Of a stretch of 56,672 nt of DNA, positions 1-56,672 are shown piece after piece. This DNA is from Eledone cirrhosa. Lineage: Eukaryota. Every line of letters starts with the position of its first letter. Within the stretch, counting starts at the first letter, position 1. The position numbers and the translations under genes were made by a program. A model generated the notes under the pieces. The model was given only the letters and a program-made list of their open reading frames with translations, had not been told where the DNA came from and ran no database searches. Location: positions 1 through 56,672 of the forward strand of contig CAXHJY010000003.1 of assembly GCA_964016885.1 (NCBI GenBank), given 5' to 3'.

Positions 1-1432
<1,432 letters not shown>

Positions 1433-2745
1433 ATACGCAACTACTGCATCACTTTGATGACATTTTGAGAGCCTTGGGAGAGGGTTCCAACACTGATGTT
1501 ATCTACCTTGATTTCAGCAAGGCCTTTGACAGGGTTGATCATAACATTCTACTGAGAAAGCTGTCCAATATTGGTGTCACTGGAAAGCTGCTGCAGTGGA
1601 TCAAGAGCTTCCTGTCAAACAGAACCCAACATGTTGTAGTTGAGGGAGTCAAATCAAGCCCAGCCAAAGTCAGTAGTGGAGTCCCACAAGGCACTGTGTT
1701 GGGCCCACTTCTCTTCATCATCTATATTAATGACATCACTGACATCATCAAACACAGCAACATTAAAATTTTCGCTGATGATTCCAAGCTCCAAAAGGTC
1801 ATCAATGGCGTGGATGACCGGATAAGCCTTCAGTCAGACCTACTGGCTGTTACCCAATGGGCAGAAAAGAACAACATGTTACTGAACGAAGACAAATTCG
1901 AACTGATCCACTTTGGAAAACAGGATGCTCTGAAACTCCCGTACTCCCTTCCCTCCGGGGAAACTCTCGTGGCATCTAACAACATCAGAGACTTGGGAGT
2001 AACCGTGGACAGCAACATAAGCTGTACCACGCATATAAGCAGCAAAGTTGACATGGCCCGCAGAATGTGTTCCTGGATCCTCAGAACCTTCCAGTCGAGA
2101 GATTCCCGCACCATTATCCTTCTCTTCTCTACTTTCGCCCGACCACACCTTGAATACTGTTGTCCACTGTGGTCTCCCCACACGAAACAAAGTATCATGA
2201 AACTTGAAGCTCCTCAAAGGGCAATCACGAAAAAGATAGATGGCATGTCAGACCTTGACTACTGGGGTCGATTGGAAAACCTGAAACTTTACTCACTCCA
2301 ACGTCGCCGTGAGCGTTATATTATCTGCATGGTGTGGAAAATGTTCCATCATCACTGCCCAAATGATGTTGGCATCGCCTTCAAGATACACCCAAGGCTT
2401 GGGCCCCGTGCTATCCGTCCCATTCAAAAATCTAAATCGCAACTCATAACAACAATACGGCACAATTATTTCACCTCAATCGGCCCTGCTCTCTTCAACA
2501 TCACACCAGGACACGTCAAAACAGAAACTGACCACACAAAATTCAAGAAGTCTTTGGACAAATTCCTCCAAGTAATCCCGGACAAACCACCCACACCCGG
2601 ATATGTCTCCGCAAACAGTAATTCTCTTCTCGAATGGGCCATGGTGCCCAAATCCTGAATTGAAAGACTTCGCCAGGTGGTGCTATTAAGTTAGACATGG
2701 CCTGGGCCAATACTGGCCAAAACATTTCAAAGTTATTCAAAGTTA
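1433..2745 (+). mobile_element. 5'-truncated CR1-clade LINE (RT C-terminal part, stop at 2658, short 3' UTR ending in TTCAAAGTTA repeats)
   Basis: The non-repeat part of ORF 835..2658 reads [13 protein letters not shown]...[14 protein letters not shown]...IFADDSK...[10 protein letters not shown]...[10 protein letters not shown], typical of CR1-group RT. Tail ttcaaagttattcaaagtta runs into (TA)n. Confidence 0.9.
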
Positions 2746-2805
<60 letters not shown>

Positions 2806-2838
2806 ATTAAATAAATGGAAAACTATATTTATAAAACC

Positions 2839-2915
2839 ATATTTATTTCATTATATATATTTCGGGGATATCATATTAACAATATGCTATGCCTTCATCA
2901 GACAAAATACAATAT
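2839..2915 (-). ncRNA. Type I hammerhead ribozyme motif (PLE A, sense-strand copy)
   Basis: Reverse complement of 6541-6617. Confidence 0.75.
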
Positions 2916-3280
2916 AAACAGTTTTATAGATAAATATATTCGACATACCGTAATAAACATCAACTTCATTTGAAGAGGTTCACTCTAGCAGTGAAAATAC
3001 AGAGAGAAAGAAAGAGAGAGAGAAAAGAGGGAAATAGGAAAGAAAGAAAGACAAAACGAAGAAAAGGAAGAAAAAGAAGAAAAAGAAAAAGAAGAAATGC
3101 ATGGGACAAAATAGAGAGATGGAAAAATAGATGAAGCGAAGAGCTTTCTGTAAAGAGACAGAAAGAGATATATATATATATAGAGAGAGAGAGGAAGTAG
3201 AGATAGATACATATATAAATATAGATATAGAAAAATTAGGTAGTGGGAGGTCATTTTGAGTAAGTGTATCAATGATGCAT

Positions 3281-3315
<35 letters not shown>

Positions 3316-4450
3316 GCTCAAGTATTAATGTAAGGGAGATATATAGAGAGATATAGAGAGATATAGAGAGAGAAAAAAATTTAAAAATAGCCAGACATAT
3401 TCGAGGCGTAGAAAGCCCTATGTTTTAATGTATTAGTATTTATAAAACTTACACTATATTGTAAATATCAGTATTCCTGAATGAAACAAGTATTCACAAT
3501 GCGTGAAAATTCATTATCTTATGTTTAGTTTTTTTAAAAAATTCATATGTCTATGTGAATCCAACTGATTCACTCCGCAAATTCAAAGTTACCGGAAAAC
3601 ATTCTCAATGTGGTATAAAAATTTGAGCGTATTATTATTCTTGCGATTACTTTACAAGATTATCTATCAAGCAGAAATAGAGAGCAGATTTCAATATACT
3701 AATCGAAAATATATATTATATTATATTATAAGCAGAGATAACAATAATAATGATAATAAGTAAAAATATATAAAAATATAAAAATATAGAATAGAAAACT
3801 AAAAAAAGAATATTACATAATAAAAATATTGCATATTAAAAATACTACGTATAAAAAATATTACGTATTAAAACTTTACATATAAAAATATTAAAAATAA
3901 AAATTTACATATAAAAATCTTAAAAATAAAAATAAAATAAAATAAAAAATAAAAATATTATAGAATACTACAATACTAAAAGAATAAAAATAAAAATAAA
4001 AATAAAAATAATAATAAAAATAAAAATAAAAATAAAAATAAAAATAAAAATGAAAATAAAAATAAACCACAAAGAACAACCCTTCAAAGTTAATTGACAA
4101 TATATTGCCAAGTTCACTACAAGACAAAGCCAAAAATTATCTATCAAATCACATCTAGCAAGGAATATCGCAAAAAAAGATTATGATGTCCAATAATGTC
4201 TACATATGTTCCTATATTTAATATATAAGTTTATCAAGTGTAAGGTTAATTCAAAAAATTTGGAGCATCGGCTTTTAGGGTAGCTTAATTTTTCATGAGG
4301 AATGTTTAGATAAAAAATAAAAATAAAAATAAAAATAAATAAAATAAAATAAAATAAACAATAAAAAGAGTAAAAAGAGGGAATCAAAGATTTAGGAATC
4401 AAAAGATTTATCGGCTAGTTCTCATATAAATATAAATCAAACTAAATATA

Positions 4451-4954
4451 CTACATTTTAAATTTAAATTTATATTTAAACGTTGAGTTTAATCTATGTT
4501 TGCAACAACTGAATAAATTTGTCCGTAGGTTAAGGGAATTTTTAGATTTTAGTATAAAGAATATCTCCTCTGCGCAGAGGTCACATGTCTCAGAGGATGA
4601 ATTAAAAGGAATCCCTCTTGAGACTATATTCCAAGCCGTCGAATATCTAACGTTATCTAGCTTAAGTTGCCAGAGTACACCTGATAGTGCCGTTGAAGAT
4701 TTTTTATTTGGATCTGTGAAAGAATTCTTGTGGTTATTATAGCGAAGTTTAAATTCCGTCGATGTGGAACCGACGTAGTTAAAAGAATTAGAGTCAGTAT
4801 TAACATTACAATTGTATACTATATTTTTAACTAAGCAGTTGTTATTTAACGGACATTTAGATCTATCTCTACAGTTACATTTGTTAACTTGTATATTATT
4901 TATGCTATTATCAGTAGGTTTTAAGTTCCTATTATTTCTTCTATTAATATTTTG
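4451..4954 (-). pseudogene. C-terminal GIY-YIG endonuclease fragment of Penelope-like element A (open frame, no Met, absent from the ORF track)
   Basis: Manual translation: KCNCRDRSKCPLNNNCLVKNIVYNCNVNTDSNSFNYVGSTSTEFKLRYNNHKNSF...AWNIVSRG...CDLCAEEIFFILKSKNSLNLRTNLFSCCKH...KM*. It is homologous to the C-terminus of ORF 12633..14993. Confidence 0.9.
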
Positions 4955-6148
4955 ATTAAACTCAACGTTTAAATATAAATTTAAATTTAAAATGTAGTAT
5001 ATTTAGTTTGATTTATATTTATATGAGAACTAGCCGATAAATCTTTTGATTCCTAAATCTTTGATTCCCTCTTTTACTCTTTTTATTGTTTATTTTATTT
5101 TATTTTATTTATTTTTATTTTTATTTTTATTTTTTTATCTAAACATTCCTCATGAAAAATTAAGCTACCCTAAAAGCCGATGCTCCAAATTTTTTGAATT
5201 AACCTTACACTTGATAAACTTATATATTAAATATAGGAACATATGTAGACATTATTGGACATCATAATCTTTTTTTGCGATATTCCTTGCTAGATGTGAT
5301 TTGATAGATAATTTTTGGCTTTGTCTTGTAGTGAACTTGGCAATATATTGTCAATTAACTTTGAAGGGTTGTTCTTTGTGTTTATTTTTATTTTCATTTT
5401 TATTTTTATTTTTATTTTTATTTTTATTTTTATTTTTATTATTATTTTTATTTTTATTTTTATTTTTATTCTTTTAGTATTGTAGTATTCTATAATATTT
5501 TTATTTTTTATTTTATTTTATTTTTATTTTAATATTTTTATATGTAAATTTTTATTTTTAATATTTTTATATGTAAAGTTTTAATACGTAATATTTTTTA
5601 TACGTAGTATTTTTAATATGCAATATTTTTATTATGTAATATTCTTTCGTAATATTCTTTTTTTAGTTTTCTATTCTATATTTTTATATTTTTATATATT
5701 TTTACTTATTATCATTATTATTGTTATCTCTGCTTATAATATAATATAATATATATTTTCGATTAGTATATTGAAATCTGCTCTCTATTTCTGCTTGATA
5801 GATAATCTTGTAAAGTAATCGCAAGAATAATAATACGCTCAAATTTTTATACCACATTGAGAATGTTTTCCGGTAACTTTGAATTTGCGGAGTGAATCAG
5901 TTGGATTCACATAGACATATGAATTTTTTAAAAAAACTAAACATAAGATTGAATTTTCACGCATTGTGAATACTTGTTTCATTCAGGAATACTGATATTT
6001 ACAATATAGTGTAAGTTTTATAAATACTAATACATTAAAACATAGGGCTTTCTACGCCTCGAATATGTCTGGCTATTTTTAAATTTTTTTTCTCTCTCTA
6101 TATCTCTCTATATCTCTCTATATATCTCCCTTACATTAATACTTGAGC

Positions 6149-6179
<31 letters not shown>

Positions 6180-6540
6180 ATGCATCATTGATACACTTAC
6201 TCAAAATGACCTCCCACTACCTAATTTTTCTATATCTATATTTATATATGTATCTATCTCTACTTCCTCTATATATATATATATATATCTCTTTCTGTCT
6301 CTTTACAGAAAGCTCTTCGCTTCATCTATTTTTCCATCTCTCTATTTTGTCCCATGCATTTCTTCTTTTTCTTTTTCTTCTTTTTCTTCCTTTTCTTCGT
6401 TTTGTCTTTCTTTCTTTCCTATTTCCCTCTTTTCTCTCTCTCTTTCTTTCTCTCTGTATTTTCACTGCTAGAGTGAACCTCTTCAAATGAAGTTGATGTT
6501 TATTACGGTATGTCGAATATATTTATCTATAAAACTGTTT

Positions 6541-6617
6541 ATATTGTATTTTGTCTGATGAAGGCATAGCATATTGTTAATATGATATCCCCGAAATATA
6601 TATAATGAAATAAATAT
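6541..6617 (+). ncRNA. Type I hammerhead ribozyme motif (PLE A, inverted arm)
   Basis: Stem I atattgtattttgt / atgaaataaatat; core CUGAUGA 6555-6561; stem II ggcatagcatatt-gtt-aatatgatatcc; GAAA 6593-6596; palindromic AU stem III; predicted cleavage after AUA at ~6604. Confidence 0.75.
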
Positions 6618-6742
6618 GGTTTTATAAATATAGTTTTCCATTTATTTAATATTGTAATATACTCCAAGTATTTGTCGAGTGCTTTTATATCAGTTATAAT
6701 ATTTACTAGTTGTAACCCAACAATGGTTTGATAGTACTGTAC

Positions 6743-11208
<4,466 letters not shown>

Positions 11209-11407
11209 TATGTAGATAAATCTACCAAGAGTTTACGGTAGTGTCCAATCCGTATGAAGAACTCAATGTATTCCGGATATCATGGAAAGAAGAGATGTAA
11301 TGAAAAATCACTTTCGGTGAAAGATAAACGGTATACAGAGTCAAGATAAAATATTAAACAAATAATGAATAAACAATGAAACAGTTCCTTATATTAAACA
11401 AAAAAAG

Positions 11408-11561
11408 TTCATTATTTAACGATCGTTTCTAGGATATATATGTGTTAGAATTGGCATGCATATTCAACAGATCTATGTACAAAATTATACAAAATTATAC
11501 AAACTATCAAGATTAAATATACATACCAACACATATATACGCCGTCTTCAGAAATAATGAA
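11408..11561 (-). ncRNA. Type I hammerhead ribozyme (PLE B, inverted copy)
   Basis: Reverse complement of 12150-12304. Confidence 0.8.
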
Positions 11562-12149
11562 ATATATTTATTGATAATAACAACAATTCAAAATTTCAGG
11601 TCCGTTTGGGAACAAAATTGACCAATGAAAATACAAAAGGTTTAATGCAGTTCGGTGTGTGTATATACATGTAACTACCCTTACACATATTTTACAAAAA
11701 TATATATTGAATATATTACAAATATATATATTGAAATATGTGCTTAGGATTTTATATCCACATATATATATGTGAGTGGGGGTGTGTGTGTGTTTGTATG
11801 TTCGTAGTTATGTGTATGTTTATGCATATACGCGCGTGTGTGTGTGATTGTACGTATATGTGTGAGTATGAGAATATGTGTATACACTTATTTCATATTT
11901 ATGTGTCTATACGCATCTTATCTGTGCATTATAAACTTACAGAGACATTAACCTTGAAATTTTGTATTTGCATCCATCCTTTTGGTATGCGTATACAAGT
12001 TGTGCATACATTTTTGTAAAATATGTGTAAGGGTAGTTACATGTATATACACACACCGAACTGCATTAAACCTTTTGTATTTTCATTGGTCAATTTTGTT
12101 CCCAAACGGACCTGAAATTTTGAATTGTTGTTATTATCAATAAATATAT

Positions 12150-12304
12150 TTCATTATTTCTGAAGACGGCGTATATATGTGTTGGTATGTATATTTAATC
12201 TTGATAGTTTGTATAATTTTGTATAATTTTTGTACATAGATCTGTTGAATATGCATGCCAATTCTAACACATATATATCCTAGAAACGATCGTTAAATAA
12301 TGAA
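12150..12304 (+). ncRNA. Type I hammerhead ribozyme (PLE B, 5' pLTR) with long stem II
   Basis: Perfect 10-bp stem I ttcattattt / aaataatgaa; CUGAAGA at 12160; stem II tatatatgtgttgg...ctaacacatatata; GAAA followed by the palindrome AACGATCGTT; predicted cleavage after GUU. Confidence 0.85.
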
Positions 12305-12653
12305 CTTTTTTTGTTTAATATAAGGAACTGTTTCATTGTTTATTCATTATTTGTTTAATATTTTATCTTGACTCTGTATACCGTTTATCTTTCACCGAAA
12401 GTGATTTTTCATTACATCTCTTCTTTCCATGATATCCGGAATACATTGAGTTCTTCATACGGATTGGACACTACCGTAAACTCTTGGTAGATTTATCTAC
12501 ATAATTTTGCTCCTATTTTCACGGAAATATTCGTATTTTTGTACTGTATGTGTGTATTAATTTTATATTTATGTATATACATATATATGTATGATTTTAT
12601 AAACCCATATACATTTAGTTGAGCTCTTTCAATTGTCCATCATCCATATCACA

Positions 12654-14993
12654 ATGGAAAAACAATATTTGGGAACCTCTTTAAAAAACATACCAATACC
12701 TTCTAAGGATGACTTCTTACTCCTTATGATTCAAAAAACTAATAATTTTATCAGAAGGGTTAGATGGAGAGCCTACCACTTCGATAGAAAATCTAAACAA
12801 GCAGATCGGAAATATATGTATGATTTCAATACTTACAAGAATCCACCACACAACTTTTTACTTGAAGACTTCGAGAAAGACCTTTTTAATTTAATTAAAC
12901 ACCTCAAATTTAAAAAGTATAAATCCGTCTTTCAAAAGGACCTTGATTCTACCCTATTGGACCTAAAAAAGTCTAAAAAAATCCATGTCCACTCGGACAA
13001 AACTGGTAACTTGTATCATATGGATATTGAACATTATAATGAGTTCATATATAAAGAACTCAGAAAAAATTATAAAAAATCTAATAATGCGTCACTCACC
13101 AACATCAACAACAAAACACACAACATAGTAAAAAAACTAAACATTGAAGATAGAACTGAACCTTTGGCATTGAAAAGACCACACTTCAACCTGAAGGATC
13201 ATAAATCAAACTTTAACTCAAATCCTTCTATTAGACTTATATGTCCCTCCAAATCAGATATTGGAATAATTAGCAAAAAAATTTTGGATAGAGTCATCCC
13301 ACAAATAAGAAAACACGTTATTTTACCACTCTGGGAAAACACCTCCCAGGTAATTAACTGGTTTAAAAATATTAGATGTAAATCTTCTGCTTCATTTCTA
13401 CAATTTGATATAGATAATTACTATTCTTCTATATCACCTATACTCCTGAACAAAGCATTGATATTTGCTAAAAATAGATCTAACTTAACTTTGGATGACA
13501 TTAATATTATTACACATGCTAGACTAACACTTATTGAATTTCAGAATGAATACTGGACCAGAAACACATATAGTAATCTATTTGATATTACTATGGGTTC
13601 AAGCGATTCCGCCCAAATTACTGATCTTGTGGGCCTCTTTCTCCTTTTCAACATAAATGCCTCCTTTCCCCACCTCAAAGGTGGTTTATATCGTGATGAC
13701 TGTCTTCTTCTTTCTAACAACCTTAGCCTTTCAGAAATTGAAAAAAACAAAAAACATATTAGAACTTTCCTTAAAGACTATTATAATCTTAATATTACTT
13801 TTGAAAAAACAAGTAAAGTAGTAAATTTCCTAGATATAACTTTAGATTTAGCTACGGGTATCTACCAACCTTACCATAAACCAAACCAAAACTTACATTA
13901 CATACACTCACAATCTAATCACCCTAAATATATCCTTAAAAACCTTGCATATAATATATCACTTAGAATTTCTAACCTTTCTTCTAACCAAGATGTATTT
14001 GATAAAAATGCGACCTTCTATAACGAAGCTCTAGATAGAAGTGGCCACAAAAATAGATTAGAATATATACCTTCTACTAAAAATACTGAAAGCATACAAC
14101 CTAATATTACCAACAAACACCAAATGAAAAGTACACACCTAAATGCCACCCACACTATACCCCAAAATACCAAATCGTCTAATATAAAGTATAGTAACTC
14201 TCAAAAAACTACTCATCATACAACTCTAATAAATATTAATAATAAAACTCCTAATAAAAAGGATAAAACACCTAAATCTACAAATATAACTAAAAATGGT
14301 TGTGGTGAGATCATTAACATTAATCCTCCTAGTAAAAATCACGATACAACCTATAAAAATAATAAAAATAATAAACAACATAGAAACCGTAATAGACGGG
14401 TTACTTGGTATAATGCTCCATTTAATTTACAAATTAAGGATAATATTGCTAAAAAATTTGTTTATATCCTAGAGAAAAACTTCCCGCGAAACCACAAATA
14501 CCATCAAATCTTAAATAGGTCTACAGTTAAATTCTCATACTCTACAACAAATAACATAAAACAAAATATAAGTGCCTATAATGCATATAAATGTAAGAAA
14601 ACCATAAGTATACCACCAGTACATCAAATTAACCATAATATCTCCTCAAATACAGAATTAACGAAAGGTTGTAACTGTAGAAACAAAGCAAACTGCCCAT
14701 TAAAAGGGAATTGTCTTGTTAACAACATAGTCTATAAATGTAATGTTAAAACTAAAGATTCTATTTGCTCATATATAGGAGCTACCTCTAACAATTTTAA
14801 GACAAGGTTTAATACCCACAAGCATAGTTTTAAAAATGCCGCACTGGCTAAAACAACATCTCTAGCAGAAAAAATCAATAGTTATAAAAATAAGAATATA
14901 GAATATGATTTGACCTGGAGTGTGCTCAAAAGAGCCACCCCTTATCAAAATAATAGAAATGAATGTAGATTATGTTCCCAAGAAACTATTTGA
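12654..14993 (+). CDS. Penelope-like reverse transcriptase with C-terminal GIY-YIG endonuclease (ATG at 12654; probable 1-nt frameshift near 14983, homologous frame continuing to ~15096)
   Basis: Motifs SLKNIPIPS, SDKTGN, LKDHK..F...P..RLICP, QFDIDNYYSSI, FDITMGS, LYRDD, NFLDITLDL, YHKPN..YIH..SNHP, then CNC..CPL..CL..IVY..YIGATS..FKTRFNTHKHSF. Confidence 0.92.
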   Translation: MEKQYLGTSLKNIPIPSKDDFLLLMIQKTNNFIRRVRWRAYHFDRKSKQADRKYMYDFNTYKNPPHNFLLEDFEKDLFNLIKHLKFKKYKSVFQKDLDSTLLDLKKSKKIHVHSDKTGNLYHMDIEHYNEFIYKELRKNYKKSNNASLTNINNKTHNIVKKLNIEDRTEPLALKRPHFNLKDHKSNFNSNPSIRLICPSKSDIGIISKKILDRVIPQIRKHVILPLWENTSQVINWFKNIRCKSSASFLQFDIDNYYSSISPILLNKALIFAKNRSNLTLDDINIITHARLTLIEFQNEYWTRNTYSNLFDITMGSSDSAQITDLVGLFLLFNINASFPHLKGGLYRDDCLLLSNNLSLSEIEKNKKHIRTFLKDYYNLNITFEKTSKVVNFLDITLDLATGIYQPYHKPNQNLHYIHSQSNHPKYILKNLAYNISLRISNLSSNQDVFDKNATFYNEALDRSGHKNRLEYIPSTKNTESIQPNITNKHQMKSTHLNATHTIPQNTKSSNIKYSNSQKTTHHTTLININNKTPNKKDKTPKSTNITKNGCGEIININPPSKNHDTTYKNNKNNKQHRNRNRRVTWYNAPFNLQIKDNIAKKFVYILEKNFPRNHKYHQILNRSTVKFSYSTTNNIKQNISAYNAYKCKKTISIPPVHQINHNISSNTELTKGCNCRNKANCPLKGNCLVNNIVYKCNVKTKDSICSYIGATSNNFKTRFNTHKHSFKNAALAKTTSLAEKINSYKNKNIEYDLTWSVLKRATPYQNNRNECRLCSQETI

Positions 14994-15283
14994 AATAATG
15001 AAATCTAAGGATATCCTATTAAATAAACGACAGGAATTAATTATATCGTGTAATCATAAACTAAAAAAAACATTTAAATATTATAAACCTAATTAATAAC
15101 ATTATTTTAGAAATTAATTTAATTTAAATGTTAGTTAACCTATAAATTTAATTTAATTAAAATTCTATTACAGATGAGAATATAAAATATTATGTAATCA
15201 TAAATTGTGAAAAAACCTTTAAATATTACTAATATATACTTAGTAATTTAATTTATAGATTAATTTTAATTTATTTAAACCTT

Positions 15284-15691
15284 TTATTATAATTCTTTTA
15301 CAGATAAAATATAACAAAATATCGTGTATCCAATGACAGAGAAATAATTTTGAGTATTATAGACCTAATTAATATACATTTTAGAAATATATTTATAATT
15401 TGGTTTTAATTTTAGTCAACCTAAAAATTTAATTTAATTGGCTTAAAATTAGTATCCTTATACAGACGAATTGCAGAATGTCATGTATTATTATAATTCT
15501 TTTACAGATAAAATATAACAAAATATCGTGTATCCAATGACAGAGAAATAATTTTGAGTATTATAGACCTAATTAATATACATTTTAGAAATATATTTAT
15601 AATTTGGTTTTAATTTTAGTCAACCTAAAAATTTAATTTAATTGGCTTAAAATTAGTATCCTTATACAGACGAATTGCAGAATGTCATGTA
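15284..15691 (+). repeat. Two-copy 204-bp tandem duplication in the PLE B 3' region
   Basis: cagataaaatataacaaaatatcgtg occurs at 15301 and 15505; the copies look identical through gcagaatgtcatgta. Confidence 0.9.
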
Positions 15692-16429
15692 ATCATAGAA
15701 TGGGACGTGTTTTGGATATATACCTAGTTAATATATTCTTTGCAATTTTTGAAAAAATATGTATATGTATATGTGTATGTGTATATGTATGTGTGTGTAT
15801 ATGTGTATATATGTATATATATATGTATATATATGTATATATATATGTGTATGTATATGTATATGTATATGTATTAATTTTGATTTCTATTTGCATATAA
15901 TTATATTCTGCTATTGTTAAAATACAGTATCTGTTTTATTTATTATATACCTAATTAACATATACTATAGAAATAAATATATAATTTTTAATTTAGTTAA
16001 CCTATAATTTATATTCTACTACCGATGTAATACTTTATTTGTTTTTTCCCTATTACTAAATTCATTTCCTAATATTGATACCATAACGTTATTAACTTTA
16101 ATTTAGTTATACTATAATTAATACTCTACTACTATTTAACTTCAAAATTCTGCTTCAAATATTATAAACCTAACTAATTTACACCTTAGAAATCAATATG
16201 TTAACTATCTTTAGTTTAGTTAACATATAATTAATGGTATACTTATTTATTTTGAAATGCATAAATTTTGCCTTATTTCTTGTTTATTGTATTTCCTAAC
16301 ACTGAAACTATGTAAAAAAGCATACATTGGATCCAGATACGGATAATATTCTATGTTTCTTGAAACATATATTTACTATAATCCCCTTCTCCAACCCCCC
16401 CCCCTTCCCCCATACTATTATCATCTGTG

Positions 16430-16618
16430 TTTGTTAGCGTGTATGTATGAATATATATGTAGGTAGGTGTATAAATGTTTGGGTATTTATATCTGAATAT
16501 AAAAATACATATATGCGCATGCAAATAAGAATGTAAGATGGTGTGTGTATATATATGTGGGTATGTATGTGTATATGTGTATATATGCATGTGTATATAT
16601 ATGTGTATGTGTATGTGT

Positions 16619-16666
<48 letters not shown>

Positions 16667-16787
16667 ATGTATGTATGTATATGTGTGTGTGTATATATAT
16701 GTGTTTATGTGTATATGTGTGTATGTGTATATATGTGTGTGTGCACACACATATATATGTGAGTGTGTATATGTGTGTGTGTATATG

Positions 16788-16824
<37 letters not shown>

Positions 16825-16847
16825 ATATATGTCTATATTCGTATGTG

Positions 16848-16882
<35 letters not shown>

Positions 16883-17451
16883 TATTTATTATTATAATAT
16901 AACTTATGTGTATGTGTGTATATGTGAGGGTGTGTATATGTATATATATGTGTATATATATGTGTAAAAAAATATATATGTACATGTCTGTTTTTTATGT
17001 GTGTGTATATATATATATATGTGTATATATATGTATATGTGGGTGTTTGTATGTGTATTTATGGTTGTATGTGTGTGTGGGTATATATATATAAGTGTAT
17101 GTGTATATATATATATATATGTGTATATATATCTCTATTAATGCGTGTATGTATGTATATGTATATGCCTTTTTCTTTGTATGTCTGAGTTGGGTGAGGG
17201 TGTAGTGGTGTTTCTATGTATATACGCATATATGGATGCGTATGTATTTGTATATATGAGTATATGTAAGTGCGTATGTATGTATGATTATATATCTAAT
17301 TCTATGTATGAGTATATATGTGTGTATGTATGTTGTGTGTGTATGTATGTATATGTCTATGTGTGTATATATATATGTATGTATGTGTGTGTATGTATCT
17401 ATGTATGTGTATGTATGTACATATATGTCTATGTATGTGTGTATGTATATG

Positions 17452-17490
<39 letters not shown>

Positions 17491-17692
17491 TTATTTTTTA
17501 TATATATATGTGTGTGTGTGTGTATGTGTGTGTGTGTGTGTGTGTATATATATCTTTATATATGTGTATGTGTATGTTCGTGTAGGTGTATGTGTGTGTA
17601 TGACTATATATGTATGTGTGTATGTGTGTATGTGTATATATATCTATGTGTGTGTACATGTATGTATGTGTATGTATATGTATGTGTGTATA

Positions 17693-17769
<77 letters not shown>

Positions 17770-18049
17770 GTTTCTCTATTGGTATATGTATATGTGTATA
17801 GGTATATACCTTTTTCTTTGTATGTCTGTGTTGTGTGAGAGTGTAGTGGTGTTTGTATGTATATACCGATATATAGATGCGTAAGTATTTGTCTGTATGT
17901 ATGTATGTATGTCTGTATGTATTTGTGTGTATATATAGGTATGTATGTGTATATCTGTATGTATATAAGTATGTAAGTGTATGTATATGTGCGTGTATGT
18001 GTGTATATATATATGTGTGTCTATATAGTATGTGTGATTATATGTGTAT

Positions 18050-18105
<56 letters not shown>

Positions 18106-18256
18106 GTGTATTTATATGTATGTGTGTATATGTATGTATGTGTGTATATGTATATGTTTATATATGTGTGTGTATGTATGCTCTAAGTGTGGATGTGTGT
18201 ATATGTATGTATGTGTTTTGTATATGTGTATGTATATATATGTGTGTATATATGTG

Positions 18257-18329
<73 letters not shown>

Positions 18330-18330
18330 T
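16430..18330. repeat. Degenerate (TG/TA/TATG) low-complexity tract inside the PLE B 3' region
   Basis: Directly visible; lies between the ORF and the 3' direct repeat. Confidence 0.9.
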
Positions 18331-18962
18331 TTCTTGATATATTTCTTTTTTCTTTTTTCTTTTTCTTTTCTTTCCTTTTTAATGTTTATTTATTATTTAT
18401 TATTTTTTATTTTCTTAGTTTATAGATACATCTATATTAAGCAGTCTGCCCAAACCGTTGAATACTGACCTCTCCCCCCCCCCTCCCACCTAATTTCTGT
18501 ATCTTGATCTAAATGTGTGTGCCAGTGTTTATGTGAGTGAATTAATATCCATGTGCTTAGGATTTTATATCCACATATATATATGTGAGTGGGGGGGTGT
18601 GTGTGTTTGTATGTTCGTAGTTATGTGTATGTTTATGCATATACGCGCGTGTGTGTGTGATTGTACGTATATGTGTGAGTATGAGAATATGTGTATACAC
18701 TTATTTCATATTTATGTGTCTATACGCATCTTATCTGTGCATTATAAACTTACAGAGACATTAACCTTGAAATTTTGTATTTGCATCCATCCTTTTGGTA
18801 TGCGTATACAAGTTGTGCATACATTTTTGTAAAATATGTGTAAGGGTAGTTACATGTATATACACACACCGAACTGCATTAAACCTTTTGTGTTTTCATT
18901 GGTCAATTTTGTTCCCAAACGGACCTGAAATTTTGAATTGTTGTTATTATCAATAAATATAT

Positions 18963-19116
18963 TTCATTATTTCTGAAGACGGCGTATATATGTGTTGGTA
19001 TGTATATTTAATCTTGATAGTTTGTATAATTTTGTATAATTTTGTACATAGATCTGTTGAATATGCATGCCAATTCTAACACATATATATCCTAGAAACG
19101 ATCGTTAAATAATGAA
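18963..19116 (+). ncRNA. Type I hammerhead ribozyme (PLE B, 3' pLTR)
   Basis: Same sequence as 12150-12304. Confidence 0.85.
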
Positions 19117-19168
19117 CTTTTTTGTTTAATATAAGGAACTGTTTCATTGTTTATTCATTATTTGTTTA

Positions 19169-19300
<132 letters not shown>

Positions 19301-19306
19301 TGTATA

Positions 19307-19750
19307 TACAATATTAAATAAATGGAAAACTATATTTATAAAACCATATTTATTTCATTATATATATTTCGGGGATATCATATTAACAATATGCTATGCC
19401 AAAGAAGAATGTATCACAAGTAGAGGCATAACAACGTATCGTAGAGTAATTCACGCGAAGAATAAACATTCATCCATTTTTTCAGTGTAAAAATGGATGA
19501 ATGTTTATTCTTCGCGTGAATTACTCTACGATACGTTGTTATGCCTCTACTTGTGATACATTCTTCTTTGGCATAGCATATTGTTAATATGATATCCCCG
19601 AAATATATATAATGAAATAAATATGGTTTTATAAATATAGTTTTCCATTTATTTAATATTGTAAATATACTCCAAATATTTGTCGAGTGCTTTTATATCA
19701 GTTATAAATATTTACTAGTTGTAACCCAACAATTTTAAATATAACTTTAC
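19307..19750. mobile_element. Fold-back derivative of the PLE A terminus: 175-bp inverted arms (19307-19481 / 19489-19663), 7-nt loop, ~85-nt extension
   Basis: The outer ~94 nt of each arm match 2800-2893 / 6563-6656. The inner 81 nt are unrelated to anything else seen. The extension resembles 6657-6724. Confidence 0.88.
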
Positions 19751-19761
19751 ATGTATATATG

Positions 19762-19839
<78 letters not shown>

Positions 19840-19893
19840 CATGTATATATATATATGTATATATATATATGTATATATATATATATGTATATA

Positions 19894-19940
<47 letters not shown>

Positions 19941-19990
19941 GTATATATATATATGTATATATATATATGTATATATATATATGTATATAT

Positions 19991-22071
19991 ATGGGAGAAA
20001 GACAGTCTCCCCCATATCGACCCGATAGAGGGACCAGCAGTGTTAGTCGAGGGGAGTATAATAAGTAAGGCAATCAAGGATATGAAGACTGGTAAGGCGG
20101 CTGGGCCTTCGGAAATAGTTGCTGAGATGCTGAAGGCATCTGGCACGGTGGGACACACCATGGTCACCCGCATAGTTAACCAAGTCGTACAGAATGGGGT
20201 TGTTCCGAAGGACTGGCATAGCAGCATCATCGTTAACTGTTATAAGGGTAAAGGAGACGCCCTAGATAGGAGTAACTATAGAGGCATTAAATTAATCGAC
20301 CAGGTCATGAAGGTCACGGAAAAAGTAATAGCGCAACTAATCAGAGAGAGAATTGATCTAGATGAAATGCAGTTCGGGTTTGTGTCAGGCAAAAGCACCA
20401 CAGACGCTCTTTTCATAGTACGACAACTACAGGAGAAGTACCTAGCTAAAGGTAAACCCCTCTACTTAGCTTTTGTCGACCTGGAGAAAGCCTTCGACAG
20501 AGTCCCCCGCTCCATTATCTGGTGGGCTCTTAGAAAACTAGGCGTTGACGAATGGCTTGTGAGGGCTATACAAACCATGTATAAAGAAACAGTCAGCAAG
20601 GTTAGAATTAACAACGAATATAGTGAAGAGTTTAGCGTAAAAGTTGGCGTCCATCAGGGCTCTGTTCTCAGCCCCCTACTATTTATTATTGCCCTTCAGG
20701 CTATAACAGAGGAGTTCAAGACAGGCTGCCCATGGGAACTCCTATACGCAGACGACCTGACACTCATAGCGGAATCAATGGCCGAGCTAGAGAAGAAATT
20801 CCAAACATGGAAGCACGGCCTAGAGTCAAAAGGACTTAAAATTAACCTGGCTAAGACCAAAGTTCTAGTTTGTAGGAAAGAAAACAAGGCGGCGGTCCCT
20901 TCTGGGAAATGGTCGTGCTCGGTATGTAGGAAAGGCGTAGGTAGAAACTCCATCTTATGTCCTAAATGCAAAGTATGGGTGCATAAAAGATGTAGTGGGA
21001 TCACAGGTAAGCTAACTAAGAACATAGACTTTACATGTGGCCGGTGTTCTGGTGCAATAAGTAGAAGCAAGTGCCCACAAAATACTAGCTCTTTCAATTG
21101 CGCAGAGGGTTCTATAGAAATAGTGGACAGCTTCCGTTACCTGGGCGATAAAATCAGCAGTGGGGGAGGGTGCTCTGAAAGTACTGTAGCTAGAGTCAGA
21201 ACTGGTTGGAAAAAGTTCAGAGAGCTTATACCACTATTAGCTGCTAAAGGGTTCTCCCTAAAAATGAAAGGCAGGTTGTACGATGCCTGCATACGAACAG
21301 CAATGTTGCATGGTAGTGAGACCTGGGCATTGTGTGCAGAGGATATACGCAGACTAGAGAGGAACGAAGCTTGCATGCTCCGCTGGATGTGTAACAGTAA
21401 TATACGTGAACGGCAAAGCATAAACGAACTAAGGAAAAAATTAGAGATAAGAGGGATCAGATGTTGTTTACTCGAGAGAAGGCTGCGTTGGTATGGACAC
21501 GTGATGCGCATGAAAGTCGATAGCTGTATTACAAAGTGCAGGGCAATAAAGATAGACGGTAGCCACGGAATAGGCAGACCTAGAAAAACATGGGATGAGC
21601 TGATAAACTCCGACCTCACACACTTACACCTCTCCAAGACAATGTCACTGGACCGTGACCTTTGGCGGTACTCAGTAACAGAGAAGACCCGCCTTGCCAG
21701 TAGGCATCTCTAACAAACTACACCCCGTCCCGCCACCACCCCCACCCCATCCACACCACCCCGTTCCATGTAAAGTTATGTTGGTGCCGCGCCATCCAGG
21801 CCGAAACAAACGAGATCGTGTAGGTGTCATGACAAAAAAACACACAGTCCACGCTGTAATGTGGCCGTGTAGGCAACACGGTAAAAACCTCCCAGATCCA
21901 CACTGTAAATGTGGTTGGTGTTAGGAAGGGCATCCAACTGTAGAAAACCTGCCAGACAGTCCTATGCGAGCAAGACAATCACTCTTGCCTCAAGTGGGAC
22001 TACCCCCGTCCAAACCCATGCAAGCGTGGAACACGGACGTTAAACGTTGATGATGATGATGATGATGATGA
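19991..22071 (+). mobile_element. 5'-truncated RTE-clade LINE, copy 1 (RT plus PHD-like Cys/His finger; stop 21713; (TGA)n tail)
   Basis: [65 protein letters not shown]; tail taaacgttgatgatgatg; embedded in (TA)n. Confidence 0.92.
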
Positions 22072-22077
22072 TATATG

Positions 22078-22130
<53 letters not shown>

Positions 22131-22131
22131 G

Positions 22132-22225
<94 letters not shown>

Positions 22226-22227
22226 TG

Positions 22228-22263
<36 letters not shown>

Positions 22264-22282
22264 TATGTATGTATGTATATAT

Positions 22283-22324
<42 letters not shown>

Positions 22325-22326
22325 TG

Positions 22327-22368
<42 letters not shown>

Positions 22369-22370
22369 TG

Positions 22371-22422
<52 letters not shown>

Positions 22423-22428
22423 CATATG

Positions 22429-22507
<79 letters not shown>

Positions 22508-22510
22508 GTA

Positions 22511-22545
<35 letters not shown>

Positions 22546-22546
22546 G

Positions 22547-22603
<57 letters not shown>

Positions 22604-22622
22604 GTATGTATGTATATATATG

Positions 22623-22673
<51 letters not shown>

Positions 22674-22882
22674 GTATGTATGTATATATATGTATATATA
22701 TACATATATATATATATACATATGTATGTATATATATACATATATATATACATATATATATATATACATATGTATGTATATATATACATATATATATATG
22801 TATGTATGTATATATATGTATATATATACATATATATATATACATATGTATGTATATATATATATATATTTATATAAATATG

Positions 22883-22918
<36 letters not shown>

Positions 22919-22920
22919 TG

Positions 22921-22960
<40 letters not shown>

Positions 22961-22962
22961 TG

Positions 22963-23004
<42 letters not shown>

Positions 23005-23069
23005 ATATATAAATATGTATGTATATATATATATATATATATATACATATGTATGTATATATACATATG

Positions 23070-23116
<47 letters not shown>

Positions 23117-23261
23117 GTATGTATATATATATATGTATGTATATATATATATATATGTATGTATATATATATATATATATACATATGTATGTATATATAT
23201 ATATGTATGTATATATATATATATATGTATGTATATATATATATATATATATATGCATATG

Positions 23262-23302
<41 letters not shown>

Positions 23303-23333
23303 GTATGTATGTATATATATATATATACATATG

Positions 23334-23372
<39 letters not shown>

Positions 23373-23373
23373 G

Positions 23374-23410
<37 letters not shown>

Positions 23411-23445
23411 GTATGTATATATATATATATATATATATACATATG

Positions 23446-23482
<37 letters not shown>

Positions 23483-23555
23483 GTATGTATATATATATAT
23501 ATATAGATATATATATACATATGTATGTATATATATATATATATATATACATATG

Positions 23556-23600
<45 letters not shown>

Positions 23601-23605
23601 GTATG

Positions 23606-23636
<31 letters not shown>

Positions 23637-23637
23637 G

Positions 23638-23678
<41 letters not shown>

Positions 23679-23679
23679 G

Positions 23680-23734
<55 letters not shown>
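22072..23734. repeat. (TA)n array with recurrent TACATATGTATG units
   Basis: Directly visible. Confidence 0.98.
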
Positions 23735-23741
<7 letters not shown>

Positions 23742-23820
23742 GATAAGCAGAACAAGTAAAATTCAATCAATTTTTCAAAATACATTAAAAAATATAATAT
23801 AAATATTTACCTCTTCTAGT

Positions 23821-23903
23821 GGCCCTTACTGATCAGTTTCGCTTTGTAAAACCTCATAAATCCGATGGATTCATGATGGAAAACCAAAGCTCATCAGAGA
23901 AGC
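23821..23903 (-). ncRNA. Type I hammerhead ribozyme (retrozyme, inverted copy)
   Basis: Reverse complement of 24581-24663. Confidence 0.85.
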
Positions 23904-24580
23904 ATTTTCCCATCCTAGGGCTAAACGTCCCAGGAACGACAAAATATACAACCTCCTGCCAGCTAATAAAGGTCTGAAAGGTCGTAAAAGTGACCCGTAT
24001 GTAAACTGGACCGAAGTAAAAGCGGGAAAATCAAAGACTTGCTGTCTACAATTACTACTAAAGAAATAGCAGCCTAGTAAAGCAACAGATTTGTTCTCAA
24101 CGGACGGAGAAAAAGGTATAAGTTAATATGTCCAGGGATACTAGGTACCCCTAGAAATACATAGGTTGTCTATGATTCAGGGTTGTTCAATGGTGTTAAT
24201 TTGATATTTTTTAATGTATTTTGAAAAATTGATTGAATTTTACTTGTTCTGCTTATCTTAATATTAAAGTTCTGGTGTATCAAATTAACACCATTGAACA
24301 ACCCTGAATCATAGACAACCTATGTATTTCTAGGGGTACCTAGTATCCCTGGACATATTAACTTATACCTTTTTCTCCGTCCGTTGAGAACAAATCTGTT
24401 GCTTTACTAGGCTGCTATTTCTTTAGTAGTAATTGTAGACAGCAAGTCTTTGATTTTCCCGCTTTTACTTCGGTCCAGTTTACATACGGGTCACTTTTAC
24501 GACCTTTCAGACCTTTATTAGCTGGCAGGAGGTTGTATATTTTGTCGTTCCTGGGACGTTTAGCCCTAGGATGGGAAAAT

Positions 24581-24663
24581 GCTTCTCTGATGAGCTTTGG
24601 TTTTCCATCATGAATCCATCGGATTTATGAGGTTTTACAAAGCGAAACTGATCAGTAAGGGCC
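24581..24663 (+). ncRNA. Type I hammerhead ribozyme (retrozyme monomer 1)
   Basis: CUGAUGA 24587-24593; stem II gctttg...caaagc with inner tcatgaatcc / ggatttatga; GAAA 24644-24647; palindromic stem III ACUGAUCAGU; predicted cleavage after GUA at 24657; stem I is short and GU-rich. Confidence 0.88.
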
Positions 24664-25065
24664 ACTAGAAGAGGTAAATATTTATATTATATTTTTTAAT
24701 GTATTTTGAAAAATTGATTGAATTTTACTTGTTCTGCTTATCTTAATATTAAAGTTCTGGTGTATCAAATTAACACCATTGAACAACCCTGAATCATAGA
24801 CAACCTATGTATTTCTAGGGGTACCTAGTATCCCTGGACATATTAACTTATACCTTTTTCTCCGTCCGTTGAGAACAAATCTGTTGCTTTACTAGGCTGC
24901 TATTTCTTTAGTAGTAATTGTAGACAGCAAGTCTTTGATTTTCCCGCTTTTACTTCGGTCCAGTTTACATACGGGTCACTTTTACGACCTTTCAGACCTT
25001 TATTAGCTGGCAGGAGGTTGTATATTTTGTCGTTCCTGGGACGTTTAGCCCTAGGATGGGAAAAT

Positions 25066-25148
25066 GCTTCTCTGATGAGCTTTGGTTTTCCATCATGAAT
25101 CCATCGGATTTATGAGGTTTTACAAAGCGAAACTGATCAGTAAGGGCC
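25066..25148 (+). ncRNA. Type I hammerhead ribozyme (retrozyme monomer 2)
   Basis: Identical motif 485 nt downstream; predicted cleavage after 25142. Confidence 0.88.
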
Positions 25149-25209
25149 ACTAGAAGAGGTAAATATTTATATTATATTTTTTAATTATATATATATATAT
25201 ATACATATG

Positions 25210-25264
<55 letters not shown>

Positions 25265-25307
25265 GTATGTATATATATATACATATATATATACATATGT
25301 ATGTATA

Positions 25308-25620
<313 letters not shown>

Positions 25621-25669
25621 ATGTATGTATATATATATATATATATATACATATGTATGTATATATATA

Positions 25670-28443
25670 TTGTAAACACTAAATCCCTCCCCCATGAAGA
25701 ATGCACCTCCCAACATAGACTGATAATTAGCGACCTCATAGTCAGGACGAGACGTACTCGACAGCAGAAGAGGACTATCCTCAGGAGAAAAATATGGAAG
25801 CTAAAGGACCCCACAGCCAGGAATAAATTTCAAAGCATATTACTTGATGCTTTCGACAGTAAGGAAGAACATTTAGAGTCGGACAATATAGAGGGAGAGT
25901 GGGAATTTCTGAAAGCAAACCTGCTGTTGGCGACAGACGAAGTCTGTGGCTGGAGCAGGCCTGTAGGCAGGAGGAGAGTAACATGGTGGTGGAACAGTAA
26001 GGTGGAGGGGTCAATTAAGGCCAAAAAGCAGGCTTGGAAAGTATGGCGGGATGGGGGAAGTAGAGAAGACTATCAAGTGGCCAGGAGGGAAGCCAGGAGA
26101 CAAGTGTACTTAGCAAGAAGGGAAGCTGAGGAAAGAAAGTTCAAGCATGTTCTACAACGCGATGACCAAAAACGTGAGGTGTTCAGGATTGCTAGGCAAT
26201 GCGTCAAGGAAAACCGTGATATTGTCGGGGAGAAGTGTGTACTAAACGACGATGGCACACTTGCCATCACCGACGCTGATAAGAAGGTAGCTTGGAAGTG
26301 TCACTATGAAAGGCTACTAAATGAGGAGAATAAATGGGAGAAAGACAGTCTCCCCCATATCGACCCAATAGAGGGACCAGCAGTGTTAGTCGAGGGGAGT
26401 ATAATAAGTAAGGCAATCAAGGATATGAAGACGGGTAAGGCGGCTGGGCCTTCAGAAATAGTTGCTGAGATGCTGAAGACATCTGGCACGGTGGGACACA
26501 CCATGGTCACCCGCATAGTTAACCAAGTCGTACAGAATGGGGTTGTTCCGAAGGACTGGCATAGCAGCATCATCGTTAACTGTTATAAGGGTAAAGGAGA
26601 CGCCCTAGATAGGAGTAACTATAGAGGCATTAAATTAATCGACCAGGTCATGAAGGTCACGGAAAAAGTAACAGCGCAACTAATCAGAGAGAGAATTGAC
26701 CTAGATGAAATGCAGTTCGGGTTTGTGTCAGGCAAAAGTACCACAGACGCTCTTTTCATAGTACGACAACTACAGGAGAAGTACGTAGCTAAAGGTAAAC
26801 CCCTATACTTAGCTTTTGTCGACTTGGAGAAAGCCTTCGACAGAGTCTCCCGCTCCATTATCTGGTGGGCTCTTAGAAAACTAGGCGTTGACGAATGGCT
26901 TGTGAGGGCTATACAAGCCATGTATAAAGAAACAGTCAGCAAGGTTAGAATTAACAACGAATATAGTGAAGAGTTTAGCGTAAAAGTTGGCGTCCATCAG
27001 GGCTCTGTTCTCAGCCCACTACTATTTATTATTGCCCTTCAGGCTATAACAGAGGAGTTCAAGACAGGCTGCCCATGGGAACTCCTATACGCAGACGACC
27101 TGACACTCATAGCGGAATCAATGGCCGAGCTAGAGAAGAAATTCCAAACATGGAAGCACGGCCTAGAGTCAAAAGGACTTAAAATTAACCTGGCTAAGAC
27201 CAAAGTACTAGTTTGTAGGAAAGAAAACAAGGCGGCGGTCCCTTCTGGGAAATGGTCGTGCTCGGTGTGTAGGAAAGGCGTAGGTAGAAACTCCATTTTA
27301 TGTCCTAAATGCAAAGTATGGGAGAATAAAAGATGTAGTGGGATCACAGGTAAGCTAACTAAGAACATAGATTTTACATGTGGCCGGTGTTCTGGTGCAA
27401 TAAGTAGCAGCAAGTGCCCACAAAATACTAGCTCTTTCAATTGCGCAGAGGGTTCTATAGAAATAGTGGACAGCTTCCGTTACCTGGGCGATAAAATCAG
27501 CAGTGGGGGAGGGTGCTCTGAAAGTACTGTAGCTAGAGTCAGAACTGGTTGGAAAAAGTTCAGAGAGCTTATACCACTATTAGCTGCTAAAGGGTTCTCC
27601 CTAAAAATGAAAGGCAGGTTGTACGATGCCTGCATACGAACAGCAATGCTGCATGGCAGTGAGACCTGGGCATTGTGTGCAGAGGATATACGCAGACTAG
27701 AGAGGAACGAAGCTTGCATGCTCCGCTGGATGTGTAACAGTAATATACGTGAACGGCAAAGCATAAACGAACTAAGGAAAAAATTAGAGATAAGAGGGAT
27801 CAGATGTTGTTTACTCGAGAGAAGGCTACGTTGGTATGGACACGTGATGCGCATGAAAGTCGATAGCTGTATAACAAAGTGCAGGGCAATAAAGATAGAC
27901 GGTAGTCACGGAATAGGCAGACCTAGAAAAACCTGGGACGAGCTGATAAACTCCGACATCACACACTTACACCTCTCCAAGACAATGTCACTGGACCGAG
28001 ACCTTTGGCGGTACTCAGTAACAGAGAAGACCCGCCTTACCTAAATATATAGTAAAACCTACTCCAGCCAGTAGGCATCTCTAACAAAATACACCCCGTC
28101 CCACCACCACCACCCCCACCCCATCCACACCACCCCGTTCTATGTAAAGTTATGTTGGTGCCGCGCCATCGAGGCCTAAACAAATGAGATCGTGTAGGTG
28201 TCACGACAAAAAAACACACAGTCCACGCTGTAATGTGGCCGTGTAGGCAACACGGTAAAAACCTCCCAGATCCACACTGTAAATGTGGTTGGTGTTAGGA
28301 AGGGCATCCAACTGTAGAAAACCTGCCAGACAGTCCTATGCGAGCAAGACAATCACTCTTGCCGCAAGTGGGACTACCCCCGTCCAAACCCATGCAAGCG
28401 TGGAACACGGACGTTAAACGTTGATGATGATGATGATGATGAT
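25670..28443 (+). mobile_element. 5'-truncated RTE-clade LINE, copy 2 (end of APE domain, linker, RT, PHD-like finger; open frame to stop 28044; (TGA)n tail)
   Basis: Non-repeat part of ORF 25207..28044 (SQHRLII..., [18 protein letters not shown]); nearly identical to copy 1 from 26334 onward. Confidence 0.93.
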
Positions 28444-28630
28444 ATACATATGTATATATATATATATATACATATGTATGTATATATATATATATATATA
28501 CATATGTATGTATATATATATATATATATATACATATGTATGTATATATATATATATATACATATGTATGTATATATATATATATATACATATGTATATA
28601 TATATATATATACATATATACATATGTATG

Positions 28631-28668
<38 letters not shown>

Positions 28669-28712
28669 CATATATACATATGTATGTATATATATATACA
28701 TATATACATATG

Positions 28713-28764
<52 letters not shown>

Positions 28765-28770
28765 CATATG

Positions 28771-28809
<39 letters not shown>

Positions 28810-28860
28810 GTATGTATGTATATATATATATATACATATGTATGTATGTATATATATATA

Positions 28861-29408
28861 TGGTGGCTGCCAACTCGTTTTCGAGTACGGCCACTACTTT
28901 ATATCCATGTAGGAGAACCCCTACCGATGCGCTGAACGAGTTTGACTTTTTAGTCCAGCCAGCGACTTGAAAACTCTGGTACAAACACTACACTTGTGAC
29001 AATTATTGACACATAGTGCTGGGTCCATGGTACCATGTGACGACAAGTGCAGAGAGATCTCCAGATGTAAAGCAATGCCTGTGTTGTGAAGCTTTTATAG
29101 TGAGCAAAGGCACTGCACAAAGCCAGTCCCACTCTCTTAACTAAGATGATATTTACCAAAAAGAAGAACAAGTCAACATCATTGGATACCATCAGAGTTG
29201 CAGGTGTTATATCAGAGTTTTCCTTCTCCTAGAATTCTGCCTTGACAAAGGCTAAGGGGTCATCTCTCCCGGTGATTTTGGATGGCCATTGACTCTTAAG
29301 AGCTCCTTTGACAGGTTTTGTTTTTAGTCCTGCAGGATGTCCAAAGTCACCCTCCTCACCAAGAAACCTTGGTGGGGTTGCCAGTTTAGTCGCCAGCAAC
29401 CCAACCAT
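28861..29408 (-). mobile_element. Non-autonomous RTE-derived SINE-like element (~550 bp), copy 1
   Basis: Reverse-complement match to 29821-30384 and direct match to 38895-39408; ends in cgagttggcagccacca followed by microsatellite. Confidence 0.8.
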
Positions 29409-29549
29409 GTATATGTATATATATATATATACATATGTATGTATGTATATATATATATATATACATATGTATGTATGTATATATATATATATATACATAT
29501 GTATGTATGTATATATATATATATATATATATATTCATATATACATATG

Positions 29550-29594
<45 letters not shown>

Positions 29595-29595
29595 G

Positions 29596-29636
<41 letters not shown>

Positions 29637-29637
29637 G

Positions 29638-29680
<43 letters not shown>

Positions 29681-29820
29681 GTATGTATATATATATATAT
29701 ATATATACATATGTATGTATGTATATTTATATATATATATGTATGTATATATATATATATACATATATACATATGTATGTATGTATATTTATATATATAT
29801 ATGTATGTAAGTATATATAT

Positions 29821-30382
29821 AACCTGTCTCATGGTCGGCTCGTTGGTGACTAAACTGGCAACCCCACCAAGGTTTCTTGGTGAGGAGGGTGACTTTGGAC
29901 ATCCTGCAGGACTAAAAACAAAACCTGTTAAAGGGCAAAGGAGCTCTTAAGTGTCAATGGCCATCCAAAATCACCGGGAGAGATGACCCCTTAGCCTTTG
30001 TCAAGGCAGAATTCTAGGAGAAGGAAAACTCTGATATAACACCTGCAACCCTGATGGTATCCAATGATGTTGAATTGTTCTTCTTTTTGGTAAATATCAT
30101 CTTGGTTAAGAGAGTGGGTCTGGCTTTGTGCAGTGCCTTTGCTCACTATAAAAGCTTCACGGCACAGGCATTGCTTTATATCTGGAGATCTCTATGCACT
30201 TGTTGTCACATGGTACCATGGGCCCAGCACTATTTGTCAGTAATTGTCACAAGTGTAGTGTTTGTACTAGAGTTTTCAAGTCGCTGGCTGGACTAAAAAG
30301 TCACACTCGTTCAGCGCATCGGTAGGGGTTTTCCTACATGGATATAAAGTAGTGGCCATACTCGAAAACGAGTTGGCAGCCA

Positions 30383-30384
<2 letters not shown>
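29821..30384 (+). mobile_element. Non-autonomous RTE-derived SINE-like element, copy 2
   Basis: The 3' part encodes a C2H2 remnant, [25 protein letters not shown], like RTE/BovB ORF C-termini. Confidence 0.8.
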
Positions 30385-30428
<44 letters not shown>

Positions 30429-30832
30429 CATATATATATACCCACTTACAGATCACATATGCACATAGACTAGAAATAATAATGTACTTCTAACAGCACT
30501 TATTATTAATTGATAATAATGATTTTCTTTTTTTTTCCACAACTTAACATATTTTAATAAGTTCACATGCAACCACATTTATTTGTGCTGCAAAAGACCC
30601 GTCAAACCCATGCAAGCATGGAAAATTGGATGTAAAATGATGATGATGGTTGTGTAAACATGTACATATATACACACACTGAGCTTTTGTAATTAATACA
30701 AACCTGAAAAAACAAACTGATTATCTTCTTTGGATAAATGCAAAGAAGCATCTTTTTAAAGAAGACTGTAACTGTAATGATACAGTGAAATGAGACTGAA
30801 ATAACACGTGAGCTATGACTAAATTAGTCAGG

Positions 30833-31135
30833 GAAGGCCCATGCTGTAGTGGTTAGAGTTTTGAACTTGCTATCATAAGATTATGAATTCAGTTCCTGGA
30901 CCAGGCAGTGCTTTCTGTCATTGAGCAAGATACCTTATTCCTCATTGCTTCAGTCCACACAGCTGGTCAAAATGTGTTTGCACCAGTAATTCAACAGAAC
31001 AGCCTTGTCACACATTGTGTCATGCTGAATCTCCCAAAGAACTATGTTAAAAGTGCATGTGTCTGTGCCACTTACACTTTAATTTGATGAGCAGGCACTT
31101 CCATTGATTGAATCAACTGGAATACTTGTTAAAAT
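30833..31135 (+). mobile_element. Degenerate tRNA-derived SINE (related pieces at ~35040-35240 and ~41588-41890)
   Basis: A-box-like gtagtggttagag head, core ttgagcaagata, shared block agccttgtcacacaytgtgtcatgctgaatctcc. Confidence 0.6.
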
Positions 31136-31499
31136 CAAACTGGAATCAGGGATCAGCTATCACAGGACACAGAACTACTGGGGGAAATTCCAGTGGACTT
31201 TTGAATTGAATTATGATCGATACCAATTCTACAAAAGAGTTAGAGAAAGTCCCTTAACAGGTTATATGAAAAGGATGAAAGTATACTGGCAGGAAAAATA
31301 ACCAAACTTCTTAAACTTAACTCCAAAGCAACTACATGAACAAGCTATAGTTCATCATCATCATCATCATTTTTATGTCAACTTTTCCATGCTGGCATGG
31401 GTTGGATGGGATTATTTAGACAATTTTTATAACCAGATATCCTTCCTGACGCCAACCTTTTTAGTCACTTCTTATGACAAGCATTGATTTTGTGTACCT

Positions 31500-31775
31500 A
31501 TTCTAAACTGTGCAAGAGAGAAAACTGTGCTGGTATGGACATATGATGCATATGGATGATGATTACTAGGTGGAGAAGTGCCAAGAAACCCTTGTGGGAA
31601 GAAACCACTGTAGAGAAAGACCAAGGAAGATCTGTACAGTGATGGTTCAAGCTGATCAGAAATTGCTGAAGCTCACAGAAGGAATGAGGAAGGAATGTGA
31701 GTGGAGCGACGCTGTGCTAGAAAGACCTATCTAACCCATGCAAACATAGAGAAACAGATGTAAAATGATAATGAC
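31500..31775 (+). mobile_element. Decayed RTE 3' fragment
   Basis: LCWYGHMM..., RPRK, tail aacccatgcaaacat...gatgtaaaatgataatg, similar to the RTE copies above. Confidence 0.6.
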
Positions 31776-32444
31776 ACTAACTTAACATATGGTTCTTAAA
31801 TATAATGATGGGTGATTTTAATTTAAATAAAAAACCCTTTAGACCTTTTATAGCCATATTTCTAATAAAATACACTATTTTAATGAAGAATTTTGAGAGA
31901 TTTCCTAAAATTATTAATTACTTCGTTATACTAAGACAGTAATATAAAATTCTCATATAAAATTATATTGGAAGACTTTAATTTAAATGGAAACCTTTTA
32001 AAATGCGTAGTTTTGTTTTGTAGAACCAGAGATGGTTTGGGCAAATAAAATTATGTTGGAAGGCTTTAATATAAGTAGTAACATTTTGAATTGGGTAGTT
32101 TTGTTTTGTAGAACAAGAGATGGTTTGGAGAAGGTTGGTATCAAAAGAATTAAGTCATTAACAGATTATCCAAACTGTTGTATCAATGAATAAAGTCGTA
32201 TTTGATCACTAAGTCTATTTCTGCTGCTAATAAATTTAAATGCTATCAAATATTGTGTTGTTGAATGGAATGTAAGGCTCTCTTCAGGACCCTCTTATGT
32301 AATTTCAGGCTATTCTGTTTCATCATAACAAGAAGCTGCTGCATCTTCTGGACTTAATAGAAATAAATACATGTCATCGTTCTCATCTGAGATGCATAAG
32401 TTGAAGACATTTTTCAAATTCAATAATGATTTTAATTTAGACAC

Positions 32445-32850
32445 AAGGTGGGGCAGTGGATTGGCAGTATTGGGAGAATGTTGGTCAAAATTTATTGTTG
32501 TACTTAGTTACAACTTTCTATGTTCAGAGTTCAAATCCTGCTGTGGTCAACTTTGCTTTTCATCCTTCTAGGGGCATAAAAATAGGGCAGTTAAGTATTG
32601 GGGTTGATGTAATCAACTTCCCTTTGTCCCAGATTGCTGACCATGTGCCAAAAGTCCAGTGATTATGTTGCAGGTGGGAGGTAAGTTGATTATATCAACT
32701 TCATTACTTCACTGGTACTTTATTTTATCAACCTCTGAAATGATAAAAGACAAATTTGAACTTGATGAGATTTGAACTAAGAATCTAAGACTTGGAAGAA
32801 ATGCTACAAAACCCTTTTTTTCACATTCTAACAATCCTCTCAGTCCACCA
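32445..32850. mobile_element. Two degenerate tRNA-derived SINE copies (+ then -)
   Basis: gagttcaaatcc B-box and ctttgcttttcatccttc core shared with 48929-49115. Confidence 0.65.
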
Positions 32851-33676
32851 TCCTTTCAAACTAATTATTAAATTCATCAAAAGCCACTATAGAATATTAT
32901 CCATTAACATAAGAGGAATGAAAGTTATAGATTACATAGTTCAACATTACAACTTCTGAAATGTAAGCTCTTTTTTAATCAATAATTTCATGGAGCTAAT
33001 ATCCAGCTATTGACGTATTTCACAGTTCATAAGTTATTGACTAACAAAGTTATTTTATCCACTTTTAATAATAAATAACGAACACTTATGTCTAGAGAAC
33101 TGTGATGATTTCATATACCGTTGGTAATTAAGATAATAACATTAAACAATTATCTATTTCCATTGTGCTAGTGGTGGTTGTGGTGATGGTGTTGGTGTTG
33201 GTGGTTGTCATTGTCGTCATTGTTGTTGTGACGTAGTTGTGGTGGTAGCCATTATAGAAAGGGAGTTGTAAGAGTGTGCGTGTAAGAGAGAGAAAGAAGG
33301 AGTGAGAGAGAGGTGATGACAGTTATGGTGGTGGTGGTAGTGGTAGCCAAAACAAGCCTTTATGTAAAAAGACTTGTTATGGCTACCACGCACAAATAAT
33401 ATAATCATCTCTAACTATTGAAAAAAATTATTTTCAGAGCAGCCATTTCCATCGCTGTTCTTTTCTTCATTCTCACTTGCTTTTACCATACCCTTTCCAT
33501 AAAGACTTGTTACAGCATGTGACTAGAAAATGTTTTTCACATCACTGCTACCATCACCACCACCACCACCACCACTACTACCAACACCAACACTACCACA
33601 ATCACCAGCAACAGCACCACCATTACTACCACCACCTTTGTCTCTCACATCAAGCTAACTATAATCATTGCCTTAA

Positions 33677-33886
33677 CCCTTTAGCATTTAAACCAGCTAG
33701 AATTCTCTCACCTCTTTCTGTTCAAACCAGTTGTAACTGGCCACTCATACTGATGTTAAGGTATTGTTCTCAAGATAAATAATATCAAAATCTCATAGAT
33801 TCAAAATTATGTGAGATTTTATGTGAGATAAAGCCTTTACCATGAAAATACACTAGTAAGTAGAGAGTAATGTAAATGCTAAAGGG
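33677..33886. mobile_element. piggyBac-like MITE with TTAA target duplication
   Basis: TTAA|CCCTTTAGCATTTA...TAAATGCTAAAGGG|TTAA; a second, inverted copy lies at 40297-40517. Confidence 0.8.
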
Positions 33887-33890
33887 TTAA

Positions 33891-34942
33891 AGGCAGAGCA
33901 TAGGGATTTAGAGATTGCTTGCTTCCTGAAAGTTGCACAGTTGTCAAAGTTCACAAAGAGATGAAAGCCACTGATGGAGATTCTGCAACAGTAGACAAAT
34001 ATAAGACACCTGATAAGGGTCCTAATACCATCAGAACACTCAAATGTGTACAAAAGGTGCATAAAATTATTGATAACAACTCCAGAAAGTCAATTCTTAT
34101 CATTACTAAGGAACTCAAGGTTTCAAGGCACACTATTGGAAGAATTGTTCCTGAGGACCTTTGATACAAGTCATATGTGATGTGGAGAGCCGAATTCATG
34201 TCTGCAAAACAAACGATAACTCTCTTATCTACATAAGTGCTTGTTGAACAAACTGAAATATCAAGAACCTGGAATGCTTTGGTTTTTCTCTAATGAGAAA
34301 AACTTTGATCAGCACCAAAAGGTCAACCAAAGGAATGACAGATAGTTATGCAGAAACCCTAAAGATATTTCAACGGTCATGCACACAAAGTTTTTGATAA
34401 ATGTGATGGTTCTGGGAGTCGTGAGCAAGGAAGGAGATGTCATGCCTCCTCACTTCTTTCTCAGGGCTTCAGAGTCAATGCTGCTAATTATAAGAAGAGA
34501 GTCATGAGACCTTAAATAGAGAGTGTGAGCAAAGGAAGACTGCATCGTCTCATAAAACCAAGACAATACAAGAATGGATGAGTGACAATCTCTACGATCA
34601 TGTCACCTTGAACATATAACCTCTTAACTCTCTAAACCTGAATCTACTATTTATGGGGCATAGTTGAGAGGGAAGTCAATCAACACTATAAAATCTATTA
34701 AGTGCACCATAACTAGAACAATGTCCAAAGTAGACAAAGATCATCTGATTTAGGCATGTCAACATTTCAGACCTCGTGTTAAAGCAGTCATTGATATGAA
34801 TGGCAGATTCATTGAGTAGATGTGTCAAGAAGAGTCTCAAGATGATTTAGACAATTTTTTTCTCAAATAAATCTCTTTTTTATGACTTATGCCTCTTTTA
34901 CTAAATTCATGCAAATGTCCTCAAAGAACTAAGCAACCCTGT
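33891..34942 (+). pseudogene. Decayed Tc1/mariner-superfamily transposase (maT/DD37D-like) with right terminus
   Basis: Fragments WFFSNEKNFDQ, VMVLGVVSKEGDVMPPHFF, QEWMSDN, WGIVERE, ACQHFRPRVKAVIDMNGRFIE*, with stops and frameshifts; ends aagcaaccctg. Confidence 0.8.
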
Positions 34943-35405
34943 GTGTATATATATATATATATTGACTTGTAATAACACAAGTTACCACTATCAAATAAAA
35001 GACTTAAGAGCTAAAGATGGCTGCTGAGGAAAATAAAAGTTTATTGTTAAATGTAATGCTTAGTGGCAAAATGTTCCTTCACCCTCTTTGTGTTTCTCTG
35101 CTTCTACAGTCAAAGAGCTAGCCTTGTCACACACTGTGTTCCAATGAATCTCCCTGGGAATTGCATTATGAGTACATATGTCTCTAGAATGCTGAGCCAC
35201 TTGCATGTTAATTTTATAAGCTGTTCAAACAACTGGAATGCTCATCTTCATAAGCGATTGATATCCAAAAACTACAACAATTTTTTTTTTAAATGAAACA
35301 TCAAATTGCAATTTACACATGAGAAAATCCCAAATAACCTTTAATTTCTTTACTTTATAAACTCTAGTTTCTCTACTATATACACTCTAATTTCTCTACT
35401 ATTTA

Positions 35406-36438
35406 CGAGGGTGGCCTGAAAAGTTCATTGGCTGACTATAAAGGAGTGATGCTAGAGCTGTGAGAATCTTGCATGCATTTATTTCAACTCTTCTTATTAA
35501 TAACTGCTTTGCTTTTTCCAGGTAAACTGATATCTGACTGTTCAAAGAAGACTTCAAATGTAACTAGTAGAAACTTCTCTTGAAAATGCACAAAATTTGG
35601 CATCGTGGTGTTATCAAAGTACCTGCAGAAAAAGAGTTTAGCCACAAGAATATTCCTGCTGGTTGCTACATTAAGGGATGATGCTCCAGCTTTATCAACA
35701 GTGCAAAAGTGAGCAGCTGAATTTATGAGGTAAAGGGAGAGTCATGAAAATGACTCAAGGTCAACTGCCACTACCAAAGAAATCATTGATTGTGTTCATC
35801 ACATGGTGATAGGTGATAGGTGATTGTCTATAAATCAAATAGCCAATGTTATTAGCATATCCTGTGAGAGTATTGAGAATATTCTGCACAATGAACTTAC
35901 CATGACAAAGATTTCTGCTCAGTGAGTGCCACATCTTCTGACACCTGATCTTATCACAAGAAAATCTAACATTGTTTGAGGCAGATCCAGCTGGTTTCCT
36001 TGAACGTTTCCTAACCCAAGATGAGTGTTGGATTCATCACTTTGAGCCAGAACAAAGAGACAATCCATACAGTGAAAACACACCTCATCACCTGCTTCAA
36101 AGAATGCTGTGGTCGTTTCAACTACAAAAGACATTGTGTTTATTGACTATCTTCAAAAGGGCCACAGCATTAACAGAGAGCACTATGCCAACTTGCTGAG
36201 GCAATTATGAAAGGCTATCAAGACCAAATGTCCAGGAAAACTGACAAAAGGGGTCCTGTTTCATTAGGACAATGCTCCAGCACAAAAGTCTTTGGTTTCA
36301 ATGGCTGCTGTGCGTGACTGTGGCTTGAACTGGTTGATCACCCCACACCCCACCCCACCCCTTATTCTCTTGATTTGTCCTCATCTGACTATCATCTGTT
36401 ACCCAACATGAAAAAACATTTGGCTGGGAACCAGTATT
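35406..36438 (+). pseudogene. Decayed mariner (DD34D) element
   Basis: TA|CGAGGGTGGCCTGAAAAGTT left end; *VPHLLT, FLTQDECWIHHFEPE, DNAPAQ, YSLDLSSSDYHL motifs. Confidence 0.85.
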
Positions 36439-36439
36439 A

Positions 36440-37135
36440 CATATCTACCTAGTTGATGTTGTGTAAATTCCAATGAGAGAGTCTTGTGTCTATTTTAGAA
36501 ACCGACTCTCTTTCTATTGGCAACAATTTGTGAAATTATAAAACCAGAAGAACGAACGAATGAACATACATACATACATATTGCCTATTGGCAAAAATTT
36601 GAGAAATTATAAAACAAGAACATACATACATACATGCATACCAATATATTATCAAAGATTAGCAAAAAGGAGAATATTTATGCAGAACTAATGAGAAATC
36701 TGCAAATACTCCACCCTGACTATACCTTCAGATTTACCTGTGATTATTGGGGCACTGGGATATGTTAGTAACTGCCTCAGTACAAATCTTGAGAAGCTGG
36801 GCTTCACAGAAACAGAAAGAACGCAACTAGTTAGCAAATTACAATACAATCCATTAATGGAACAGTAACAATATGTAAAACATTCCAAAAATTCTGCATC
36901 TAATAACTGCATATACACATGTACAGATACTAAGTATATGCACATGCACACATACAACTCAAAACATACACATCCACACATACAATATCATCCATATCTG
37001 CACATGCATGCAGACATGCATACATATCTATCTAGTTGATGTTGTGTAAATTCCAATGAGAGAGTCTTGAATCTATGTTAGAAACCAACTCATTCTCTAT
37101 TGGCAAAAATTCGTGAAATTATAAAACCAGAAGAA
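36440..37135 (+). mobile_element. R4/Dong-like non-LTR 3' fragment with a duplicated 3' UTR block (36440-36553 and 37023-37135)
   Basis: Frameshifted KENIYAELMRNLQILHP..IIGALGYV..LEKLG..LQ..GTVTICKTF resembles the end of a restriction-like endonuclease domain. Confidence 0.55.
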
Positions 37136-37384
37136 CACACACACACACACATATACATAAATACATAAGGAATGCAGCGTTTTCACAAATGATTGCCATC
37201 TTTTATTGATTCTTCATTGTCCTCCCATCAGTGTTTATGACTTTGTAGACCAGTTGCACATCTGCATGGTTTATGACATAGGTGATAGAAGAGAGATGTG
37301 CTTTCCACAGGATTGGTGGAGTAACCCTGTGGGATACAATCTTTATGCACCACCATGTATTTTTTTAGTCCAGAACTAGTTCTA

Positions 37385-37905
37385 AGCACTTTGATGAAAT
37401 CCAAGCTATCGATGTTGAAACCCTAAAAATCCTAAACAACACTGGAAATTTCCACATTAACAGTGACATAGACCTCCTCTACCTGAAACATAAACTGGAA
37501 GGCAGAGACCTAACATCAGTCTAGACAGCATTTCAGTTTTGCATCATATCCCTCCAACAACATCTACGGGAAGGACTTCTTTGAGAAATACTTGTTGCAA
37601 GATAATCAAAAACTCACACCCAGGGAAATTACCCAACAATATCAGAATAAATCCATGGATGAAAAGCTGCATGCTTATAAGCAAAAAATCATGCATGGAT
37701 ATGTTGCCAGGAGGCTCCAGAGTGAGAGTAATATAGATAAGTAAAATAGTCTATCTTGGACCAATAACTGCGATATTGGCTCTCACTTTGAAAGATATAC
37801 TTTTGCAATCTAAAAACAGGAAATCAATAAAAAAAATTCCTGATTCACAAGATAAATAGAGATGCAAGCAAAACACCTAGATGTGACAACAAATGTAGAC
37901 ACTAT
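37385..37905 (+). mobile_element. R4/Dong-like internal fragment
   Basis: IDVETLKILNNTGNFHINSDIDLLYLKHKLEGRDL resembles the R4/Dong post-RT motif. Confidence 0.55.
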
Positions 37906-37940
37906 ATACATACACACATATATACATACATACATACACA

Positions 37941-38260
37941 TGATGGCTGCCCCCTCATTATCGAGTATGGCCATTGCACGATATGTCATTATTAATAAAA
38001 TTCTTAATTAATTCTATCACGCAATGCCTGTGCATGAATATATTTTTTTGAAGAGAGGAAAGTGTGCACTGAGCCAATCCCACTCTCTGAGCAACAGTAG
38101 CTATAACCCGAAAAGAAGAAAACATCAACATCATCGGTAACTACTGAGTCGCAGATTTTATGTCAGAGTTATCCCAGTTTCCTGATTTGCCTTCTCCAAG
38201 AAGAATGCTCTGACAAAGGCTAGGGGTCCTTCACTCCCAGTGGTTTCTATGTCCCCGCGC
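37941..38260 (-). mobile_element. Diverged relative of the RTE-derived SINE
   Basis: Shares tggctgcc..tcgagtatggcca, cccactctc, aaaagaagaa..tcaacatcat and tgacaaaggctagggg blocks with 28861-29408. Confidence 0.6.
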
Positions 38261-38508
38261 ATATACATACACATGCACACATGCATATACATATATACAT
38301 ACATATGTACATGTGTATATACATATTTACACATTTTTGGATGGCTGTTGACTCTTACAAGTTCTTCCGCCCTACACATACATAAATGCATACATAATAC
38401 ATACATACACTCATATATACACATATACACACATTCATACTTACATGCATGCACACACATACATACATACATACATACATACATACATACATACATACAT
38501 ACATACAT

Positions 38509-38870
38509 GATGGCTGCAAACTCGTGTTTGAGCATTGCCATCGCCTGATAAAATGCTCAAAAATGTGAGGCACGAATGTGGCTCTTTAAACCAGCAAAAG
38601 ACTTGCACCCTCTGGCACACACGTGGCAACTGTAGGCTCATCCAGGACTTTCCATTGCTTTGTTCTGGCTGTGTGTTCTCATGTGTCTTTTGAGACCTCC
38701 CATGCTAGTACATTCCTTACACCTTTTCAGGTCATAATCTACATGAGGTCTACTGATATGACTTTGTTCATGTCTAGTCAAACCAGTTTTGTTCAGGCAG
38801 ACTCGACCACAGTGCTGGCAAACCAAATGATGTTCAACAGCAGGCAGTTCAGAACAGTCTCCTTTCCTTA
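38509..38870 (-). mobile_element. 3' end of an RTE/BovB-like LINE with tandem C2H2 zinc fingers and (ATGT)n tail
   Basis: ORF 38638..38826: CQHCGRVCLNKTGLTRHEQSH...GGLKRHMRTH; a third finger is frameshifted; terminus gagtttgcagccatc-atgtatgt. Confidence 0.7.
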
Positions 38871-38894
38871 CCTTCCTTTACATACATACATACA

Positions 38895-39408
38895 TGGTGG
38901 TTGCCAACTCGTTTTCGAGTACGGCCACTACTTTATATCCATGTAGGAGTACCCCTACCGATGCGCTGAACGAGTGTGACTTTTTAGTCCAGCCAGCGAC
39001 TTGAAAACTCTGGTACAAACACTATACTTGTGACAATTACTGACACATAGTGCTGGGCCCATGGTACCATGTGATGACAAGAGCAGAGAGATCTCCAGAT
39101 ATAAAGCAATGCCTGTGCCGTGAAGCTTTTATAGTGAACAAAGGCACTGCACAAAGCCAGTCCCACTCTCTTAACCAAGATGATATTTACCAAAAAGAAG
39201 AACAAGTCAACATCATTGGATACCATCAGGGTTGCAGGTGTTATATCAGTGTTTTCCTTCTCCTAGAATTCTGCCTTGACAAAGGCTAAGGGGTCATCTC
39301 TCCCGGTGATTTTGGATGGCCATTGACTCTTAAAAGCTCCTTTGCCCTTTGACAGGCTTTGTTTTTAGTCCTGCAGGATGTCCAAAGTCACCCTCCTCAC
39401 CAAGAAAC
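38895..39408 (-). mobile_element. Non-autonomous RTE-derived SINE-like element, copy 3, in a (TACA)n tract
   Basis: Near-identical to 28861-29370. Confidence 0.8.
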
Positions 39409-39464
39409 TACATACATACATACATACATACATACATACATACATACATACATACATACATACA

Positions 39465-39495
<31 letters not shown>

Positions 39496-39662
39496 TTACT
39501 TGATCTCCTGTTACTACCTGATAGACACACATGAATGACCAGTTATAATGGAGTCATTCCTTTCACTTTTATCTGAACGTACATCACTGTACTCACTGAA
39601 ATAAGAAAAAAATGGTAAATCACTTGTTTACATTTTTCTATTGGTTTAATCTTTAACAGATG

Positions 39663-40268
39663 CAGAGCTGGTGCTACCTTTAAGGCCAACTAGGTAGCAG
39701 TCTAGAGCACAGACCTCAGAATGGTATATTACTGGACCTTACATAGCTGGTGCTACTATTAAGGCTATCTAGGCAGCTGTCTAGAGTGCAGACCTCAGAA
39801 TGGTGCATCGTCGTTTTTATACCCACTTTTCCATGCTGGAATGGGTTGGATATGATGTTTTAAGATATTTTACAGTTGGACACCCTTCCTGACACCAACC
39901 CTTTAGCCAACTCTCACAATGTTGTATAGAATGCTTTGCAGTTTTCATTCCAGGCAGCGTCAATGCTGCCATTATGAGCAACTAGGCAGCCACCTAGAAC
40001 CCAGACCTCATAGAGGTGCATTACTGAACCTTACAGGGCTGGTGCTACCATTAAGGCCAACTAGGCAGCCACCAAGAGCATGTGCCTCTGAGAGGTGCAT
40101 TATTGAACTTTACAGGGCTGGTGTTGCCATGAAGGCCAACTAGAGAGCCATCTAGGGCACAGGCTTCAGAGAGATGCATTACTGAACCATATAGGGCTGG
40201 TGCTACCATTAAGACCAGCTAGACAGCTACCTAGGTGAAAACCTTAGTGAAGTACTTTACTGAACAAT
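39663..40268 (+). repeat. ~79-bp minisatellite (about six units), interrupted by a SINE/RTE tail at ~39805-39905; lone unit near 42045-42110
   Basis: Unit agggctggtgctaccattaaggccaactaggcagccacctagagcacagacctcagagaggtgcattactgaaccttac recurs at ~40034, 40113 and 40192. Confidence 0.8.
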
Positions 40269-40296
40269 AAAATGTTATGCAAATTTGTCTAATTAA

Positions 40297-40517
40297 TCCT
40301 TTAGCATTTGCATTACTCTATATTTACTATTGTATTTTCATAGTAAATACTTTACCTCACATAATTATCTCACATAATATCAGATCTATGAGATTTTGAT
40401 ATTATTTATTTTGAGAACAATACCTTAACATAAGTATGAGCAGCCAGTTATGGCTGGTTTGAACAGAAAGAGGTGAAAGATTTCTGGCTGGATAGGGCTG
40501 GTTTAAATGCTAATGGG
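40297..40517. mobile_element. piggyBac-like MITE, second copy (inverted relative to 33677-33886)
   Basis: ttaa|tcctttagcatt...aaatgctaatggg|ttca, with internal similarity to the first copy. Confidence 0.7.
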
Positions 40518-40659
40518 TTCATTTTGATTAATGAATAAATCACTAAATATATTTGCTGCATTGCAGCATTGGGGAAATAATTTACTGTCTTCATTGGGTA
40601 ATTCTTTTCTATTTCCTTTCTAAGTACAAGTATGAGGTCTAAGTAGGATTCTGGGGGGA

Positions 40660-41310
40660 AAATACATACTTGGTGATATTCAATTGCTAATCATCTTCGA
40701 AGTAAGCCTCTTGTTCCTCCATGTATGTATCCAAAAAACCTTGGTTCAGCTGTGATAAATGAGCTGTGGCACTGTCATGATGCAGCTACCAATTCTGTAA
40801 GGTCCACAGATCCAGTCTCTTGTACCAAACTGATAGTAGTCGTTTGTAACTGTTTGTCCTTGAAATGCAAAACATCTCAATAGTCTAAAAAAATAAAACA
40901 ATCAACATCACCTTAAATTTAAACTACACCTGATATACTTTTGAGGGGTTTTGGCAACATTGGATGTTTCTACTGTGATGACTGGGTCATGCCCATAAAC
41001 CCATGCCTCATCTCCAGTTATCACAGTATTCACAAACTTAGGATCCTTGTTGCCATTATCAGGTAAAATAAAAATGTGACAAGTAAGTAGTACAGCACCT
41101 CATGCATCCAGCAAACACACCAAAAACCATGCATGAACATGAATGCAAGCAGATCCACTCTGCGCACTTTTGTCTCCCTAACGTCAATACTTCCCACAAG
41201 AAAAAATTAAACCAGATACTTTTTTTAACAATGCTTGTACTTACAGTTTTCTAAGCAAATTTTTAACACTTCATTACACAAAAATATCAAAATGTCAATA
41301 GCCATTCTTT
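40660..41310 (-). pseudogene. Heavily decayed mariner transposase remnant
   Basis: Minus-strand traces of WVYGYD, QSSQ(W)K, P.PK and KVMLIVF motifs with many disruptions. Confidence 0.55.
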
Positions 41311-43394
41311 TTCTTTTAGATTTTTTCTAAATGAGAATAGATTAGTAAACACTTGTCAAGTTTAAACCTGAAAAACAAAAATAGTTAGCTTGTTGTGTAT
41401 GTGTATGTGTGAGTGTGTGTATATGTGATTGTGTCGATGTGAGATTGTGTATATGTGCAAGTGGGTATGTGCAAGTATGTGTGTGCACATGTGAGAGGTG
41501 TGCATATCCGAGCGTGTGTGTGTGTGCATGTAAATATGTATATGTATGCATGCGTGTGGTGTGTGTGTATGTGTGCTGTATGTGTGTTTGTGGTTAAGAA
41601 ATTTGCTTCAGAATCATGAGGTTCCAAGTTCATTCCCTTAACATGAGATCTTGAGCAGATATATTTTACCATAACTTCAAGCTGGCCCAAGCCTTGTGAG
41701 GGAAATTGAGTAGACAAAAGGTGTTTAGAAGTCCCTTGGATAGAGTGTGCTTGTAAATTGAAAGGGCCAGCCTTGTCACACACTGTGTCATGCTGAATCT
41801 CCATCAGTGCAATGCTCAGCCAATTGTATGTTAATTAACAGACTGTTCTGTTAATCAAACTGGAACACTGATCATTGAAGCTGATGGAGGTTTCGTGCAG
41901 ATTGGATTAAACTTTCTTTAAATGAAAACACTTATGTTCATGTTCCAACTTGAATGGCATTTAAGATCAATTCAGAATCACAAATGATAAACAATCTATG
42001 TAGCATCACAACAATTATATCAAAGCATTATATAGCATAGAAACAGGACTGGCATTACCCTTAAGGCTAACTAGACAACATACCTTAGAAACACACATTA
42101 CTGAACCTCAAAAAATCAGTTTTTATATAATTAAATAAAATATATTATCATTTCCAATTATTAATAAATAAATCGTGGAACAACTTTGCCATGTAGTAGA
42201 GTGAATGGAAAAGGACATATAGTATTTTAACTTGTCACATGATTTGGTGGAGGTCACTTGGATTATGTAGTAGTAAGTGCAAACTTAGTAATTTGTCTTA
42301 GTATGGTCAGAACAAGAAGTGTTAAAAGCTAGGTTTGTCAGCTTACCAAACAAAGTTTGAAATGACTTTACTTGAGAGTTGGGGTGCATAATTAGAATAA
42401 GGGGGCACACAGGAGATATCTACAGCTCCCTGCTGACCATATTTCATTTATAAACAATGCTATATAATGCTTCTATGCAGAGTTAACTCCTGGGTAATTA
42501 GCACCCTGGATTATACCCTACAATGTGTGCCCCCTTATTCTCTTGTAAAATCCTATTATCTTCTCTTGGTCCATACAAACTACAAGCAACAGAATAGATC
42601 ACAGCCTTCCAAAGGTTAAAGTTCTTGCTATTAAAGACTGTGAGGGCAGCAAGATATAAATATTTAAATTGGAGAAAACCAATGTTTAGAAACATCGTAG
42701 CGATTGAAGATGTATTTAATTTTAAAACTTTGGTTCTCTTCAATTTGAATATATATATAAATTCAAATTAAACGATATATATTTATATATATATATATAT
42801 AGAGGGAAAGAGCCATCATTTGAGAAACACATAGTATTTTGTACATATATAAAGCATATAATATTTAGGGGAAAATGCATACTTTAAGATGAAAAAGTTC
42901 TCCTTTGCTTATGGTATCATTTTATGGTTCATAAACTGTAACAAATATTGATCTGAGCAATCGATCATCAACTATCAATTTTGGTAAAGGTACTGGAGAC
43001 ATGAACCAATCATCAGAGGAATTCGTCTTTGGATAAATTCCAATAGAGTATAGAGTACAAAATAATTTTATAACTGTCGGAATCGGAGAGTTAGGTCAAA
43101 ACCATAGACATCATGGTGTGAGAATGTTTTAACAGTGGCGACAGATATGAATAGAACTGGAGGTTTTATCTGTTAGAAAGAAATGCAAAGTACTAGTCAC
43201 AGTATAAGCAACTCAACAAATTAAGTATTTGTAGCAGCTATATACTAATTTAAGGTATCATAACATATATAATATGTATGATACTTATGTTTCTTAGCAG
43301 AAAAGCTCAGTGGATATTTGCCCAGAGCATCAATAATTCAAATTAAAAGATATATGTATATATAGAGAGAAAAAGAGCCATATATTGTTTGAGG

Positions 43395-46300
43395 TTGTCC
43401 TGGATATGACATTAAGCTGCATCCAATGGCAAGGCTCCAGTTCGGGAGTTCAGGAGCTGTGGGGAATGTTGAGTTATCCCTTAGTTGTTATCACTCCCAG
43501 GTCTGCTCTGGTCCAGAGTAGTAGTACCTGTTAAGGCCTCATTTATGGGTTAAATAATTACCTTACTTGAGTAGCACCGGTAAGGTATTATCAGCCATTG
43601 AAAAGAACCATCAAGAGTGTATTTAACACCACTAGAGTTAGAGCCCCTAACTACTCTGTCAAGGAGCAGTCTGGTCATTATAACTCTGCTGGTTTAGAAC
43701 CACAGGGAGGGCCAGTGGATGATGGATCAGCTGTCTCTGAGACAAATATAAAGAATACAGTTTTGTCTTGCAGAAGAGCCATTAAAATAAGCACTCTGAA
43801 TGTAAGGACTGTTCGGACGCTGGAGAAGAGAGAGGAGTTGGGTCATCTGTTCGAGGAGAGTGGTATGCAGATACTTGCGATCCAAGAACACGGGATCCTA
43901 CAAGATGAGCCCTTGAAGAGAATGATGATTGGAAAGAGGAGCCAGCTCATGACCACATCATCAGTGAGGAACACAACTAATGCTGAAGTAGGAGGAGTGG
44001 GTCTGTACAAGAGCCAATCTATTAGTGAAGGGAATCATACCTGTCTCCTCGCAAGTATTGAGAGTGACCTTCAATGGAAACCCAAAGCTGACAGTCATCT
44101 CAGCCTATAGTCCAACCGAGGGGGACAGTGATGTGAGTGCAGAGGAGTTCCATGAGGAAGTGTGTAGAGCTGTCAACACCACACCAGCTCATAACATCCT
44201 GTTTGTTCCGGGTGACTTCAATGCAAATCTGAGTAAGAAGAGCAGTGAAGATCCTTGCTGGTACTTCCATAACAACACCAACCGAAATGGGAGACTACTG
44301 AAGGACACCCTGCTGGAGGTGAACTTGATGGCAACCAGCCTAAGGTTTAGGAAGAATCCGGGGAAGATGTGAGGTCCTGGTACCGAGGAGAGAGATGAAG
44401 AGGAGGGACAACAACTCTGCAGACCCAAAAGTGTGTCCAGCCAGAGAACACCTGAAAGTTGCCAAGGACCAATTCTATGGTGAACCTATGGAGGAGAGGA
44501 AGGAGAATATGGAGGTGATGAAGGAAAAACTCTGTACCGCTTATACTGAGGCCAGAGAGGAGGCACTGATAGAGAAGATCAGACGTGTAGAGAGAGCAGT
44601 TGACAGGCCTAGGTGTAAAGAGAGCTGGATGATCATCAACGAGATCACAGGGAGTAAGAGAGGGAGTACGAGTCAGATCAAGGGAACAGGGTCTGAGAAT
44701 AGGAAAAGGCTGGACCATTTTAAGACCCTACTAGGAGAGCCGCCTTCCACAGCCCAGAACACTGGGGAGATCAGGCATCTGTTTGAGGAACTGGATATTG
44801 AGACAGGACCCTATGCCAAAGAGCTTCAGAGAGCCAAGAAGATGAAGGAGGGCAAGGCCTATGGAGAAGATGGAGTGGCATCAGAGGTGATGAAGAGGTG
44901 TGATTTTTATGGTATCATCCTAGAGTTCTGTAACCAGGCACTGGAGAAACGAGTTGCCCCATATCAGTGGAGGATCAGTAACACCATCCCAGTGCCAAAG
45001 AAGGGAGATCTCTCTAACACCAACAACTACAGGGGGATCTCACTGACGTCACTTGTGGCAAAGACCCTCAACAGGATCATTCTTAACAGTATCCAGCCTG
45101 AGACAGAAGCTCAGGGACAACCAGAATGGCTTCAAGGAGAGAAGATCAACCACCAGTCACATCCTGATACTGAGGTGGATATTAGAGGGAGCTAGATCAA
45201 AGAGCCTTCCTGTTGTCATAGTTTTCATTGACTTTAGAAGGCCTTTGATTCTGTCGAATGTCACTGCCTGATGAAAATCTTACAGGCTTATGGAATCTCC
45301 AAGAAGATAGTGGAGCTGATATCACTGCTCTACACCAACACCAGAGCCCAAATCATTATACCTGATGGGATGTCGGAGTTTTTTGAGATACTGGCTGGAG
45401 TGCTCCAGGGAGATACATTGGTTCCTGACCTTTTTATCATTGCAGTGGACTATTGTATGCGCCTTGCACTGGAGAAACACCAGGACTCTGGTTTTACTGT
45501 CGCACTGGCTCAGAGCAGGAGAGGTAAGACTTGTAGCAAGAGTTGCCTCCCTTGTTGTGACGATCACATCACCAATAGATTAACGCTCGCTAAACAGGAA
45601 GTAGCTGGAGTTACTTCCCGTTGGGGTGGCAGAACCCTTTTTGTCACTTCCATCTTGGACCCTATAAAAGGGATACTCAGAGCGATCTCTCTCTCATTTT
45701 GCCCTCTTCTAACCTGCCTGGCCCTTCGGCCAGGTGCGTTCGACTGGTAACCCTAACATGGTCTCTTGCGAGCTCACTTCAAAACGGTAACAAATAACTT
45801 TACTTCATTCTTTCATCTACTTTCATTGACTAGTCAACCATTCTGTTCTACATAACTTCAACTTGTTAATTAAACTTTATACACACAACTGAGTGTCTTG
45901 TTATATTCATACACACCAGTACATTGTTATAAGTGGTGACCCCGAATAGAAAAGAAAAAGATGACAGAATCTGGTGTTGAGTGAGTATGGAAAAAAGAAA
46001 ATTAATTAGCAGTACCCCATTTTCGTTGGAATGTGTCGACCAATATTTCGAATCCGCAGCAAACTTTATTAACAAACTAGGAAAATACGCAGACACAGAA
46101 ACGAACACACGCACATGTGAAATTCTCATTCAGACAGACTCTTTTTCTCTCACGCAAGTGTCGTACATCAACTAAGTGTCGCATTTCACTGGATGTATAT
46201 ATATGTTTTTCGTTTCTTCTTACAATGAACATTTAAAAAAAGAAAAAAGAAAAGAAATTTGATTTTTTTTTTTTACACATTTCAACATGAACATTTATTT

Positions 46301-48444
46301 TCGCTGAATCTCAACTATTGCTTATTCTTTCCGCCAAGCTTTTTCCATCGTTCACAAAATTGTTGAACTCGCCATATTTGTTATACCAAGTGAAGCCTTT
46401 CTTTCTGTTTCATCATATTATCACGTTCACACATGAGTTTTTCAAAATGGCTGCCAACAACTTTGTTTCGGCACGTGTGGGAAGCACATATCTCGACTCA
46501 CTGAGATACCACACGCCATAGATAATGTTTCTTGCCAAGGATTCTCCAGCCTTAAGCTATATTCTCCTATTTGCCGGATTAAAAATTTACCACGTAAATT
46601 TGCCGTTGAAAACTGCGCATTTATTCAGAATGCTTATTTCTTTGGACCCTTCCAGGTCAACGCATTCTCAACATCGACCATCAACTTTGGCTGTTATTTC
46701 TAGCACTTTGCGCAACTCATTTTTTCTTGGAAAATTTTTACTGTGAATTTAAACATCGAATACGCTCACTCCGCGAGACAACAACAACACAGCTTCATCA
46801 ACAACCAAAACCAGCAGAACAAGCCAGAGAATTTATTTTTGCAGCACTCTTCCTGTGAGAAAATCCCTTCGGAGGTTGGAAATTTCACGTTATACCACCT
46901 GCATACATTCTCTGGAGGACACACTTTCTTTCCTGCTGTCATGTGATTGCACACCTGTGAACTGTATTTTGAACATTTGAACTTTGACCTCTTCTTTTAC
47001 TTTGATTACATTGTATCTTTGAGTGATGGATAGATAGATGTCCAGTCGTTCTCTGGCCAAGAGCGGTTGGCTACCTTGATATCTATCATTGATTTTTGCA
47101 TGCATATATTTTGCTGTTTTCCTTTTATTGCAAACATTTTTTTTTTCTTAATTTTCAGGCCTGGACTTTGGCATTACAACATGCTCGCCATCTTACTTCA
47201 TACATGGTTCATTCGATTTTTATGTTTTAAAAATCTGGCGGGAGATAATGTAGCAAGAGTTGCCTCCCTTGTTGTGACGATCACATCACCAATAGATTAA
47301 CGCTCTCTAGACAGGAAGTAGCTGGAGTTACTTCCCGTTGGAGTGGCAGAACCCTTTTTGTCACTTCCGTCTTGGACCCTATAAAAGGGATACTCAGAGC
47401 GATCTCTCTCTCATTTTGCCCTCTTCTAACCTGCCTGGCCCTTCGGCCAGGCGCGTTCGACTGGCAACCCTAACATGGTCTCTTGCGAGCTCACTTCAAA
47501 ACGGTAACAAATAACTTTACTTCATTCTTTCATCTACTTTCATTGACTAGTCAACCATTCTGTTCTACATAACTTCAACTTGTTAATTAAACTTTATATA
47601 CACAACCTAGTGTCTTGTTATATTCATACACACCAGTATGTTGTTATAGACTAAAAAGATATCAGATGCTGAATTTCCTGATGACATAGTTCTGATGACA
47701 AACACAGTGAAGGAGGCAGACGAGTTGATGCAGGAGGTGGAGACTGTGTCGATGAGTGTGGAGCTAAGAATGAATGAGATTAAGATGAAGTATCTGGTAG
47801 AAAACATTAAGAAGCCAGAGAAGATTATGAATGTAGGCGGGAAGCCGCTAGAGTTGGTTGAAGACTTCCTGTATCTGAGAACAAAGATTGGGAACACAGA
47901 GAATGATGTGGTAGAGAGGAAGAGCAAAGCCTAGGCGGTGCGCCACAGTTTGAAATCAGTCTGGAAGTTGGACTTTCGTAATGACCTGAAGATCCATCTC
48001 TTCATTGCTTAAGTGAAGTCTGTGTTTCTGTACAGGTCTGAGACTTGGACACTGACCAAGATACTCACTCAGATGGTGGATGGGTGCTACACGAGAATGC
48101 TGAGGATGGCTCTGAACATTAATCAGTATACACTGAGGATGAAGAACTCAGAGCTGTACAGGAGTCTCCCAAATGTCAGCTCGAAAGTAACACAGAGGAG
48201 ATTGAGGTTAGCTGGACATGCTCACCAACATTTAGAGTTGACACTGCATTCAGTGCTCCTATGGGAGCCCCTACACGGATTCACTAGAAGAGGGAGACCG
48301 AGGTTGACATATATTGATGCTCTGAGGACAGACACTGGTCACTGGGAGATGTAGGACATGGCAGCAATGATGAAGGACAGAGACCGCTGGAGAGAACTCG
48401 TCTATGGATCTCAGGAATTTTACCCGCCCTAGATAGATAGATAG
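43395..48444 (+). mobile_element. Decayed full-span RTE-clade LINE (APE + RT, internally deleted) with 11-bp TSD and (TAGA)n tail; interrupted by an LTR element
   Basis: ISTLNVRT, AIQEH, ISAYSPT, GDFNA, PVPKKGDLS..NYRGISL, FIDF, GVLQGDTL, FPDD, RLRLAGH, GRPRLTY. TSD attgtttgagg at 43384-43394 and 48445-48455. Confidence 0.88.
45532..47648 (+). mobile_element. Non-autonomous LTR retroelement: 400-bp LTRs 45532-45931 and 47249-47648, PBS 45934-45945, PPT-like tract before the 3' LTR, 4-bp TSD GACT
   Basis: The LTRs differ at about 11 sites by eye. PBS TGGTGACCCCGA; ggcgggagataa precedes the 3' LTR; TATA box cctataaaagg; gact on both flanks; no pol ORF inside. Confidence 0.92.
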
Positions 48445-48928
48445 ATTGTTTGAGGAACACATAATATTTTGTTCATATATAAAGCACACAATATTTAGGA
48501 AAAAATACGCACTTTAAGGTGAAAAAGTTCTTTTCTTATGGTGCCATTTCATGATTCGTAAACCATAACAAAAATTGATCTAAGCAATCGATCATTGATC
48601 ACCAACTATCGATTTTGGTAAAGCTACTGGAGATGCAATGATATCTTAAATTAGTATATATATATGAGAAAAGACTTTGTTGGTATGGACATATGATACA
48701 CATAGATGATGATCACTAAGTGAAGAAGTCCCAAGTAAACTGAGTGCAAGGAAGCTGCAGCAGAGGAAGATAAAGGTGATGATGCATGATCGAGTTATCC
48801 AGTGATATGCCATACTGCAGAAGACCCACTTTAGCACACATATAGGATGAAACATGGAGAGAACAATACACCTTCCCCTGTCTTAATACTCAACTATCCC
48901 TTCCCTCCATCATTATCTATATATCCGA

Positions 48929-49115
48929 GGGCGGTGGATTGGCAGTATCGGTAGAGGGTCGGACGTTATGCTTTGACGCATAGAGTTACGGCCCTTGCCA
49001 TTCTGAGTTCAAATCCCGCCGAGGTTAACTTTGCCTTTCATCCTTATGGGGTCGATAAAATAAAGTACCAGTAATACACTGGGTAATTTCTGGCCTTGTG
49101 CCAAAAGTAGAAACA
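48929..49115 (+). mobile_element. tRNA-derived SINE (Meta-domain-like core) with 17-bp TSD
   Basis: B-box gagttcaaatccc; core gcctttcatccttatggggtcgataaaataaagtacc; TSD attatctatatatccga at 48912-48928 and 49116-49132. Confidence 0.85.
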
Positions 49116-49663
49116 ATTATCTATATATCCGACCATAGACCTCCATTATTCATTTCCTCCATCCCTATCTTCATACTCGCCCCTACCTCCTTATTTAAGT
49201 ACCCCAGTCATTTCGCCCATCCTTATCACGCATACTTCTTCACCATCTCCTTACTGAAGTATCCTACTTTCGTCCTCCCTCCCTTCTTCCATCCCCAACC
49301 CTCCTTGCAAATTTAATAATTCTTGCCCACTGGTCTAAATCCTTCCAGTATGGAAAGGCTATCCCCAACTTCATCCGCCCTCACCCATGTCAACATAAAA
49401 AGCAGGATACATGCACCCAGTATGGTGGTAGTGTTGGTATCTCAACAAAAAAGCCCCCAGTCTACCTTGTAAGGTGGTGCCAGTAAAAAATGGTCCCAGT
49501 ACATGCTGTAATATTAAGAAAGGCACCCAGCAATAGAAACCAAGCCAAAACTAAATCTGTATGAGCAAGACGTGTTCACCTGACCAGCTGCATAATGTGA
49601 CAACCCATCTAACCCAGCCAAGCAGGGAAAATAGATGCTTAAGTGATGATGGTGATATATATA

Positions 49664-49853
49664 TATAATTGTTTCTACTTTTTGGCACAAGGCCAGCAAT
49701 TACCCAGTACATTACTGGTACTTTATTTTATCGACCCCGTAAGGATGAAAGGCAAAGTTAACCTTGGCGGGATTTGAACTCAGATCATAAAGGGACGTAA
49801 CTCTATGCTTCAAAGCATTGTGTCCAACTCTCTCTCAATGCTGCCAATCCACC
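49664..49853 (-). mobile_element. Same tRNA-derived SINE, minus strand
   Basis: Reverse-complement match to 48929-49115. Confidence 0.8.
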
Positions 49854-50029
49854 ATATAATAAGAGTGGTTAAGACGAGGTCATTTCACCATGATTGCTTT
49901 ATTGCATGATATATATTTCTGTTACATGGTTATGTATGTGACTTTATCAGATACTTATGTAATCATAGGTGTAGTTATGCAATCATTGTGATATGTTGCT
50001 GATTATGCATTGCCATTCAGTTGTGATGC

Positions 50030-51560
50030 CAGCAGACATATGCCTGGATTTGGTTAGAACATTCCATTAAATGGAGAAATTCATGTCTGCATCCTTGAGT
50101 GGCCATACGTGGCTTGCCAGTTTCATGGACAATCGCTTATCTGAAAGTCTAAAGATCACCTGATGATTAAGGAAGTGTTCTTTAAACTGGCTCTCCGACA
50201 TACCTACATATGTTTTGACCTCCTGCGGTTGACTCGGCCTCATAGATGACTGCAGGTATGTTACACTGTTGCTGAAGAGGGCATGATTCTGGCTTTTTGC
50301 AGGAGCATCTGGGTGGGAGAGAACCGTTGGGGTTGGTGATGTGGGCTTTTATATTTTTAGCACAGGAATATCCAATTTTCACCCTTAAAGATAGGTTTGT
50401 ATTTAAGTCCAATAAAAAATTTCTTTTCTAGGAGTGCCAAGTTACCTACATTAGTTCTAACTCCAAGCAAGAAGGGTGGACAGAACCAAATTATTTTTTA
50501 TTTCTATTTTTCTTTCTACTGGTAGTGTGATTAGGAGGGGAGTAAAAAATGTTATCAGAGAAGCCACTGTTGGTTGATGCAGTGTTATAGTAATGTGCCA
50601 CTGTCAAAGATGGCCTTGTTAGAAGAAATCCTAGTGCTGATGTTTTTAACAAAGTTTTTAAAGACCGTAGATGGGTGATACGAGTCCTTGTGTATAAAAG
50701 TTAACTTTTCATTAAGCTTTTGGAAAGATATGAATGTGTGTGTGCGAAGGTCTAAGTTGATGACTAAGTAATTAATGCTAGCCAGATTAGTAGCTACGGT
50801 GATCTTAAGTCCTAACTCATTGAATGGGGCTATCAGGTTTTTCCTAAATTGGTCATGGTCGTGACTGCTTCTATGGCTCAATAGGGTCAGACCGTTGTTG
50901 CGGTATAAATCTGTGTGGAAGTCCAGGAATTTGACTCGCAACATATTTGATATGTATAAGCCAACCAAATCACATACATCAGCACTATGGAATGATCACA
51001 TTGAGACATCGAATAATCCTGGGGTAGGAGATTTTTTTTTTTTTTTTTTTTTTTCTGCCCAGGCTACACCATTACTGAAGAGAGTTTTTCTGCAGTAGCT
51101 AATGATCTCTCTATCTATGTCATAGATGGAGATATATGTAGTGATAAATTCCAACACTTTATACAACAGGGTCACTGAGATCGATGGGTGGAAGTCCATT
51201 ATGTCAAACTCAGTGAATTTAGCTTTGTTGGTGTTGAAGGAGTTGAGCCACTTAACAGATTCACTGTTTTCCCACTGGGACAGGTTAGATTTCTTCCTAA
51301 TGGTCTTAACTAGTCCGCTAAGAATAGATTTGCTAATTAACCCCATCTCAGTATATGCTGGGTTCAACAGTCTACAAATGGGGTTAGTAGCAAAATCGAC
51401 TTTGTGATCCTTAAGGGTCTCACACTTAGCTAGGCATTCTAGTTTCTTATCTACCTTAAGGGTGGAGGCTAGGTATTTGGCATCTCTATTGATGTTAATG
51501 TAAGCTGAGGGGTCTGCTTTTTTGTACTCCAATGTTATAGTTGTTCATGCTAAGTGGTTG
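50030..51560 (-). pseudogene. Decayed Penelope-like RT + GIY-YIG element (same group as PLE A/B)
   Basis: ORF fragments TLKDHKVDFATNPICRLLNP, FDIMDFHPSI, FDVSM, VGLYI..LYRNNGL, YLVINLDL, CSCKKPESCPLQQQC..VIYEA..YVG. Confidence 0.85.
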
Positions 51561-53147
51561 TAAGTAGTGTGATCAACTTCATAAATATTGTTGGTTTTAT
51601 CAGATAGGATGAAAGTATTATTGGAAGAATAACATTTTTTAAAGTCTCTGCTAAGTTTGTTTTGGAAAGGGCTAGAGTGTTTGCAGAAAGTAACGCGACT
51701 AACTGAAAGGATAACCAAAAGTTTAACCTAGACTGAACTACCGCAAACGATCGTTTCTTCAAAAGCCGTGCAGAATCCAGCCAGCTCATATATATACTTT
51801 CATTCTCACCGCAGCCATACACGGGTTGAAAATCCCTCCGATGAAACACATGTCCTCGAATATGGTTTGGTAATTTGTGATGGAACTAACTCTATACAGA
51901 ACTCGTTATTTGGACTGAGTACTCTATCAACTTCGGATTTAATCTCACGGTTTTTTGCCACTATATATATATATATTTATATATGCAAAGAAGCAAGTAG
52001 GACCGTCAAACACACAAATGCAGAGCAATCGTCGAATGCCTATACGTAAATAATACACTCAGAAAACAAAGCCAATCATGAACTAAATGTCTATATTAGA
52101 ACTTTGACATCCCCCCTAATCCCTATCTCAGACATCATCTATATTTCCTAAACCTTAACCTGCTCTAAATATGAGTATAGGAGAGACGGATGTTTTCAAG
52201 ATGCAGCCGTCAAATTACACAGTTTCTGTATAAGAATAGACATTAAATAATATCTATTATTACCTGCAGCGACTACAACCCCATTACATAATAGGTCTTG
52301 CTCTATCCTCTTCCATATAACCCTAACCTTAAACCCTCAAACTACCCACCAAGATGAGGTGATGTTGCGCATTGAGAGGCCCAGGTTTCACGACATAACA
52401 ACAACAAAAATCATAGTCAGGAAAAAATACTAAGCTATTGAGGAAATGAACGAAATGATTACAAGATGAAGTATATATATATATATATAAAATTAGGGTT
52501 AGAGTCCTGATGGGGATCAGAAAATGATCACAGTTTAAAAAGGTACTCAAAACGTTGGTACAGTATACTTTATATGGACATTCCTGATGATTTCATACGA
52601 ATGAAACAGTCCTGTAGAAGTTATTTCTATATGAAATAAAGATATATGTGTATGTGTTTGTGTTATTGCATAACATTAATGAAAACACACAAACATATAT
52701 AACATATTCAACTCCACAAAACACTTTTTACCAACATAACTTAGTGAAGACAAAAATACATATTTCTAACAAACCTTAGCAGAACTTTATACCTGGTAGT
52801 CTTTGTAGGGTAGACAACTTCTACGAAACGATTCAACTGAGTTATGTCCCCTATCACAAAATCTCGTTAATGCTTTCCCTGACCTTGTCTGCATTTTTTC
52901 ATTGACGAGTGCAAATTTACCTCACCAAACAATTATTGATTTCAATCTTCTGAGACAATATAAAACGTGTGTAGTTAGATTAAATAAATAATATATATAT
53001 AATATATATAATATATATATATATCCACACACAAACACAGATACATAAATATATGTGTGTAATGTCCCATCTTGAAGTTTTGCTCAATGACCAAACGAGT
53101 TAAAATAATCAGAAATAAAATAATCATTTAATCAGAGCTATTTTTCA

Positions 53148-53531
53148 AATTATAATTGTTTCTACTTTTGGCATCAGGCCAGCAATTATCCCAGTGCATT
53201 ACTGGTACTTTATTTTATCGACCCCGTAAGGATGAAATGCAAAGTTAACCTCGGCAGGATTTGAACTCAGATCATAAAGGGAGGTAACTCTATGCTTCAA
53301 AGCATGGCGCCCGACCCTCTACCGATACTGCCAATCCATTCAAATTATAATTGTTTCTACTTTAGGCACAAGGCCAGCAATTACCCAGTGCATTACTGAT
53401 ACTTTATTTTATCGACCTCGTAAGAATGAAAGGCAAAGTCAACCTCGGCGTGATTTAATCTCAGATCGTAAAGGTACGTAACTATCCTGCAAAGCATGGC
53501 GCCCGACCCTCTACCGATACTGCCAATCCAC
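53148..53531 (-). mobile_element. Two head-to-tail copies of the tRNA-derived SINE
   Basis: 53148-53340 and 53341-53531 both match the reverse complement of 48929-49115. Confidence 0.82.
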
Positions 53532-53589
53532 GTGAGGAAAGAATAGACAAAGAATTACCTATATTTTCTTCCACGTCTCGACTGCAATT

Positions 53590-53990
53590 TCATCGACTGG
53601 TCTGCAGCACATGGTGCTACTTAAGGCGACAGGTGATCTCCGATTTCCACTCAATGGATTTGATGTTGAGTGCTGCATGGCTGGAATGAAAATCAGTTCT
53701 GCGAAAACTGAGACACTTATCTTCTTAAGGAAGCCTGTGCAGTGCACACTGTATATAAATGGAGTTCCACTGAAGAGTGTAGAGAAGTTCAAGTATCTAA
53801 GGACTGTGTTCACGGGTGGTGGAAGGTAAGAGGCAGAATTAAGTGCAAGAATTGCAGGAGCTGGTGCAGTAATATGCCACCTTCAGCATTCAGTAATCAG
53901 ATAGCGAGTTTGGCTTTTATGCCAACCTCCTATCTTCAATTCAGTATTTATGCCAACCCTTACCTATGGTCATGAGTCTTGGGTAATGAT
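53590..53990 (+). mobile_element. RTE-clade LINE internal fragment
   Basis: AGMKISSAKTE..VEKFKYL..RIAGAG..PTLTYGHESWVM. Confidence 0.75.
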
Positions 53991-55359
53991 AGAATTATAT
54001 TAATATATAAAAACAAAATTAGAATTTGATTTCTCACTCTAGCATAGCTGATTACATAAATGTAAGTATGGGTTATATCGAATAATGATAATAATAATAA
54101 TATTCGATTCGTTTGCAAGCAACAGCCTAAGCTATGCTGTCTTGACAGCTATCACCATCCGTTTGTTAAACAGAAGCATGGAGGAACAATCAATATGTTT
54201 CTGGGCCATTACCCTTTATCAGGACTGTATACCTCTCTGCCAATCGATTGAACTGTTGAAAATATATAGTATTCTTTAAATTATACATAGGCTGATTAGT
54301 CTCATTTGCAAGCCGAACAATTTTACATGGACTCCTGCTTCATCCAGCGGGGATATCCCACCCACGCTGATCCAAGCTGCCCTCACCCACAACTGTGATA
54401 CTGAAGACAAGAACCAAAGCCTTAAAGGAAATATCAGAGGCAGCAGAAAGGAGTTCCAGCTGGATCTGGTCAAGGAGGAATGTAAACAACCTCCATACCG
54501 CGTGAAAGGCATCGTGTATTTTAACGCACACTAAGGGAGGTAACTCTGAGTCAGTAGTGTTGATGACAGTATGCTGACTACCAATGTTATTTTTCCAATT
54601 CAAGAGAACATTTAAATACAAGTTTGAAAGCAGAAGCAATGGAAAGTAGTTCCAGCTAGATCCTGTCAACAGTTTTAATACGCAGCAAGTCAGCAGAAAG
54701 GCACCTCATATTTAGCCTGTGCGAATATATACCTTCTACATACTTTTCCTGAATGTGTGTATATATGTCACATCTTTGTAAATAGCTCCGAAAGCAAAAG
54801 ATGGATTTAAGCAAGTAAGTTAATGAATGAACGAAATGAGAAAGAAATAGAGATAAAGAAAGTGAAGAAAGTGAGCTACACACACTCTGATTTATGGAAA
54901 CACTACTAAAAATAACATTTGTGAAACTTGTAATATTTTTTTACATATTCATTTCCATTAGTCTTTTGTTGTTTACAAAAGATAACTAAAAGTTAATGTA
55001 GTGAGTCCTTATTCAACGAAATTCTGACTCAATCGATAGCTTTTGGCTGTTTCTGAAAAATAACTGGAAGTTAATGCAGTAACTCCTTATTCAATAAAAT
55101 TTGACTCAGCTTACATCCATCATTAACAGAAAAATTTTTAATTCTTAGATATTGACTTTGGAAGCTAAAAGCAAAAAATGCCACCAAAGAATAGAACTTC
55201 ATTTAGAAGAAAACCTCATAAAGCTAGAGCAAAGCTGCTACAAAAGGAGAATGAGAGTGAAGAGCAGCGACAAAATAGCCTAAGAAAACAAAGAAAAGCA
55301 ACAAGGAAATGAACCAGAAGTGGACAAAGATAAAAATAAAAAGCCTTGCTGATGATAGA

Positions 55360-55600
55360 AACGTGATGTGCATAAATGATGATTGCTGGGTGAAGAAGTG
55401 TGAGGAAATACCAGTGGAAGGAAGTTGCAGTAGAGGTAGACTGAGAGAGAGAGTTAGGCAGAGGTGGTGAGAGCTGATCGTAAATCGCTCAGACCCACAG
55501 AGGAGATGATCAAGGAACGCAAAGAGTGGAGAGAAGCTGTAGTAGAAAGGACCCTTCCAACCTGTGCAAGTGTGGAAAAGCGGACGTAAAAACGATGATC
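55360..55600 (+). mobile_element. Decayed RTE 3' fragment
   Basis: DDCWVKKC..VEGS..RGR and tail aacctgtgcaagtgtggaaaagcggacgtaaaaacgatgat. Confidence 0.6.
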
Positions 55601-55789
55601 ATCTCACAGAATTTGTTACCCTGGGAATGTCAGAATCACTAATCATAATAAATATTCAAAAAATATATCAAGTTTTGAATTAAATTTCATTATTTTCTTT
55701 AACCAGAGCAATGCCAGGTACTTCTGCTAGTATATATATATATATATATCATCATCATCATTTTACATCCGCTTTTCTATTATTATTAT

Positions 55790-55930
55790 TAGAGTTACTG
55801 CCCTTGCCATTCTGAGTTCAAATCCCCCCGAGGTTAACTTTGCCTTTCCTCCTTACGGGGTCGATAAAATAAAGTACCAGTAATGTACTGGGTAATTGCT
55901 GGCCTTGTGCCAATAGTAGAAACAATTATA
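55790..55930 (+). mobile_element. 5'-truncated copy of the tRNA-derived SINE
   Basis: Matches 48983-49120. Confidence 0.8.
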
Positions 55931-56339
55931 ATTATTATTATATGTAGTTGAAAATGTAAGTATGAATGTATGAACTAACAAAGGAGTCTATTTTATAACT
56001 ATAATTTTATAACTGTATACCCGATACAGATAGCAATCAAACCCCCTTCAATCTACACTACTCTCTTATAAATGTATGAACCAACAGATAAATCCACATT
56101 TCAGAAGACTTAATAGAAATAGCAGCTAAATTTCCCTTAATTCACACCCAACTGTCTTATGTTTGTATGAACCAATGAGAGAGACCTTTATGTTGTAACA
56201 GAATATGCTAGAATACCAAAATCACTCTCAATTAACATCCTTATGTGTGTTATATTACTTAGATACCATATGCAGTTACTGCTGGGCTTCTCTGCTCATA
56301 TATATATATATATATAATATATCTATATATATATATATA

Positions 56340-56545
56340 TATTACTACAAGCATAGTAAGAGGTCAGGGAAGCAAGAAGCTGGAAGAGAATTCCATAGAT
56401 GACATATGCAAGCGAAGACACTATCAGAGTAGAATTTGCAATTCAATTTATGAATTTCATCTGTAATTGGATGAGGCCTAGCTGCCTATCTAGTGCTTCA
56501 TTTAAACATTTGAATACAAGGCAACAAAAAGGAAAGCTCATCAGA
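56340..56545 (-). mobile_element. Possible decayed CR1/L2-like 3' fragment
   Basis: Minus-strand WNSLPASCFP-like trace only. Confidence 0.35.
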
Positions 56546-56672
56546 ACAATTTCTATGAAATCAATATTATAAAAGAAGAGCTGTTTCTCTGTCTGTCCAT
56601 CACACTTGTATTATGTGTGTGTATATATATAAATATATATATTATATATATATAAATAAATACACACAACAT

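Follow-up and report, generated by a model that had tools for sequence, protein, structure and literature searches.

Two host exons joined to a PLE terminal repeat in a perfect hairpin of Eledone cirrhosa

The hairpin and its surroundings

We analysed a stretch of 56,672 nt from Eledone cirrhosa (hereafter the window), which at 19307-19752 carries a short insertion with two arms, 19307-19481 and 19489-19663, that are exact reverse complements over 175 bp around a loop of 7 nt (19482-19488; Table 1). A sequence-only reading had judged the arms perfect by eye and expected a long perfect stem upon transcription; both points hold, with a predicted stem of 175 bp (fold z = -45 against 100 shuffles). 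The outer ~94 nt had been attributed to the end of the family PLE A, including hammerhead stem II and GAAA, and we confirmed 93 nt of each arm as PLE A terminal repeat from stem II onward, matching the repeat at 6563 onward. The CUGAUGA core and the 5' stem I are present at 6555 and missing from the hairpin, in agreement with the loss of the ribozyme core noticed earlier. Inside the repeat each arm has 82 further nucleotides, and the right arm extends past 19663 with a PLE A tail of 89 nt, to about 19752. Runs of (TA)n adjoin the hairpin on both sides, and the copy lacks an ORF as well as the PLE start or promoter region.

Table 1. Features of the hairpin and of the neighbouring PLE copies (window coordinates)
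Feature	Position	Strand	Remark
Ordinary head-to-head PLE A insertion	2804..6744	.	intact hammerhead core (6555)
PLE B sense terminal repeat	18551..19174	+	ends ~130 bp from the hairpin
(TA)n run, left part of the insertion target	19175..19306	.	from sequence; (TA)n is the target used by the family
PLE A terminal repeat, tail-less arm	19307..19399	-	93 nt, hammerhead stem II to the family's short end
Host exon B, antisense	19400..19444	-	45 nt, identical to G000:C297:64976-65020
Host exon A, antisense	19445..19488	-	44 nt, with the 7-nt loop 19482-19488
Host exon A, last 37 nt, sense	19489..19525	+	first 4 A's fit either arm (0-4 nt microhomology)
Host exon B, sense	19526..19570	+	45 nt
PLE A terminal repeat	19571..19663	+	from just past the AG after the CUGAUGA core; stem II, GAAA and 3' stem I only
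PLE A tail, to the family's long end	19664..19752	+	89 nt; boundary with the TA run uncertain by a few bases
(TA)n run, right part of the target	19753..19992	.	followed by a 5'-truncated LINE

The surroundings are rich in other elements. The segment 11214-19174 is probably a whole insertion, with inverted repeat, of a second Hydra-like family, PLE B, which shares 45% identity with PLE A in the RT part; its ORF (12603-14993) stops before the last motif and is followed by a long 3' region and then the repeat, where a hammerhead-like core lies at 18973. Two LINE copies with RT (19993-22069 and 26336-28443) are 96.8% identical, the first also scoring for a PHD finger. Near-perfect inverted and tandem repeats of 420-550 bp at 23739-25185 and 28862-30383 are perhaps the ends of other PLE families.

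PLE A is abundant: an exact 26-mer of its repeat has 6,103 arm matches in the genome, and a 40-mer with the hammerhead core has 2,946 exact matches. An intact copy (L083) consists of a repeat, an ORF of 738 aa and a second repeat in a unit of 4,119 bp. Its protein has no Pfam match; the motifs found (RWR 38, DKT 119, YRDD 353, CxCX5C 597, YVG 631, CxxC 695 and CxH 722) correspond to the RT, C-terminal GIY-YIG, DKT, RWK-like motif, CxCX5C linker, CxxC and CxH of a published description (PMC8557442), and by the fit of motifs to that description PLE A would be of the Hydra type. Many PLE A ORFs (L081, L084, L086, L087, L090, L110 and L111) break at the same C-run (a proline run) before the endonuclease, which may reflect slippage or sequencing error. 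The complete hammerhead core is a PLE A trait that is replaced in the hairpin copy. The window has no Rfam match, and the intact hammerhead, folded as a single strand, does not rise above shuffles (z 0.72), so that the ribozyme is called from its motif layout at 6555.

PLEs are known for inverted repeats with a one-sided tail (available text of PMC8557442). Among 58 head-to-head PLE A pairs (fetched loci plus the window, part from the first 100 listed matches and part chosen for odd junctions), 54, the hairpin included, combine a tail-less with a tailed arm, and 4 fell outside the motif test. The shape of the hairpin is thus an ordinary product of PLE A insertion, and the fold-back is not peculiar to this copy; many PLE A members would also form a stem if transcribed, and the hairpin is special for its 82-bp host part. 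PLE A inserts in (TA)n, as the hairpin does, with both of its ends at the family's fixed ends, and 21 of the 81 long arms fetched (duplicates not removed) match the long arm of the hairpin exactly. We read the hairpin as one young PLE insertion. The window's own PLE A copy at 2804..6744 was rejected as its source, having 3 differences in 164 nt and a different tail end.

Host exons and the two internal joints

The inner part had been described as an unrelated sequence of 81 nt replacing the core and the 5' stem I. The replacement is confirmed, but it measures 82 nt per arm and consists of two host exons: a genome search with 19401-19488 found matches only in the window and on contig C297, there in two parts. 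Exon B is preceded on C297 by a T-rich tract with AG (TTTTAG) and followed by GTGAGT, and exon A belongs to a 2-kb unit repeated five times in tandem (C297:28.4-36.5 kb), with GTAAGT after every copy of the exon. Both exons lie on the same strand, A before B and at least 28.5 kb apart. Their joint in the window runs exactly from donor to acceptor with zero slide, the intron of 28.5 kb or longer being gone. For comparison, C297 has GTRAGT at 84 of 256,633 positions, and exon B was among the 9 rows that a blind search for exon-like segments returned for its + strand. From the splice-site flanks, the order and the exact joint, we conclude that the inner part is a piece of spliced RNA.

In a base-by-base comparison with four of the C297 copies, exon A of the hairpin is 43/44 identical to each, and both arms have a C where all five assembled copies have a G. 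This shared private base indicates a single template and a donor allele that differs from the assembled one, and the private exons serve as a barcode by which both arms are assigned to one RNA species. Contigs from the sequencing runs X1 and X3 cover 19489 to ~19525 with no C-to-G row, an absence that by itself proves nothing, and the C may be a natural allele. The exon A piece stops at an initiator-like site of the donor, which in terms of sequence would be an RNA 5' end, and the host piece as a whole resembles a 5' leader. Scanning C297 for ORFs and exons yielded no name for the host gene and, among the matches listed, no convincing exon after B. On the donor contig, exon A and its surroundings form a 2-kb tandem array of five copies with 96-99% identity, a repeated first-exon region (G000:C297:26286-37050; L009, L010), and a 63-bp palindromic remnant of a PLE B end lies at G000:C297:89047-89109 (L017).

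At the other joint, the last base of exon B is followed by PLE sequence from directly past the AG that comes after CUGAUGA. This joint has a 2-nt GG microhomology and slides 1 nt either way, which gives three registers, one of them GT/AG. The AG is the sole one in the 72 nt before the joint, and in the parent element it closes a 56-nt GTATGT...AG segment of the 5' leader, 228 nt before the ATG of the intact 738-aa copy. AAG is a less common splice acceptor. We found no spliced PLE A copy among the 6,103 arm matches, having read the 27 filter matches that would catch one; this speaks against natural use of the hammerhead AG, which may be a cryptic acceptor. In the accessible parts of the literature, Penelope is described with an intron in its 5' leader (PMC8557442), and the intron of D. 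virilis Penelope ends at its hammerhead (PMC4209133).

The chimeric junction, whose copies we counted genome-wide, matches only the two arms of the hairpin and hence one locus. The idea that the inner sequence is part of a PLE A subfamily was rejected on this count, the inner sequence being otherwise confined to C297, and so was a non-autonomous PLE subfamily or retrozyme, for which many copies are expected. Filters for host-exon fusions at the same AG returned 27 and 23 matches, 44 of them distinct, and all were read: 2 are the hairpin arms, 41 look like PLE-internal joints, indels or point changes and 1 (L126) is unassigned, with the filters passing over fusions that end in PLE-like bases and copies with changes in the 26-mer. 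L126:555-680 (G000:C2:184008754-184008879) is a single PLE A arm that follows 23-34 unassigned bases and a piece of another repeat; these bases matched no second locus over their length, and a second capture is possible. Such an exon-fusion screen is easily repeated in any PLE-rich genome. Breakpoints do not accumulate at the joint, which is no hotspot: 25 other non-consensus matches end there versus 26 at a site 37 nt upstream, a rough control in which the two filters differ and the control loci were counted without being read.

Origin of the chimera and of its two arms

As both internal joints are splice joints, a host transcript that had been spliced into a PLE terminal repeat is the most likely template. 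Our preferred reading, to which we give a probability of roughly 0.78, is that this was a PLE A repeat further downstream in the host gene and that the PLE enzyme copied the spliced transcript and inserted it. After the joining of exons A and B, the donor of exon B would have been spliced to the AG just past the hammerhead core, by which the core was removed. The PLE A protein would then have bound this RNA in trans, nicked both (TA)n strands and primed one cDNA at the tail end and another at the short end. One cDNA may have reached the 5' end of the RNA and the other ended about 7 nt short of it, and the two would then have been joined head to head through 0-4 nt of A/T microhomology and filled in to give the inverted repeat. 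In the available text of PMC11167929, a PLE protein in vitro nicks both strands of the target and extends them, uses two start sites that flank the tail and does not need hammerhead cleavage. C297 carries no PLE A in all of its 128,316 bases, including the 63 kb from exon B to the contig end, and we found no contig overlapping that end; the source copy may lie beyond it or on another haplotype.

The sequence-only reading had proposed either an RT template switch or the capture of another RNA or locus. Capture of another RNA stands, but the switch is weakened by the position of both joints on canonical splice sites. It would require that the PLE enzyme left the PLE RNA at stem II for the spliced host RNA, or for a free 5'-exon intermediate ending at exon B, and we consider this improbable. 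The GG microhomology, the missing PLE copy in the 63 kb after exon B and the breaks of other copies' arms at this site all speak for a jump, and a free 5' exon would end precisely at the donor. However, the jump must hit both the host donor and the site past the AG (~3 in 45-82 times about 1 in 20, which we put at a few per thousand), breakpoints do not cluster at the site, and the same jump is needed in both arms unless one was copied from the other. Very improbable, in our view, is trans-splicing, in which the gene would lack a PLE copy and the host donor would have used the AG of an independent, abundant PLE A transcript: it accounts for both splice joints and the missing cis copy, and PLE A is very abundant, but trans-splicing of this type is rare, and a cis copy may yet exist, since C297 is unplaced, 128 kb long, ends 63 kb after exon B and shows no convincing next exon.

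The way in which the arms were doubled is a separate matter, on which the smaller members of the family bear. In PLE A it is common to find mini-hairpins whose two AG sites are separated by about 190 nt (e.g., L026, L038, L051 and L096), and arms of such mini-hairpins that stop at TCACT retain the putative 56-nt intron. In a set of 23 rows, reduced to 22 unselected mini-hairpins by dropping one short-short pair, the arm that extends further is the tail-less one in 9 and the tailed one in another 9, and the two are equal in 4; 30 of 44 arms end at the initiator-like site TCACT, 94-101 nt above the AG, and overlaps of 0-9 nt are seen in 20/23 rows. This pattern fits two cDNAs that copy an unspliced sense leader up to its 5' end and then join, and the ownership of the loop by either arm (9:9:4 of 22) fits two joined cDNAs better than one fold-back. 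The inverted repeat could instead have arisen when a single cDNA of the same spliced template snapped back. One copying event explains at once the private C common to both arms, a 6-nt palindrome at the pile-up site in one subfamily could serve as primer, and self-priming is proposed in the available part of PMC3846280. Against this, the loop of the hairpin continues exon A in antisense on the tail-less arm, and that strand's snap-back could not template the 89-nt tail; across the family the loop is owned by either arm equally, and a later asymmetric deletion at the hairpin centre would be needed. We regard a single snapping cDNA as unlikely.

An assembly artefact is the least probable of the explanations considered. 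The window is an unplaced contig of 56.7 kb (C30), and long TA runs flank the hairpin. Among the listed assembled contigs (from runs X1, X3, X4 and X5) placed on 19482-19752, where PLE matches swamp the search, no piece bridges either hairpin joint and none covers 19532-19541, so that the locus rests on the assembly; the sequencing runs listed include no RNA, and the placed contigs are of DNA or of unspecified kind. These data neither support nor contradict the hairpin. Palindromic reads and misjoins, however, do not make unequal arm ends specific to the family, and an exon-exon joint together with a private base missing from the assembled donor is unlike their products.

On our preferred reading, host-spliced RNA copied by a PLE, the hairpin tells us that splicing does not bar such copying. 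PLEs keep their introns when moving, and the available text of PMC3846280 leaves open whether the template is antisense or unspliced sense RNA; here the host intron was removed in the sense direction of the PLE, which indicates a sense template. The hairpin is also a genomic case in which the hammerhead core is dispensable in cis, in agreement with the in vitro result as given in the accessible part of PMC11167929. As it stands, the locus is probably inert and a one-off. Transcription from the sense PLE B repeat ~130 bp upstream could possibly read through into the hairpin. More speculatively, and in our estimate quite doubtful, PLEs may trap exons through the hammerhead acceptor, the removal of the intron switching the ribozyme off; head-to-head insertion would turn the products into hairpins, and dsRNA from PLE B read-through would silence the donor gene by way of its 82-bp host part. 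If this were true, transposition would have a one-step route to a gene-specific RNAi locus, and PLE templates would be sense Pol II transcripts.

Comparison with known systems

The closest parallel is exon trapping by SVA elements, namely human SVA_F1 with MAST2 exon 1 and chimpanzee pt_SVA_D6 with STK40 exon 1 (available text of PMC6139936). As described there, one or more host 5' exons are spliced to an acceptor within the retroelement, the 5' part of the element is replaced and the fused RNA is retrotransposed; the recognition mark is a host piece that ends at the 3' end of the exon. The hairpin shows several features of such an exon-trapped retrocopy: its host piece ends at the donor, introns are absent and the PLE starts past the AG. 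As far as the same text goes, SVA differs in being moved by LINE-1 and in forming subfamilies of 84 and 94 copies, whereas the hairpin is a PLE product at one locus and is doubled head to head, with the host exons in a perfect stem.

A literature search of partial coverage, supplements excluded, found no report of exon trapping or of spliced retrocopies by PLEs, and the retrozyme preprint 10.64898/2026.07.22.740005, in its accessible part, has no bearing on splicing into PLEs. PLE A resembles the EN+ PLEs of the Hydra clade in its DKT and CxCX5C motifs (PMC8557442) and, by the available text of that source, in the inverted terminal repeats, the tail on one arm, the hammerhead in the repeat and the (TA)n target. 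It differs from their description in a tail of 89 nt rather than 30-40 and a unit of 4.1 kb rather than under 3 kb, and the hairpin copy further in having neither ORF nor hammerhead core.

In Adineta vaga, Pen3a-NRPS is likewise a host sequence moved in trans with PLE terminal repeats, but according to the accessible part of PMC3846280 the gene retained all of its introns and is bounded by whole repeats, whereas the hairpin has lost the host intron and its host exons run directly into the repeat. Pxyfem of Plutella xylostella is similar as a partial cDNA of a host mRNA lodged among transposons; in the available text of PMC9674220 it is multicopy with small RNAs shown, in contrast to the one locus of the hairpin. 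Set beside these systems, the hairpin is most likely a case of a known mechanism, exon trapping, in a new class of elements.
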